NCBI GenBank assembly: GCA_017936265.1
Contig: JAGBFX010000025.1
Coordinates: 33,427 to 97,426, forward strand
Length of the DNA: 64,000 bases
Source of the DNA: Bacteroidaceae bacterium
GTDB lineage: Bacteria > Bacteroidota > Bacteroidia > Bacteroidales > Bacteroidaceae
Reading direction: 5' to 3'
Part shown: positions 1-64,000 of the stretch, piece by piece
How positions within the stretch are numbered: position 1 is the first letter of the stretch
Layout of the letters: each line of letters begins with the position of its first letter
Made by a program: the position numbers and the translations under genes
The notes under the pieces: generated by a model
What the model saw: only the letters and a program-made list of their open reading frames with translations
Database searches by the model: none
What the model was told of the DNA's origin: nothing

Positions 1-1552
1 GGTTGAGCGCGTGCTCAACATGGCCGACGGCTGCATCCTGCTTGTCGACGCTTTTGAAGGCCCCATGCCGCAGACACGTTTCGTGCTGCAGAAAGCATTG
101 CAGATAGGACTTAAGCCAATAGTTGTAGTGAACAAGGTGGACAAGCCCAACTGCCGTCCCGAGGAGGTATACGAAATGGTATTCGACCTTATGTTCTCGC
201 TCGAAGCAACAGAAGAGCAGCTTGATTTCCCGGTTCTCTACGGCAGCGCAAAGAACAACTGGATGAGCACAGACTGGCGCAAGGAGACAACCGACCTGAC
301 AGCCCTGCTCGATGCCATACTGGAACATATACCGGCACCCGAGCATCTTGAGGGTACGCCACAGATGCTCATAACATCGCTTGACTACTCGCCCTACACA
401 GGACGCATCGCAATAGGCCGCGTACACCGCGGAACACTCACAGAGGGTTCTAACATCACCCTTGTAAACCGCAACGGCCAGGAGAGCAAAATGAAAATCA
501 AGGAGCTGCACACATTCGAAGGCCTTGGCCGAAAGAAGACCGACAGTGTATCGTCAGGCGACATATGCGCAATAGTGGGACTCGAGAAATTCGAAATCGG
601 AGACACCATCTGCGACTTCGAGAACCCCGAGGCATTGCCCCCGATAGCCATTGATGAGCCAACGATGAGCATGCTCTTTACAATAAACGACTCGCCGTTC
701 TTCGGCAAGGAGGGCAAGTTCGTGACCTCACGTCACATACAGGAGCGTCTTGACAAGGAGCTTGACAAGAACCTTGCACTCAAGGTAAAGAAAGACCCCG
801 AGGAGGATGCATGGACTGTATACGGCCGCGGAGTGCTGCACCTGTCGGTACTCATAGAGACAATGCGCCGCGAGGGATATGAGCTGCAGGTGGGACAGCC
901 GCAGGTAATATACAAGGAGATTGACGGTGTGCGCCACGAGCCTATCGAAGAGCTTACGATAAACGTACCCACGGATTTCTCGAGCAAAATCATAGATATG
1001 GTTACCCGCCGCAAGGGCGAGATGCTCTCAATGGAGGCACAGGCCGACCGCGTGAACATCGAGTTCAACATCCCGTCAAGGGGTATCATAGGCTTGCGCA
1101 CCAACGTGCTCACAGCATCGGCCGGCGAGGCTATCATGGCGCACCGTTTCAAGGAGTACCAGCCATTCAAGGGCGACATCGAGCGCCGCACCAACGGTTC
1201 GATGGTAGCCATGGAGAGCGGTACGGCCTTCGCATATGCCATCGACAAGCTGCAGGAGAGAGGGAAGTTCTTCATAAGCCCGCAGGAGGAGGTATATGCT
1301 GGTCAGGTAGTGGGCGAGCACATACACGAGAACGACCTTGTAATCAATGTCACAAAGAGCAAGAAGTTGACCAACATGCGTGCAAGCGGCAGCGATGACA
1401 AGGCGCGCATTATACCACCGACAATATTCTCACTTGAGGAAGCACTCGAGTATATAAAGGAGGACGAGTATCTGGAGGTCACTCCAAAATCAATGCGCAT
1501 GCGCAAGATAATACTCGATGAGCTTGAACGCAAACGTGCGAACAAACAGTAA
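1..1552 (+). CDS. typA: Translational GTPase TypA/BipA (5' end cut by window edge)
   Basis: The frame stays open back to nt 2 (VERVLNMADG...). It has the NKVD G4 motif and EF-G-like domains. Stop TAA is at 1550-1552. Confidence 0.92.
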   Translation, partial: VERVLNMADGCILLVDAFEGPMPQTRFVLQKALQIGLKPIVVVNKVDKPNCRPEEVYEMVFDLMFSLEATEEQLDFPVLYGSAKNNWMSTDWRKETTDLTALLDAILEHIPAPEHLEGTPQMLITSLDYSPYTGRIAIGRVHRGTLTEGSNITLVNRNGQESKMKIKELHTFEGLGRKKTDSVSSGDICAIVGLEKFEIGDTICDFENPEALPPIAIDEPTMSMLFTINDSPFFGKEGKFVTSRHIQERLDKELDKNLALKVKKDPEEDAWTVYGRGVLHLSVLIETMRREGYELQVGQPQVIYKEIDGVRHEPIEELTINVPTDFSSKIIDMVTRRKGEMLSMEAQADRVNIEFNIPSRGIIGLRTNVLTASAGEAIMAHRFKEYQPFKGDIERRTNGSMVAMESGTAFAYAIDKLQERGKFFISPQEEVYAGQVVGEHIHENDLVINVTKSKKLTNMRASGSDDKARIIPPTIFSLEEALEYIKEDEYLEVTPKSMRMRKIILDELERKRANKQ

Positions 1553-1556
1553 GACA

Positions 1557-2624
1557 ATGAAGAATCACGGAATAATCACACTGCTCATACTATTCCTGTT
1601 CTCATGCGGCAATGAGAAGCAGGAGAACATCTTTACCCTTGAGGGCAACACTGGTACCCCCGAGGGGAGTCTCTATCTTTTCGGCACTGACGGCCGTTAC
1701 GAAAAGAGAGACTCGACAGTGTGCGATGAGAACGGATTCTTCAGATTCACAATACCGGCCGACACCGTCATGCCGCTCGCGCTTATAACCCCCGACATGC
1801 GTCTTGTGCCGGTGTACGCCGAGCCGAAGCTGAAGGCCGAACTGCTGCGCGACACCACCATGAATAACGGTTGGTGCGTAAAGGGTGGCGCTGTGCAGGC
1901 ACTGCACGACAGCATTTCAAGAGTGCTCGACGCATGCAACAGCACAAACATGCTTCACGAGACAATTGACTCGTTCATACTGAAGAACCCCATCTGTGAT
2001 GTAAACGTAGAGATTGTACGCCGTTACATGACCGAACTGCCAAAGACCGACCATAGAGCCATACGCGCACGTACAGGTAATTTAGGCGGTATAATGAAGG
2101 ACCACACTTTCTTTGCCATGCTGAAGGAGAGAACCGACAACAAGGTAAGCAATGTCGAGCACCGTTCCTTCCCATCGTTCAACTACACTACCGCTGACAG
2201 CATTGAACTCACGCAGACAGAACTTCTCAAGAAATACACCCTGGTAACATTCTGGGCCTCATGGGATGAAGGAAGCCGCGAGAGGATAAAAGCATTGTCA
2301 GGAATACAGGACAGCATAGAGAGCAAGAGTTTCGCGCTGCTCAACATCTCATTCGACCACGACTCGGCAACCTGGAGGAAATTCATTGAAGAGGACAGCA
2401 TTACAGGCAACAACGTCATCGAGAGCAAGATGTTCGGCAGTGCCATAGCAAAGCAGTTCAGCATAAAATCACTGCCATTCACCATGCTCGTGAGCCCGTA
2501 CCAGAGAGTGCTGAAGTATGATCTCGATATGAACGGCATTGTGTCACACATTGACTCCTTGACAAGGAGGTATGACAAGGAGCAGGAAAAGAAGAACAAG
2601 AAGATAACGAACAAACTGAAATAA
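1557..2624 (+). CDS. Lipoprotein with a TlpA/AhpC-like thioredoxin fold that lacks the CXXC motif
   Basis: ATG at 1557 gives MKNHGIITLLILFLFSCGNE, a lipobox with Cys. The C-terminal half reads 'TLVTFWASWDEGSRERIKAL', where TlpA-type proteins have FWASWCGPC. Confidence 0.7.
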   Translation: MKNHGIITLLILFLFSCGNEKQENIFTLEGNTGTPEGSLYLFGTDGRYEKRDSTVCDENGFFRFTIPADTVMPLALITPDMRLVPVYAEPKLKAELLRDTTMNNGWCVKGGAVQALHDSISRVLDACNSTNMLHETIDSFILKNPICDVNVEIVRRYMTELPKTDHRAIRARTGNLGGIMKDHTFFAMLKERTDNKVSNVEHRSFPSFNYTTADSIELTQTELLKKYTLVTFWASWDEGSRERIKALSGIQDSIESKSFALLNISFDHDSATWRKFIEEDSITGNNVIESKMFGSAIAKQFSIKSLPFTMLVSPYQRVLKYDLDMNGIVSHIDSLTRRYDKEQEKKNKKITNKLK

Positions 2625-2626
2625 GC

Positions 2627-4165
2627 ATGCTTGTAAAGGTTCTTGCAGCAGCCATACAAGGCATTAACGCGACACTCGTCACAATAGAGGTCAACGCACT
2701 GCGAGGTATAAAGTTCTACCTTGTAGGGTTGCCAGACAATGCAGTCAAGGAGAGCCATCAGCGAATAAACTCGGCACTCCAGTACAACGGGTTGCGTTTC
2801 CCGAGCAAACAGATTATTGTAAACATGGCGCCTGCCGACATAAAGAAGGAAGGATCGGCCTATGACCTTCCTATCGCCGTAGGCATACTTGCCGCCGACG
2901 AAGTCATCTCGACAGACAAGCTCGGCAAGTACCTCATCATGGGCGAGCTCGGTCTTGACGGAATGCTCGTGCCGATAAAAGGTGCCCTCCCAATAACGAT
3001 AAAAGCAAAGGAGCTTGGTTACGAAGGGATCATTCTGCCGAGAGGCAACGCTGCCGAGGCGGCTGTCGTTGACGGCATAGAGATATACGCCGCCGAGAAC
3101 ATAATGCAGGTAATAAGATTCCTAAACGGCGAGGAGGAGATTCCTCCCTTCAATGTTGACATCGAGAGGGATTTCTACTCGCAGCAGAGCAATTTCCCGT
3201 TCGATTTCAGCGAGGTACGCGGCCAGGAGAGCATCAAACGCGCCTTCGAGGTAGCCGCTGCAGGCGGACACAACCTCATAATGGTGGGCCCCCCAGGCAG
3301 CGGAAAATCAATGATGGCAAAGAGACTTCCCTCGATTCTTCCCCCGCTGACACTTAGCGAGAGCCTTGAAACGACAAAGATACACTCCGTAAGCGGTATG
3401 ATGCCTGACGGAGTATCGCTGATAACACAACGCCCGTTCCGTAGCCCACACCATACAATATCATCTGTGGCACTGTGCGGAGGAGGGGCAAACCCCAAAC
3501 CTGGAGAAATATCACTGGCACATAACGGCGTGCTGTTCCTTGATGAGTTGCCTGAGTTCAGTCGCGACGTACTCGAAGTGATGCGTCAACCGCTCGAGGA
3601 CCGCAAGATATGTGTCGCACGCGCCAACTACAAGGTAGAGTACCCTGCAGGCGTAATGTTTGTGGCAAGCATGAACCCGTGTCCGTGCGGTTATTACAAT
3701 CACCCCACCAAGGCATGCACATGCAGCCCCGGGCAGGTACAGCGTTATCTCAACAAGATAAGCGGCCCGTTGCTCGACCGTATCGACCTTCAGATAGAGA
3801 TTGTCCCTGTACCCTTCGAGGAGATATCGAAAACAGCACCCGGCGAGCCAAGCGCGGCCATACGCGAGCGCGTGATATCCGCACGCAAGATACAGGAGGA
3901 GCGTTTCAAGAATGAGAAAGGCATCTACTGCAACGCACAGATGACGCCAAAGCTAATTGCAAAATATGCAGTGCTCGATGAGACAAGCCTCGCCATGCTG
4001 AAGACAGCCATGACAAGGTTCGACCTATCGGCACGCGCCTATGACCGCATACTCAAGGTAGCCCGCACAATCGCCGACCTTGACAAGAGCGAGAACATAC
4101 AGTTCCAGCATATTGCCGAGGCCATCGGCTACCGCAACCTCGACAGGGCCACCTGGGGAGAATAA
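2627..4165 (+). CDS. comM: YifB/ComM family Mg-chelatase-like AAA+ ATPase
   Basis: 512 aa. Walker A is GPPGSGKSMMAKRL and Walker B is VLFLDELPEF. It has a Lon-protease-like N-domain and the typical C-terminus 'IAEAIGYRNLDR'. Confidence 0.9.
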   Translation: MLVKVLAAAIQGINATLVTIEVNALRGIKFYLVGLPDNAVKESHQRINSALQYNGLRFPSKQIIVNMAPADIKKEGSAYDLPIAVGILAADEVISTDKLGKYLIMGELGLDGMLVPIKGALPITIKAKELGYEGIILPRGNAAEAAVVDGIEIYAAENIMQVIRFLNGEEEIPPFNVDIERDFYSQQSNFPFDFSEVRGQESIKRAFEVAAAGGHNLIMVGPPGSGKSMMAKRLPSILPPLTLSESLETTKIHSVSGMMPDGVSLITQRPFRSPHHTISSVALCGGGANPKPGEISLAHNGVLFLDELPEFSRDVLEVMRQPLEDRKICVARANYKVEYPAGVMFVASMNPCPCGYYNHPTKACTCSPGQVQRYLNKISGPLLDRIDLQIEIVPVPFEEISKTAPGEPSAAIRERVISARKIQEERFKNEKGIYCNAQMTPKLIAKYAVLDETSLAMLKTAMTRFDLSARAYDRILKVARTIADLDKSENIQFQHIAEAIGYRNLDRATWGE

Positions 4166-4292
4166 TTACCCCTGACGGCAGACAGCCGGGCAAAGTACAG
4201 ACAGGATCGGCACCACACGGGATGCCGGACAGGCAGAACTGTCAAAGTCGGGGAAACATGATTCAGAGGTACGAACTAACACATAAACAAAA

Positions 4293-6692
4293 ATGCACAC
4301 ATCAATACTACAGACATTCATATGCAAGTTGCCTGATATTCCAGAACAAGGCATCGGCGGTTGCGAATTATTGGCCTTTGCCGGTCAGAGTTTTATCATC
4401 GGACTTCTAATAGCACTTCTCTCTCCCGGTATCCTTTACTTTCTTGGCAGGAAAAAGAGTTTCAGAGGCCGGAACCTTATGGTGCCTTTCGTGTCAACAT
4501 GGCTGGCAGGCTTTATCGTATATGATGTCGGCATGTTTACAGGTAACTACTGGTCACTGATCAGCAACATGCCGATGGCTGTCATACATGCATTCAAGAT
4601 GTTCATCCTGGAAAGTGATATCAGCGAAGTGCAATCAAATTTTCACAGTAATTGGATATTCATGTCCTTCTATTCATTGGCCCATTTCTCGGCTGCCGCA
4701 ATAAGTCTGTGGTTTGTAATAGAGCATTTCGGATTCAACATTGTCGCATCTGTCAAATGCTTCCTCAGTTCAACATGCATTGCCAGAGCAAAAGACAACG
4801 TATACGTATTCTGGGGAGTCAATGACGCTGCCCACCATCTGGCCAAAAGCATCAATACCCACCACGAGAAGAACGGAGGCACATACAGGATTATTGTCAT
4901 AAGATCAGGGAACGACAATGAGACCAGGCAGAAAGTAAATGGTTTTGAAAGGCTTTTCCACTTCCTCTCTTTAAACAACAAAGAGATAGACTATATAAGG
5001 GACATCAAGGCCTGCCTCACGACAAGCACGTTTGTAAGTCTTTCTGACCTGAATCTCCAGGCATCAGGAGAGAACCCCGACATACTCAGGTCTCTGGGGT
5101 TGAAGACCGTTTCGAGAGTCATAAGTAAAAAGACCAAAGGAGATGTCTTTGTATTCTTCTTGTCAGACAATGAATCCACCAACATAAAATCGGTCACAAA
5201 CCTGAAACAGGACTGCACCCTGCAGAAGATTGCCAAGAATAGGCAAGTAAAATTCTTCTGCCACGCAAGATACAACAGCATAAACAGAGTGATTGAAGAC
5301 ATCGATATCACAAACATGATTGAGACCAGGATTATCGACACATCCCACATGTCAATCGAATGTCTGAAACGTGAAAGCAGATACCAGCCTGTCAGCTTTG
5401 TAGACATCAACCCTGATGACGGCACGGTAGATTCACCCTTCACGAGTCTGATCGTCGGTTTTGGCGAAACAGGCAGGGATGCATTGAGGTTCCTGTATGA
5501 GTTCGGTGCTTTCGTTGACAGCAACACCGGGAAGCGCAGTGTATTCAACTGCCATATTGTAGACAAACAGCTCGGTTCAATAGAAGGAGCACTCATAAAT
5601 ACATGCCCCAGAATATTTGAGAGCAGGAACACCGCCGATGACTCTCTTCTGGTTAAGCGCCACATGATAGATTACACTTCTGATGCATTCTTCAACGACC
5701 TGCTTGCGAAACTGGCCGATAAACTGAACTACATTGTCATTACTATAGGAAATGATGATGCCGGAATGACACTGGCGGTACGCATAATGAAATACCTTAT
5801 GCGCCTTGGGCGAAACTTCGACAAGCTACGCATATTTGTACGTTCATATAAATCTTCACAGTACTCCCACATGTCAAAGATAGCCAAGCACTACAATGAG
5901 AATGAAGAAAGAATCGTGCTGTTCGGCAACGAGGAGCAACTCTATTCTTACGGGATGGTTGTAGAGGACAATTTCGAGAAGCGTGGCAAAGAGTATTATG
6001 AGGCATATCGTTCACTGAACCCAGGACACGATGAAGACGGGACATGGGAGCAGCGTAGGAGGAAACTGCTGGGACTTGCAAGACTCCACAAGACCGGCCG
6101 TAAAGACCCCTGCACCGGCTGCAAGATATTCGAAGAGGAGTCTATCTGCAACCCCGGGCCGACACCGTTGAACAGTATACAGAAGCTTCGCCGCAAGGAG
6201 GCACAGGACAAAGCCAACGCCATGCATGAGACAACAAAGATAATGATTCTTGAGCATGTTATGCCAAAATGGTTATCAGAGCTTGTCCCTGCGCTGTTCA
6301 AGTTCACGAACACAGGAGAACAGACTATCATTACCGTCAATAGGGAGCACCATCATGATGCAAATCCCAAGAGCGTAAAATATACAAAGTTGACTCCCAA
6401 GCAACAAGCCCTGATGGACAATCTTGCAAAGCTTGAACACCTGCGTTGGAATGCATCGCACGAAATTCTCGGCTACAGGACAACACCGACGGAAATCCCA
6501 GATGAGCAGAGAGGGTGTGATGAGACCAGAATGACACACAACTGTTTGGTAGAATGGGATGAATTGGACAAGGAATCCGACAGAATAAAATATATTGATG
6601 ATTACAAGATTTATGACTATAGCGTCGTAGAAACCACCATCAACATATACCGGAAAGGAGCGGTTTCACAAAAGGCTGAGGTGCAACAATGA
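4293..6692 (+). CDS. Membrane protein with ~4 N-terminal TM helices, two Rossmann/TrkA-N-like domains and a RyR-like C-terminal domain; function unknown
   Basis: 799-aa ORF with hydrophobic segments in aa ~25-165. The first domain has a degenerate beta-alpha motif, VYVFWGVNDAAHHLAKSI. The second has GxGxxG (LIVGFGETGRDALRFL) followed by an acidic HIVDK. The C-terminus is 'LAKLEHLRWNASHEILGY...THNCLVEWDELDKES...DYKIYDYSVVE', the RyR-repeat pattern. The start codon is uncertain because no canonical promoter lies upstream. Confidence 0.6.
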   Translation: MHTSILQTFICKLPDIPEQGIGGCELLAFAGQSFIIGLLIALLSPGILYFLGRKKSFRGRNLMVPFVSTWLAGFIVYDVGMFTGNYWSLISNMPMAVIHAFKMFILESDISEVQSNFHSNWIFMSFYSLAHFSAAAISLWFVIEHFGFNIVASVKCFLSSTCIARAKDNVYVFWGVNDAAHHLAKSINTHHEKNGGTYRIIVIRSGNDNETRQKVNGFERLFHFLSLNNKEIDYIRDIKACLTTSTFVSLSDLNLQASGENPDILRSLGLKTVSRVISKKTKGDVFVFFLSDNESTNIKSVTNLKQDCTLQKIAKNRQVKFFCHARYNSINRVIEDIDITNMIETRIIDTSHMSIECLKRESRYQPVSFVDINPDDGTVDSPFTSLIVGFGETGRDALRFLYEFGAFVDSNTGKRSVFNCHIVDKQLGSIEGALINTCPRIFESRNTADDSLLVKRHMIDYTSDAFFNDLLAKLADKLNYIVITIGNDDAGMTLAVRIMKYLMRLGRNFDKLRIFVRSYKSSQYSHMSKIAKHYNENEERIVLFGNEEQLYSYGMVVEDNFEKRGKEYYEAYRSLNPGHDEDGTWEQRRRKLLGLARLHKTGRKDPCTGCKIFEEESICNPGPTPLNSIQKLRRKEAQDKANAMHETTKIMILEHVMPKWLSELVPALFKFTNTGEQTIITVNREHHHDANPKSVKYTKLTPKQQALMDNLAKLEHLRWNASHEILGYRTTPTEIPDEQRGCDETRMTHNCLVEWDELDKESDRIKYIDDYKIYDYSVVETTINIYRKGAVSQKAEVQQ

Positions 6693-7108
6693 CAACACCG
6701 ATGACAGACAGTCGGGCGCAGTACAGACAGATGGCTGTCAGAGCAGGAAAACATAAACCACTTATTATACATATAACCGATATGCCACACATTAAAATCA
6801 AATTGACAGTCTCGGAATGGGACATCGGCGGCAAGGACGACACCACATCATACGTTCTTGACAGCGAAGTAAAAGAAGTAGGCGAAATTCTTGTCGTGAA
6901 CAAGGTATTCCCCGAACGGTACACATTCACAGTGAAAGGTATTTCCGATACGGAAATATGCCTTGATTGCGAATGCCCTCCCATGTCCTTGCACCTTAAG
7001 AAAGGTGAGCCCTACAATGCGGAATACAACATCGAAGGTTACGAGGACCACGACGGCTGTGTCTGGAACGGTGAGGATGAGTATCTGACCATTGAGTGGC
7101 AGGAGTGA
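6689..7108 (+). CDS. Hypothetical 139-aa protein, translationally coupled to the upstream gene
   Basis: ATGA overlap: ATG at 6689-6691 and the upstream TGA at 6690-6692. No family recognised and no TM segment. It has Cys/His-containing motifs (CLDCECPP, HDGCVW). Confidence 0.55.
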   Translation: MTTPMTDSRAQYRQMAVRAGKHKPLIIHITDMPHIKIKLTVSEWDIGGKDDTTSYVLDSEVKEVGEILVVNKVFPERYTFTVKGISDTEICLDCECPPMSLHLKKGEPYNAEYNIEGYEDHDGCVWNGEDEYLTIEWQE

Positions 7109-7145
7109 AAAGCAGCTACCCCCGTAAACAATAGAACTACAGACA

Positions 7146-7730
7146 ATGGAGACAAAGAGTATCTGCGTATACTGCGCATCGAGCAACAAGGCCGCCGAAA
7201 TCTACTGTGAAACTGCATATAAATTGGGCGCCCTGCTTGCCAAAGAGGGCATAACGGTCATTACCGGTGCGGGAAGCATCGGTCTGATGCGCATGGTAGA
7301 GGACGGCGCGCTTGACAACGGCGGCAGTGCAATCGGTGTAATTCCGCAGTTTATGGTCGAGCAGGGCTGGCATCATACAGGGCTTACAGAGCTGCGCATA
7401 ACGGAGAGCATGCATGAGCGCAAACAGACCATGGCAGACCTTAGTGACGCTGTGATTGCACTGCCCGGCGGCTGCGGCACCATAGAGGAACTGAGCGAGA
7501 TTATTACGTGGAAACAGTTGGGACTATATTTCAACCCCATTGTCATTCTCAACATCAACGGCTACTATGACCACTTTATCGCACAGTTGGGAAAGGCCAT
7601 CGAAGAGCGCTTCATGGGCGAGATCCATGGCAAGATATGGAGCGTGGCCTCAACTCCCGAAGAGGCTCTTGAGATAATAAGGAACACACCGCGCTGGGAT
7701 GCGTCGGTAAGAAAATACGCCGCGCTATGA
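7146..7730 (+). CDS. LOG family protein (TIGR00730-type Rossmann fold nucleotide/nucleoside-5'-monophosphate hydrolase)
   Basis: 194 aa with GAGSIGLM and PGGCGTIEEL, the PGGxGTxxE LOG motif. Confidence 0.85.
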   Translation: METKSICVYCASSNKAAEIYCETAYKLGALLAKEGITVITGAGSIGLMRMVEDGALDNGGSAIGVIPQFMVEQGWHHTGLTELRITESMHERKQTMADLSDAVIALPGGCGTIEELSEIITWKQLGLYFNPIVILNINGYYDHFIAQLGKAIEERFMGEIHGKIWSVASTPEEALEIIRNTPRWDASVRKYAAL

Positions 7731-8422
7731 CAAATGCTCCAGCTCCGTACAGCATGACAACAGACAGCGTCATCATGCTGCTGTTCATCCTGAACATCAT
7801 AGGTATCTCCTATGTGATTCTGATGAACGGCGCAAGCATCATTGAACGCACAAAGGGGCTGTTCTACTATCAGCACAAGTCGATGCCTTTCGGCGACAGG
7901 ACCCATATAACAAGGATATGCAATGCCCTGATGTACGCGCAGACAATCTTCTATCTGGCGATAATAACCATGGCCGCAATGAAAGAGAGGAGCGAGGTCG
8001 CGATTGAAAAGAGCCCGCTGACCTACCTCACCGCATATTCCACCCTATTCCTGTTCTTCTTCATTGTCAAACGCATAATGTACGACGCGACAAACAGCAT
8101 CCTCTACTCGAAAAAGGAGATGCTGGAGTGGAGAAATTTATATTTCTTTACAATAAAGCTGCTTGGCTTTGCATTGGCCCCTGCGGCAATAGCAATTCTG
8201 TTCATTCCGTCATTACCTTTGAATTATGTGAACTTTTATATCATTTTGACATCAGGAACCTTTATATACACTATAATAGGCGGTGCTGTCAAAATCATTT
8301 TCACAAAAAAAAGAAACTATTTGGAGATTTTTTTGTATCTTTGCGCACTTGAATTTTTACCCATAGCAATGGTGTGGAAATCCTTACTACAACTAAGCGA
8401 ATTGATAACAATAAAAATTTAG
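7727..8422 (+). CDS. Polytopic membrane protein (DUF4271-like, name from memory)
   Basis: 231 aa with ~6 hydrophobic helices. It shares an ATGA overlap with the LOG stop. It precedes the HemD-like gene, as I recall for Bacteroidetes. Confidence 0.6.
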   Translation: MTNAPAPYSMTTDSVIMLLFILNIIGISYVILMNGASIIERTKGLFYYQHKSMPFGDRTHITRICNALMYAQTIFYLAIITMAAMKERSEVAIEKSPLTYLTAYSTLFLFFFIVKRIMYDATNSILYSKKEMLEWRNLYFFTIKLLGFALAPAAIAILFIPSLPLNYVNFYIILTSGTFIYTIIGGAVKIIFTKKRNYLEIFLYLCALEFLPIAMVWKSLLQLSELITIKI

Positions 8423-8426
8423 GACA

Positions 8427-9167
8427 TTGAAGGTAAGTAAGATTTTGGTTTCTCAGCCGAAGCCGACCACTGGTAAATCTCCATATTTTGAACTTGCGGA
8501 GAAGCATAGCGTACAAATTGATTTCTGTTCATTCATAAAGGTTGAAGGAGTGACCGCAAAGGAGTTCCGTCAGCAGAAGGTATCTATAACAGGACACACT
8601 GCAATAGTATTCCTTTCACGTCATGCGATTGACCACTTCTTCACGCTGTGCAAGGAGCTGAGGGTAAACATCCCCGATGACATGAAATACTTCTGTCTAT
8701 CGGAGACCGTATCGCTTTACATACAGAAGTATGTCCAGTATCGCAAGCGCAAGGTATTCTTCGGCAACGGACACATACAGGACCTTGAGCCTCTGTTCGC
8801 AAAGCACAAAACCGAGAAATACTTCGTGCCTACATCAAATGTACACAACACCGAAATCAACGCAATCTTCGACAAGTACGAAATCATGCACTCTCAGGCC
8901 GAGATGTACCGCACCGTAAGCACAGACATCTCACCCGAGTACATAAAGTCATACGACATGCTCATCTTCTTCAGTCCGCACGGTATCGACTCGCTCAAGA
9001 AAAACATGCCCGACTACGTGCAGGGCGAACAGCTCATCGCATGCTTCGGTAATGTAACGGCAAAATATATCAAGGAGCACAACCTGCGTCTCGACCTTGA
9101 GGCCCCATCTGCAACAGCAACCAACATGCCTGCAGCTTTGGACGCCTATCTTGCAGCAAACAAATAA
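8427..9167 (+). CDS. Uroporphyrinogen-III synthase (HemD) family protein
   Basis: TTG start. 'KILVSQPKPTTGKSPYFELAEKHSVQIDFCSFIKVE' is typical of the Bacteroidetes HemD-like family. Confidence 0.75.
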   Translation: MKVSKILVSQPKPTTGKSPYFELAEKHSVQIDFCSFIKVEGVTAKEFRQQKVSITGHTAIVFLSRHAIDHFFTLCKELRVNIPDDMKYFCLSETVSLYIQKYVQYRKRKVFFGNGHIQDLEPLFAKHKTEKYFVPTSNVHNTEINAIFDKYEIMHSQAEMYRTVSTDISPEYIKSYDMLIFFSPHGIDSLKKNMPDYVQGEQLIACFGNVTAKYIKEHNLRLDLEAPSATATNMPAALDAYLAANK

Positions 9168-9180
9168 GGAACATATAATA

Positions 9181-9212
9181 AGAGGGCGACCGGTCGGTCG
9201 CCCTCTATTTCT
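9181..9212 (+). terminator. Intrinsic terminator after the HemD-like gene
   Basis: Perfect 11-bp stem, agagggcgacc / ggtcgccctct, with a 4-nt loop, followed by atttct. Confidence 0.7.
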
Positions 9213-9227
9213 CTAACAGAACCCGAC

Positions 9228-9620
9228 ATGCCACGTAACACCTTCCCGTTAAAAGAGCACCTCAAAAGCAAAAAGACAATTGAGAAGCTGTATGCCGAAG
9301 GAGCATCGGTAACCGCATTCCCCTTGCGTGCCGTTTTCATTGAGCAGGGCCAGGAGGAGCAGGAACCCGTGGCTGCAATACTCATCAGCGTGGCAAAGAA
9401 GAGGTTCCGTCATGCAGTTGACCGGAATCTGGTAAAGAGACGCATCCGCGAGGCCTACCGCACGAGCAAACACCCGTTCATAGAAGCACTTGAGAACAAA
9501 GGCAAGAAGATGGCTGTTGCAATACTGTATATCGACACACGCCACAACAGCACATCATTCATCAGACGCAAGATGGAGAGGTTGCTCGAGGGTATAATAA
9601 AGAAGCACGAGACTGCATGA
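9228..9620 (+). CDS. rnpA: Ribonuclease P protein component
   Basis: 130 aa, basic. '[22 protein letters not shown]' is the RnpA signature region. Confidence 0.9.
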
Positions 9621-9838
9621 AAAGACTCCTTGCAAATATTCTCATACTCCCGATAAGGTTCTATCAGAAGTGCATATCGCCCCTGACACCGCCATCGTGC
9701 CGATTCACTCCCACATGTTCGCAATACGCCATTGAGGCCCTGCGCAAGCACGGACCGTTCAAAGGGCTATGGCTCGCCATAAGACGTATCCTGCGTTGCC
9801 ACCCATGGGGAGGCTCAGGATATGACCCCGTACCATAA
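9617..9838 (+). CDS. yidD: Membrane protein insertion efficiency factor YidD
   Basis: 73 aa with '[27 protein letters not shown]'. ATGA overlap with rnpA. Confidence 0.92.
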
Positions 9839-9852
9839 GACAAGCTACAGGA

Positions 9853-10473
9853 ATGATTCTGCTCGACATACACACCCACAATACACTGGCCGACCCGGAG
9901 CGGGCGATATTGAACTGCACGCAGTACGAAACCGGGAGAAAAATCTCGCTCGGTATACATCCATGGCACATCAGCAACGATTGGAAGGAGGAGTTCCGGC
10001 TTCTTGAGCAGACCGCAAGCAATACCAATGTCATCGCCATTGGCGAATGCGGGATGGACAGGCTGAAATCATCAGCCGAGGCAGAGCTGCAGAGAGAGCT
10101 CTTCCGTGCACATGCCCTGCTTGCCGAGAGAGAGCATAAACCTTTGATCATACATTGTGTGAAAGCATTTGATGACATTCTTGCCATACGTAAGGAGATT
10201 ATCCCTGGACAGGCATGGATCATCCATGGGTTCCGCGGCAAGCCCCAGCTGGCCGAGCAGCTGACAAAGGCAGGGATGTTCCTTTCATTGGGTGAGCATT
10301 TCAATGCTGAAAGTGCAAAAACGATACCTGCCGGGAGACTCTTCATAGAGAGCGATGAGAGCACTTTGACTATCGGGGAGATATACAGCCGCATTGCATC
10401 GGCAAGAGGTACTTGCATTGATGAACTGGCGGCACAGACCTATTCAAACAGCATGATTTTCAAACAATATTAA
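9853..10473 (+). CDS. TatD family metal-dependent hydrolase (short form)
   Basis: 206 aa with 'LLDIHTH', 'AIGECGMD' and 'PLIIHCV' metal-ligand motifs. Confidence 0.8.
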   Translation: MILLDIHTHNTLADPERAILNCTQYETGRKISLGIHPWHISNDWKEEFRLLEQTASNTNVIAIGECGMDRLKSSAEAELQRELFRAHALLAEREHKPLIIHCVKAFDDILAIRKEIIPGQAWIIHGFRGKPQLAEQLTKAGMFLSLGEHFNAESAKTIPAGRLFIESDESTLTIGEIYSRIASARGTCIDELAAQTYSNSMIFKQY

Positions 10474-10630
10474 CCGTATTTTGCCGTTTAATGCAACAGC
10501 AAGGAATGTTCACGCCAAATAATTGGCCCGGTAGACAAAATTTCCTATTTTTGCGTTAAACCGCGAAAACAGGATGTGGCTCGGGATAAAAAAACAAGTG
10601 AACTTGTTTTATTCTCCACTCGCCTTTCAC

Positions 10631-10638
10631 TATTTTTG
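10631..10638 (+). promoter_or_regulatory. Candidate Bacteroidetes -7 box (TATTTTTG) for the amino-sugar operon
   Basis: Matches TAnnTTTG, 37 nt upstream of the ATG at 10675. A second copy lies at 10546-10553. Confidence 0.35.
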
Positions 10639-10674
10639 CAATTGTTCACTGCCAACAGAACAGTATACCCGAAG

Positions 10675-11061
10675 ATGGACAAATTAAAGACTTTTACCGA
10701 CAGCCGAGGCAACCTTACCATTGTTGAAGAAGGACACGAGGTGCCATTCAACATAAAGCGAGTATACTGGATATACGGTGTACCTGAAGGAGAGGAACGC
10801 GGCAAGCACTCCAACAAAGTATCGTGGGAGTATGTGGTCGCTGTCAGCGGCAGTGTAGAGATAACACTCGAGGACAAGAACGGCAGAGAGACATATCTGC
10901 TCGACTCAAAGGAGAAAGGATTGGTCATCCCCCCCGACACATGGGATGAGATAAGGAATTTCTCACAGGATGCAGTGCTGTTGGTGCTTGCATCGCACTC
11001 ATACGATGAGACTGCCTACATTAACTCATACGAGGAATTCCTGCAATATATCGGCAAATGA
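10675..11061 (+). CDS. FdtA/WxcM-like sugar 3,4-ketoisomerase (cupin)
   Basis: ATG at 10675 (MDKLKTFTDSRGNLTIVEE...). 'PFNIKRVYWIYGVPEGEERGKH' is typical of dTDP-4-keto-6-deoxyhexose 3,4-isomerases. The longer track ORF (10576) adds a non-homologous extension. Confidence 0.75.
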   Translation: MDKLKTFTDSRGNLTIVEEGHEVPFNIKRVYWIYGVPEGEERGKHSNKVSWEYVVAVSGSVEITLEDKNGRETYLLDSKEKGLVIPPDTWDEIRNFSQDAVLLVLASHSYDETAYINSYEEFLQYIGK

Positions 11062-12011
11062 AAGAAGTTAGGATAGCAAGATACACCCCCGATAAAGCCA
11101 AAGAATGGGACATGTTTGTCGAGGAGAGCCGCAATGGCACATTCCTGCACAGACGAGACTACATGGATTATCATGCCGACCGTTTTACAGACCATTCATT
11201 GCTGTTCTACCGTGACGAAGAGCTTGCAGCGATACTTCCCGCGCATATTAAGGGAGAACTGTTCTGCTCGCACAACGGTCTCACATACGGCGGCTTGCTC
11301 CTCAAGAAGGATATCACTACCGAGGAAGTGCTAGCGATGTTCAGCATGACGCTCAGACACATCGCAGAAGAAACCGACGCAACCACATTCATATATAAGC
11401 CCACCCCGCATATTTACCACAGCTATCCCTGCGAAGAGGACCTCTATGCACTGTTCCGCAACAATGCCAGACTGACCGAGCGTAAGGTATCCTCTGCAAT
11501 ACGACTGAACATGCCACTGCCGATAAGTGGCAGACGCAGACTTACGGAGGCAATGAGAAAGAGACTGCACATAGTTGAGGACGGCGACCTTGCCGCATTC
11601 TGGAGCATTCTTGAGGAGAGGCTACAGGACAAGTATGGCGTATCTCCTGTACACAGCATAGAGGAAATACGTATACTGAAGAGCCGTTTTCCCGAGAACA
11701 TCATACTGACATACGTAACCGACGAGGCAGGGAACATTCTCGGCGGCACATTACTGTTCGTAACCGGGAATGTGGTACACATGCAATACAGCACAACTAC
11801 CGAAGAAGGACGCCGCGTGAGTGCACTCGACTATCTGTACGAGCATCTTATAAACGAGCGCTTCGCCGACAAGGAATACTTTGACTTCGGCATCTCGGTC
11901 GAAGAGGGCGGGTTATACCTCAACAGCGGACTAATAGCCTACAAGGAGCGACTCGGCGGAAGAGCCGTTGTGTATGATACATATGCCATTGACCTGAAAA
12001 CGCCTGTATGA
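11058..12011 (+). CDS. Double-GNAT (FemAB-like fold) acyltransferase
   Basis: 317 aa, overlapping both neighbours by 4 nt. The family call is from memory of similar Bacteroidetes proteins placed between WxcM-like and DegT genes. Confidence 0.55.
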
Positions 12012-13114
12012 TGATTAGATATAATGACCTTAAGAAGATAAACGACGCATACGAGCCTGAGCTGTCAGAAGCTGTGACAAGAGCAGTACGCTCGGGGTGG
12101 TACATACGAGGCAACGAGGACGCGCGTTTCGAGGAGGCATTCGCCGGTTATTGCGGATGCAGCCACTGCATAGGTACAGGAAACGGGCTGGACGCGCTCA
12201 GTATCATAATGCACGCATACCGCGAACTTGGAGTAATGGAAGAAGGGAATGAGGTCATTGTGCCCGCCAACACATTCATCGCCACCATCCTTGCCATAAT
12301 GCATGCGGGGCTCAAGCCCGTATTGTGCGAGCCGTCGGCATCATCATACAACATCGATGCCACAAAGATTGAGCAATTTATTACCGAACGCACACGGGCC
12401 ATAATGCCCGTACACCTATACGGGCAGACCGCCGAAATGGAGCACATTAACGCAATAGCCAAGAAACACTCACTGAAAGTCATTGAAGATGCAGCACAAG
12501 CACACGGAGCCACGTACAACGGTATACGCGTCGGAAGCCTTGGCGATGCAGCAGGCTTCAGTTTCTACCCGGGAAAGAACCTCGGCGCAGTGGGAGACGG
12601 CGGAGCTATAACTACAAACGACAGAGAACTTGCCGAGGTTGCGAGAGCCATTGCAAACTACGGTTCACACAAAAGATATGTAAACCGCTACATGGGATTC
12701 AACAGCCGCCTCGATGAACTTCAGGCCGCCGTATTGGGTGTAAAGCTACCATATCTTGACAGCGACAACGGGAGACGTCGAAACATTGCACGCCGTTACA
12801 TCACAGAGATAGACAATCCACATGTTACATTACCACAGGTAGAGGATTACAGCAGACATGTATTCCATATATTCGCACTTATGTCCCAGTACAGGGAGAA
12901 GCTGCAGGAGCACCTGAAAACAGAAGGAATTGAAACACTCATACACTACCCCATTCCCCCGCACAGGCAAGAGGCACTCAGGCAATTCTGTCACCTGTCG
13001 CTACCTATAACCGAGCAGATTCACAGAGAGGAACTGAGCCTTCCGTGCAACCCCGCAATGAGTGAAGAGGAGGTCACCAGGGTGATTGAGGCGGTAAACA
13101 GTTTCAGACCCTGA
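12008..13114 (+). CDS. DegT/DnrJ/EryC1/StrS family PLP-dependent sugar aminotransferase
   Basis: 368 aa with 'EDAAQAHGA' and '[10 protein letters not shown]', the PLP-lysine region. Confidence 0.9.
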
Positions 13115-13231
13115 CCGGCTCTAACGGCACCTAAACATTGCACAGAGAACGCAACCATTATCCGCGCAACATAATTACAGAACGCGTAATGACCGTTATC
13201 CAAAGGGCTTATACTCAAAAAGAAGGAAAAT

Positions 13232-13264
13232 ATTTGCTTTTTACGCTCGTTTGCATTACCTTTG
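13232..13264 (+). promoter_or_regulatory. Candidate promoter for tRNA-Gln (TTTG-N21-TACCTTTG)
   Basis: The -33 TTTG is at 13232-13235 and the -7 TAnnTTTG at 13257-13264. The -7 box ends ~33 nt upstream of the tRNA. Confidence 0.5.
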
Positions 13265-13296
13265 CACCGCTCTTCAAAAGAGAGCACAATGAGGAT

Positions 13297-13367
13297 TGTC
13301 CTATGGTGTAATGGTAGCACAACAGGTTTTGGTTCTGTTTGTCCTGGTTCGAATCCGGGTAGGACAA
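13297..13367 (+). tRNA. tRNA-Gln (anticodon TTG)
   Basis: Cloverleaf folded by hand. The acceptor is TGTCCTA/TAGGACA, the D arm GTGT..GCAC, the anticodon stem ACAGG/TCTGT with loop TTTTGGT, and the T arm CCTGG-TTCGAAT-CCGGG. CCA is not encoded. Confidence 0.9.
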
Positions 13368-13370
13368 CAA

Positions 13371-13402
13371 AAAAGTCAGTTTCGTTTGAAACTGACTTTT
13401 TT
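13371..13402. terminator. Bidirectional intrinsic terminator (tRNA-Gln / luxS)
   Basis: 13-bp stem aaaagtcagtttc / gaaactgactttt with loop gttt. It is flanked by an A-run and a T-run, so it has a U-tract on both strands. Confidence 0.8.
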
Positions 13403-13414
13403 GTTGTATACCGC

Positions 13415-13894
13415 TTACTCGGGATAGTTCAGATTTTCTTCTGTCGCGCACTCAAGAACCTCGGCAAGATATTTGCGGGCCTCCCAACGTGCCTCGGGCA
13501 GGTTCATCAGCAGATGGTTGCCACAGTCGCGTGCTGTTGCTCCAGGAATGTCGCCCTCATATGAAGCGATGAAGGCAAAAGTCTCCTTCATCAGCTGGAG
13601 TATATCGGACGAAGAGAGATCGCCCTTTACTATCAAGTAGTTGCCTGTAAGGCAGCCCATAGGCCCCCAATACACAATGTCGCTCGCCCATACGGGATGG
13701 TTACGCAGGAAGGTTGCAGCAAGGTGCTCCATAGTGTGTATGGCGCTCGGGCTGAGCGCGGGCTCACGGTTGGGCTCTTTCATGCGCACATCGAAAGTCG
13801 TTATCACTTCGTCGCCGACAGTGTCCTTGCGCGACACATATATGCCACGTTTAAGACGGATGTGGTCTATTGTAAAACTCGGAATCTTTTCCAT
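13415..13894 (-). CDS. luxS: S-ribosylhomocysteine lyase
   Basis: ATG at 13894 (MEKIPSFTIDH...). It has the HTMEHL metal motif and GCLTG. The 196-aa track ORF would run into mtnN. Confidence 0.92.
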   Translation of the reverse strand: MEKIPSFTIDHIRLKRGIYVSRKDTVGDEVITTFDVRMKEPNREPALSPSAIHTMEHLAATFLRNHPVWASDIVYWGPMGCLTGNYLIVKGDLSSSDILQLMKETFAFIASYEGDIPGATARDCGNHLLMNLPEARWEARKYLAEVLECATEENLNYPE

Positions 13895-13898
13895 ATCG

Positions 13899-14594
13899 TT
13901 AAAGGCTTGAAAGGAAACGTCGGGTAACGTCAAATGAGCGGTTGGCCATCTCGCCCCAAAAATTCTCATACTGCTCGATATGCTTCTCCACCCCGGGCGT
14001 GTCACTTATGATGCGGAAACTGACAAAAGGCACATTGTAGATATGGCATGTCTGCGCAATGGCAGCCGACTCCATATCAACGGCAAGACCGGCTGGGAAG
14101 TTCGACTTTATCTTCTCGAGTTCCCCGCGGTCGGTAATGAACTGGTCGCCTGTACATATGAGCCCCGCGTGGATATGTGTACTGTTCTCGGGTGAGTCAT
14201 TGAGCGCCTCGGCTTTCTGCCACAGGCGGTACGGCACCGGAAAGACGGCAGGCATACCCTGCACCTGACCATACTCGCATCCCATTCCGCACCACACGTC
14301 ATGATAGACTATTGATGAACTCACAACGACGTCCATCACACCGAGACACTTGTCTATGCCACCAGCGACACCGGTACTCACGACAGCATCGGGAGAGAAT
14401 GAGCGGATGAGTTCTGCCGCACCCAATGCAGCATTGACCTTACCTATTCCACACTGGCGAAGCACAATCGCATTCTCGCCCAAGGTACCCGTCAGATACT
14501 TGAAACCATCCTTCTCGCACTCCTCCGCACCACAGAGCAGCTTTGCAAGCTGCTCATACTCGGATGTCATTGCCGTCAATACGCCTATTCTCAT
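13899..14594 (-). CDS. mtnN: 5'-methylthioadenosine/S-adenosylhomocysteine nucleosidase
   Basis: 231 aa with 'GIGKVNAA', 'STGVAGG' and 'DMESAAIAQ'. Confidence 0.92.
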   Translation of the reverse strand: MRIGVLTAMTSEYEQLAKLLCGAEECEKDGFKYLTGTLGENAIVLRQCGIGKVNAALGAAELIRSFSPDAVVSTGVAGGIDKCLGVMDVVVSSSIVYHDVWCGMGCEYGQVQGMPAVFPVPYRLWQKAEALNDSPENSTHIHAGLICTGDQFITDRGELEKIKSNFPAGLAVDMESAAIAQTCHIYNVPFVSFRIISDTPGVEKHIEQYENFWGEMANRSFDVTRRFLSSL

Positions 14595-14631
14595 AAAAAC
14601 CGTTCTTTGTCTATATCTGTCTACATAACAA

Positions 14632-15795
14632 TTATGCCATCAACATTGATACAAGAACATATATCCAATGTGCTGCAATACCTGCTACTAAGCCACCAAT
14701 CGTATGTGATAAAATATCCTTTGAAGTAAGACGGCGGTAACCGAGAGCATCGAGCATAGCTGTATGTGTGCTGAGGAAGCCACTCCAGCACATACCGATG
14801 GCAGTAAACACCGCGATAGCATTGCCGTCAATCCATCCCTCGGCCGCGAAGTTGGGAACAAGGCCAAGAGCCGCACCTACAGCACCGATAGCTGTAATAG
14901 GAAATGCAATGAGATGTGGATCGGTAAAGCCGAAGAGCCACTCAAAGATGAAACCGAGTTTCTCTCCGACCCAAGGCAATAGCTGTACACCCTCATAGGC
15001 AGCACCTGTAAAGTCACCAGTCGCCTTTTCTGGACCGAATGTCAATATCATCACAAAAGTAGATATTACGATAACGCCTGGAATGATCATCATACCTACA
15101 TCTACTCCGGTGCGTCCACCATCGAGCAATGAGTCAAGAATACGCAAGAACATAGGCCTTCTGCCGTGGATATCCTTCTCTTCCTCTATATCGTCCAGTT
15201 CCGCCGCATTCTCCTCCTTATAACGGGGATAAGTCTTTACAACAAAGTACTGCATAAGCCTTGTTGAGACAATACATCCGATGACAGCACCAATGAAACC
15301 TACAAGAGGCTCCATAAAATAGCCCTGACCTATCATAAACACAATAACCAACAGGCCCATACCGAAAGCAGTTCCGAAGTTATTGAGCGAGATGAACTGA
15401 TACTTCTTGAAGTATGATGCAAATTTCTTGTCCTGTGCAAGAGAAATGATAGCCGGATTATCAGAGAGGAATGTAAGTACTGCACCCAATGACGCCACAC
15501 CTGGAAGGTTGAAAAGAGGCTTCATCAGCGGACGAAGCAGTTTCTCAAGAAGATTGACAACACCGAACTCGACAAAGATCTTTCCAATGGCACCTGTCAA
15601 CACGCAAATAGCCATAAGATAGAACACAGTGTTAAGCAGCAGGTCGTGCGCCGTGTTCATTACAGTGTTAAGCATATTTGCCGCACCCATCTTGTAACCC
15701 AAATAACCGAACAGCGCAAAAAATATCACCAGACAGATTACTCCGGCAGGGAACCAGCCGAAAATTTTCTTTAAAAAGTTCTTTGTCGTTCTCAT
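14632..15795 (-). CDS. Nucleoside-recognition (Gate) domain membrane protein
   Basis: ATG at 15795 (MRTTKNFLKK...). It is polytopic. The family assignment is from memory of YjiH/Gate-domain proteins. The 80-aa upstream extension in the track looks non-coding. Confidence 0.5.
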   Translation of the reverse strand: MRTTKNFLKKIFGWFPAGVICLVIFFALFGYLGYKMGAANMLNTVMNTAHDLLLNTVFYLMAICVLTGAIGKIFVEFGVVNLLEKLLRPLMKPLFNLPGVASLGAVLTFLSDNPAIISLAQDKKFASYFKKYQFISLNNFGTAFGMGLLVIVFMIGQGYFMEPLVGFIGAVIGCIVSTRLMQYFVVKTYPRYKEENAAELDDIEEEKDIHGRRPMFLRILDSLLDGGRTGVDVGMMIIPGVIVISTFVMILTFGPEKATGDFTGAAYEGVQLLPWVGEKLGFIFEWLFGFTDPHLIAFPITAIGAVGAALGLVPNFAAEGWIDGNAIAVFTAIGMCWSGFLSTHTAMLDALGYRRLTSKDILSHTIGGLVAGIAAHWIYVLVSMLMA

Positions 15796-16054
15796 AGCAA
15801 TAATTATAGAATTGTTTAAATTTCTGTTTAAGGTCATCAGGTGCCAATGCTCCAGATTATGCAAAATTATATTTAAAATCCGAAAATGACAACTATATGC
15901 GAAGATGTTTGATAAAAGTACATGCAAGCAAGAAGCATAGAACACCAATGAACAAAAAAAGAGCGCCCCATTTTGTTTTTGAAATAATTTGCCGTATCTT
16001 GCAGTTGTAAGAGACACACCAGCAAGAATAATCAAACATTAAAACACTTATATT

Positions 16055-17209
16055 ATGCAGATGATTCCAGCAGAGTATGACGAAATCCGTCCTTACGTGC
16101 CCGAGGAACTGCCACAGGTATTCGAGGAGCTTATTGCCGACCCTGAATTCCAGGCTGTAATGTCCTATGCATTCCAAGGCATGCCGTTCGAGCAGATTGC
16201 AGGCGCGATGCGCGCGTCAAAGACCAACCTCGATTTTCAGAAAGCGCTTGTCTATCCTTTCGTGAAAGGAATAATCAAGAAACTGTCGACAGAGTTCACA
16301 TTGGGTTACGACAACAAGGAGCAGCTTGCCAACGCTCTCTGTATCTCGAACCACCGCGACATCATCATGGACTCGGCATTCCTTTGCATTCTCTACGTGG
16401 AGGCCATTGGGAACACTGTAGAGATTGCCATAGGCGACAACCTGCTCATCCGTCCATGGATAAAGAAACTCGTACGCGTGAACCGTAGCTTCATCGTACA
16501 GCGCTCGGCATCAATCAGAGAGATGCTTGCTTCATCGAAGAGGCTATCATCGTACATACACTACACCATTACCGAGCGCAAGCAGCCCATTTGGCTTGCA
16601 CAGCGCGAAGGACGTGCCAAGGACAGCAATGACCGCACACAGGAGGGTCTTATAAAGATGCTATCGATGTACAGCAACGGCGACATCATAGACGCATTGA
16701 AGGAGCTGAACCTTGCACCCACTACAATTTCATATGAGTATGACCCATGTGATTACCTCAAGGCAAAGGAGTTCCAGCAGAAGCGTGATAACCCTGAATG
16801 GAAGAAATCGCCCATGGATGACCTTGTAAACATGAAAGCCGGCATGTTCGGTTTCAAGGGAGGCATCCACTACCACGTTGCAGCATGCATCAACGAGGAG
16901 ATTGACGCCATTGACCGCTCACTCGGCAAGAACGAGAAGACTGCGGCCGTTGCACGCATCATTGACAGGCATATACACAGCAACTACAAGTTCTGGCCCA
17001 TCAACTACTACTTCTATGAGCTCATGACCGGTGACACATGCTTTGCCGACAGATACACTGCTGAGGAGAAGGCAAAGCTGGATGCGTATCTCCAGGGACA
17101 GATTGAGAAGATTGACCTTCCGGACCGAGATGATGAGTTCTGCCGTGCAAGGATACTCGAGATGTATGCCAACCCGGTAAAGAACTACCTTGCCGCAACC
17201 GAAGAGTAA
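16055..17209 (+). CDS. PlsC-family acyltransferase (HX4D motif)
   Basis: 384 aa with 'NHRDIIMD' (HX4D) and 'AQREGRAKD'. The lipid substrate is unknown. Confidence 0.7.
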   Translation: MQMIPAEYDEIRPYVPEELPQVFEELIADPEFQAVMSYAFQGMPFEQIAGAMRASKTNLDFQKALVYPFVKGIIKKLSTEFTLGYDNKEQLANALCISNHRDIIMDSAFLCILYVEAIGNTVEIAIGDNLLIRPWIKKLVRVNRSFIVQRSASIREMLASSKRLSSYIHYTITERKQPIWLAQREGRAKDSNDRTQEGLIKMLSMYSNGDIIDALKELNLAPTTISYEYDPCDYLKAKEFQQKRDNPEWKKSPMDDLVNMKAGMFGFKGGIHYHVAACINEEIDAIDRSLGKNEKTAAVARIIDRHIHSNYKFWPINYYFYELMTGDTCFADRYTAEEKAKLDAYLQGQIEKIDLPDRDDEFCRARILEMYANPVKNYLAATEE

Positions 17210-17232
17210 AAAACGCAATATCATAACAACAT

Positions 17233-17264
17233 ATTTCCACCTTGCGCAAACGCAGGGTGGAAAT
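17233..17264 (+). terminator. Intrinsic terminator after the acyltransferase
   Basis: Stem atttccaccttgcg / cgcagggtggaaat with loop caaa, followed by AT-rich sequence. Confidence 0.6.
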
Positions 17265-17296
17265 ATTATAATTATCCATACAGAATCATTGACAAC

Positions 17297-17330
17297 AAAG
17301 CAGCACCGCCCTTGTGAGCGGTGCTGCTTT
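17297..17330 (-). terminator. Intrinsic terminator after nqrF
   Basis: 13-bp stem aaagcagcaccgc / gcggtgctgcttt, 19 nt downstream of the nqrF stop. Confidence 0.6.
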
Positions 17331-17348
17331 GCATATATATAAGAGGTA

Positions 17349-18617
17349 TTAACCTCCGAAGTTATCGTACATAATTGACTTCTCCTCGACGCCGAGGTCG
17401 GTAAGCATGTTCACAACAGCCTTTGACATCGGGCCAGGACCACACATGTAGTACTCGATATCCTCAGGAGCATCATGATCCTTGAGGTATGTCTCGTAGA
17501 TTACCTGATGTACGAAACCAGCGGTGTACTTCACGCCTGCTGCGTCGGCTGCAGGGTCGGGACGGTCGAGCGCAAGGTGGAATGTGAAGTTGGGGAAATC
17601 CTTCTCCAACTGCAGGAAGTCCTCGAGGTAGAACACCTCGTTGAGCGCACGTGCACCATAGAAGTATGTCATCACACGGTCGGTAGTCTTCAAGGTCTTT
17701 GTCATGTGCATGATCTGCGCACGCAGAGGAGCCATACCGGCACCACCACCTACCCACATCATTTCCTTCTTTGAGTCGAAGATGGGGTGGAAGTCACCGT
17801 AAGGACCGCTCATGATAACCTTATCGCCAGGCTTGAGTGTGAAGATGTATGAAGACGCGATACCGCAAGGTACATCCATGAAGCCTGAACGGTCGGGCTT
17901 GAACGGAGGTGTAGCGATACGTACTGTCAGCATGATGCGGTCACCCTCTGCAGGATAGTTGGCCATAGAGTAGGCACGTATTGTCTCCTCGGTGTTCTTG
18001 CACTTGAGGCCAAGCAAACCGAACTTCTCCCATGCGGGCAGATACTCATCGCCAATGAGTGACTTGTCGATATCCTTGTCATATGTCATGTCATATGTAG
18101 GAATTTTGATCTGTGCATAAGAACCCGGAACGAAGTCCATGTGCTCGCCCGGAGGCAATGCAACGATAAACTCCTTGATGAAGGTAGCGACGTTCTTGTT
18201 AGAGATAACCTCGCACTCCCACTCCTTGACACCCATAACAGACTCGGGCACCTTGATTTCCATGTCGTTCTTACACTTTACCTGACAGCCCAAACGCCAG
18301 TGAGCCTGCTGCTCCTTGCGTGTGAAGTGACTTGTCTCTGAAGGAAGAATCTCGCCGCCGCCCTCTGTTACCTGGAGCTTGCACTGGCCACAAGAGCCCT
18401 TACCGCCACAAGCTGAAGGAAGAAAGATGCCATTCTCGGCAAGTGTACCGAGAAGCGCACCGCCTGCAGCAACCTCAACCTCATTCTCTCCGTTAATCTT
18501 TACCTTGATATTTCCGCCGGGGAGCAGGAAGCGCTTCGCAAGCAGAAGTATAATCACTAACAGAAGGATGACAACAAGGAAGACAACTATACTAGATATA
18601 ATCAACTCTGTATTCAT
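17349..18617 (-). CDS. nqrF: Na+-translocating NADH:quinone reductase subunit F
   Basis: N-terminal TM helix, 2Fe-2S motif CGGKGSCGQCK, and the FAD/NADH domain (RAYSMANYP, GGGAGMAP). Confidence 0.95.
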   Translation of the reverse strand: MNTELIISSIVVFLVVILLLVIILLLAKRFLLPGGNIKVKINGENEVEVAAGGALLGTLAENGIFLPSACGGKGSCGQCKLQVTEGGGEILPSETSHFTRKEQQAHWRLGCQVKCKNDMEIKVPESVMGVKEWECEVISNKNVATFIKEFIVALPPGEHMDFVPGSYAQIKIPTYDMTYDKDIDKSLIGDEYLPAWEKFGLLGLKCKNTEETIRAYSMANYPAEGDRIMLTVRIATPPFKPDRSGFMDVPCGIASSYIFTLKPGDKVIMSGPYGDFHPIFDSKKEMMWVGGGAGMAPLRAQIMHMTKTLKTTDRVMTYFYGARALNEVFYLEDFLQLEKDFPNFTFHLALDRPDPAADAAGVKYTAGFVHQVIYETYLKDHDAPEDIEYYMCGPGPMSKAVVNMLTDLGVEEKSIMYDNFGG

Positions 18618-18629
18618 ATCCTTAATATA

Positions 18630-19256
18630 TTACATTTTAATACCAGAGAAGCACATGAACGCCATTGCCATAAGACCTACAGTGATGAAGGCGATGCCAA
18701 GACCACGCAAGGGCTTAGGAATGTTGCAGTACTCCATTTTCTCACGTATAGCTGCAAAGAGCACAATGGCAACCATCCAGCCAAGACCTGAACCGATAGC
18801 AAAAGCCACAGAATCGGCAAAACAGGTGATAGCCTGTGAATTGTCGGCCGGGAGACCGATGCGCTGCTGCATGAAGAGTGAACCACCCATGATTGCACAG
18901 TTTACTGCAATAAGAGGCAGGAAGATACCGAGCTGGTTGTAGAGAGCAGGAGCGAAACGCTCTACAATCATCTCTACCAGCTGTACGATACCGGCGATTA
19001 CCGCAATAAACAGGATGAATGCAAGGAATGTAAGGTCAACGCCTTCAACTATCGCACCGTTGGCAAGCACTGTTGTCTGCAACAGGTAGTTTACAGGGAG
19101 TGTAATCACCTGCACGAACACGACTGCTATACCAAGACCGATTGCTGTCTTCACGCTCTTAGATACAGCCAGGTATGAACACATACCCAAGAAGAAGGCG
19201 AATACCATATTGTCCACGAATACCGAGCGGACAAGTAAACTGATGAAATGTTCCAT
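18630..19256 (-). CDS. nqrE: NQR subunit E
   Basis: 208 aa, polytopic, with the Rnf/Nqr E-type sequence ([11 protein letters not shown]). Confidence 0.93.
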
Positions 19257-19283
19257 AATTATTATTCTTAACTGTATCTAATA

Positions 19284-19916
19284 TTATTTTTCCTGTAAGG
19301 TTTTGTCCTTAGCTCTCTGATACCATACGATACATGCAATAAGGATGAACGCAGCAGGTGTCATAAGCATAAGACCGTTATTGAGATAGCCACACTCATA
19401 AAGTCCGAGCTTCTCCACAATAGGATAGTTGAAAAGGGTACCTGAACCGAAAAGTTCACGGAAGAATGCCACGATAACAAGAATCATAGCATAACCGACT
19501 CCATTACCGATACCATCGAGGAACGAAGGCCAAGGCTTGTTCTGCATTGCAAAAGCCTCAAGACGTCCCATGAGGATACAGTTGGTAATGATAAGACCGA
19601 TATATACCGAAAGCTGAACGCTCACATCATAAGCAAAGGCCTTGAGAACCTCACTTACCAGTGTCACCAACGCTGCAACGACCACCAGCTGAACGATGAT
19701 ACGGATACGCATTGGGATAGTGTTACGGATGAGAGAGATGATGACGTTGGCCATTGCAATGATGATTGTCACAGAAAGACCCATTACAACTGCCGGCTCA
19801 AGTTTGCTTGTAACAGCCAAGGCTGAACAGATACCCAACACCTGAATGGTTACAGGGTTCTCCTTCAAGAGAGGAGTAACAAGAGACTCCTTATTCTTCT
19901 TTGAAAATAATGCCAT
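19284..19916 (-). CDS. nqrD: NQR subunit D
   Basis: 210 aa with 'NPVTIQVLGICSALAVT'. Confidence 0.93.
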   Translation of the reverse strand: MALFSKKNKESLVTPLLKENPVTIQVLGICSALAVTSKLEPAVVMGLSVTIIIAMANVIISLIRNTIPMRIRIIVQLVVVAALVTLVSEVLKAFAYDVSVQLSVYIGLIITNCILMGRLEAFAMQNKPWPSFLDGIGNGVGYAMILVIVAFFRELFGSGTLFNYPIVEKLGLYECGYLNNGLMLMTPAAFILIACIVWYQRAKDKTLQEK

Positions 19917-19933
19917 AATTATTCCTCCTCTTA

Positions 19934-20827
19934 TTAAAGTGCAGCGTCGGTAGCTGCGGGTTCAACATTTGCATCTGTCGCTACAGGCTCTGCGGGTACC
20001 AGCTCAACCATAGGGGTTGAAGCAATCTGGCTCATGAGATACTTGTAGTAAGGAGCGAGCTTGGTCTTGAGCATGCCATTGACACCATTACAGGTAATTG
20101 TTGCACCTGAAATTGCATCAACACCGGACTCCTCTGAAGCCTTGGCACCGCCCTTTGCCACTGTCAGGACAACCTGACCGTCCTCGCCATAGACCTTCTT
20201 GCCGGGGAAACGTGTCTGGAACTTATCGCCTGCAATCTCTGCACCAAGACCCGGAGTCTCGCTTGCATGAGAGAAATATACTCCGTATATCGAGTTACAG
20301 TCATCGTTGAGAGCAAGATAGCCCCATATACCGCCCCAGAGTCCGTTACCGGTCATCGGAAGGATATACTTCTTCGTACCATCAATATCGGCTACGTACA
20401 GGGGAAGATTCTCCTCGCTTACAGCATCGTTGGCAACCTCAAAACCACCTTCCTCGGCAACAACCTCGCCGTTCACGTTGATAATGGGGTCTGCAACGAT
20501 GAGAGCATCGTACTTTGCTGCCGCATCGGGCAGGTTCTTCTCGTTAAGAGATGCAAGAATCTGCTTTTTCTTGTCAAGTTCGACGTTAGCATCCTGCATT
20601 GGCTTGAGCGCTGATGATACGCCAGCCAAAAGGAACGCTACAATGACAACGACTACTGCCGAATAGAGGATGGCATATACATCGCTGTTTGTGTCAAGAC
20701 CTTTCTTGGCCTCCTTAACAGCCTCGAATTCCGAAGCAGCGGCCTTACACAGAGGGCACACTGCCGGTGCCTCTTTGCCTTCGTGTACGTATCCGCACAC
20801 TTTGCATACATATTTCTTTGCTGCCAT
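19934..20827 (-). CDS. nqrC: NQR subunit C with an N-terminal rubredoxin-like zinc-ribbon extension
   Basis: FMN-attachment motif 'ISGATITCNG' and a TM helix at aa ~50-75. The first ~38 aa, 'KYVCKVCGYVHEGKEAPAVCPLCKAAASEFEAV', carry two CxxC pairs. Confidence 0.9.
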   Translation of the reverse strand: MAAKKYVCKVCGYVHEGKEAPAVCPLCKAAASEFEAVKEAKKGLDTNSDVYAILYSAVVVVIVAFLLAGVSSALKPMQDANVELDKKKQILASLNEKNLPDAAAKYDALIVADPIINVNGEVVAEEGGFEVANDAVSEENLPLYVADIDGTKKYILPMTGNGLWGGIWGYLALNDDCNSIYGVYFSHASETPGLGAEIAGDKFQTRFPGKKVYGEDGQVVLTVAKGGAKASEESGVDAISGATITCNGVNGMLKTKLAPYYKYLMSQIASTPMVELVPAEPVATDANVEPAATDAAL

Positions 20828-20833
20828 ATCCTA

Positions 20834-22030
20834 TCAGTTCTTTTTTGTTAGACGTTTAGCGCGAGCACTGATATTTGTCTGCACAACGCAATAATCAATA
20901 AATGGTGCCACCACGTTCATCAGGAGGATAGCAAGCATCATACCTTCGGGGTAACCGGGGTTGAGCACACGGATGAGGATTGCCATCGCACCGATACCGA
21001 AACCGTAGATGTACTTGCCGACTTCGGTACGGGCTGAAGTGACAGGGTCTGTAGCCATGAACACCGCACCGAAACAGAAACCGCCAAGGATGAGATGCTG
21101 CCAGAACGGAACCTGAGCAACGACATTCTCGGGCAATGTATACTGGAACAGGAAGCACATTGCGATACCGCCCACGAAGACGCTGAACATTGTCTTCCAG
21201 CTTGCAACGCCTGTCCACAGGAGGATTACAGCACCGATTGCTATTGCAATGACACTTGTCTCGCCGATTGAACCAGGCATAAAGCCGAAGAGCATATCCA
21301 TTACAGAAAGCTGTGCGCCTGACGCACCGATAATCTCTACACCGTTAGCGACATGCTGGAGAGCAGTAGCACATGTATATCCGTCAACTGTAACGTCAGA
21401 ACCGAATCCGAGGATTGACTCAGTAGCCACCCACACGCCATCACCTGATATCACCGAAGGATATGCGAAGAAGATGAACGCACGCGCAATGAGAGCCACG
21501 TTAACGATATTCATACCTGTACCGCCGAATACCTCCTTGGCAAAGATTACAGCGAACGCTGTTGCAAGGGCAAGTATCCATAGAGGACAGCCGACTGGAA
21601 CAATCATCGGGATAAGGATACCCGACACAAGGAATCCCTCATGTATCTCCTCGTTCTTCCACTGAGCGACAGTGAACTCGATGCCGAGACCTACTACATA
21701 AGAGACAACAATCTTGGGCAGTGTCACAAGAAGACCGAAAACGAACATGTCGAACCAGCCTGTAGTGTCGGCAGTGCCCGCAGCCAGCGCATTCTGAAGA
21801 CCGATATTGTACATACCGACAAGAAGAGCTGGCAACAATGAGATAACCACGAGTGACATGATACGCTTGCTGTCAATCGCGTCGTGGATATTCACACCAC
21901 TCTTCGAGGTGTCATCGGGCACGAACAGGAATGTCTCGAAGCCATCGAACAAAGAACGGAAAGCATGGAGCTTGCCACCCTCCTCGAAGTTTGGTTTAAT
22001 CTTATTCAGATAATTTCTCAAAAATTTCAT
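20834..22030 (-). CDS. nqrB: NQR subunit B
   Basis: 398 aa, polytopic, with 'LHAFRSLFDGFETFLF' and 'FMATDPVT'. Confidence 0.95.
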   Translation of the reverse strand: MKFLRNYLNKIKPNFEEGGKLHAFRSLFDGFETFLFVPDDTSKSGVNIHDAIDSKRIMSLVVISLLPALLVGMYNIGLQNALAAGTADTTGWFDMFVFGLLVTLPKIVVSYVVGLGIEFTVAQWKNEEIHEGFLVSGILIPMIVPVGCPLWILALATAFAVIFAKEVFGGTGMNIVNVALIARAFIFFAYPSVISGDGVWVATESILGFGSDVTVDGYTCATALQHVANGVEIIGASGAQLSVMDMLFGFMPGSIGETSVIAIAIGAVILLWTGVASWKTMFSVFVGGIAMCFLFQYTLPENVVAQVPFWQHLILGGFCFGAVFMATDPVTSARTEVGKYIYGFGIGAMAILIRVLNPGYPEGMMLAILLMNVVAPFIDYCVVQTNISARAKRLTKKN

Positions 22031-22086
22031 ACGACTATTATTTATTTTTCATTAAACCGGACCCGCAATGCCGGGCCTTAGTATTA

Positions 22087-23436
22087 TCAGCACATCTCGG
22101 CGCGCAGCTTGTCCAAGCCCTCACGCACGATGCGTTGCAGTTCAAGTTTAGATGAATCGACAAACTCGCAGAGAGCGAAATCCTCGGGAGCCACCTCGTA
22201 GACACCGAGCTGCTCCATCTTGTCGATATTGCCAGTAATGATAGCCTTGATAAGATACTCGGGATAGATATCCATCGGGAATACCTTGTCATACTCGTTT
22301 GACATGATCATGTGACGCTCGCCACCCTTGATACGTGCATCGACAGTATACTTGCGGCTTGGCATGAGCCAGCTGAAGTAACTGCGGCTTGTACTGAGCA
22401 TTGAGAAACGTGGAGCAATCCAGCCGAGCATCTCGGCACCGCCCATAATCTCGGGGATGACTGTAATCTCGTTAGAGAATGCGCCGAGATAGCCGTCAGC
22501 AGTAGTCTTCTTGCCTGTAAGAACATTGCCGTCAATGATACGGAGCTCGTATTTCTCCTCGAGACGGCCGTTGATAAGGCCTGAAATCTGGGCACCGAGA
22601 ACCATCTTGCTGTAAGAAGGGTTCTTTACCTCGCTACCTACGAGAGCCACTGTACGTGTGAAGTCAATCTTGCCTCTGTTGAAGAGACGTCCGATGAAGA
22701 TTACCTCCTCAGCACCTATTGTCCACACAATCTCGCCCTTGTTCACAGGAGCTGTCTTGTTGATCTGGACACCCACATTACCTGCAGGATGAGGGCCTTT
22801 GAAGATTGTTGTCGTTACGTTCTTGGCTACATTCAGAGCTGCCGACTTCTGGCAGGCACACAAGCCAAGATGTACAGGAGCGATGCGTGACAACGCATCA
22901 AGACCTGTCTGGAAGTCCTCTTCGTTGCCCTTGAGAGCAATCTCGAAATCTACAGCCAAAGGCTTTGAGTCAAATGCCGAAACATAGATGGCACGTGGAG
23001 TGTCACCAGGAGCAGCAATGACATCATAGGGACGCTGACGGATAAATGCAAAAAGACCAGCCTTCAGGAGGTCAGCCTTGACTTCATCAGCAGAGAGCGA
23101 AAGGATATCCTTCGCCTTGTACTCCACAGACTCAAATTTGCCGTCAGACTCTACTACTACGCTAAGAACGCGTCTTCTCTCACCGCGGTTAACCGCTACA
23201 ACCGTTCCGCTAACTGGGGAAACGAATTGCAATTCAGGATTTTCCTTATCAAAGAACAAAGGGTCGCCTGCCTTTACCTTATCCTCGGGTTTTACGACAA
23301 CCTTTGGAGTAATGCGGGTAAAATCAGACGGCATCAAAGCATAAAACTTTGCCGGAGCAACTGAAGTAAACTCAGCAACCGGAGCACCTTTCAGATTGAT
23401 ATTCAATCCTTTAGAAATTTTTACGACTCTGTGCAT
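22087..23436 (-). CDS. nqrA: NQR subunit A
   Basis: 449 aa with 'KISKGLNINLKGAP' and 'HPAGNVGVQI'. Confidence 0.95.
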   Translation of the reverse strand: MHRVVKISKGLNINLKGAPVAEFTSVAPAKFYALMPSDFTRITPKVVVKPEDKVKAGDPLFFDKENPELQFVSPVSGTVVAVNRGERRRVLSVVVESDGKFESVEYKAKDILSLSADEVKADLLKAGLFAFIRQRPYDVIAAPGDTPRAIYVSAFDSKPLAVDFEIALKGNEEDFQTGLDALSRIAPVHLGLCACQKSAALNVAKNVTTTIFKGPHPAGNVGVQINKTAPVNKGEIVWTIGAEEVIFIGRLFNRGKIDFTRTVALVGSEVKNPSYSKMVLGAQISGLINGRLEEKYELRIIDGNVLTGKKTTADGYLGAFSNEITVIPEIMGGAEMLGWIAPRFSMLSTSRSYFSWLMPSRKYTVDARIKGGERHMIMSNEYDKVFPMDIYPEYLIKAIITGNIDKMEQLGVYEVAPEDFALCEFVDSSKLELQRIVREGLDKLRAEMC

Positions 23437-23469
23437 ATAAATTGGGTTACGTTAGTACATTATCCGTCA

Positions 23470-23477
23470 CAAATTTA
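23470..23477 (-). promoter_or_regulatory. Candidate -7 box (TAAATTTG on the minus strand) for nqrA
   Basis: The reverse complement of caaattta matches TAnnTTTG. It lies ~34 nt upstream of the nqrA ATG. Confidence 0.4.
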
Positions 23478-23528
23478 AAGAAAAATTTCTGCATTTCTAA
23501 ACAGTTATGCCCATTTTATTTTATAATT

Positions 23529-23632
23529 ATTTCACATTTAACCTTTCACGATCGGTTTTCTATTTGAAACCCTTTGGTTTTCACTTTTCAGCTTTCCGCT
23601 TTCACTTTTCAGTTTCAACCTTTCCGTTTTAC
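23529..23632 (+). repeat. 7-nt-phased G-poor heptad array (TTTCA type)
   Basis: 23577-23632 reads gttttca cttttca gctttcc gctttca cttttca gtttcaa cctttcc gttttac, 8 units in perfect register. 23529-23549 adds atttcac atttaac ctttcac. Confidence 0.85.
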
Positions 23633-23634
23633 GT

Positions 23635-23674
23635 AAAAAAAAAAATGAGAGGGTTACCTCACGGCACCCTCTCA
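23635..23674 (-). terminator. Intrinsic terminator after rplQ
   Basis: Stem tgagagggt / accctctca, followed on the minus strand by an 11-nt U-tract (an A-run at 23635-23645 on the plus strand). Confidence 0.85.
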
Positions 23675-23698
23675 CATCTATTAAGTAAGTAATTTTTA

Positions 23699-24178
23699 TT
23701 ATTCTGCAACTGCTGGTGTAGATTCTTCTGTTGCAACAGCGGCCTCGGCTACAGGAGCGTCTGCCTTCTTTGTAGAACGGCGACGGCGTGTCTTCTTAGC
23801 CTGTGTCTTGGCCATGTTCTCATTGTAGTCAACGAGCTCGATGAAACACATCTCGGCTGCGTCACCCAGACGTGTACCCAACTTGATGATACGTGTGTAA
23901 CCACCAGGGCGCTCAGCAACCTTTACAGAAATCTCCTTGAAGAGTTCTGTAACAGCCTCCTTGCTCTGGAGATAGCTGAATACCACGCGACGTGAATTGG
24001 TTGTATCCTCTTTTGACTTTGTAATGAGCGGCTCAACGAACTTCTTCAGTTCCTTTGCCTTTGCAAGGGTCGTAGTGATTCTTTTGTGCATGATCAAAGA
24101 AACTGCCATGTTTGAAAGCATAGCCTTTCTGTGAGATGCAGTACGGCCCAAATGATTGAAAGATTTCTTATGTCTCAT
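23699..24178 (-). CDS. rplQ: 50S ribosomal protein L17
   Basis: [21 protein letters not shown]... Confidence 0.97.
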
Positions 24179-24180
24179 AA

Positions 24181-25173
24181 TTATTCTTTGTCTAATTTAT
24201 ATTTTGAAATATCTGTTCCAAACGAAAGATTCAGACTCTCGAGCAAATCATCAAGCTCAGTGAGCGATTTCTTACCGAAGTTGCGGAACTTAAGAAGGTC
24301 GGTCTTGTTGTACTGTACGAGCTGGCCAAGTGTCTCAACATCGGCAGCCTTCAAACAGTTGAGGGCACGTACCGAAAGGTTGAGGTCAACGAGCTTGCTC
24401 TTCAGCAACTGACGCATGTGCAGGATCTCCTCATCAAACTCTTCGTTGCCGTCGATGTCAGCTGACTCTATTGCAATCTTCTCATCAGAGAACAACATGA
24501 AGTGATAGATAAGGATTTTTGCAGCCTCCTTCAAAGCCTCCTTCGGGTGTATGGAACCATCTGTTGTAATCTCAATAACCAGACGGTCATAGTCAGTCTT
24601 CTGCTCTACGCGGAACGGCTCACGCTGGTAGTTGACATTACGAATAGGAGTGTATATCGAGTCGATTGGAATCATTGTAGGTTCTGTACAGAACTCACGG
24701 TTCTCATCAGCAGGGACATATCCACGTCCCTTGTTGATGCTGATTTCAATCTGCATTTTAGCCGATGAGTCGAGGTGGCAAATGACTAACTCGGGATTTA
24801 ACACTTCAAATCCAGTTAAATACTTACCAATCTCTCCTGCAGTGAACACCTCGGTATTCTCTACATTGATTGAGACTTTCTCGGTTTCGAATTCCTCTAC
24901 GATTCTTTTGAATCTTACCTTCTTAAGGTTCAGGATAATGTTGGTAACATCCTCCTTGACACCTGGGATTGTAGCAAACTCATGCTCAACACCTGCGATC
25001 TTGATGCAGTTGATTGCAAAGCCTTCCAAAGAAGACAGCAAGATACGACGGAGTGCGTTGCCCACGGTTGTTGCAAAACCTGGCTCCAAAGGACGGAACT
25101 CGAACTTACCATAGAAGTCGGTTGCCTCCAGCATCACCACCTTATCGGGTTTTTGAAATGTTAATATCGCCAT
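24181..25173 (-). CDS. rpoA: DNA-directed RNA polymerase subunit alpha
   Basis: ATG at 25173 gives [12 protein letters not shown]..., the conserved N-terminus. The track start at 25179 is a TTG two codons upstream. Confidence 0.96.
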
Positions 25174-25182
25174 TATCAAATA

Positions 25183-25791
25183 TTAATTTTTGCTATACAA
25201 CTCAACGATTAACTGCTCCTTGATATTCTCAGGAATCTCTGAACGCTCAGGAACACTCAAGAACTTGCCTGACATCTCAGCCTCGTTCCACTCCAACCAA
25301 GGATACTTGCTGTGGTTGAGACCTGCCAATGAGTTCTGGATAACCTCGAGCGACTTTGAACGCTCGCGTACGCCTACAACCTGTCCTGGTTTGATGTGAC
25401 GTGAAGGGATGTTACATACCTTGCCGTCAACAACAATGTGGCAGTGACTTACCAACTGACGTGCAGCAGCACGAGTAGGAGCGATGCCGAGACGGTAAAC
25501 AACGTTATCCAAGCGTGACTCAAGGTTCTGCAAAAGAACCTCACCGGTAATACCAGGAGCTGAATCAGCCTTCTTGAAAGTGTTACGGAACTGTTTCTCC
25601 AATACACCGTATGTATATTTTGCTTTCTGCTTCTCAGCAAGCATGACACCATACTCTGATGTCTTGCGGCGACGGTTGTTACCGTGCTGGCCGGGAGCAT
25701 AGTTCTTCTTAGAAAGTACTTTGTCTGCGCCAAAGATAGGCTCGCCGAAACGACGTGCTATCTTACTTTTAGGTCCTGTATATCTAGCCAT
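25183..25791 (-). CDS. rpsD: 30S ribosomal protein S4
   Basis: [20 protein letters not shown]... Confidence 0.97.
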
Positions 25792-25814
25792 TTCTGAATT
25801 CTTAAATAATAATA

Positions 25815-26204
25815 TTATACTCTTCTTCTCTTAGGAGGACGGCATCCATTGTGTGGCAGTGGTGTTACGTCTATAATCTCTGTTACCTCAATACCTGCAT
25901 TGTGTACTGTGCGGATAGCAGACTCACGACCATTACCCGGGCCCTTTACATATGCCTTTACCTTACGCAAGCCGAGATCAAAAGCGATCTTTGAGCAAGC
26001 CTCGGCTGCCATCTGGGCAGCATACGGTGTGTTCTTCTTAGAACCTCTGAAACCCATCTTACCTGCAGATGACCAAGAGATAACTTGACCCTCCTCATTA
26101 GCCAGACAAACAATGATATTGTTAAATGACGAATGAACATGAAGTTGTCCGTTGGCTCCGACCTTTACATTTCTTTTCTTTGTTGCAACTGTTTTCTTTG
26201 CCAT
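25815..26204 (-). CDS. rpsK: 30S ribosomal protein S11
   Basis: ...[11 protein letters not shown]...[11 protein letters not shown]... Confidence 0.97.
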
Positions 26205-26216
26205 ATTACTTACCTA

Positions 26217-26597
26217 TTATTTTGTAGCTTTTTTCTTGTTAGCAACTGTCTTCTTACGTCCCTTGCGTGTACGAGCGTTGTTCTTTGTGCTCTGACCACG
26301 TACCGGCAAACCGTTACGATGACGAATGCCACGATAGCAACCGATATCCATCAGACGCTTGATATTAAGCTGAATCTCTGAACGGAGGTCACCCTCTACC
26401 TTGTACTCTGCACCAATAACCTCACGAACCTTTGCTGCCATATCATCGGTCCAATCCTGAACCTTGATGTCACGGTCAACACCTGCCTTGTCAAGGATCT
26501 TGGCTGCACTGCTGCGTCCGATACCATAGATGTATGTCAACGCAATCTCTCCTCTCTTATTCTGAGGAATATCTACACCAACTATTCTTATAGCCAT
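26217..26597 (-). CDS. rpsM: 30S ribosomal protein S13
   Basis: [27 protein letters not shown]... Confidence 0.97.
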
Positions 26598-26627
26598 ATA
26601 TGAATATATTTTTAATTACTACTTTAA

Positions 26628-26744
26628 TTACCCCTGACGCAGTTTGAACTTGGGATTCTTCTTGTTAATCAAATACAAACGACCGTTTCTGCGAACGATT
26701 TTGCAGTCTGGAGTGCGTTTCTTAATAGATGCTTTAACTTTCAT
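26628..26744 (-). CDS. rpmJ: 50S ribosomal protein L36
   Basis: Not in the ORF track. My own translation of the minus strand gives [38 protein letters not shown]. Confidence 0.93.
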
Positions 26745-26756
26745 AATATATTGTTT

Positions 26757-26975
26757 TTATTTATATCGGAATACGATTCTACCCTTAGTCAAATCATAAG
26801 GGGACATTTCAATTCTTACTTTGTCGCCCGGCAGTATCTTGATGTAGTGCATTCTCATCTTGCCCGAGATGTGTGCAATGACCTCGTGGCCATTCTGCAG
26901 CTCTACTCTGAACATCGCATTTGACAATGCCTCTACAATTGTACCGTCTTGCTCAATAGCACTTTGTTTAGCCAT
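26757..26975 (-). CDS. infA: Translation initiation factor IF-1
   Basis: 72 aa with '[31 protein letters not shown]'. Confidence 0.97.
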
Positions 26976-26976
26976 A

Positions 26977-27774
26977 TCAATAACCTTTCTTTCTTAATAC
27001 TTCTTCTACAAACTCGAACGATGATAATATATCGGCACCGTTTTTACCGACTGCAATGGTATGCTCGAAATGCGCAGCGTTCTTTCTGTCACGGGTTCTT
27101 ACCGTCCAGCCATCGCGTTCCATGAAAATCTGACGCTTACCGAGAGTAATCATCGGCTCAATGGCGATACACATTCCCTGACGCAGCTGTATACCGTTGC
27201 CCCTACGGCCGTAATTGGGAACCTCGGGAGCCTCATGCATGTCGCGTCCGATACCATGCCCAACAAATTCACGCACAACCCCGAAACCGTTCTGCTCGCA
27301 ATGTGTCTGTACCGCATTGCCTACATCGCCGAGGCGCTTGCCATGAACTGCCTGTTCAATACCTTTATAAAGTGACTCCTTGGTTACCTGAAGCAGTTTC
27401 TTTGTCTCTTCATCAACCTCACCGACACAGAATGTGTAGCAAGAGTCACCACAAAATCCTTCAAGGAGTGTTCCGCAGTCGACCGAAACTATATCTCCGT
27501 CCCTGAGCGGAACATCGTTGGGGATTCCGTGCACTACGACATCGTTCACCGATGCACAGATAGAACCCGGGAATGGAGTTCCCTCGTGGTTAGGATAGCC
27601 CTTGAACGTGGGGATTGCTCCATTGTCGCGTATGAACTCCTCGGCCACTCTGTCGAGCTGCTTTGTCGTTACACCCGGCTCTATTATCTTGGCTACTTCG
27701 GCAAGCGTCTTGCCCACAAGCAGGTTTGCCTGCCGAAGTAGTTCAATTTCCTCTAAAGTCTTAAGAAATATCAT
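26977..27774 (-). CDS. map: Type I methionine aminopeptidase
   Basis: 265 aa with metal ligands in 'DIVSVDCG', 'GHGIG' and 'IEPM'. Confidence 0.95.
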
Positions 27775-27790
27775 TTCTAAGCTCTACAAA

Positions 27791-29131
27791 TTATCCTACA
27801 CGACCCTTAATGCGACCAGAGCTCAACAAGCCATCGTAATGTCTCATCATGAGGTGGCTCTCAATCTGCTGCAGTGTGTCAAGGACAACACCTACAAGGA
27901 TAAGAAGCGATGTACCTCCGAAGAAACTTGCGAATCCCTGCTGTACACCGAAAAGACCGGCAAATACAGGAAGTATCGCTACGAGAGCCAGGAACAATGA
28001 ACCTGGGAGGGTAATGCGTGACATTATCGTATCAATATATTCAGCCGTGGGCTTACCCGGCTTGACGCCCGGAATGAATCCGTTATTGCGCTTCATATCC
28101 TCGGCCATCTGTACAGGATTGATAGTAATCGCTGTGTAGAAATATGTGAAGAGGATGATGAGAAGGGCAAACACCAGGTTGTAAAGCCAACCTGAAGGGT
28201 TAGACAACATCTGAACGAATGTTGACTGGTTATCCCCTGTATAACCCATAATCGCAATAGGTATGAACATGATAGCCTGAGCAAAAATGATAGGCATCAC
28301 GTTCGCAGCATTGACCTTCAAAGGCAAATACTGACGGGCACCGGATACTGTAGCACCGCCTGCAGACTGCTTGGCATACTGGACAGGAACTCTGCGTGTG
28401 CCGCGCAAGAGCGCAACAGCCGCACAGATAACCACTACCAACAATACAACCTCAACAAGGAGAGCGATTACACCACCACCGGCAGCACCTACAGTTCTTG
28501 CAGAATACTCCTGGATGAATGACTCGGGCAGACGGGCAATGATACCGATCATGATTATCAGAGAGATACCGTTTCCGAGACCCTTGTCTGTGATGCGCTC
28601 ACCCAACCAGAGGATGAACATACTGCCTGCTGCAAGTACTATTGTCGAAGAAATCATAAACAGAGTATAATCAACAATAATTGCACCTGGAGCCTGGTAG
28701 TTAAGGTTAATCAAGTATGATGGAGCCTGCATAAGGAGAATCAGAATTGTCAAGTAACGTGTATACTGGTTCATCTTACGACGGCCGCTCTCTCCCTCGC
28801 GCTGCATCTTCTGGAAATAAGGTACAGCCAAAGAAAGGAGCTGAATAACAATCGAAGCCGAAATGTATGGCATAACACCCAGGGCAAAAATTGATGCATT
28901 CGAGAATGCGCCACCCGAGAACATGTCGAGCAGTGACATCAAGCCTTCACTTGTAGTATCCTGAAAGGATTTGAGTGCCGATGTATCGATACCTGGTAGA
29001 ACCACAAATGAACCGAAACGGTAAATTGCCACAAAAAGCAATGTAATACCGATACGGACTCTAAGGTCCTCAACTTTCCAGATGTTTTTAATTGTCTGGA
29101 TGAATTTGTGGTTTGATTTATTGTTTGCCAT
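27791..29131 (-). CDS. secY: Preprotein translocase subunit SecY
   Basis: 446 aa, 10-TM pattern, with 'ALGVMPYISASIVIQLL'. Confidence 0.96.
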   Translation of the reverse strand: MANNKSNHKFIQTIKNIWKVEDLRVRIGITLLFVAIYRFGSFVVLPGIDTSALKSFQDTTSEGLMSLLDMFSGGAFSNASIFALGVMPYISASIVIQLLSLAVPYFQKMQREGESGRRKMNQYTRYLTILILLMQAPSYLINLNYQAPGAIIVDYTLFMISSTIVLAAGSMFILWLGERITDKGLGNGISLIIMIGIIARLPESFIQEYSARTVGAAGGGVIALLVEVVLLVVVICAAVALLRGTRRVPVQYAKQSAGGATVSGARQYLPLKVNAANVMPIIFAQAIMFIPIAIMGYTGDNQSTFVQMLSNPSGWLYNLVFALLIILFTYFYTAITINPVQMAEDMKRNNGFIPGVKPGKPTAEYIDTIMSRITLPGSLFLALVAILPVFAGLFGVQQGFASFFGGTSLLILVGVVLDTLQQIESHLMMRHYDGLLSSGRIKGRVG

Positions 29132-29134
29132 TTT

Positions 29135-29581
29135 TTAAAGCTTTACTACAGTTCCACCAACAGCCTCAATAGCCTCTACAGCCTTCTGTGAGAAAGCATG
29201 AGCCTCTACAGTCAACTTTGCAGTCAGAGTACCGTTAGCAAGAATCTTTACCAAATGCTTGGGAGAAACGAAACCGGCAGCTACAAGCTCCTGAATGTTG
29301 ATTGTTTCCAAAGACTTGCTCTCTGCAAGAGCCTGAAGAGTAGCGAGGTTGACAGCCTTATACTCTACACGATTGATATTTTTGAAGCCATACTTAGGCA
29401 CACGACGTTGCAAAGGCATCTGACCGCCCTCGAAACCGATCTTCTTGCTGTAGCCGGAACGAGACTTCGCACCCTTGTGACCACGTGTAGAGGTACCGCC
29501 TCTACCTGATCCTGTACCGCGACCAATTCTCTTGCGTGCCTTAACAGCGCCCTCGGCAGGCTTAAGATTATTTAATTTCAT
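29135..29581 (-). CDS. rplO: 50S ribosomal protein L15
   Basis: ATG at 29581 gives MKLNNLKPAEG.... The track start at 29587 is a TTG. Confidence 0.95.
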   Translation of the reverse strand: MKLNNLKPAEGAVKARKRIGRGTGSGRGGTSTRGHKGAKSRSGYSKKIGFEGGQMPLQRRVPKYGFKNINRVEYKAVNLATLQALAESKSLETINIQELVAAGFVSPKHLVKILANGTLTAKLTVEAHAFSQKAVEAIEAVGGTVVKL

Positions 29582-29604
29582 AGCCAAATTCTTTTTTTAA
29601 TTAA

Positions 29605-29784
29605 TTACTCTTCAACAATGGCAACCAAATGCTGAACTTTCTTAATCATTCCGCGGATAGATGCGTTATCAGGACGCTCAACAACCTTGTTCATCTTTGT
29701 AAGACCAAGAGCATCAAGAGTAAGCTTCTGAGGCTTTGGAGCACCAATGCGACTTTTTACCTGTTTGATTTTAATTGTAGCCAT
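29605..29784 (-). CDS. rpmD: 50S ribosomal protein L30
   Basis: Not in the ORF track. My own translation gives MATIKIKQVKSRIGAPKPQKLTLDALGLTKMNKVVERPDNASIRGMIKKVQHLVAIVEE*. Confidence 0.93.
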   Translation of the reverse strand: MATIKIKQVKSRIGAPKPQKLTLDALGLTKMNKVVERPDNASIRGMIKKVQHLVAIVEE

Positions 29785-29796
29785 AGTTTAACCTCC

Positions 29797-30318
29797 TTAT
29801 CCGTTAAATACCTTACTCATACTAACACCTCTATTCTGTGCTACCATGCGTGCATCACGCATCTCGCTCAGGGCTGCTATTGTAGCCTTAACCAAGTTGT
29901 GAGGGTTAGAAGAGCCCTTAGACTTAGCCAAAACGTCAGTAATACCTACACTCTCAAGAACGGCACGCATAGCACCACCGGCAACCACTCCTGTACCGTG
30001 TGAAGCAGGCTTGATGAAAACCTCTGCACCACCGAAGTGAGCTGACTGCTCATGAGGAACAGTACCCTTGAGGACCGGAACACGTACGAGGTTCTTCTTA
30101 GCTGCCTCAACGCCCTTGGCGATAGCAGCGGTAACCTCGCTTGCCTTACCGAGACCGTAACCGATGATACCGTTCTCGTTACCAACAACAACAATTGCCG
30201 AGAAGCTGAATGTACGACCACCCTTTGTAACCTTGGTTACACGGTTGATTGCAACCAATCTATCTTTCAATTCTACGTCGTTTGCGACTTTTACTCTATT
30301 ATTAACTGCCATATTCAT
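29797..30318 (-). CDS. rpsE: 30S ribosomal protein S5
   Basis: '[19 protein letters not shown]'. The ATG at 30318 overlaps the rplR stop (TAATG). An alternative ATG lies at 30312. Confidence 0.95.
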
Positions 30319-30659
30319 TAGAATTTAAGACCTCCATTACGTGCAGCATCAGCCACTTCCTTAACTCTTCCGTGATAGAGGTAACCGTTACGGTCGAATA
30401 CAACTGAAGTGATACCAGCCTCAATTGCCTTCTTTGCGATCATCTCACCCACCTTTGCAGCCTGTTCCTTCTTGGGCATTGCCTCAAGACCGAGTGATGA
30501 AGCTGCAGCCAATGTGCGACCTGTCTGGTCATTAATTATCTGAACATAGATCTGCTTGTTGCTGCGGAAAACGCTCATGCGAGGACGCTCTGCAACACCT
30601 GAAATCTTGTTGCGCACTCTATATTTAATCTTGGTACGTCTTTCTATTTTCGTTGTCAT
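30318..30659 (-). CDS. rplR: 50S ribosomal protein L18
   Basis: 113 aa, ending '...[17 protein letters not shown]'. Confidence 0.96.
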
Positions 30660-30679
30660 ATGCTTACAGTTTTACTAAA

Positions 30680-31258
30680 TTATTTTGCACCTGCTGACTT
30701 ACCAGACTTGCGACGGATAACCTCGCCAACAAACTTGACACCCTTACCCTTATATGGCTCAGGCTTGCGGAATGAGCGGATCTTTGCACAAATCAAACCA
30801 AGCAACTCCTTGTTGCATGACTCCAAAATGATAAGAGGATTCTTGTTTCTCTCAGACTTAGTCTCAATCTTGACCTCTGCAGGGAACTGCATGTAGATTG
30901 GGTGAGTAAAACCAAGCAACAACTCGATAGCATTGTTTGGTTTATCGTTCACACGATAACCGACACCAACAAGCTCAAGTTCTTTGCGGAAACCGGCAGA
31001 AACACCGATAACCATATTGTTGATGAGCGCACGGTACAGGCCATGGAATGCATGCTGCTGCTTTGTAGCCTCTGCGTATGTCTCGCAGTCTGCATACTTT
31101 ACAGTCAGAGTACCATCCTCGACTACGATAGCGATAGATGGGTCTACCTTCTGTGAAAGCTCACCTTTAGGACCTTTTACAGTAACCACGTTCTCGTCGC
31201 TTACAGCAACAGTAACGCCAGCGGGAATACTAATGGGTAATTTACCAATTCTAGACAT
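30680..31258 (-). CDS. rplF: 50S ribosomal protein L6
   Basis: MSRIGKLPISIPAGVTV... Confidence 0.96.
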   Translation of the reverse strand: MSRIGKLPISIPAGVTVAVSDENVVTVKGPKGELSQKVDPSIAIVVEDGTLTVKYADCETYAEATKQQHAFHGLYRALINNMVIGVSAGFRKELELVGVGYRVNDKPNNAIELLLGFTHPIYMQFPAEVKIETKSERNKNPLIILESCNKELLGLICAKIRSFRKPEPYKGKGVKFVGEVIRRKSGKSAGAK

Positions 31259-31275
31259 TGCTCAATCCTCCATAA

Positions 31276-31671
31276 TTAGTAGACATAGCAGAGAACCTCA
31301 CCACCGATCTTCTCGGCAGCAGCCTCCTTGTCTGTCATTACACCTTTGGATGTCGACAAAATAGCGATACCCAATCCATTGATCACTCTGGGCATATCTT
31401 TGTATCCCGTATAACGACGTAAACCAGGTGAAGATACGCGAATCAGTTTCTTGATTGCGTTCACTTTGTTTACAGCGTCGTACTTCAAGGCAATCTTGAT
31501 TGTGCCTTGTGGGCCATCCTCAACAAACTTGTAGTTCAAGATGTAACCCTTGTCAAAAAGGATCTTAGTAATCTCCTTCTTGAGGTTTGAGGCTGGAACC
31601 TCTACCACTCTGTGCTTAGCTTGAATGGCATTTCTCAACCTCGTCAAATAATCTGCAATAGGATCTGTCAT
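31276..31671 (-). CDS. rpsH: 30S ribosomal protein S8
   Basis: ATG at 31671 gives MTDPIADYLTRLRNA.... The track ORF has an 18-aa non-homologous extension. Confidence 0.95.
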   Translation of the reverse strand: MTDPIADYLTRLRNAIQAKHRVVEVPASNLKKEITKILFDKGYILNYKFVEDGPQGTIKIALKYDAVNKVNAIKKLIRVSSPGLRRYTGYKDMPRVINGLGIAILSTSKGVMTDKEAAAEKIGGEVLCYVY

Positions 31672-31734
31672 AAAGATTAATTTTAAATTGATCAGGACTA
31701 CCCTGACAATATTTATATTAAACACTCAAAAAAA

Positions 31735-32034
31735 TTACCAGCTTGCTTTTCTTACACCTGGGATGAGACCCTGTGATGCCATCTCACGGAACTGAATACG
31801 TGAAATGCCGAAAAGGCGGATGTAACCCTTTGGACGGCCTGTCAGCTTGCAACGGTTGTGCATGCGGATAGGGTTAGAGTTCAAAGGCAACGCCTGCAAC
31901 TTGCGAGCCGCCTCGTAAGCCTCCTCAGGAGTACCGGTGTTAACGATCTTCTTGAGAGCCTCACGCTTTGCAGCATATTTCTTGGCCAATTTTGCACGCT
32001 TTACCTCACGTGCTTTCATTGATTCTTTTGCCAT
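31735..32034 (-). CDS. rpsN: 30S ribosomal protein S14
   Basis: 99 aa, ending ...[11 protein letters not shown]. Confidence 0.96.
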
Positions 32035-32041
32035 AGTCTAC

Positions 32042-32599
32042 TTATGAATTTTTAGCGTTTTTAAAAGGCAAACCAAACTCCTTCAAAAGAGCATAACCCT
32101 CTTCATCGGTCTTAGCGGTAGTAACAAAAGTGATGTTCATACCTGTAAGACGCATGATGTTGTCGATGTTGATCTCAGGGAAGATAATCTGCTCCTTGAT
32201 ACCCAAAGAGTAGTTACCGTTACCGTCGAACTTGCTCTCGATACCCTTGAAGTCGCGGATACGTGGAAGAGCAACGCGAACCAGACGCTCGAGGAACTCA
32301 TACATGCGCTCGCGACGCAGAGTTACCATAACGCCGATAGGCATCTTCTTACGCAACTTGAAGTTAGAGATATCCTTGCGAGAAACAGTAGCTACGGCCT
32401 TCTGACCTGTGATAGCTGTTACCTCGTTGATAGCGACATCGATAATCTTCTTGTCCTGAGTAGCTGCACCAAGACCCTCGTTGATAACGATCTTCTTGAG
32501 TACAGGCACCTGCATTGCTGATGAATAGTTGAACTGCTTCATCAAAGCCGGAGCAATACGCTCGGCATATTCTTTTTTAAGGCTAGCTGTATTACTCAT
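32042..32599 (-). CDS. rplE: 50S ribosomal protein L5
   Basis: 185 aa with '[19 protein letters not shown]'. Confidence 0.96.
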
Positions 32600-32601
32600 T
32601 A

Positions 32602-32919
32602 TTAAATCTCCTCTCCTGATTTTTTAGCATAACGAACCTTCTTACCCTCTGCATTCAGCTTGCGGCCGATACGTGTTGCCTTACCTGACTTGGGATCAAT
32701 CAAGTTCAGGTTAGACACGTGGATTGAAGCTTCCTGTTTTACAATACCTCCCTGGGGATTCTTAGCGCTTGGCTTCGTGCTCTTAGAAACCATGTTTACG
32801 CCCTCTACGATGGCACGGTCCTTGTCAACGATAACCTGCAACACCTTACCGGTCTTGCCCTTGTCCTCGCCGGAATTTACGATGACCATGTCACCCTTCT
32901 TGATATGTAATTTCTTCAT
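32602..32919 (-). CDS. rplX: 50S ribosomal protein L24
   Basis: [27 protein letters not shown]... Confidence 0.96.
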
Positions 32920-32938
32920 TACTTCAAACTTTTAAAAA

Positions 32939-33307
32939 TTAAAGTACCTCTGGTGCCAGTGACACAACCTTTGTATAGTCAGTTGCACGAAGCTCACGCG
33001 CTACAGGACCGAAGATACGGCTACCGCGCATTTCACCGGCGTTGTTAAGCAGAATGCAGGCATTATCATCGAAACGGATATAAGAACCGTCCTGACGACG
33101 AACCTCTTTCTTAGTGCGAACGATAAGAGCCTTTGAAACGGCTCCCTTCTTCAAATCGCTTGAGGGGATAACGCTCTTCACAGAGACTACAATCACATCC
33201 CCAACAGAAGCATAGCGACGACGTGTACCACCGAGTACACGGATGCAAAGAGCCTCCTTCGCACCGCTATTGTCACATACTGTAAGTCTTGATTCAACCT
33301 GTATCAT
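32939..33307 (-). CDS. rplN: 50S ribosomal protein L14
   Basis: [18 protein letters not shown]... Confidence 0.97.
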
Positions 33308-33309
33308 AA

Positions 33310-33561
33310 TTACTTAACTTTTTCGATGATTTCAACTAATCTCCATCTCTTGGTCTTGCTCAAGGGGCGTGTCTCCATTATGCGAACTGTATCGCCGATA
33401 GAACACTCCTGCTTCTCATCGTGTACATGGTACTTCTTGGTTCTGCTCACGAATTTACCGTAGATGGGGTGCTTCTCTTTAAACTTTGCAGCAACGGTGA
33501 TAGTCTTCTCCATTTTATTGCTTACAACCACACCGGTACGCTCTTTTCTCAAATTTCTCAT
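33310..33561 (-). CDS. rpsQ: 30S ribosomal protein S17
   Basis: 83 aa with '[19 protein letters not shown]'. Confidence 0.96.
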
Positions 33562-33570
33562 AAGTCTTAT

Positions 33571-33765
33571 TTATTTATTTAATTCGCGAGAGCGCAACTC
33601 ACCCTTCATGCGTGCGATTTCACGGCGCAACTGCTTCAACGACTCAGGGTTCTCCAATGGTGATATTGCGTGATTCAACTTCATCTGGGCATAACGAGTA
33701 ACCTCAGCCTCAACTCTTTCCTTCAGCTCTGCTGTAGAAAGCTCTCTAATTTCTGCTATTTTCAT
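33571..33765 (-). CDS. rpmC: 50S ribosomal protein L29
   Basis: 64 aa with 'IRELSTAELKERV'. Confidence 0.95.
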   Translation of the reverse strand: MKIAEIRELSTAELKERVEAEVTRYAQMKLNHAISPLENPESLKQLRREIARMKGELRSRELNK

Positions 33766-33767
33766 AA

Positions 33768-34196
33768 TTATGCCTTATTATAATCGTAATCGCGTCTAAC
33801 AATAAACTTAGTGGTAACAGGCAGCTTCTGAGCAGCGAGACGCAAAGCCTCCTTTGCTACATCGAATGAAACGCCCTCAATCTCGATAAGGATACGACCC
33901 GGTGTAACGGGGAATACAAAGCCCTCTGGATCACCCTTACCCTTACCCATACGTACATCGGCAGGCTTACGAGTGATTGGTTTGTCGGGGAAAACACGGA
34001 GCCAAACCTGACCCTGACGCTGCATATAGCGTGTTACCGCGATACGAGCAGCCTCAATCTGGCGGCCATTCAACCATTTGTACTGCAGACACTTGATTCC
34101 GAAAGAACCGAATGCAAGCTGGTTACCGCGAGTAGCGAAACCTTTCTGCACACCGTGCTGCACTCTTCTATATTTTGTCTTTTTAGGCTGTAACAT
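33768..34196 (-). CDS. rplP: 50S ribosomal protein L16
   Basis: [13 protein letters not shown]... Confidence 0.97.
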
Positions 34197-34216
34197 AATT
34201 CTTGAAATTCAATTCG

Positions 34217-34945
34217 TTAGCGATTGTTGTTTTTCTTACGTTTGAAGTTTCTTCCGCCAGCCTGGTTGTTGTTGAAACCGCTCTCCTTGCTCTGTGTGAA
34301 GTTTGGAGCCAAGTCTCTCTTACCATAAACCTCGCCACGGCAAATCCAAACCTTGATACCCAAGATACCAACCTTTGTCAAGGCCTCTGCCTGACAGTAG
34401 TCGATATCGGCACGGAAAGTGTGCAACGGAGTACGACCCTCCTTGTACATCTCTGAACGAGCCATCTCGGCACCGTTCAAACGGCCTGAAATCTGGATTT
34501 TGATACCCTCAGCACCCATACGCATTGTATTGGCAATAGCTGTCTTGATAGCGCGGCGGTATGCAATCTTACCCTCAACCTGACGTGCGATGCTGTTAGC
34601 AACGATAGTAGCGTCAAGCTCGAGCTTCTTAACTTCAAAAATATTAATCTGTATCTCCTTGTCAGTGATCTTCTTCAACTCCTCCTTCAACTTATCGACC
34701 TCCTGACCACCTTTACCGATGATGATACCTGGCTTTGCGGTACATACGGTAATTGTGACAAGCTTCAAAGTACGCTCAATGACAATCTTAGAAACGCTAG
34801 CCTTAGCCAGACGTACATTAAGGTATTTTCTGATCTTTGAATCTTCAACCAACTCGTCACCGTAGTTCTTGCCACCGTACCAGTTGGAATCCCATCCTCT
34901 GATGATACCTAATCTATTACTGATTGGATTAACCTTCTGTCCCAT
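34217..34945 (-). CDS. rpsC: 30S ribosomal protein S3
   Basis: [20 protein letters not shown]... Confidence 0.97.
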
Positions 34946-34957
34946 TTCCTTCTTCTT

Positions 34958-35362
34958 TTAATTGTCATTACTTACTTTAGTATCCACGTAGATAGTAACG
35001 TGGTTGGAACGCTTACGTATTCTGTAACCGCGGCCCTGTGGTGCAGGACGCATGCGGTAGAGTGTGCGTGCCTCATCTACAAAAATCTGTGAGATGTACA
35101 ACTCGCCATTCTCAGCCTTACGCTCATTCTTCTGCTCCCAGTTAGCGATAGCAGAACGCAACAGTTTCTCAACGTTGTATGAAGCGGCCTTTGTCGAGAA
35201 TCTCAAGACACCGAGTGCACGGCCAACCTCCATACCACGGATCATGTCTGCAACCAGACGCATCTTGCGTGGTGAAGAAGGAATATCCTTTGCACTGGCG
35301 AAGTAAAGGCTCTTGCGTGCCTCTTTTCTCTTGTCAGCAGCTAGTTTTTTTCTTGCTCCCAT
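34958..35362 (-). CDS. rplV: 50S ribosomal protein L22
   Basis: 134 aa with '[14 protein letters not shown]'. Confidence 0.96.
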
Positions 35363-35400
35363 TATATTATCTTATTTTATTCTGTTGTTAAAATACCTGA

Positions 35401-35670
35401 TTACTTCTTGCGGTTACCTGAGTGACCACGGAAAGTACGTGTAGGAGCGAACTCGCCCAACTTGTGACCTACCATGTTCTCAGTGATGTAAACAGGGATA
35501 AATTTATTACCGTTATGAACAGCTATAGTGTGTCCCACAAAATCGGGAGAAATCATAGAAGCACGAGCCCAAGACTTGATGACCGATTTCTTACCGCTCT
35601 CGTTCATGGCAAGCACTTTGCTCTCCAACTTTACATTGATATATGGACCTTTTTTTAATGAACGACTCAT
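35401..35670 (-). CDS. rpsS: 30S ribosomal protein S19
   Basis: [15 protein letters not shown]... Confidence 0.97.
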
Positions 35671-35694
35671 ATTATTTCAAAAATTTCCTTATTA

Positions 35695-36519
35695 TTACTT
35701 CTTTCTTCTCTCAATAATGTACTTTGAAGACTGCTTCTTAGGCGCACGAGTCTTGAGACCCTTAGCGTACAAGCCCTTACGTGAACGTGGGTGACCTCCT
35801 GAAGCACGGCCCTCACCACCACCCATCGGGTGATCTACTGGGTTCATAACAACACCACGGTTATGAGGACGACGACCCAACCAGCGTGTGCGACCAGCCT
35901 TACCTGAAGACTCAAGAGCGTGGTCTGAGTTACCTACTGTACCTACAGTTGCACGGCAAGTACCGAGGATACGGCGAACCTCACCTGAAGGCAACTTGAT
36001 AACACAATAGTTACCGTCGCGAGATACAATCTGCGCGAAGTTACCGGCTGAACGAACAAGGATAGCACCCTGTCCAGGACGGAGCTCGATGTTGTGAACG
36101 ACTGTACCGATAGGAATATTCTTCAAAGGAAGAGTATTACCGATCTCGGGAGCAGCGTCAGCACCTGACATCAGAACTGCGCCAACCTCCAAACCATTAG
36201 GAGCAATAATGTATGTTTTAACACCATCGGCATAGCAGAGCAGCGCAATACGAGCCGAACGGTTAGGATCGTACTCGATTGTCTTTACTGTAGCTGGAAT
36301 ACCGTCTCTGTTACGCTTGAAGTCGATAAAACGGAATTTACGTTTGTGACCGCCACCTCTGTAGCGCATTGTCATCTTACCGTCGTTGTTACGTCCACCT
36401 GTTGAACGCTTACCGGTTACAAGCGATTTCTCTGGTACCACAGCAGTGATCTCTTCGAAGGTACCAATAATCTTATGTCTTTGGCCCGGTGTTGTAGGCT
36501 TAAATTTACGTACTGCCAT
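35695..36519 (-). CDS. rplB: 50S ribosomal protein L2
   Basis: [16 protein letters not shown]... Confidence 0.97.
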
Positions 36520-36524
36520 CTTTA

Positions 36525-36815
36525 TTAAATGTTACTATAAAAATCAATTGTATCGCCCTCCTTAAGTGTGACGATAGCCTTCTTTACAGCGTTGGTGCGG
36601 CCTTTCACAAAGCCAGCCTTAGTGTAACGGCTCTTGTTCTTGCCTGAGTAGTTCATTGTGTTGACATCAACTACAGTTACATTGTACAACGCCTCAATCT
36701 CTTTCTTAATCACCAACTTGTTAGCCTCGGGGCGAACAATAAAACCGAAACGGTTGAAACGGTCTGTGATTGCTGTCATCTTCTCAGTGACAATAGGTTT
36801 AATCAATACTCCCAT
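36525..36815 (-). CDS. rplW: 50S ribosomal protein L23
   Basis: 96 aa, in the position between L4 and L2. Confidence 0.95.
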
Positions 36816-36827
36816 TATTGTGCCTCC

Positions 36828-37460
36828 TTAGTTTTTTGTTAGTGTATTGTTAATAATCTCGAGAGAACTTTCGGTCACAACTAAAACCTCGGCATTCATT
36901 ATACCATAGGTATTAATGTCCGAAGCAATTGCCATCTGAGTTCCCTTCAAATTTCTGGCTGACAAATATACTGCTTTATTGCTAGATGGCAAAACGAACA
37001 GTTGCTTTCTTTCAGAAACTTTAAGATTATTTAACACCTTGATAAACTCCTTAGTGCTAGGTGTCTCGAAGTTGAAGTCCTCAACTACAACGATAGCGTT
37101 GTCGATAGCCTTCTGAGAAAGAGCAGAACGACGTGCGAGCTGCTTAACCTTCTTGTTGAGCTTGAAGCTATAATCGCGTGGAGTAGGACCGAACACACGG
37201 GCACCACCTACCAACAGAGGTGAGTTGATGTCACCACGACGTGCACCACCACCGCCCTTCTGACGGCCGAGCTTACGTGTTGAGCCTGACATCTCGCTTC
37301 TCTCCTTAGACTTATGTGTTCCCTGACGCTGAGCAGCAAGGTACTGGCGTACTGCCATATATACTACATGCTCGTTTGGCTCGATGCCGAAGATAGATTC
37401 GTCTAACGTAACCTTTCTTCCGGTGTTTTCACCATTAATATTTAATACGTTGACTTCCAT
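36828..37460 (-). CDS. rplD: 50S ribosomal protein L4
   Basis: 210 aa with '[32 protein letters not shown]'. Confidence 0.96.
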
Positions 37461-38077
37461 TACTTTTCAATTATTACGATTGAACCATTGTAACCTGGAA
37501 CCGAACCCTTGATAACCAACAGGTTGTGCTCAGGAATAACCTTTAACACTTGAAGATTGTGTGTAGTAACACGAGCGTTACCCATCTGTCCACCCATGCG
37601 CAGACCCTTGAAGACCTTTGCCGGATATGAACAAGCACCGATAGAACCCGGCTTGCGGGCGCGGTTGTGCTGACCGTGAGTAGCCTGACCTACACCACCA
37701 AAATTGTGTCTTTTAACGACACCCTGGAATCCCTTACCCTTAGAGGTACCTGTTACGCTGACGTAAGAGGTATCTGCAAAGAGATCCACTGTGAGCACAT
37801 CGCCCAAATTGAGCTCCGTCTCATAACCCTTGAACTCGGCCAAGTGGCGCTTGGGAGTTACACCAGCCTTCTTGAAGTGGCCAGCGAGAGGAGCGTTAAC
37901 GCGGCTCTCCTTCTGATCCTGGAAACCAAGCTGAACAGCCTCATAGCCATCCTTCTCGATTGTCTTCACCTGTGTAACTGCGCAAGGACCTGCTTCGATA
38001 ACAGTGCATGGAACATTTTTGCCATCGGCACTGAAAACGGACATCATTCCGATTTTTTTTCCTAATAATCCTGGCAT
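37460..38077 (-). CDS. rplC: 50S ribosomal protein L3
   Basis: [15 protein letters not shown]... Confidence 0.97.
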
Positions 38078-38115
38078 TTCAGTTTAATTTAAATAAGTTG
38101 ATAAATACATTAAAA

Positions 38116-38421
38116 TTACACTTTAATCTCGACCTCAACACCTGAAGGCAACTCAAGTTTCATAAGAGCATCGACTGTCTTAGCTGTAGAGCTGTAGATA
38201 TCGATAAGTCTCTTGAAAGAGGAAAGCTGGAACTGCTCGCGGCTCTTCTTGTTAACGAAGGTAGAGCGGTTCACTGTAAAAATACGCTTGTGTGTTGGCA
38301 ATGGAATAGGACCGCTAACGATTGCGCCTGTTGCCTTAACTGTCTTTACAATCTTTTCAGCCGACTTGTCAACCAAGTTGTGGTCGTAAGATTTAAGTTT
38401 GATTCTAATTTTTTGACTCAT
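38116..38421 (-). CDS. rpsJ: 30S ribosomal protein S10
   Basis: [18 protein letters not shown]... Confidence 0.97.
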
Positions 38422-38451
38422 GTCTTTTAAAAGTTTATAAAATGGATAATT

Positions 38452-38487
38452 GCCTGTCGGTTAAGAGTCATTCGCTAACCGACAGGC
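38452..38487 (-). terminator. 12-bp hairpin between fusA and rpsJ (possible partial terminator or processing site)
   Basis: Stem gcctgtcggtta / taaccgacaggc with a 12-nt loop. The strong T-run is on the plus-strand side, and the minus strand has only a weak U-rich tail. Confidence 0.4.
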
Positions 38488-38496
38488 TTTTATTTA

Positions 38497-40590
38497 TTAT
38501 TTCTGAAGTTCCTCGAGTATCTGCTTGGTCAAAGAAGCACTTACCTGCTCGTGGTGGTCGTATGTCATTGATGATGTAGCACGACCTGAAGTGATGGTAC
38601 GGAGCGATGTCACGTAACCGAACATTTCAGACAGTGGGACCATAGCCTTTACAATACGCGCACCTGTACGGCTTGTCTCAAAGCCCTCTACCTGACCGCG
38701 ACGCTTGTTGAGGTCGGCGATTACATCACCCATGCTCTCCTCTGGAGTAACAACCTCAAGTCTCATCACCGGTTCAAGGAGAACAGGATTAGCTTTCTGA
38801 CAAGCATTCTTATAAGCCTGGATAGCACAAACCTCGAATGACAACTGGTCTGAGTCCACCGGGTGATAGCCACCATCGAGAAGGACAACCTTCAAAGACT
38901 CCATAGGATAACCGGCAAGCACACCTGACTTGATAGCTGTCTGGAAGCCCTTCTGAACTGAAGGAATGAACTCCTTAGGCACGTTACCACCCTTGACCTC
39001 GTTGACAAACTGAAGGTTACCCTCCTTGAAGTCCTCATCAGCAGGACCTACAGAAACGAGAATCTTAGCGTACTTACCCTTACCACCGGTCTGTTTCTTG
39101 TAAGTCTCATCAACCTGAACTGTACCAGTGATTGCCTCCTTGTAGCTAACCTGAGGACGACCCTGGTTACACTCAACGCCGAACTCACGCTTCAAACGGT
39201 CGATGATAATCTCAAGGTGAAGCTCACCCATACCGGAGATAATTGTCTGGCCAGACTGCTCATCGGTTCTTACTGTAAATGTAGGATCCTCCTCTGCGAG
39301 CTTGGCAAGACCGTTAGCGAGCTTGTCAAGATCCTTCTGAGTCTTAGGCTCAACAGCGATAGAAATCACAGGATCGGGGAATGTCATTGACTCGAGTACA
39401 ATAGGACCGTCCTCTGCACAGAGTGTATCACCTGTACGGACATCCTTCATACCGATAACGGCACCGATATCACCTGCGCCGAGAACCTCTATAGGATTCT
39501 GCTTGTTTGAGTGCATCTGGAACATACGAGAGATGCGCTCTTTGCGACCTGAACGTGTATCGTAGATATATGAACCTGACTCGAGTTTACCTGAATAAAC
39601 ACGAACGTAAATCAAACGACCTACGAATGGGTTTGTAGCAATCTTGAACACAAGAGCCGATGTCTTGTCATCCTCAGACGGAGTACGTGTCTCTGTCTCG
39701 TCAGTCTTAGGATTAACACCCTCAATGGCAGGAGTGTCAAGCGGTGAAGGCAGGAATGCACATACAAAGTCAAGAAGCGGCTGTACGCCCTTGTTCTTGA
39801 AAGAAGAACCGCAAGTCATAGGAGTAATCTCGAGAGCGAGTGTACCCTTACGGATAGCAGCAATAATCTCCTCTTCTGTGATTGAATCGGGGTCCTCGAG
39901 AACCTTCATCATCAACTCCTCATCAAAGTCAGCAGCCTTCTCAAGAAGATGCTCTCTCCACTGGTTTGCCTCATCAACGAGCTCCGCAGGAATCTCCTCC
40001 ACGCTGTAGTCAAGAGCGCCGTCACGATAAACGAGAGCCTTCATTGTGATAAGGTTTATAACACCCAGGAACTTCTCCTCAGAACCAATGGGGATTGTAA
40101 CAGGACAGGGATTTGCACCGAGGATGTCCTTCATCTGACGCATTACCGAGAAGTAGTCAGCACCTGAACGGTCCATCTTGTTCACGTATGCGATACGGGG
40201 AACATTGTACTTGTCTGCCTGACGCCATACTGTCTCTGACTGAGGCTCAACACCACCTACTGCACAGAATGCAGCAATAGCACCGTCAAGCACACGGAGT
40301 GAACGCTCTACCTCGGCTGTAAAGTCTACGTGTCCCGGAGTGTCAATCAAATTGAACTTGTACTGAGTACCGTTCCAGTTCCAGAATGTAGTTGTAGCAG
40401 CAGATGTAATGGTGATACCACGCTCCTGCTCCTGCTCCATCCAGTCCATTGTTGCAGCACCGTCGTGAACTTCACCAATCTTGTGTGAAAGACCTGTGTA
40501 GAACAATATACGCTCTGAAGTGGTAGTCTTACCAGCATCGATGTGAGCACTAATACCGATATTACGGGTAAATTTAAGATCGTTTGCCAT
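38497..40590 (-). CDS. fusA: Elongation factor G
   Basis: 697 aa with '[20 protein letters not shown]', DTPGH and NKMD. Confidence 0.97.
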
Positions 40591-40608
40591 TTTCTTAACT
40601 GTTACGGA

Positions 40609-41085
40609 TTAGAAACGGAAATGTGCAAATGCACGGTTAGCCTCAGCCATGCGGTGCATATCCTCCTTACGCTTGAAAGCACCACCCTGGTTGTTATATG
40701 CATCCATAATCTCGTTGCAGAGTTTCTCTGACATTGACTTGCCGCCACGCTTGCGAGCGAACAGAATCATGTTCTTCATTGAGATTGACTCACGACGGTC
40801 AGCACGGATTTCTGTAGGAACCTGGAATGTAGCACCACCGATACGGCGTGACTTTACCTCAATCTTTGGAGTAACGTTCTCCAATGCCTGCTTCCAAATT
40901 TCAAGTGGGGTTTTCTCCTCGTTCTTCATCTTGTTACCAACAAGCTCAAGAGCGCCGTAGAAGATTGTGTACGATACGTTTTTCTTTCCGTCATACATCA
41001 GGTGGTTAACGAACTTAGATACCATCTGATCGTTGAAAACGGGATCCGGAAGGACCACGCGTTTTTTTGGTTTTGCTTTTCTCAT
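40609..41085 (-). CDS. rpsG: 30S ribosomal protein S7
   Basis: [17 protein letters not shown]... Confidence 0.97.
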
Positions 41086-41276
41086 TTTCTTTTGCGAAAA
41101 TTTAATGTTTTGTGTGGGCTGTTATCTTTAATTCTTCAACGTCTCCACCGAGACATTTACTCAACCGTTATAACTCCAACAAACCAAAACTATGTTATAA
41201 ATATGTAAAAGTTAAAGTCATATCCCGTTGTTTACAAGCTGGAATCACTTTGCTGCCGCTTGGTTCTGTTTAAGAA

Positions 41277-41657
41277 TTACTTCTTAGCCTTGGGACGCTT
41301 AGCACCATACTTTGAACGGCGCTGTGTACGGTTAGCGACACCGGCAGTATCAAGTGTACCGCGAACGATGTGATAACGTACACCCGGGAGGTCCTTAACA
41401 CGACCGCCACGTACCAAAACGATTGAGTGCTCCTGCAAGTTGTGACCCTCACCCGGGATGTAAGAGTTTACCTCCTTCTGGTTGGTCAAGCGTACACGAG
41501 CAACCTTTCTCATAGCAGAGTTAGGTTTCTTTGGAGTAGTAGTGTAAACACGTACACACACACCACGACGCTGTGGACAGTTGTCGAGTGCGGGCGACTT
41601 GCTCTTCTCTACAATCACCTCTCTGCCTTTTCTAACTAATTGCTGAATTGTAGGCAT
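41277..41657 (-). CDS. rpsL: 30S ribosomal protein S12
   Basis: [13 protein letters not shown]...[16 protein letters not shown]... Confidence 0.97.
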
Positions 41658-41744
41658 TTTGTTTAATTTTTAATTATTATATATTGTTTTTAAATATTTC
41701 TAAGCGCGTGGACCCCGTTAAACACGATAGTCCATTTTGGACTG

Positions 41745-41752
41745 CAAAGGTA
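41745..41752 (-). promoter_or_regulatory. Candidate -7 box (TACCTTTG on the minus strand) for the rpsL operon
   Basis: The reverse complement of caaaggta matches TAnnTTTG. It lies ~88 nt upstream of the rpsL ATG in an AT-rich region. Confidence 0.4.
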
Positions 41753-41928
41753 AAAATTATTTTTCTAATAAAAAAGGATTTAATCTATTTTTGAACGAAA
41801 AGAGCATATTTTCAAAGAAAACAGCCATTACAAGGCTCCCAAAAAGAGGATTCCACCCGTTAAATAATGTTAAATCTTGCATTAGAGGGAATTTCTTCAC
41901 TCATACAGGCTATTATATATAAGGTATA

Positions 41929-41963
41929 CGAAAGAGGACAAGCTGACCGCTTGTCCTCTTTCG
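41929..41963 (-). terminator. Intrinsic terminator after obg
   Basis: Perfect 15-bp stem cgaaagaggacaagc / gcttgtcctctttcg with loop tgacc, 58 nt downstream of the obg stop. Confidence 0.7.
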
Positions 41964-42020
41964 TATATTGCCACGTCGCTTTACCACTGAAAGCAGGCGC
42001 CGACAACCTTCGTACATGTC

Positions 42021-43181
42021 TCACTCCTCATCAAAGTCAAACTCATCGTAGCCGAGGTCTTCATCTTCTGCATCAAAGGCCTCATCCTCGAAATCAGGTT
42101 CCCAATCGGCAAAATCGGCAGCAAGCATTTTGCGGTCATAGTTTCTATGTACAAGTTCCTCGCGCCTCACAGCTGCCAAGCGATTCTCCTCACTATTGAG
42201 TTCATTCCAGAGAATATCCTTAAGCTCTTGGATACCCTCGCCTGTAGGCGCCGAGATGAACACGTGTGGAATACCCTCGGGAAGATTCTCCGAAAGCATC
42301 TCCTTCAACTCTTCATCGATGAGATCACATTTCGTGATTGCAAGCACACGCTGTTTATCGAGCATCTCAGGATTAAAGGTTGCAAGCTCATTGAGAAGAA
42401 CCTCGTACTCCTTCTTTATATCATCGGCATCGGCCGGCACCATGAAGAGCAGCAATGAATTACGTTCGATATGGCGCAGGAAACGCAATCCAAGACCCTT
42501 GCCTTGGCTTGCACCCTCGATGATACCCGGAATATCGGCCATGACAAAGGACTTCCCGTCGCGGTATGACACAATACCTAGGTTCGGCTCAAGCGTCGTG
42601 AAAGGATAGTTCGCGATCTTGGGCTTTGCCGCTGAGACAGATGATAGCAGCGTAGACTTTCCTGCATTAGGGAAGCCCACAAGACCCACATCGGCAAGAA
42701 GTTTAAGTTCAAGCGTCACCGTCATCTCCTGCATAGGTTCACCGGGCTGAGCAAAACGCGGAGCCTGACGGGTAGCTGTAGCAAAATGCACGTTGCCCAG
42801 ACCTCCGCGACCGCCTTTGAGCAGGGTTACAAGCTGACCATCCTCCATGACATCGCACAGGAACTCGCCTGTCTCGGCATTGTATGCTACTGTGCCGCAT
42901 GGAACATCAACAATTTTACTCTCACCGTCGGCGCCTGTACTCTTGTTTATTCCGCCATTCTGACCGTTACCGGCGAATATATGACGCTGGTATTTCAGAT
43001 GCAACAGCGTCCAGTAGTTCCTGTTTCCGCGCAGGATGATGTCACCGCCCTTGCCACCGTCACCTCCGTCAGGACCGCCATTGGGAATATATTTTGCACG
43101 GTGCAGATGCGCCATGCCTCTACCGCCCCTACCCGAGCGGCACACAATCTTTACATAATCTATAAAATTGGATTCTGCCAT
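42021..43181 (-). CDS. obg: GTPase Obg/CgtA
   Basis: ATG at 43181 ([12 protein letters not shown]...). It has the glycine-rich Obg fold ([13 protein letters not shown]), G1 GFPNAGKST, and an acidic C-terminal tail. Confidence 0.95.
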
Positions 43182-43329
43182 AATGTTGCTTTTAAACTGT
43201 AAAACAAATAATAGAAAAAGTTGTCGCACCTAACGTAGCGACAACCTTGTCAGACCTGCAGAAACGCACATGCGTTTCAACAATACACAAGCGTCACCGC
43301 ACATGGCAAATACCACGGCACCGACGCAA

Positions 43330-43902
43330 TTATATTCTGGAGTCTATTGCAGCAACAATATCGGCGAATATACGGTCAAGCTCGCCCGAGCCATTGATAT
43401 AGCAGTGCTTGCCGTCATTCTTGTACCACTCCTTGAGGGGAGATGTCTGCTCGTTATACACGACAAGGCGTTTCTTGATTGTCTCCTCATTGTCATCGGC
43501 ACGGCCTGAAAGCTGACCACGTTTCAGAAGACGGTCCATGAGTTCATCCTCGGGAACGTCAAGCTCAATCATGGCTGTGACATCCTGGCCACGGCTGTTG
43601 AGGAGAGCCTTCAATGCCTCTGCCTGAGCAATTGTACGCGGGAAACCGTCAAAGATGACACCCTTGCTACTGACAAGCTTGTCAAGCTTTGTTGCCAGAA
43701 TCTCAACCATCAGTTCATCGGGAATAAGCTGACCGTTGTCAATAAGCCCTTTGGCTACCATGCCGAGCTCCGAGCCTGCAGCAATCTCCGAACGGAGAAC
43801 ATCTCCGGTTGAGATATGGTCAAGACCGTACTTCTCGACAATTTTCTCACTCTGTGTGCCCTTACCGCTACCGGGAGCACCGAAAATTACAATATTAAGC
43901 AT
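43330..43902 (-). CDS. adk: Adenylate kinase
   Basis: MLNIVIFGAPGSGKGTQS... Confidence 0.96.
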   Translation of the reverse strand: MLNIVIFGAPGSGKGTQSEKIVEKYGLDHISTGDVLRSEIAAGSELGMVAKGLIDNGQLIPDELMVEILATKLDKLVSSKGVIFDGFPRTIAQAEALKALLNSRGQDVTAMIELDVPEDELMDRLLKRGQLSGRADDNEETIKKRLVVYNEQTSPLKEWYKNDGKHCYINGSGELDRIFADIVAAIDSRI

Positions 43903-43913
43903 CTTCTTAAAAA

Positions 43914-44450
43914 TTATTCAACGACATCATAAATATCGGGCAGATTGCGACCAAGACGGTCATAATCGAGACCGAAACCGACAATGAACCTGTCGGGAAT
44001 TGTAAACACGCCATATTTCACATCAACGGGAACCTTCAGACGCGCAGGCTTGACAAAGAGTGACGCAATCTGGACAGAAGCAGGCTCACGCGTACCGAGA
44101 GTCTCAAGCATATTCTGCATTGTATAGCCTGTATCGACGATATCCTCAATTATAATAACATCACGCCCTGCGATAGACTCCGTCAGACCCAACACCTCGC
44201 GTACTACACCTGTAGAATTGGTACCCTGATAAGATGAGAGCTTGACAAAAGAGATTTCGCATTCAATCTCGAGATTCTTGAGGAGTTCCGCAGCAAACAT
44301 GAAACAACCATTAAGCACACCTAACAAGACTGGGCGCTTACCGGCATAATCACGGTTTATCTCATCCGCCACCCTTTTGATTTCCTTGCAGATTTCCTCA
44401 TTTGTGATAGACCTTGAGAAGGTCTTATCATGCAGTTTTATAGTGTTCAT
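43914..44450 (-). CDS. hpt: Hypoxanthine phosphoribosyltransferase
   Basis: ATG at 44450 (MNTIKLHDKTF...). The PRPP motif is 'VIIIEDIVDTGYT'. Confidence 0.92.
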   Translation of the reverse strand: MNTIKLHDKTFSRSITNEEICKEIKRVADEINRDYAGKRPVLLGVLNGCFMFAAELLKNLEIECEISFVKLSSYQGTNSTGVVREVLGLTESIAGRDVIIIEDIVDTGYTMQNMLETLGTREPASVQIASLFVKPARLKVPVDVKYGVFTIPDRFIVGFGLDYDRLGRNLPDIYDVVE

Positions 44451-44706
44451 AAATGATTGGATTTGACACCGCACTACCCCAACATAGGATAGTTTCTACA
44501 AAAGTAGAACAAAGTTCTGAAAATTCAGCACTGAGGAGAGCATTTTTTAAGAGTTTTTGCAACAGAAAGGTGCACAGGAGAGCAAAAACCACCTTATAGA
44601 TAAGTTACCGCCGATTTTTGCTGAATTTTAGAAACAAATTTGTATCTTCGCACCATAAATTAGGGTAAAGTTGGCCCGCCAATCCCCGAAGAAAAACATT
44701 TATCAT

Positions 44707-45768
44707 ATGAAAAGAGTACTATTCCTACTTATAACGATGGCAACAATGAGTTGCTATGCACAGACCGAGGTCAGCGCATTCTCTACCGGCACTGGCGAAG
44801 GGGTAACATACTATCTGCCGGACACCAAGATTGGAATCAGGTTCTATGCGACCTGCATAAAACATATACCAGGAGAGTTCAGCCGCTACGCCGAGAGATA
44901 TCTGCGCATAAAGGATGCAATCAATAAAGCTGACAGCTACTGGGAACTTGACGGAGCCACCATAACAAGGAGCGGTGTGCCTAACCCTGACAAGATGTTT
45001 ACAATCAAGCTGAACAACAGCACTGCAAGCAACATCGTTCTTGACGAGCAAGGAGTTATCGCGGCAATAAACACGGTGCCACAGAAGCATACAGAGGAGG
45101 CTGCAGAGACATACATCAGCAACAGTCACCTTGACGCAGGCATGTACATGACAGAGGAGATGCTACAGGCCACATCAACCGCCAAAATGGCTGAACTTAC
45201 AGCAAGGGAAATATACGCCATACGCGAGAGCAAGCTGGCAATAACAAGAGGACAGGCCGAAAATATGCCCAATGACGGACAGGCGATGCAGCTGGTACTG
45301 AACGAGCTTGACAAGCAGGAACGCGCCCTAATGGAGATGTTCATCGGGCGCACTGATACTATAAAGCAGGAGTTCCGTATTGATATAATGCCTGTCGAGG
45401 AGCGTGATACCACAAAAGCCGTATTGCTGCGTTTCTCACGCAAGCTCGGCTTTGTAGGAAAGGACAACCTTGCCGGAGAGCCCGTATACTACAACCTCCG
45501 CGACCTCAAGAGCGTCAAACGCCCAACAGCCGAAGAATCGGCCAAGGCAAAGCCCATAAAGAAGGAAGGCGTATGCTACAACATTCCCGGCAAGGCCGAG
45601 GTTGAGATATACACGAGAACACGTAAACTTGCCAAGGAGGAGATTCCCGTGGCACAACTGGGAACCACAGAAATTCTGTCAAAGGCACTTTTCAACAAGA
45701 GCAACACTACAAAGGTGTTATTCGACACCGCAACAGGCGGAATCATAAGCATTGAGAAAAAGCAATAA
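44707..45768 (+). CDS. Secreted protein or lipoprotein of unknown function (DUF4831-like, name from memory)
   Basis: ATG at 44707 gives the signal peptide MKRVLFLLITMATMSCYAQ. No catalytic motif recognised. Confidence 0.5.
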   Translation: MKRVLFLLITMATMSCYAQTEVSAFSTGTGEGVTYYLPDTKIGIRFYATCIKHIPGEFSRYAERYLRIKDAINKADSYWELDGATITRSGVPNPDKMFTIKLNNSTASNIVLDEQGVIAAINTVPQKHTEEAAETYISNSHLDAGMYMTEEMLQATSTAKMAELTAREIYAIRESKLAITRGQAENMPNDGQAMQLVLNELDKQERALMEMFIGRTDTIKQEFRIDIMPVEERDTTKAVLLRFSRKLGFVGKDNLAGEPVYYNLRDLKSVKRPTAEESAKAKPIKKEGVCYNIPGKAEVEIYTRTRKLAKEEIPVAQLGTTEILSKALFNKSNTTKVLFDTATGGIISIEKKQ

Positions 45769-45795
45769 AGTATAATAATAAAGAAAGATATTGAG

Positions 45796-47115
45796 ATGTT
45801 TGAAAACCTAAGCGAGCGGATAGAACGCTCATTGAAGATACTTAAAGGAGAAGGACGTATCACAGAAGTAAACGTTGCAGAGACCCTTAAAGACGTGCGC
45901 AAGGCACTTCTTGATGCCGACGTGAACTACAAGGTCGCAAAGACTTTTACCGATACCGTAAAGAACAAGGCCATCGGCCAGAATGTGTTGACATCTGTCC
46001 ACCCTAGCCAGCTGATGGTCAAGATTGTCCATGATGAACTCACGACGCTCATGGGCGGCGAGACAGCCGAGATAAACTACGAGGGACACCCTGCCGTCAT
46101 CCTGATGTCAGGTCTTCAGGGTAGCGGTAAGACAACGTTCTCATCGAAGCTCGCCAACTACCTGAAGAAAAAGAAGAACCGCAACCCGTTGCTTGTGGCA
46201 TGCGACGTATACCGTCCGGCAGCTATCGACCAGCTGAATGTTCTCGGCGAGAGCATCGAGGTACCCGTATACAGCGAGCCCGAGAGCAAGGACCCTGTAC
46301 AGATTGCCTTGAACGCCATCAAAGAGGCGAAGGCAAAGAACTACAACCTTGTAATCATCGATACTGCAGGACGTCTCGCAATCGACGAGGCGATGATGAA
46401 GGAGATTGCTGCAATCAAGGAGGCTGTAAACCCCACCGAGACACTCTTTGTGGTTGACTCCATGACTGGTCAGGACGCCGTAAATACAGCCAAGGAGTTC
46501 AATGATCGCCTTGACTTCACAGGCGTCATACTCACAAAACTTGACGGCGATACACGCGGTGGTGCGGCACTCTCTATCCGCACTGTCGTGAACAAGCCCA
46601 TCAAGTTTATAGGTACCGGCGAAAAGATGGAAGCCATTGACCAGTTCCACCCCAGCCGTATGGCCGACCGTATTCTGGGCATGGGCGACGTCGTTTCGCT
46701 TGTTGAGCGTGCACAGGAGCAGTTCGATGAGGAGCAGGCAAAGAAACTCCAGCGCAAGCTCGCACGCAACCAGTTCGACTTCAATGATTTCCTTGCACAG
46801 ATTGAGCAGATAAAGAAGATGGGAAACATCAAGGACCTGCTTGGCATGATTCCAGGAGTAGGCAAGGCTGTCAAGGACATGGACATTGATGACAACGCGT
46901 TCAAGAGCGTAGAGGCCATCATCCGTTCAATGACCCCCAAGGAGCGTGCGAACCCCGACATCATAAACAACTCACGCAAGGAGCGTATTGCACGAGGCAG
47001 CGGCACAACACTTCAGGAGGTCAACAAGCTCATGAAGCAGTTCGAGCAGATTCGCAAGACAATGAAGAGCGTTGCCGGAGGCAAGTTCCCCGGAATGCCC
47101 GGAATGAGAAGATAA
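45796..47115 (+). CDS. ffh: Signal recognition particle protein Ffh
   Basis: 439 aa with 'GLQGSGKTT', 'DTAGR', 'TKLDGD' and a Met-rich C-terminal domain. Confidence 0.96.
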   Translation: MFENLSERIERSLKILKGEGRITEVNVAETLKDVRKALLDADVNYKVAKTFTDTVKNKAIGQNVLTSVHPSQLMVKIVHDELTTLMGGETAEINYEGHPAVILMSGLQGSGKTTFSSKLANYLKKKKNRNPLLVACDVYRPAAIDQLNVLGESIEVPVYSEPESKDPVQIALNAIKEAKAKNYNLVIIDTAGRLAIDEAMMKEIAAIKEAVNPTETLFVVDSMTGQDAVNTAKEFNDRLDFTGVILTKLDGDTRGGAALSIRTVVNKPIKFIGTGEKMEAIDQFHPSRMADRILGMGDVVSLVERAQEQFDEEQAKKLQRKLARNQFDFNDFLAQIEQIKKMGNIKDLLGMIPGVGKAVKDMDIDDNAFKSVEAIIRSMTPKERANPDIINNSRKERIARGSGTTLQEVNKLMKQFEQIRKTMKSVAGGKFPGMPGMRR

Positions 47116-47170
47116 CATTGAACTGAAAGCGGAAAACTGTGGGGTTAAAGACACAAAACCACAACCGCCT

Positions 47171-47205
47171 GATTTCACATTTCAGCTTTCACATTTAACC
47201 TTTTA
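47171..47205 (+). repeat. 7-nt-phased heptad array (TTTCA/TTTAA type) in the folD leader
   Basis: gatttca catttca gctttca catttaa cctttta, 5 units, ending 12 nt before the folD ATG. Confidence 0.8.
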
Positions 47206-47217
47206 AAGCCATACACT

Positions 47218-48099
47218 ATGCAGATTATTGATGGAAAGGCCGTTGCGGCAGCAATAAAGAAAGAGATTGCAGCAGAGGTTGGGAATATCATCGCCAACGG
47301 AGGCAAGCGTCCTCATCTGGCAGCCATACTCGTGGGACACGACGGTGGCAGCGAGACCTATGTAGCCAACAAAGTGAAAGCCTGCGAAGAGTGCGGCTTT
47401 ACATCCACCCTCATCCGATACGAGGCCGATGTCACCGAGGAGGAGCTGCTTGCAAAGGTGGCCGAGCTGAACAACGACAACGATGTTGACGGATTCATAG
47501 TACAGCTCCCTTTGCCTAAGCATATCGATGAGCAGAAGATTACAGAGGCTATCGACTACCGTAAGGATGTCGACGGGTTCCACCCCGTGAATGCCGGTCG
47601 CCTTACCATAGGATTGCCGTGCTTCCTTTCGGCAACACCCAACGGCATAATGGAGCTCCTCGCACGCTACAACATCGATACCAAAGGCAAAAAATGTGTT
47701 GTCCTTGGACGCAGCAACATCGTTGGTAAGCCGATGGCTAACCTGATGATGCAAAAACAGATACCCGGAGACGCCACTGTAACGGTATGCCACAGTCACA
47801 CCGAGAATATCGCCGAGGAGTGCCGCCGTGCCGACATCATCATTGCGGCATTGGGACAGCCACATTTCCTAAAGGCCGACATGGTCAAGGAGGGAGCAGT
47901 TGTCATTGACGTGGGCACCACACGCGTACCCGACGCCACACGCAAGAGCGGTTTCCGTCTATGCGGCGACGTGGACTACGACAATGTAGCGCCCAAATGC
48001 TCATACATTACCCCCGTACCCGGAGGTGTAGGCCCGATGACAATCGTATCACTCATGAAAAACACATTGCTCGCAGGCAAGCGTGAAATCTACAAGTAA
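47218..48099 (+). CDS. folD: Bifunctional methylenetetrahydrofolate dehydrogenase/cyclohydrolase
   Basis: [17 protein letters not shown]... with '[14 protein letters not shown]' and '[10 protein letters not shown]'. Confidence 0.96.
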
Positions 48100-49219
48100 C
48101 TTGAAAAGAGCTCTTTTTACACTTTTTGCATATTGCGTGGCAGCATCCGCTGTCGCGCAATATATTCCTACGACCATACAGAAGGTCAACCTGCTCTTTG
48201 CCGGCGACATCATGCAGCACGAGGCACAACTGAAAGCCGCAAGAAGTGAGAAAGGAGTATACAGCTACAGCGACAACTGGCGCCATATAAAAGGTACGAT
48301 AAGCGCGGCCGACATCGCTGTCGGCAACCTTGAGACGCCCATCGGAAGAAGCGGTTTCAGCGGCTATCCTTCGTTCTGCGCCCCCGACAGTTTCCTATAT
48401 GCAACAGTCAATGCCGGTTTCGACGTGCTGCTCTTTGCGAACAACCACTGCCTGGACAAAGGCAAGGGCACAGCCCTATACACGCTCGACATGATGGACT
48501 CGCTTGGGATAGCCCACTGCGGTGTATACCGTAACAAGGAGGACCGCAACAAGCGTTACCCGCTTCTGATAGAGAAAAAAGGAGTACGCATTGCACTGCT
48601 TAACTACACCTACGGCACTAACGGCAGAGAGGTGCCGGCGCCATTGGTAGTGAACCTCATTGACAAGGAGACCATTTCGAAGGACATCGCCGATGCAAGA
48701 TGCATGAATGCTGATGTCATAATAGCCTGCATGCATTGGGGCGACGAGTATGTGAGTCTGCCACCGCAAAGGATAAAGGAGTTGAGCCGTTGGCTCATCG
48801 AGCAGGGAGTAGACCACATAATCGGCAACCACCCGCATGTGATTCAACCCATCGAGCTACATTTCGATGAGAAAGAGTGCAAGAGAAGCACTGTTGTCTA
48901 CTCCACAGGCAACCTGCTGTCGAACATGTCGTTGAGGCGCACAGATGGAGGAATGATAGTCAGCATGGAACTGACAAGGATTCTGAACTACACCCGTGTA
49001 TCATCGCTCGGATATATACTTACATGGATTGCCCCGAAGAAGAGCAACGGCAGCCGCGACTTCACAATCTACCCCGCAGCCACTACCGCCATTATCGGGA
49101 ACAACCACGCAAGACAGAAGTTGCAGCAATTCCTAGAAGACAGCCGCGCATTGCTTGAAAAGCACAACAAGGGCAGTATAAAAGAGATTACCACCGACTC
49201 GGTCACACTCACTCCCTAA
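48083..49219 (+). CDS. CapA family (PGA_cap metallophosphatase-like) protein
   Basis: GTG start and a signal peptide. '[10 protein letters not shown]', 'GNLETP' and 'HWGDEY' are typical of the CapA family. Confidence 0.75.
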
Positions 49220-49826
49220 TGAACCGTTTGCCATCCCAACGATATGTGAGCACACGCAACAGCGGAGCAACCACCGCTGCGTCATCGACGTTCATATAAG
49301 CCGACATCGTATACTCGGCCTTGAGAGTTACTTTATCGTGGGAGAAAGAATACCTTACAAGGTATATATCGCACCGCTCTGCATAGCGCTCCGCACTGTC
49401 TGCCGACAAAAAGAAATCAGCTATCGCAGGCTCCTCGAAAAACGCCTCGGCATCAAGCCTGTTCCACCTACTGTCATAGAACAGCAGACGGCTGTCAGCA
49501 GCCTCGGCCTCTACTCCTTTTATCATGCATATGAGCGTATCGCCGGCTAAAGGAAAGAGCTTCGCCTCGCACCATGATGAAGAAGAGGCCTGCATATAGA
49601 AATAATCGTCTGTCAACTTCTTCAAGCTACTTGTTCCATCCAGACGGTTTGTCACACGCGCCTCCATACCGGCATCAATATAGTCAATGCAGTCGGCACG
49701 GTTACTCTTCGTAAGCAACGGGAAAATCTCATCGGGAGCATTCAGGAAGAGCGAACGCATATCCTGTGCCGCGCCCTGAAGGGCACAGCATACGACAGCA
49801 ATCAATATAAACAGAAACTTTTTCAT
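49209..49826 (-). CDS. Secreted protein of unknown function (DUF3256-like, name from memory)
   Basis: Signal peptide MKKFLFILIAVVCCALQGAAQ. Its end converges with capA with an 11-nt overlap. Confidence 0.5.
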   Translation of the reverse strand: MKKFLFILIAVVCCALQGAAQDMRSLFLNAPDEIFPLLTKSNRADCIDYIDAGMEARVTNRLDGTSSLKKLTDDYFYMQASSSSWCEAKLFPLAGDTLICMIKGVEAEAADSRLLFYDSRWNRLDAEAFFEEPAIADFFLSADSAERYAERCDIYLVRYSFSHDKVTLKAEYTMSAYMNVDDAAVVAPLLRVLTYRWDGKRFIRE

Positions 49827-50722
49827 CTTGAGCCCAAATATAGGAATAATAATCCGATTATTATCAAAACTAGGTCAACAGCCTTGCTTTTGAGGTTCTT
49901 TTCGTGCAGCAGGAACGCGCCGAACGCAAAAGAGACAACGACACTGCCGCGACGTATCATGGAGACAACTGCAATTAGCGCTCCCTCCTGCGCCAGAGAA
50001 GAGAAATAGCAGAAGTCGGCAACTCCAAGGAAAAGCGATATCATGGGAATAGACCAGCGCCAATGGAACCTGCGTTCACGTTGCGAAGGCAGGAATGCAT
50101 TGAGTAACAACGCAATGAATCCCATGAGCAGACACTGGTAGAGATTGAACCACGACTGCACCAGCACAGGTTCGAGCCGACGCATCAGGAACTTGTCATA
50201 AAGGGCACTGACAGCGCCGAATATTGCTGCAAGAACCACGAAAGCCACCCAACGGTTGCTCACGAAATCTATACCCTCACGCTTGCCGCTACGGCTCAGC
50301 AGAAAGACCGAAAGTATCGCTATTATGACACCGATCCACTGGTAAAGGTTCAGCGACTCTCCGAAAAGCAGCAAGGCGCCAAGCAGTACAATCACAGGGC
50401 GCGTCGACTGGATGGGCGAAACAATGGTTATCGGCAGATGCTTTATGCCCAGATAGCCGCATAACCACGAACTGAGGACAATGACAGCCTTGAGCACAAG
50501 GAGGAGATGCGTCTCGGCACCCACACGCGGCACATAGAAAGCACCATCCGAAATTACACCCGCACGCGACAGGATTATAAAAGGAGCGAACAGGAGTGCC
50601 GAAAAAAGGGTATTGAGGAAAAGTACAGCTATGACTGAATTATCCTTCAGCGATACCTTCTTGAAGAAGTCGTAGCAGCCAAGCAGCGCCGCCGACATGA
50701 AAGCAAGCAGTACCCACATCAT
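49823..50722 (-). CDS. EamA/DMT family transporter
   Basis: 299 aa with a 10-TM pattern in two halves. Confidence 0.75.
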   Translation of the reverse strand: MMWVLLAFMSAALLGCYDFFKKVSLKDNSVIAVLFLNTLFSALLFAPFIILSRAGVISDGAFYVPRVGAETHLLLVLKAVIVLSSWLCGYLGIKHLPITIVSPIQSTRPVIVLLGALLLFGESLNLYQWIGVIIAILSVFLLSRSGKREGIDFVSNRWVAFVVLAAIFGAVSALYDKFLMRRLEPVLVQSWFNLYQCLLMGFIALLLNAFLPSQRERRFHWRWSIPMISLFLGVADFCYFSSLAQEGALIAVVSMIRRGSVVVSFAFGAFLLHEKNLKSKAVDLVLIIIGLLFLYLGSR

Positions 50723-51468
50723 AGGAATATTCCGCTTGGATATTTTACCTCCATGAGAAAGAGAGCCTCTCCCATGGCCGAGTCACCGGCCTCACCACGT
50801 GCCTTGTTCTCAATTACCGCACGGAAGCCGTCAAGAGTCATCTTGCCCCTACCGACAAGCAGCAGTGTACCCACAATGGCACGCACCATGTTACGCAGGA
50901 AGCGGTCTGCCTCAATCTCAAAGACCCACTCATGCTCCCCTACTCTGCGCCATGCGGCATACGTAACCTTGCAGTTGTTGGTCTTGACATCAGTATGCAG
51001 CTTGCTGAAACTGGTAAAATCACTATACTCATACAATATCTCCGCAGCACGGTTCATCGCCTCGAAATCGACCCCAGGAAGGACCCGACAGGCATAACGG
51101 CGGGCAAACGGAGACTTTACCGTCACCACGCGGTAGCTATACCTGCGCGACAATGCGTCGAAACGGGCATGGGCGTCACCCTTTACCCGACGCACGTCAC
51201 TGACTGCAATGTCGGGAGGAAGAATCTTGTTCAATTTGTATACAAGCTGGGCACAATCGACCTCAGAAGGGAAATCGCCATGTGCCACCATGCATGCAGC
51301 ATTTACTCCTGCATCAGTACGCCCCGCGCCGACAAGCGGCACAGGCTGCCGCACAAGCTTCGCAAGAGCCTCTTCAAGCACCTGCTGGACCGTAACGGCA
51401 TTAGGTTGCACCTGCCAACCATGATAGGCCGCCCCGTCATATGAGAAATATATGAAATAGCGGAACAT
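50719..51468 (-). CDS. truA: tRNA pseudouridine(38-40) synthase
   Basis: 'YFSYDGAAYHGWQVQPN' and 'GAGRTDAGVNA', which contains the catalytic Asp. Confidence 0.95.
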   Translation of the reverse strand: MFRYFIYFSYDGAAYHGWQVQPNAVTVQQVLEEALAKLVRQPVPLVGAGRTDAGVNAACMVAHGDFPSEVDCAQLVYKLNKILPPDIAVSDVRRVKGDAHARFDALSRRYSYRVVTVKSPFARRYACRVLPGVDFEAMNRAAEILYEYSDFTSFSKLHTDVKTNNCKVTYAAWRRVGEHEWVFEIEADRFLRNMVRAIVGTLLLVGRGKMTLDGFRAVIENKARGEAGDSAMGEALFLMEVKYPSGIFL

Positions 51469-52169
51469 CAGAGTTCATTCTTTAGCATGAATGTATGGCA
51501 ACCCACAAGACCAGCGGTCTCGGTGCGCAAACGCGAACTTCCGAGGCTCACTGGCCTATAGCCAGCCTTGACAGCCAATTCAACCTCCTCGGGGCTGAAA
51601 TCTCCCTCAGGACCTACAAGCAGCGTAACATCCTCGCCCAGCGGAAGCACATCTTTCAGCAGCACCCTCTCGCTGTCGTAGCAATGGGCAATGAACTTCG
51701 CCCCAGGACGCCCCGCAGTGACAAACTTGTTGAAATCGGTCATCTCCCCGACAACAGGTTTGCTGTACTTTAGCGACTGCTTCATTGCCGACACGACAAT
51801 GCGCTCCACACGCTCGGTCTTTATAACCTTACGCTCCGAGAAACGGCAGTTGAGGAATGTGATTGAATCAATGCCCACCTCGGTCGCTTTCTCGGCAAGC
51901 CACTCTATGCGGTCCATATTCTTTGTAGGAGCAATGGCAAGATGGAATGCTCCCTGCCAGTTCTTTGGTTTCACCACAGGCTCAGACGGCTGCACATAAC
52001 AATGTTTGCCAGCGATTGAAGCGACTTCTGTCACATACAGATTGCCGTTGCCGTCTGTAATCTCGAGCTTGCTGCCGACCGTAAGACGCAACACGCGCAG
52101 CGCATGGGCAGCCTCATCTTCCGAGAGCTCCCAGCTGCCGGCAATATCGGGAACATAGAACAGTGCCAT
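51468..52169 (-). CDS. rsmE: 16S rRNA (uracil1498-N3)-methyltransferase
   Basis: ATG at 52169 (MALFYVPDI...). 'HALRVLRL' and 'LLVGPEGDFSPEE' fit the RsmE family. Confidence 0.88.
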   Translation of the reverse strand: MALFYVPDIAGSWELSEDEAAHALRVLRLTVGSKLEITDGNGNLYVTEVASIAGKHCYVQPSEPVVKPKNWQGAFHLAIAPTKNMDRIEWLAEKATEVGIDSITFLNCRFSERKVIKTERVERIVVSAMKQSLKYSKPVVGEMTDFNKFVTAGRPGAKFIAHCYDSERVLLKDVLPLGEDVTLLVGPEGDFSPEEVELAVKAGYRPVSLGSSRLRTETAGLVGCHTFMLKNEL

Positions 52170-52176
52170 ATAGTCC

Positions 52177-52749
52177 TTATTTTGTTTCTGTGTTATCATG
52201 TTCAGGCAAGGCTGAATGGCGTGAGTCAATCTCCTCCTTCAGTTTCATTGCCAGTTCATAGTTCTCTTCTTTGACAGCGTTCTCCATTGCGGCACGCAAA
52301 GTGCCCTCATCGGCTGCCGTTATGGGGATAGAGATAGCCCCGTTGTTCTCGCTGCGCACACACATACGGTTCAGGAGTTCCTCCTCAATGTATATAGGTA
52401 CTCCCGCACGCAAGGCAAGAGCTACCGCATCGCTTGTACGGGCATCGACATCCCTGGCCTCATCATTCTGCACACAATGCAGACGTGCCAGGAATGTACC
52501 GTCACAGATGTCATTGATAAGCACATACTCCATCGTTATCCCGAACTCATCCATAAACACCCCGAAAAGATCATGCGTCAAAGGGCGTTCAGTCTTGACT
52601 TCACGCATGGCGAAGGCAATGGCCTGAGCCTCGAGCAGCCCCAGCGCCACTATTATGCGGCGCCAGCCACCCTTCTCCTTGAGCATCAGCACATGAGCAC
52701 GATGGTCGGAGACCTTGGACATTATATCATCAACTAAAAGCTCAACCAT
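52177..52749 (-). CDS. Bifunctional nuclease family protein (DUF151) with a C-terminal UVR-like helix
   Basis: ATG at 52749. 'IVALGLLEAQAIA', 'RPLTHDL' and 'DARTSDAVALALR' are present, with 'EENYELAMKLKEEID' at the C-terminus. Confidence 0.8.
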   Translation of the reverse strand: MVELLVDDIMSKVSDHRAHVLMLKEKGGWRRIIVALGLLEAQAIAFAMREVKTERPLTHDLFGVFMDEFGITMEYVLINDICDGTFLARLHCVQNDEARDVDARTSDAVALALRAGVPIYIEEELLNRMCVRSENNGAISIPITAADEGTLRAAMENAVKEENYELAMKLKEEIDSRHSALPEHDNTETK

Positions 52750-52759
52750 GCGACATCCC

Positions 52760-54013
52760 TTATGCTTTTTTCTCCTTGAATACAACTGCGAACAGAAGAG
52801 CAATCACAAGCGCATACCCGGCAAACACATACCATGCTGTCTGCCAACCGGCAAAGTTTGTCTGGTCCGCGGTGAAGTAATTCACGACCTCCTGGGCAGC
52901 AATGACACCGGCCGACGCTCCGAGACCATTGGTCATGAGCATGAAAAGGCCCTGCGCGCTTGAACGCTGTGCCTCGGGAACCTCATTGTCCACGAACAGA
53001 GAACCCGAGATATTGAAGAAGTCAAATGCCACACCATAGACAATCATTGAGAGCACGAAGAAGAGCACTCCCGGCATACCAGGGTCACCGACAGCGAAGA
53101 ATCCGAAGCGGAAGACCCAACCGAGCATAGCGATGAGCATCACCTTCTTTATACCGAATTTCTTGAGGAAGAAAGGAATGAGCAGGATGCAGAGAGTCTC
53201 GGAGAGCTGCGACAACGAGATAAGCATATTGGTATGCTCTACAGCAAACGTCCCTGCATACTCCTCAATGGCACCGAAGCCGTTGATGAAGGTATTGGCA
53301 TATCCGTTGGATACCTGCAATGCCGCACCAAGCAACATCGAGAAGATGAAGAACATCGCCATTCTACGCTGATTGAACAGTTTGAAGGCATCAAGACCGA
53401 GAGCCGAAGCTATCGATTTCTTCTCGCCGCCCTTGTTTACAGGACATGATGGCAGCGACAACGAATAGAGTGCGATGACTGCACCCCATGCAGCCGACGT
53501 GAAGAACTGGTTGAAGTCATTCTGGAAACCTGTGAAGTCAACTATGAGCATCGAGACAATGAATCCGACTGTACCGAACACACGGATAGGCGGAAAGGCC
53601 TTTACGGTGTCAAGTCCCGCCTTGTTCAGCGCCGTATATGACACCGAATTGGAGAGCGCCAGTGTAGGCATATAGAACGCTACGGAAAGGGTATATGTCC
53701 AGAACAGGTCATTGAAAAGCACATCGGCACCCTTTGTCATGCCGATATAGCCTGTTATACCCATAAAGAGTGCAGCCATGGCGTGACAGAAAGCGAGCAC
53801 TCGCTGCGCCGGGACCCAACGGTCGGCAACAATACCCATAAGAGCCGGCATAAAGATAGAGACAATACCCTGAACAGAGTAGAACCAACCGATATTGCTT
53901 CCCATTCCTACACCACCGAGGTAACGTCCCATAGATGTCAGGTATGCGCCCCAAACGGCAAACTGCAAAAAGCTCAGAACTATGAGCCTTGTCTTAACAT
54001 GTGAATTCTGCAT
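52760..54013 (-). CDS. Nucleoside:H+ symporter family MFS permease (NupG-like)
   Basis: 417 aa, 12 TM, with 'RLIVLSFLQFAVWGAYLTSMG'. Confidence 0.8.
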   Translation of the reverse strand: MQNSHVKTRLIVLSFLQFAVWGAYLTSMGRYLGGVGMGSNIGWFYSVQGIVSIFMPALMGIVADRWVPAQRVLAFCHAMAALFMGITGYIGMTKGADVLFNDLFWTYTLSVAFYMPTLALSNSVSYTALNKAGLDTVKAFPPIRVFGTVGFIVSMLIVDFTGFQNDFNQFFTSAAWGAVIALYSLSLPSCPVNKGGEKKSIASALGLDAFKLFNQRRMAMFFIFSMLLGAALQVSNGYANTFINGFGAIEEYAGTFAVEHTNMLISLSQLSETLCILLIPFFLKKFGIKKVMLIAMLGWVFRFGFFAVGDPGMPGVLFFVLSMIVYGVAFDFFNISGSLFVDNEVPEAQRSSAQGLFMLMTNGLGASAGVIAAQEVVNYFTADQTNFAGWQTAWYVFAGYALVIALLFAVVFKEKKA

Positions 54014-54095
54014 AATATTCTTAAATTATTGTTTTTCTTTTTAAAAACCCTGCCACCAAGCATAAACAAAGCAGCGGGAGATTCGGTTCAGCTCT

Positions 54096-54386
54096 CTATC
54101 TGAAAACGATATCAGTTATCACTTGTGCCTTTACATGGTCATTGAGTCGCTTTACCAGTGACTTGCGGTTCATGAGCAACTCCTGACGGAGCACCGATGA
54201 AGTGACCTTCACAAAAAGCACCTGGTTATAAATCTTCAGTTCCTTTGTATATGCCTGCACCGCCTTACCCAGCACCTGCGACCACGCCTGTATCAGCCTA
54301 TACTCATTGAGTGGGGTTTCAATACCCTCCTCGCGGCACGTCATGCGCACGAGCTCTGCAATTGATTTTATCTCGCCACGTTTCAT
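54096..54386 (-). CDS. DUF721 (DciA-like) protein
   Basis: 96 aa, overlapping the recF stop by 4 nt. This is the usual recF-DUF721 pairing. Confidence 0.75.
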   Translation of the reverse strand: MKRGEIKSIAELVRMTCREEGIETPLNEYRLIQAWSQVLGKAVQAYTKELKIYNQVLFVKVTSSVLRQELLMNRKSLVKRLNDHVKAQVITDIVFR

Positions 54387-55495
54387 CTACTCCTCTCCTT
54401 AAGAAGTTCAACTTCACCGCCGGCTACCTCGAAGAGCCTGTAACCGCTCTCGATGCGCTCAAGGATACTGTCAATATGCTCGCGGTTGACATCAGTAATG
54501 AATATCTGGCCGAAGCCCTCGCCACTGACAAGGTTCACAATCTGCTCCACCCTTCGGCTGTCCAGTTTGTCGAATATGTCATCGAGCAACAGTAACGGGG
54601 TCTCCCCACCCTTACGACGGAGAAAATCGAATTGCGCAAGCTTCAGCGACACAAGGAAACTTTTGTTCTGCCCCTGAGAGCCCTCTTTCCTAATGGGGTA
54701 ACCGCCCAACTGCATCACGAGTTCATCGCGATGCACTCCCTTAGAAGTATAGCCCAAAGAGCGGTCATCGGCACGCGATGCAGCCAACAGTTCATCCAGC
54801 GGAGTATCATTAAGATGCGAGCGATAGCGCAGACTTACCTGCTCACTGCCACCGGTAATAGTACCATGGAACTGCGAGAAAATAGGAATCAGTTCCTCGA
54901 CAAAACGCTTGCGCCCCTCATGGATACGCACAGCCTCGACGGTCATCATCTCTTCAATGAGCTGGAACATCTCGGAATCGGGCATATATTCAGCACGCAG
55001 CATCACGTTACGCTGCTGAAGAGCCTTGTTATAGCGGATTAGCGCTGTAAGATACTCCTTGTCATACTGCGAGATAACCACATCCATGAAACGGCGACGC
55101 TCCTCACTGCCACCGGCAATGAGTTCATTGTCGGCCGGCGAGACCATGACAAGCGGGATTGAGCCGATGTGGTCGGAGAGACGTTCATAGGCCTTGCCGT
55201 TGCGTTTGAACGACTTCTTCTCGCCACGTTTAAGTCCACAGGAGACCTCCTCTTCAATGCCGCTGTCACTCACATAACAGCCCTGAAGCATAAAGAAAGG
55301 CTCATCGTGCAGAATATTCGAATTGTCGGCTACTGTCACGGTGCTCTTGCAGAACGAGAGATAGTACACCGCATCGAGCAGATTGGTCTTTCCCATACCA
55401 TTGCTGCCAATGAGACAGTTTATCTTGGGCGAGAGGGCAATGTTTACCTCACGCAGATTCCTGTAATTCAATAGCGATATACTCTTTATTCTCAT
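54383..55495 (-). CDS. recF: DNA replication/repair protein RecF
   Basis: 'LLNYRNL', Walker A GSNGMGKTNLLDA, and 'LLLLDDIFDKLD'. Confidence 0.95.
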   Translation of the reverse strand: MRIKSISLLNYRNLREVNIALSPKINCLIGSNGMGKTNLLDAVYYLSFCKSTVTVADNSNILHDEPFFMLQGCYVSDSGIEEEVSCGLKRGEKKSFKRNGKAYERLSDHIGSIPLVMVSPADNELIAGGSEERRRFMDVVISQYDKEYLTALIRYNKALQQRNVMLRAEYMPDSEMFQLIEEMMTVEAVRIHEGRKRFVEELIPIFSQFHGTITGGSEQVSLRYRSHLNDTPLDELLAASRADDRSLGYTSKGVHRDELVMQLGGYPIRKEGSQGQNKSFLVSLKLAQFDFLRRKGGETPLLLLDDIFDKLDSRRVEQIVNLVSGEGFGQIFITDVNREHIDSILERIESGYRLFEVAGGEVELLKERSR

Positions 55496-55542
55496 GGTTT
55501 TTCAACAATCCCGCTCCACTTCACGCGGTTCAGGTTCTTTGT

Positions 55543-55722
55543 GCAAATATAGCAACAAACGAGCGAAATGCATAAAGTTTACTTTAATGTATTTTACAGC
55601 GAGTGCAGGCTATATTCGCGCTTTACCGCAAATATAGCAACAAACGAGCGAAATACATAAAGTTTACTTTAATGTATCTTACAGCGAGTGCAGGCTATGT
55701 TCGCGGTTTACCGCAAATATAC
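55543..55722 (-). repeat. 85-bp tandem repeat (2 full copies plus a partial third), each ending in a promoter-like TATATTTGC
   Basis: The motif gcaaatata recurs at 55543, 55628 and 55713, an exact 85-nt period. The two full units differ at only a few positions. Confidence 0.9.
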
Positions 55723-55795
55723 CCATAAAATGGAAGATATGTCCACAAAAAGTCAAAAAAATCATCTATAATTTTTCAACACAGAATAATTTGAT

Positions 55796-55803
55796 TATTT
55801 TTG
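55796..55803 (+). promoter_or_regulatory. Candidate -7 box (TATTTTTG) for the TPR gene
   Basis: Matches TAnnTTTG, 73 nt upstream of the ATG at 55876. Confidence 0.35.
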
Positions 55804-55875
55804 CACAATGTTACGGATTGTGCATATTAGGCACATGCCACACAAAATGGAATAAAAAACAAAAAACATAAGACT

Positions 55876-56547
55876 ATGAGCAAAAAAAAGACAGAGACTC
55901 CAATCCTTGCAGATGAGGCACTTGGAAAGTCTGAGGAGTTTGTCCTCAAGCACAAGAACCTGATTACAGGAGTAGTATTTGCGGTAATCATCTTTATCGC
56001 AGCATATTTGGGATATCAGCACTTCATTCAGGAGCCTAAGGAAGCTGAGGCTAACAAGGCACTGGTTGTAGCAATGCAGAACTTCGAGGACGGCAAATAT
56101 GCCGAGTCTCTTGACGGTGACGGTGTCAACATGGGTACAATCGCTGTAAGCGAGGAGTACAGCGGCACAAAGGCAGGCAACCTTGCCAACCTTTACGCAG
56201 GCCTTGCATTGGCAAAGCAGGAGAAGTACGAAGAGGCTATCGAGTACCTCGAGGCATATGACGGCAGCGATGCAATCATTGCTCCCAAGGCAAAGCACAC
56301 TCTTGGCAACTGCTATGCTCATACAGGCGACAGCAAGAAGGCTATCAGCCTTCTCCTTGACGCAGCCGAGGAGGCAAGCAACGAGGCTGTAACTCCATTC
56401 TGCTGGAGAGACGCTGCTGCAATGTACGAGCAGGAGGGCGAGACTGCAAAGGCAGTAGAGCTCTATGAGAGAATCAAGACAGAGTATCCAGCTTGCGTTC
56501 TTGTTGTAACACGCGAGATTGACAGACAGTTGAACTCAGTAAAGTAA
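55876..56547 (+). CDS. Membrane-anchored tetratricopeptide-repeat protein (YfgM-like)
   Basis: 223 aa with a single TM helix (ITGVVFAVIIFIAAYLGY) followed by TPR-like helices. Confidence 0.7.
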   Translation: MSKKKTETPILADEALGKSEEFVLKHKNLITGVVFAVIIFIAAYLGYQHFIQEPKEAEANKALVVAMQNFEDGKYAESLDGDGVNMGTIAVSEEYSGTKAGNLANLYAGLALAKQEKYEEAIEYLEAYDGSDAIIAPKAKHTLGNCYAHTGDSKKAISLLLDAAEEASNEAVTPFCWRDAAAMYEQEGETAKAVELYERIKTEYPACVLVVTREIDRQLNSVK

Positions 56548-56569
56548 CCAAGCAAAGAACTTGAAAGAT

Positions 56570-56602
56570 AAGGCTGTCCATGCAAATGAGGCAGCCTTTT
56601 TT
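56570..56602 (+). terminator. Terminator-like hairpin plus T-run between the TPR gene and ribH
   Basis: Stem aaggctg / cagcctt, followed by tttttt. It ends 20 nt before the ribH ATG. Confidence 0.5.
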
Positions 56603-56622
56603 AATACAAAGATATTGACAAT

Positions 56623-57117
56623 ATGGCAACAGAACTTAAGAACCTTTCATCATATGACCCCAGCAAGGTCGCGAGCGGCAAGGGGCGCAGGGTGGGCATC
56701 GTATATGCCGAGTGGAACGATGAGATTACATACGCACTGCGCGACGGAGCAGTCAAGACACTTGTTGAGAACGGCGTTGCAGAGAGCGACATAACACTCG
56801 CAAGCGTTCCCGGCAGTTTCGAGCTTATTTTTGGAGCATCACAGATGGTCAAGAGCGGCAATTACGACGCTGTCATAGCCATAGGATGCGTCATCAGAGG
56901 TGACACCCCGCATTTCGACTACATATGCGAAGGCGTGACAGCAGGGCTCTCAAGACTCAACGTCGAGTATGACACACCTGTGATATTCGGCCTAATCACA
57001 ACCAACAACCTGCTCCAGGCACAGGAGCGTAGCGGTGGCCGTCTGGGCAACAAAGGCGATGAATGCGCCATCACTGCTTTGCAGATGATGGCGCTTAGAC
57101 AACACTTTCAGCAATAG
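56623..57117 (+). CDS. ribH: 6,7-dimethyl-8-ribityllumazine synthase
   Basis: 164 aa with 'VGIVYAEWNDEIT', 'VPGSFELI' and 'IAIGCVIRGDTPHFDYIC'. Confidence 0.96.
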   Translation: MATELKNLSSYDPSKVASGKGRRVGIVYAEWNDEITYALRDGAVKTLVENGVAESDITLASVPGSFELIFGASQMVKSGNYDAVIAIGCVIRGDTPHFDYICEGVTAGLSRLNVEYDTPVIFGLITTNNLLQAQERSGGRLGNKGDECAITALQMMALRQHFQQ

Positions 57118-57472
57118 GTCACGCGTAGCACCGCGCCAGTGGTGCAGCGCGGGTTGCGGAAAGAAAGTGTTGTCAATGCGCAGTAACTGCGCTACAGATG
57201 ATAGCGCAGTTCAAGCATAGATAATGCGAGCAGCGATTGGTCGCACGAAGCGTGGCAAGGTCACGCCGTGCGGGTCGCTAAAAGCGAGCATTATCAATGT
57301 GCAAAAAACAGATGATAGCGCAGTTCAAGCATAGATAATGCGAGCAGCGATCGGTCGCACGAAGCGTGGCAAGGTCACGCCGTGCGGGTCGCTAAAAGCG
57401 AGCATTGTCAATGTGCAAAAAACAGATGATGGCGCAGTTCAAGCATAGATAATGCGAGCAGCGATTGGTCGT
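57081..57472 (+). repeat. 113/114-bp tandem repeat (3 full copies plus a partial fourth) beginning inside the ribH 3' end
   Basis: acagatgat recurs at 57194, 57308 and 57422, a 114-nt period. The ribH terminal gcagatgatggcgc at 57081 is the diverged first copy. Copies B and C differ at 2 positions. Confidence 0.9.
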
Positions 57473-57503
57473 AGCCCGTATTATATAGACTTTGCCATCG
57501 GCC

Positions 57504-57538
57504 CAGTTTTCCGTTTCACATTCCCGTTTTCAGTTTTC
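57504..57538 (+). repeat. 7-nt-phased heptad array abutting a start codon
   Basis: cagtttt ccgtttc acattcc cgttttc agttttc, followed directly by the ATG at 57539. Confidence 0.75.
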
Positions 57539-57850
57539 ATGAACCGCACACAGCCAAAATTCATCCTTACCAAAGACGGCACATTGCGTCTGGGAATGGT
57601 AAAGAGACACCTTGAGCTGCTCAAGGCCAATGAGTCATGCATTGGCGGTGGATACTATGAATTTGATGCCTTGTCGCACAGGCTACTACTCAGCGGCGCT
57701 TCAAGCGAGTATGGAGAACCCTCTTGGGACAAGGTCGACTGTATAAAAGTATCGGCATATTACCAGGGAATGGAGATAATATACACCCCTTGGGATAATT
57801 GGAAGGAAGAATTCCCCGTCAGCGAAAGGTTAGAAGTCATATACATGTAA
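57539..57850 (+). CDS. Hypothetical 103-aa protein
   Basis: ATG at 57539 (MNRTQPKFILTKDG...). The track start at 57452 lies in the tandem repeat. No family recognised. Confidence 0.5.
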   Translation: MNRTQPKFILTKDGTLRLGMVKRHLELLKANESCIGGGYYEFDALSHRLLLSGASSEYGEPSWDKVDCIKVSAYYQGMEIIYTPWDNWKEEFPVSERLEVIYM

Positions 57851-57901
57851 GAAGTCATTATACCCTGCAGTTTCCAGACAGGTACACTCCCGTATACAAA
57901 T

Positions 57902-57933
57902 ACTAAGGGCTACCCGATCGGGTAGCCCTTAGT
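57902..57933. terminator. Bidirectional terminator hairpin between convergent genes
   Basis: Perfect 14-bp palindromic stem actaagggctaccc / gggtagcccttagt with loop gatc. Confidence 0.7.
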
Positions 57934-57974
57934 GGTTAGTTAGTTATAATGTTACCAATGAATGGTCGCTGAAA

Positions 57975-58517
57975 TTACTTGAAGTAGCGGTTGAACAGAC
58001 CCTCGAAACCCTTACCGTGGCGAGCCTCATCCTTAGCCATCTCATGAACAGTGTCGTGGATAGCATCGAGGTTCAACTCTTTCGCACGCTTAGCGATACG
58101 ATACTTGTCTGAATTAGCCTCAGCCTCAGCATTCATTCTCTTCTCGAGGTTAGTCTTTGTATCCCAAACACAGTCACCAAGAAGCTCTGCGAACTTTGCA
58201 GCATGCTCAGCCTCCTCCCATGCATAACGCTTGAAAGCCTCAGCAATCTCGGGATAACCCTCGCGGTCGGCCTGACGGCTCATCGCAAGATACATACCCA
58301 CCTCGGTGCACTCGCCGATAAAGTGGTTGTTGAGGTCCTTAATCATCTCCTCATCGCAACCCTTGGCAACACCAATCACATGCTCCTGAACAAACTGGAT
58401 GGGACCCTCCTGCAACTCATTGAACTTCTCGGCAGGAACCTTACACATGGGACAACGCTCTGGGGCTGAGTCACCTTCATGTATATAACCACAAACTGAA
58501 CAAATGAACTTTTTCAT
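57975..58517 (-). CDS. rbr: Reverse rubrerythrin (N-terminal rubredoxin-like domain plus ferritin-like di-iron domain)
   Basis: '[29 protein letters not shown]' at the N-terminus, then the di-iron helices (ExxH: '[10 protein letters not shown]', 'AKDEARHGK'). Confidence 0.9.
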
Positions 58518-58561
58518 AATCTTAAATTTTTAAGCCGTTAATATTATTTTGTATTATCTGT

Positions 58562-58981
58562 TTACTTTTTAATGCAATCCGGGCAGAGACCTTTAAGGTA
58601 AAGCTGCGCATCGGTAATCTCATAGCCATCGCCACCCTCGACAAGAGAAATGAAATCCTCTTTCATCTTCAGGTCAACAATCTTACCACAGTTATTGCAG
58701 CGGAAATGTGCGTGACAGCTACGGTTACCGTCAAAGCAGCGGAACGTGTCATCAATGGTAAGCATTGAAATCAGCCCGGCGTCGACAAAAAGCTTGAGTG
58801 TATTGTACACTGTCGTAAGCGACAGAGAACCGAGTTCATCACGAAGCGCCTCATACACGACCTCAGCAGTCGGATGTTGACAGCTTTGGCGCACATATTC
58901 AAATATTGCCAGACGCTGCACTGAAGGGCGTATACCCGCATCTATAAGTTCCTGTTTGAGCTCTGCTCTTGATACCTTCAT
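58562..58981 (-). CDS. Fur family transcriptional regulator (PerR-like by context)
   Basis: 'PSVQRLAIFEYV', 'HPTAEVVYEAL' and the CxxC pairs CNNCGKI and CPDC. I prefer the ATG at 58981 because the predicted -7 box at 59019-59026 places the TSS downstream of the track start at 59017. Confidence 0.85.
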   Translation of the reverse strand: MKVSRAELKQELIDAGIRPSVQRLAIFEYVRQSCQHPTAEVVYEALRDELGSLSLTTVYNTLKLFVDAGLISMLTIDDTFRCFDGNRSCHAHFRCNNCGKIVDLKMKEDFISLVEGGDGYEITDAQLYLKGLCPDCIKK

Positions 58982-59015
58982 ATTAGTGTCTGTTTTATAT
59001 TTCATTTTTGAAATC

Positions 59016-59049
59016 ATTGCAAATATACAAACAGTTTATATTTCGTGCA
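59016..59049 (-). promoter_or_regulatory. Candidate promoter/operator of the Fur-like gene
   Basis: TATATTTG (-7 box, minus strand) at 59019-59026 sits inside the imperfect inverted repeat ttgcaaatata-N9-tatatttcgtgcaa. Confidence 0.35.
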
Positions 59050-59230
59050 AATTTTTTAATACTTTTTTTGAAAAAAATTACTACCGCATAATATTGGCAG
59101 AATGGCGGTTTGAGGATGCTTGCATTTTTCGCTGCAAAAGAGTACCTTTGCGACCCAAGGTCGCAGAAAAGGGAATTTGGAGTTTGCTGTTTAAGATGGA
59201 ATGGTCTATGGGAAAGTTTCCGGCAGGCAA

Positions 59231-59280
59231 CTTTAAACATTAAACTTTAAACATTAAACACTAAACATTAAACATTAAAC
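59231..59280 (+). repeat. 7-nt tandem repeat (CWYTAAA) x7 upstream of the ABC-F gene
   Basis: ctttaaa cattaaa ctttaaa cattaaa cactaaa cattaaa cattaaa c. Confidence 0.9.
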
Positions 59281-59318
59281 CACCACCCCATTTACACATT
59301 ATATAAATAATTAGAATT

Positions 59319-61247
59319 TTGCTTTCAGTAGACAACATACAGGTCGATTTTGGAGGAACAAACCTCTTCCACGATGTCAGTTTCATTATCAACAAGCGCG
59401 ACAGGATTGCACTTGTAGGCAAGAACGGTGCAGGCAAGAGTACCCTGCTGAAGATTATAGCTGGCTCACAGGCTCCGACATCGGGAAGTATCTCCAAGCC
59501 CAAGAATTTTACCATAGGATACTTGCCACAGGTGATGCACCATACTGACGGGCGCACCGTCTACGAAGAGGCCGAACAGGCATTCGTACATATACACGAG
59601 ATGGAGACACGTCTCGAGAGGATGAACAACGAACTGGCCGAGCGCACCGACTACGACAGCGAGGAGTACCACCAGCTCATAGAAGACTATACCCACCTGA
59701 ACGAGCAGTACACCATGATGGGCGGCAGCCACTATGAGGCAGAGATTGAGCGCACCCTGCAGGGACTGGGATTCTCGCGCACCGACTTCACACGCCCCAC
59801 AAGAGAGTTCAGCGGTGGCTGGCGCATGCGCATCGAGCTTGCCAAGCTGTTGCTGCAGCACCCCGACATACTATTGCTTGATGAGCCCACCAACCACCTC
59901 GACATTGAGAGCATTCAGTGGCTTGAGCAGTTCCTTGCCCGCAGCGGCAATGCAGTGCTGCTTGTGAGCCACGACCGTGCATTCCTGAACGCCGTAACCA
60001 ACCGCACCATAGAAATCTCATGCGGCAGGATCTATGACTACAGACTACCATATGACAAGTTCATGGAGGCACGCAAGGAGCGCCGCGAACAGCAGTTAAG
60101 GGCATATGAGAACCAGCAGAAGGAGATTGCCGACACCAAGGAGTTCATCGAGCGCTTCCGCTACAAGCCCACCAAGGCCGTGCAGGTACAGAGCCGCATC
60201 AAGCAGCTCGAGAAGATGGTTCCCATTGAGATTGACGAGGAAGACACAAGCCGTCTGAGGCTGAAGTTCGCCCCGGCCACACGCAGCGGTAACTACCCCG
60301 TCATATGCGAGGACGCAGCCAAGAGTTTCGGAAGCCACACAGTCTTCAGCGGTGTCAACTTCACTATCAACCGCGGAGAGAAGGTAGCCTTCGTGGGACG
60401 CAACGGCGAGGGAAAGACAACGCTTGTGCGCTGCATACTCGGGGAACTTGACTACGACGGCAAGATAACTATCGGACACAACGTTGAGACAGCATACTTT
60501 GCACAGCACGAAGCACAGTTGCTCGATGAGAGCCTGACAGTGTTCCAGACAATAGACAACGTGGCGACAGGCGACATCCGTCTGCGCATACGCGATATCC
60601 TGGGTGCATTCATGTTCGGCGGAGAGGCATCGGACAAGCCAGTGAAAGTGCTGTCGGGAGGCGAGAGGAGCCGTCTTGCAATGATACGTCTTCTGCTGCG
60701 CCAGATGAACCTTCTCATACTTGACGAGCCCACCAACCACCTCGACATGCAGTCAAAAGATGTGCTCAAGGAGGCAATACGTGACTTTGACGGTACAGTC
60801 ATCATCGTAAGCCACGACCGCGAGTTCCTTGACGGGCTTGTGACAAAGGTCTATGAGTTCGGCGAGGGCAAGGTACGCGAGCACCTCGGAGGCATATATG
60901 ACTACCTTGCACGCAAGAACGCGAGCAACATCAACGAGGCACTCTCGCTCACAAAAAGCCCTACACAGGCAAGCGAGGCACCAAAGCCCGCAAACGAGAA
61001 CAGGCTGAGCTATGAAGCCGAGAAACAACTGCAGAAGCAGCGCCGCAAACTCGAGAAGCAGGTCGAAGAGAACGAGAAGAGCATAAACGAGCTCGAAGGT
61101 GCAATATCGGCACTCGAGGCACTGATGAGCACTGCCGAGGGCAGTACTCCCGAGAATTTCACGAAGTATGCCACGCTAAAGAAACAGCTCGATGATGCAG
61201 TCAGCGAGTGGGAGAAAAGCATGGAAGAATTTGAAAGCCTACAATGA
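59319..61247 (+). CDS. ABC-F family ATPase (two ABC domains, no TM domain)
   Basis: TTG start and 642 aa. Walker A motifs are GKNGAGKST and GRNGEGKTT. The signatures are FSGGWRMR and LSGGERSR. It has a coiled-coil C-terminal tail. Confidence 0.92.
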   Translation: MLSVDNIQVDFGGTNLFHDVSFIINKRDRIALVGKNGAGKSTLLKIIAGSQAPTSGSISKPKNFTIGYLPQVMHHTDGRTVYEEAEQAFVHIHEMETRLERMNNELAERTDYDSEEYHQLIEDYTHLNEQYTMMGGSHYEAEIERTLQGLGFSRTDFTRPTREFSGGWRMRIELAKLLLQHPDILLLDEPTNHLDIESIQWLEQFLARSGNAVLLVSHDRAFLNAVTNRTIEISCGRIYDYRLPYDKFMEARKERREQQLRAYENQQKEIADTKEFIERFRYKPTKAVQVQSRIKQLEKMVPIEIDEEDTSRLRLKFAPATRSGNYPVICEDAAKSFGSHTVFSGVNFTINRGEKVAFVGRNGEGKTTLVRCILGELDYDGKITIGHNVETAYFAQHEAQLLDESLTVFQTIDNVATGDIRLRIRDILGAFMFGGEASDKPVKVLSGGERSRLAMIRLLLRQMNLLILDEPTNHLDMQSKDVLKEAIRDFDGTVIIVSHDREFLDGLVTKVYEFGEGKVREHLGGIYDYLARKNASNINEALSLTKSPTQASEAPKPANENRLSYEAEKQLQKQRRKLEKQVEENEKSINELEGAISALEALMSTAEGSTPENFTKYATLKKQLDDAVSEWEKSMEEFESLQ

Positions 61248-61270
61248 CGCCAAGGGCGAATAGTACCCAA

Positions 61271-61298
61271 CACTAAACACTAAACATTAAACAACCAA
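61271..61298 (+). repeat. 7-nt tandem repeat (CAYTAAA) x3-4 downstream of the ABC-F gene and upstream of the M13 peptidase
   Basis: cactaaa cactaaa cattaaa caaccaa. Confidence 0.8.
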
Positions 61299-61308
61299 TT
61301 ATAAACAT

Positions 61309-63333
61309 ATGAAAAAAATATTTATCTGCATGGCCATGGCATTAAGCTTTGGTGCTTGCACAACAAACGAAACTATGGAGACAAAATTGATGTCAAACCT
61401 GGACACCACCCAGGAGCCGGGTACCGACTTTTTCCAGTATGCTACCGGCGGATGGCAGAAAGCCAACCCTATGACTGATGAGTATGCACGCTACGGCCAG
61501 TTCGATGCGCTGCGCGAGAATAACCGCGAGCAGCTCAAGGAGCTTGTCCTTGAACAGGCAGCCAAGCAGAGCGAGCCAGGCAGCAATGCCCAGAAGGTAG
61601 GCGACCTCTACAACATGGTCATGGACAGCACACGCCGCAATGCCGAGGGTACTGCAGCCGTGAAGCCACTGATGGATGAGGTTGCGGCAATCAAGGAGAA
61701 AAGCGAAATAATCCCTCTCATGGCAAGGAACTACCGCGTAGGCATAGGCGGTTTCTTCGGTACAGGCATCGGAACCGACATCATGAACAGCAACGTCAAC
61801 CAGCTGGGTATATACCAGGGCGGTCTCTCGCTCCCCGAGAAGGAGTACTACAGCGACAACGATGACAACACTCTGTACATTCGTGCGAAATTCAACGACT
61901 ACGTTGTCAACATGTTCAAGCTACACGGTTTCAGCGAGGAGGAGGCAATGAAAAAGAAAGATGCCGTACTCGCTATCGAGACACGCATCGCTGCAAAGCA
62001 CCTGAGCCGCGTTGAGCGCCGCAACCCGCTCAACAGCTACCACAAGATGTCATATGCCGACCTCAAGAAGGAGATTCCGGGAATCGACTGGGACGCATAC
62101 TACTCAATCCTCGGTATCAACGGCATCGAGCAGTTGAACCTCGCTCATCCCGAGGCAATCAAGGAGGTTGCAGCCATCATCAACGACACCGACCTCAACG
62201 ACATCAAGGCATACCTCGAGTGGAGAATCATCCGCTCGACATGCAACGAGCTTACCGACGCCCTCGAGGAGGAGACATTCGCGTTCTACGGTACAGTGCT
62301 CAGCGGCAAGAAGGTACAGCAGCCACGCTGGAAACGTGCGGTATCTACCGTTGACGGCGCACTGGGCGACATCATCGGCGAGCTTTATGTAGCAAAGCAT
62401 TTCCCGCCTGCAGCAAAGGAGCGCATGACACAGCTTGTAAAGAACCTGCAGATTGCACTCGGCGAGCGCATCGACGCACAGGAGTGGATGAGCCAGGAGA
62501 CAAAGAAGGCGGCTCATGAGAAGCTGAACACCTTTACCGTGAAGATTGGCTACCCCGACAAGTGGGATGACTACAGCGGCCTCATCGTTGACCCTTCACT
62601 CACATATTCCGAGAACTGTCGCAGGATGTCAGAGTTCGGTTGGAAGAAACACATCGATGAGAAGTGGGGCAAGCCCGTTGACCGCGAGGAGTGGCACATG
62701 ACGCCGCAGACAGTGAACGCATACTACAACCCCACCACAAACGAGATCTGTTTCCCCGCAGGTATCCTGCAGTACCCGTTCTTCGACATGGCCGAGGATG
62801 ACGCGTTCAACTATGGCGCTATCGGCGTTGTCATCGGTCACGAGATGACACACGGCTTCGATGACCAGGGCCGTCAGTTCGACAAGGACGGTAACTTCGC
62901 CAACTGGTGGACCGATGAGGATGCACAGAAATTCAACGAGCGTACACAGGTCATTGTAGACTTTTTCGACAAGATCGAAGTCCTCCCGGGCCTCTACGCC
63001 AACGGCAAGCTCACACTCGGCGAGAACATAGCCGACCATGGCGGTCTAACAATCTCAATGCAGGCATTCAAGAACGCCACAAAGGATAATCCTCTGCCTG
63101 TAATCGGCGGCTTCACCCCCGAGCAGCGTTTCTACCTCTCATATGCCGGTGTATGGGCAGGACATGTGCGCGATGAAGAGATTCGTAACCTCACTAAGAG
63201 CGATGTACACTCACTCTCACGTTGGAGAGTGAACGCTACACTCCCCCACATCGACGACTGGTACACCGCATTCGGCATAACAGAGGAGAGCCCCATGTTC
63301 GTACCCGCAGAGGAGCGTCTGAAGATTTGGTAA
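61309..63333 (+). CDS. M13 family zinc metallopeptidase (PepO/neprilysin-like) lipoprotein
   Basis: Lipobox MALSFGAC, HEMTH zinc motif (VIGHEMTHGFD), and ENIADHGG. Confidence 0.93.
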   Translation: MKKIFICMAMALSFGACTTNETMETKLMSNLDTTQEPGTDFFQYATGGWQKANPMTDEYARYGQFDALRENNREQLKELVLEQAAKQSEPGSNAQKVGDLYNMVMDSTRRNAEGTAAVKPLMDEVAAIKEKSEIIPLMARNYRVGIGGFFGTGIGTDIMNSNVNQLGIYQGGLSLPEKEYYSDNDDNTLYIRAKFNDYVVNMFKLHGFSEEEAMKKKDAVLAIETRIAAKHLSRVERRNPLNSYHKMSYADLKKEIPGIDWDAYYSILGINGIEQLNLAHPEAIKEVAAIINDTDLNDIKAYLEWRIIRSTCNELTDALEEETFAFYGTVLSGKKVQQPRWKRAVSTVDGALGDIIGELYVAKHFPPAAKERMTQLVKNLQIALGERIDAQEWMSQETKKAAHEKLNTFTVKIGYPDKWDDYSGLIVDPSLTYSENCRRMSEFGWKKHIDEKWGKPVDREEWHMTPQTVNAYYNPTTNEICFPAGILQYPFFDMAEDDAFNYGAIGVVIGHEMTHGFDDQGRQFDKDGNFANWWTDEDAQKFNERTQVIVDFFDKIEVLPGLYANGKLTLGENIADHGGLTISMQAFKNATKDNPLPVIGGFTPEQRFYLSYAGVWAGHVRDEEIRNLTKSDVHSLSRWRVNATLPHIDDWYTAFGITEESPMFVPAEERLKIW

Positions 63334-63346
63334 AATAATAAAGGAG

Positions 63347-63381
63347 CAACTTTCAACTTTTCAGTTTTCACATTTCCGTTT
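63347..63381 (+). repeat. 7-nt-phased heptad array in the metA leader
   Basis: caacttt caacttt tcagttt tcacatt tccgttt, ending 5 nt before the metA ATG. Confidence 0.75.
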
Positions 63382-63386
63382 ATACA

Positions 63387-64000
63387 ATGCCGATAAAAGT
63401 ACCTGCCGGACTGCCGGCCCTGCAAGCAGTCATTGACGAGGGGAACGCGGTAGAGCTCTTTGAAGAGCCTACCGTGCACACCCGTCGTGTGGCACTGCTC
63501 AACATAATGCCCATGAAGGAGACCACCGAGGCCGACTTCATACGTCTGCTTGCCGCCACAGGCGAGGAGTTAGAGCTCACACTCATGAAACTCGACACCC
63601 ACACACCGAAACACGCCAGCCCCGAGCACATGAACCGCTATTATAAGTCGTTCTGCGAGCTAAGGAACGAGCATTTCGACGGGCTTATAATAACAGGCGC
63701 ACCCATTGAGAAGATAGAGTTCGAGGAGGTTACCTACTGGCCCGAGTTGTGCGAGATATTCGCATGGGCAAAGAGAAACGTAACCTCTACCCTCTTTATC
63801 TGCTGGGCTGCACAGGCAGGACTTTACCGGAAGTTCGGCATACATAAACATCTGCTCCCGGCAAAAATGTTCGGCATATTCCCGCACAGCATAGCCCGTC
63901 CTGAGCACCCGCTCTTTACAGGGCTTGGCAGTACTATCTACGTTCCGCACAGCCGCCACACCGCGATACACCGCGAGGATGTCGTTGCATGCGACAAGGT
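63387..64000 (+). CDS. metA: Homoserine O-acyltransferase MetA (3' end cut by window edge)
   Basis: My own translation from the ATG at 63387 gives MPIKVPAGLPALQAVIDEGN...VALLNIMPMKETTE...GLIITGAPIE...LFICWAAQAGLY. The frame stays open to the window end. Confidence 0.9.
   Translation, partial: MPIKVPAGLPALQAVIDEGNAVELFEEPTVHTRRVALLNIMPMKETTEADFIRLLAATGEELELTLMKLDTHTPKHASPEHMNRYYKSFCELRNEHFDGLIITGAPIEKIEFEEVTYWPELCEIFAWAKRNVTSTLFICWAAQAGLYRKFGIHKHLLPAKMFGIFPHSIARPEHPLFTGLGSTIYVPHSRHTAIHREDVVACDK

Follow-up and report, generated by a model that had tools for sequence, protein, structure and literature searches.

The window analysed here is a 64,000-nucleotide stretch of a Bacteroidaceae genome, in which a gene for a 799-aa membrane protein sits between comM/yifB and LOG. 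A sequence-only reading of this DNA had placed it there, followed by a 139-aa ORF overlapping it by ATGA; both ORFs are present as described, and profile matches for the two flanking genes agree with that placement. The features of the locus are as follows:

2627-4165, + strand: comM/yifB, 512 aa (Pfam Mg_chelatase, E 1.3e-95; ChlI; Mg_chelatase_C)
4168-4300, + strand: left spacer copy, diverged from the native spacer between comM and the small gene
4293-6692, + strand: the 799-aa gene, an ORF for a TM, tandem-RCK and RyR-domain protein and the sole inserted gene
6689-7108, + strand: the 139-aa ORF, overlapping the 799-aa ORF by ATGA
6695-6790, + strand: right spacer copy, which is the small gene's native 5' region
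6782-7108, + strand: the small gene, 108 aa, starting at internal Met32 of the 139-aa ORF (ATG at 6782)
7146-7730: LOG (Lysine_decarbox, E 3.5e-38)

The comM/yifB gene forms the left edge of an insertion site and lies outside the inserted element; it shares about 85% nucleotide identity with its counterpart at locus L005, and the homology stops at the stop codon. In seven related loci (L004-L007, L009, L010 and L098) the site is empty and comM is followed directly by the small gene, while at L011 the comM/small-gene junction holds other cargo, an M16 peptidase. In the window, the right spacer copy can be aligned with the spacer at the empty site of L098, and the left copy, which carries an additional 28-nt insert relative to the right, now supplies the 799-aa gene with its 5' region and start-codon context. 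The two copies constitute an imperfect direct duplication with 75 of 92 aligned nucleotides identical (z = 6.9 against shuffles) and a 31-nt core, D1, at 4174-4204 and 6700-6730 that is 84% identical. The earlier statement that no flanking direct repeat is visible was therefore wrong, since this duplication brackets the gene. The same arrangement of duplicated spacer and 799-aa gene is found at L008. It is thus well supported that a single gene (4293-6692) entered the short spacer between comM and the resident 108-aa gene, duplicating the spacer in the process. For annotation, the lesson is that the 3' junction of comM is a site that hosts differing cargo genes.

Among related genomes, a survey of synteny found the 799-aa gene either present or absent at this junction, as expected of an acquired gene. 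It did not arrive recently: its nucleotide identity to the L008 copy (92.9%) equals that of the adjoining comM (92.8%); the corresponding dN/dS is 0.145. Good support therefore exists for an insertion that predates the split between the window and L008 lineages, and likewise for purifying selection on the gene ever since.

The small gene was originally read as the second half of a two-gene insertion, that is, as a translationally coupled partner acquired horizontally along with a 799-aa sensor/effector. The ATGA overlap of the two ORFs is real in the window, and a 135-aa ORF is likewise called behind the large gene at L008. Nonetheless, most homologues of the small protein have 107 aa, and they begin at the equivalent of Met32, so that the overlap lies within a 31-residue upstream extension (6689-6781) that is not conserved and the true start is at 6782. 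Moreover, the small gene follows comM in the seven loci that lack the large gene, and it stands beside a family member in none of 79 loci from other species, where the recurrent neighbours differ markedly from it; conversely, no neighbour protein of the family loci matches within 6689-7108. The two-gene model is accordingly highly improbable, and as a module it has already been refuted by synteny. Because it adjoins comM in relatives without the 799-aa gene, the small ORF counts as a resident gene linked to comM, neither a partner of the large protein nor part of the insertion, and this corrects its annotation. Its product possesses conserved Cys-x-Cys-Pro-Pro and DGCVWNGEDE motifs and has no match in Pfam, NCBIfam, PADLOC or PHROG.

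Base composition adds little to the case for acquisition. In 400-nt windows the region falls to 0.42-0.50 GC against 0.52-0.55 in its immediate flanks, and to that extent the low GC content originally described is real. Set against all 68 ORFs of the window, however, whose mean GC is 0.489 +/- 0.030 (whole-window value, 0.483), the 799-aa gene at 0.453 ranks only tenth lowest, 1.2 standard deviations below the gene mean, and lower spots exist elsewhere (0.36-0.39 at 8000-8600). The proposed shift of third codon positions toward A/T is seen only by comparison with the two neighbouring genes, both of which are unusually GC-rich (GC3 0.62-0.64); the GC3 of the gene itself, 0.544, matches the window mean of 0.543 and ranks 35th of 68. 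As previously noted, no integrase or transposase was found and no tRNA lies close to the insert, the only one in the window being at 13297. The hallmarks of a genomic islet that are found here are thus presence or absence at a conserved junction and boundary repeats, whereas deviant composition, mobility genes and a border tRNA are not. Composition is weak support for horizontal transfer.

The 799-aa protein has more than 540 homologues. Those at E<=1e-30 form 522 clusters at 50% identity, and relatives occur in 235 species genomes. The protein is a well-supported member of a large, unnamed family of Bacteroidales from gut and rumen. The AlphaFold2 (AF2) model, which is of a monomer, has a pLDDT of 88.7 and a pTM of 0.83. 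The domain order is equally well supported, and it bears out the membrane N-terminus, the two TrkA-N-like Rossmann domains and the RyR-like C-terminus that had been read from the sequence:

4293-4772, + strand: membrane domain, aa 1-160 (AF2 secondary structure)
4797-5417, + strand: RCK1-like Rossmann domain, aa 169-375 (AF2 beta-alpha-beta pattern; Foldseek GsuK, Slo1, Slo2.2)
5439-5966, + strand: RCK2-like Rossmann domain, aa 383-558 (G389-F-G-E-T-G394...D424)
5970-6362, + strand: middle helical/beta domain, aa 560-690 (AF2 pLDDT >90)
6366-6689, + strand: single RyR (Repeat12-like) domain, aa 692-799

Tandem cytosolic RCK domains directly follow the inner helix, in a part of the model with pLDDT >90. 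The first has a degenerate glycine motif, F-W174-G175-x-N177. In the second, G389, F390, G394 and D424 are invariant and D424 closes the second strand, and its GxGxxG...D motif is likely to be an adenine-nucleotide/NAD site, judging from the residues. Among 49 family members examined with Pfam, TrkA_N was matched in 12, weakly, and NAD_binding_7 in 15. When the whole model was searched against the PDB with Foldseek, the potassium channel GsuK gave the best matches (4gx1/4gx0, E 5.8e-9), followed by Slo2.2 (6e-6) and Slo1 (8e-6). The middle domain has no Pfam match in the 799-aa protein or the 49 members, and a related region is found in a soluble, approximately 513-aa neighbour family (hhalign E 7e-4). 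Neither the 799-aa protein nor the small protein matched any PADLOC v2 model at E<=1.

The sequence-only reading had recognised no channel pore in the protein. By sequence this stands: none of the 49 members matches Ion_trans_2, the membrane domain has no TVGYG-like selectivity filter, and hhalign against MthK returned a probability of 0.9%, so that the signature of a P-loop selectivity filter is lacking. In structure, however, the best matches of the full model are RCK-gated K+ channels. The AF2 model places a TM helix at 23-52, a basic loop at 52-61 and an M1-like helix at 60-80, then short helices (86-105) and a loop (106-114) that resemble a P-region, and finally a long, M2-like helix at 121-160. 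The modelled topology would therefore be that of a two-helix P-loop channel with one extra N-terminal helix. Basic residues in the loop at 52-61 and in that following 160 would put the C-terminus in the cytoplasm and residues 86-118 outside, as in M1-P-M2 proteins. At the filter position, the conserved loop reads L-x-S-D-V-S-A-I-H; G73 and Y77 are invariant, and P94, M95, A96, H99, S108, H114, H118 and H131 are at least 90% conserved, a pattern that exceeds the needs of a mere anchor. Searched alone, residues 1-168 gave no Foldseek match below an E of about 1. The highest-probability matches are non-significant and all tetrameric cation-channel pores (KcsA, NaK, CNG-mimic): 4zbm_A, 5vke_C and 7m2j_C (TMt 0.55-0.59, E about 3), together with 3vou_B (TMt 0.45) and 6by2_C (TMt 0.43).

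The C-terminal domain matches Pfam RyR (PF02026) at E 0.008, with 16.9 bits against a curated cut-off of 27.4; 33 of the 49 members match at E<=1, the best at 4e-6. A custom HMM of the bona fide RyR proteins encoded beside family genes recognised the 799-aa protein at E 6e-26, and PDB profiles matched were the RyR1 repeat chimera 6uhi (E 0.0025) and 3nrt of Bacteroides thetaiotaomicron. H716, W719, H749 and D775 are invariant in the 49 members and, in alignments with RyR repeats and standalone RyR proteins, fall at the H..W, H and YD positions. By motif and spacing, these residues, a complete H..W, H, D set, are the counterparts of those contacting ligand in two phage proteins: H75/W78/H100/D117 in RyDEP, bound to ADPR (PMC13232231), and H129/W132/H154/D171 in RyR Tad, which binds 3'cADPR at 43 nM (doi 10.64898/2026.06.04.730250). 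Equivalent residues are also kept in the ATP/ADP-binding RyR repeats of animals, and they therefore do not point to cyclic ADPR specifically.

The gene neighbourhoods of the relatives are quite different from that of the window copy. Neither a TIR gene nor a further RyR gene is present in the 64-kb window, so the copy here is solo and its defining partner is missing. At least one TIR ORF is present in 53 of 79 species-representative loci, an additional RyR ORF in 52 and one or the other in 64, as compared with none of seven control loci; these counts are not of independent events because the loci share ancestry; an adjoining TIR with the catalytic Glu, as in Thoeris systems, is found in the 53 and not in the window. 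Among the other-species loci with ample flanks, 38 of 49 have the family gene in a same-strand array with TIR genes, 35 an extra RyR and 43 either. The TIR ORFs lie mostly 0-5 kb downstream and 62 of 68 are on the same strand as the family gene; 97% of 77 TIR sequences keep the catalytic Glu. Some match ThsB models of PADLOC weakly (E 2.5e-7 and 7.7e-7), and one neighbour matches a caspase model. Other recurring neighbours are caspase/CHAT, trypsin-like, PrsW and further RyR genes, with standalone RyR proteins of 95-112 aa encoded beside the family in many loci. At L012, for example, the family gene, a 184-aa ORF, a C39-RyR gene and a TIR gene follow one another with overlaps of 4-11 nt. The family gene's insertion site varies among lineages, and a search of 2.9 million viral contigs returned one family match, located in a chromosomal-type array. 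These neighbourhoods fit the nucleotide-sensing membrane effector in conflict or defence that had been proposed from the sequence. Still, many neighbours (TIR-FGE-sulfatase, caspase, CHAT and trypsin-like proteins) are classed as effectors in other conflict systems, so that signalling may run in either direction.

The reading we favour, with somewhat less than even confidence, is that the protein acts as an effector by forming a membrane channel, gated by a nucleotide that a TIR protein makes. The RCK domains would assemble it into a ring beneath the membrane pore, and an adenine nucleotide made by a TIR protein, presumably one derived from ADP-ribose (2'cADPR, 3'cADPR or cADPR, for example), would bind the RyR domain at H716, W719, H749 and D775. 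Binding, perhaps in concert with NAD or ADP at the GxGxxG site of RCK2, would open the pore, and the resulting ion flux would collapse the membrane potential and arrest growth of the infected cell, much as a Thoeris effector does. In most relatives, the signal source and its helpers (TIR genes, approximately 100-aa RyR proteins, C39-peptidase-RyR fusions and caspase/CHAT proteases) would be combined in one operon-like array. These are absent from the window, whose solo copy would instead answer ordinary adenine nucleotides or a signal produced by genes at another place in the genome. The 799-aa gene is, on this analysis, a candidate for a new bacterial immune effector.

An RCK-gated cation channel of the GsuK, MthK or Kch kind, engaged in housekeeping or stress responses without an immune role, would account for some of the same observations. 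Such a channel would be tuned by NAD(H), ATP or ADP at RCK2 and by ATP/ADP at the RyR domain, as in animal Repeat12, where a site for ATP and drugs has been described (doi 10.64898/2026.06.04.730250). GsuK and Slo are indeed the best structural matches, the RCK2 site is intact, and the window gene stands alone among housekeeping genes, under purifying selection and co-diverged with comM. We nevertheless judge this explanation unlikely, given the missing K+ selectivity filter and Ion_trans_2 match, the patchy presence among close relatives at sites that differ by lineage, and the TIR and/or extra RyR genes, along with conflict-type proteases, at most well-flanked loci. Less probable again is a membrane-anchored terminator or buffer, whose RyR domain, by sequestering cyclic ADPR signals or hydrolysing them, would set the threshold for TIR signalling or end it, and whose membrane and RCK parts would serve localisation or regulation rather than ion conduction. 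H716 and D775 do occupy the positions of H75/D117, the catalytic dyad of the RyDEP glycosidase, and the relatives' loci often encode several RyR proteins, including the standalone, phage-sponge-like ones. The dyad residues are, however, also conserved in non-catalytic sponge homologues and animal RyRs (PMC13232231) and so do not indicate catalysis; buffering would leave the strong conservation of the membrane domain and RCK tandem unexplained; and viral contigs are nearly devoid of family members.

Beyond the gated-channel effector, a wider proposal can be made, possible although on balance doubtful: the family may supply the effector of a Bacteroidales TIR system not yet described, a channel gated through its RyR Repeat12 domain by a TIR-made cyclic ADPR isomer, with the small RyR proteins and C39-peptidase-RyR fusions as further readers or buffers of the signal. 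The link between cADPR and the ryanodine receptor in animals would then have a counterpart in prokaryotes, from which it may even have evolved. Two 2026 preprints describe phage RyR proteins that bind or cleave Thoeris cyclic ADPR signals and identify no host users of the domain (PMC13232231; doi 10.64898/2026.06.04.730250); the present family would be such a host-side user, with phage-type ligand residues on a channel-like RCK chassis. If true, TIR signalling would gain both a sensor domain and a type of effector that are new to it, in a phylum whose Thoeris biology is little explored, and a role would be suggested for the numerous orphan Bacteroides proteins annotated as "putative ryanodine receptor".

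Several known systems share parts of this design. GsuK, the multi-ligand-gated K+ channel of Geobacter sulfurreducens (4GX0/4GX1), and Slo1/Slo2.2 (BK) likewise join a membrane domain to tandem RCK domains in one chain (Foldseek E 6e-9 to 1e-4), one RCK having a nucleotide-type GxGxxG...D site. Unlike them, the 799-aa protein lacks the TVGYG filter and Ion_trans_2 signature and has an extra N-terminal helix and added middle and RyR domains. Phage RyDEP and RyR Tad share with it a single Repeat12-like domain and the H..W, H, D positions, through which phage RyR proteins bind 2'cADPR, 3'cADPR and cADPR (PMC13232231; doi 10.64898/2026.06.04.730250). They differ in being small, soluble dimers that sponge or cleave the signal against the host, whereas in this family the domain forms the C-terminal end of a chromosomally encoded membrane protein of 800 aa, TIR-adjacent in relatives, for which binding is predicted.

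Thoeris systems also employ membrane effectors, namely ThsC (Macro-TM, type II), ThsF (DUF2270, type V), ThsH (SLATT, type VII) and the "ion channel" ThsK of type X (doi 10.64898/2025.12.03.692087). As in these, the family combines a TIR gene with a neighbouring membrane protein bearing a cytosolic nucleotide-sensing domain, with several TIR genes per locus and variable fused domains. Its loci, however, are multi-gene arrays rather than two-gene operons, and the window copy has no TIR. In the accessible parts of that preprint's text and supplementary files, RyR, PF02026 and TrkA are unmentioned and the type X examples are from Vibrio and Bacillus (doi 10.64898/2025.12.03.692087). Standalone bacterial RyR proteins, such as the 103-aa "putative ryanodine receptor" of B. 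thetaiotaomicron (3NRT), share the domain without a membrane or RCK part. Finally, the animal ryanodine receptor carries the homologous Repeat12 domain (the 6uhi match) on a cation channel that answers adenine nucleotides. There it is a tandem repeat pair within a 5000-aa, six-TM Ca2+ release channel, while the 799-aa protein bears a single repeat on an RCK-type chassis; should the gated-channel reading hold, the reason why animal ryanodine receptors carry Repeat12 would become directly testable.

Six features, listed here by position in the window, frame the locus.

2627-4165: comM/yifB, left neighbour of the 799-aa ORF
4293-6692, + strand: 799-aa ORF, by ORF calling
6689-7108, + strand: 139-aa ORF, by ORF calling, overlapping the 799-aa ORF by ATGA
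6782-7108, + strand: resident 108-aa gene (the small gene), within the 139-aa call
7146-7730: LOG-family gene, right neighbour
13297-13368: tRNA-Gln (anticodon TTG), the sole tRNA of the window, unrelated to the insert, from which it lies 6 kb away

The sequence-only reading had proposed a two-gene insertion, in which the small ORF was translationally coupled to the 799-aa gene as its partner. Such a two-gene module would find its evidence in the ATGA overlap; however, homologues of the small protein are nearly all 107 aa long and start at a Met equivalent to residue 32 (ATG at 6782), and the 31-residue N-terminal extension that generates the overlap shows no conservation among them. Moreover, comM is followed directly by the small gene in seven loci from other genomes (L004-L007, L009, L010 and L098), one of L004-L007 being the Bacteroidaceae MAG GCA_054269325.1. 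The comM junction of these relatives therefore lacks the 799-aa gene but keeps the small gene, and the insert is thus a single gene. In L005, where comM DNA is ~85% identical to that of the window, homology ends exactly at the comM stop codon and restarts ~25 nt ahead of the small-gene ATG. The small gene is a conserved comM companion of unassigned function. In several Bacteroidaceae/Prevotella-like genomes it lies tight against the comM 3' end (spacer 21-66 nt, with overlapping ORFs in L098), and its product carries conserved C-x-C-P-P and DGCVWNGEDE motifs and matched nothing in any family library searched.

No integrase, transposase or tRNA was found near the insert, in agreement with the sequence-only reading. 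A flanking direct repeat, previously held to be absent, does exist: positions 4174-4204 and 6700-6730 share 84% identity over 31 nt, and a gapped alignment of the spacers 5' of the 799-aa ORF (4168-4300) and of the small gene (6695-6790) extends through the start-codon context with 75 of 92 aligned nucleotides identical (z = 6.9 versus shuffles). A diverged copy of the native spacer thus precedes the 799-aa gene. Both spacer copies are also present in L008, which has the arrangement of the window and an 801-aa protein 93% identical to the window protein. Since nucleotide identity between window and L008 is equal for the 799-aa gene (92.9%) and comM (92.8%), with a dN/dS of 0.145 for the former, the insertion predates the split of the two lineages and the gene has been kept by selection. 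In L011, a 961-aa M16-family peptidase (1880-4765) occupies the same comM/small-gene junction, and this different cargo marks the comM 3' junction as a recurrent site of gene gain; spacer duplication is absent there and so does not accompany every insertion at the junction. On the far side of the small gene, LOG follows directly in the window (gap 7109-7145), whereas a GH84 N-acetylglucosaminidase, a sulfatase and an S-adenosylhomocysteine hydrolase intervene in L004-L007 (8392-14681), indicating a second rearrangement or a deletion at the locus.

Base composition tells less. In 400-nt windows the region has a GC of 0.42-0.50 versus 0.52-0.55 just outside, so the AT-richness that first drew attention is real but modest; the window as a whole stands at 0.483 (68 ORFs, mean 0.489 ± 0.030), and the 799-aa gene, at 0.453, is only the 10th lowest. 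The supposed A/T shift at third codon positions holds only against the two neighbours, as GC3 is 0.544 against a window mean of 0.543 and the outliers at the locus are the GC-rich comM (0.62) and LOG (0.64). Composition by itself is therefore no proof of horizontal acquisition. The lowest GC of all window ORFs (0.417) belongs to the DUF4271 membrane gene at 7727-8422, and GC falls to 0.36-0.39 at 8000-8600, below the flagged region, yet this gene is syntenic in relatives. A link between LOG and the 799-aa gene was considered, since LOG is a member of the SLOG superfamily, the sensor fold of ThsA; the synteny of LOG-DUF4271-HEM4 in relatives that lack the 799-aa gene led to its rejection. An Rfam search of 3900-7400 returned no RNA family at E<=1, and a sigma-70 promoter and terminator scan, ill-suited to Bacteroidetes promoters, gave counts at shuffle expectation.

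Taken singly, the 799-aa protein is nearly featureless to database searches: Pfam gave only a below-threshold RyR match (E 0.008), NCBIfam three chance matches far below threshold, PHROGs one sub-threshold match (E 0.0017) to a family of unassigned function, PADLOC no match, the PDB sequence search nothing useful, and a genome scan no relative. With a family alignment, the genome scan matched 235 species-representative genomes. More than 540 homologues, all unnamed, were gathered from a collection clustered at 90%, with 522 clusters at 50% identity (E <= 1e-30). The best 80 of the 235 genomes are nearly all gut or rumen Bacteroidales (Muribaculaceae, Prevotellaceae, Bacteroidaceae, Porphyromonadaceae and Rikenellaceae), the exceptions being two records labelled Clostridiales or Lachnoclostridium MAGs and one "uncultured bacterium". 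An AlphaFold2 model from a 49-sequence alignment (pLDDT 88.7, pTM 0.83) gives the following parts.

aa 23-52, 60-80, two short helices within 86-105, and a long helix 121-160: membrane helices
aa 169-375: RCK1, a Rossmann domain as in K+ channels, with a degenerate glycine motif
aa 383-558: RCK2, Rossmann, with invariant G389-F-G-x-x-G394 and D424 (model and conservation)
aa 560-690: middle domain, no family assignment
aa 692-799: C-terminal helical domain

In Foldseek searches of the PDB, the full model matched the RCK-gated K+ channel GsuK best (E 6e-9), with Slo2.2 and Slo1/BK next; against viral structures (BFVD) it gave generic Rossmann/glycosyltransferase matches only, none at E<=0.001. 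Across 49 family members, Pfam detected RyR in 33 (best 4e-6), TrkA_N in 12 and NAD_binding_7 in 15, and the family profile matched the RyR1 repeat chimera 6uhi (E 0.0025) and, more weakly, the RyR-like 3nrt of B. thetaiotaomicron. Together these matches bear out the earlier domain reading of membrane helices, two TrkA-N-like Rossmann domains and a RyR-like C-terminus. Outside the lineage of the window, the nearest relative is P0003 (L001-L003), at 60% identity; AAA_25, DUF6371, DUF4248, HU-HIG and Amidase_2 genes lie upstream of it, and a 228-aa TerB-like gene, found at +1 or +2 in three loci, lies downstream, followed by TPR, LRR_5 and ThsB_TIR genes.

The absence of a recognisable channel pore holds by sequence: Ion_trans_2 matched none of 49 family members, the 799-aa protein lacks TVGYG, and hhalign of its membrane domain with MthK gave an insignificant probability of 0.9%, the stretch that maps onto the MthK pore helix and filter being modelled by AlphaFold2 as plain helix. 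Conservation and topology, however, point towards a pore. The membrane domain is among the best-conserved parts (consensus VW..GFVVYDVGMYTG...SL..N.PMAIIHAF.MF.L.SDVSAIH..FH.N..FM..FSL.H..AA), with basic loops read from the sequence at aa 52-61 and after 160. With these loops, helix 60-80 would take the M1 position, 86-118 the P-region and 121-160 the M2 position, and this last helix runs straight into RCK1, just as in MthK and GsuK. Modelled separately, aa 1-168 (pLDDT 84) had no significant Foldseek match; the five highest-probability matches, none significant, are all tetrameric cation-channel pores.

Non-significant Foldseek matches of aa 1-168
4zbm_A, NaK/CNG mimic: TMt 0.59
5vke_C, KcsA: TMt 0.58, rmsd 4.6 Å
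7m2j_C: TMt 0.55
3vou_B, NaK chimera: TMt 0.45
6by2_C, KcsA: TMt 0.43

Overall, a channel is likely, and it would be oligomeric.

The RyR domain carries invariant H716, W719, H749 and D775; aligned with RyR repeats, they take the H..W, H and YD positions. Two preprints of 2026 attach a function to these residues. The phage glycosidase RyDEP uses H75, W78, H100 and D117 to hold the ADPR formed from 3'cADPR, and six of eight homologues tested bound 2'/3'cADPR (PMC13232231). Likewise, mutating H129/W132, K147/H154 or K170/D171 of RyR Tad, which also binds 2'cADPR and cADPR, weakened 3'cADPR binding ~100-fold (doi 10.64898/2026.06.04.730250). The H/W/H/D spacings agree with those of the phage proteins when a 9-residue insert specific to the family is left out, so that the correspondence is one of motif and spacing. 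Animal RyR repeats that bind ATP keep equivalent residues as well, and these four positions therefore do not fix the exact ligand.

Gene neighbourhoods provide the functional context. For 79 species-representative loci, ORFs were called and then scanned with HMMs made from Pfam-verified neighbours; single-linkage clustering was discarded because it did not separate TIR, LRR_5 and caspase proteins, and TIR counts were consequently redone with a dedicated HMM. TIR ORFs occur in 53 of the 79 loci (68 ORFs, 62 same-strand, mostly <=5 kb downstream), an extra RyR-domain ORF in 52, and one or the other in 64, versus 0 of 7 comM control loci. Among the 49 loci with >=3 kb upstream and >=6 kb downstream, the counts are 38, 35 and 43, respectively. 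The extra RyR proteins fall into three classes.

Class 1: standalone, 95-112 aa (Pfam RyR E 9e-36)
Class 2: C39-peptidase-RyR fusions, ~311-368 aa
Class 3: soluble family, ~511-524 aa, with a RyR-like C-terminus

The catalytic Glu is kept in 97% of 77 TIR sequences; the neighbouring TIRs, which match ThsB models weakly, carry FGE-sulfatase, PBP-like or other domains as fusions. Other recurrent neighbours include LRR_5-caspase fusions, CHAT proteases, a trypsin-like protein, a kinase-like protein, an M48 peptidase with zinc ribbon, PrsW, TPR proteins and a sigma-factor-like 184-aa protein. In L012, for example, the focal, 184-aa, C39-RyR and TIR genes follow in that order, overlapping by 4-11 nt. 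A complete array is seen in L043 (293-11592), with M48, Zn-ribbon, TIR-FGE, focal, 139-aa, sigma-like, C39-RyR and TIR genes. The C39-type cysteine peptidase with a strong RyR domain (E 1e-30; ~312 aa; L043 7208-8143, L012 9922-10860) usually lies behind the 184-aa gene just after the focal gene, suggesting a second candidate RyR-gated effector. A five-gene block adjoins the focal family in at least nine species (L047 12373-18637; also L020, L023, L064 and L069), encoding a ~513-aa protein (Rossmann-like N-terminus, RyR-like C-terminus), a trypsin-like protein, two small kinase-like lipoproteins and a CHAT protease. A phage origin was rejected, as 2.9 million viral contigs held one match, in the usual chromosomal array.

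The window copy is solo: neither a TIR domain (E <= 1) nor a further RyR domain turned up in any frame of the 64 kb, and no recurrent neighbour family lies near the gene. Similarly bare loci make up ~1 in 8 of the 49 well-flanked loci.

The insertion, the domain architecture, the conserved residues and the gene association are direct observations; the oligomer, the pore, the identity of the ligand, the direction of signalling and the defence role are inferences. In the best-supported reading, the 799-aa protein would act as an effector channel in the membrane, opened by an adenine nucleotide that its RyR domain senses, and RCK2 would be another nucleotide site. It would in most genomes be wired to TIR enzymes, like an effector of Thoeris, the TIR-based phage immunity, with a putative role in defence; the window copy may take its signal from a source outside the window or respond to ordinary nucleotides. 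A less probable rival reading as a housekeeping RCK channel has the GsuK and Slo matches and the solo copy to its credit, to be set against the TIR and RyR neighbours. Less probable still, a membrane-anchored signal buffer or glycosidase would accord with the likeness to RyDEP, but would not account for the very strong conservation of the membrane domain and the RCK tandem.

A literature search, with most subscription journals outside its scope, returned no paper on the focal family, on a host-side RyR-domain effector or on a bacterial RyR membrane protein with TIR. Of the 29 effector types in a systematic survey of Thoeris, one (type X) is an "ion channel", with listed examples from Vibrio and Bacillus; RyR, PF02026 and TrkA occur neither in its text nor in the supplement portions covered (doi 10.64898/2025.12.03.692087). 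A TIR-linked effector with a nucleotide sensor follows a familiar logic; within the literature covered, a RyR sensor on an RCK chassis is new.
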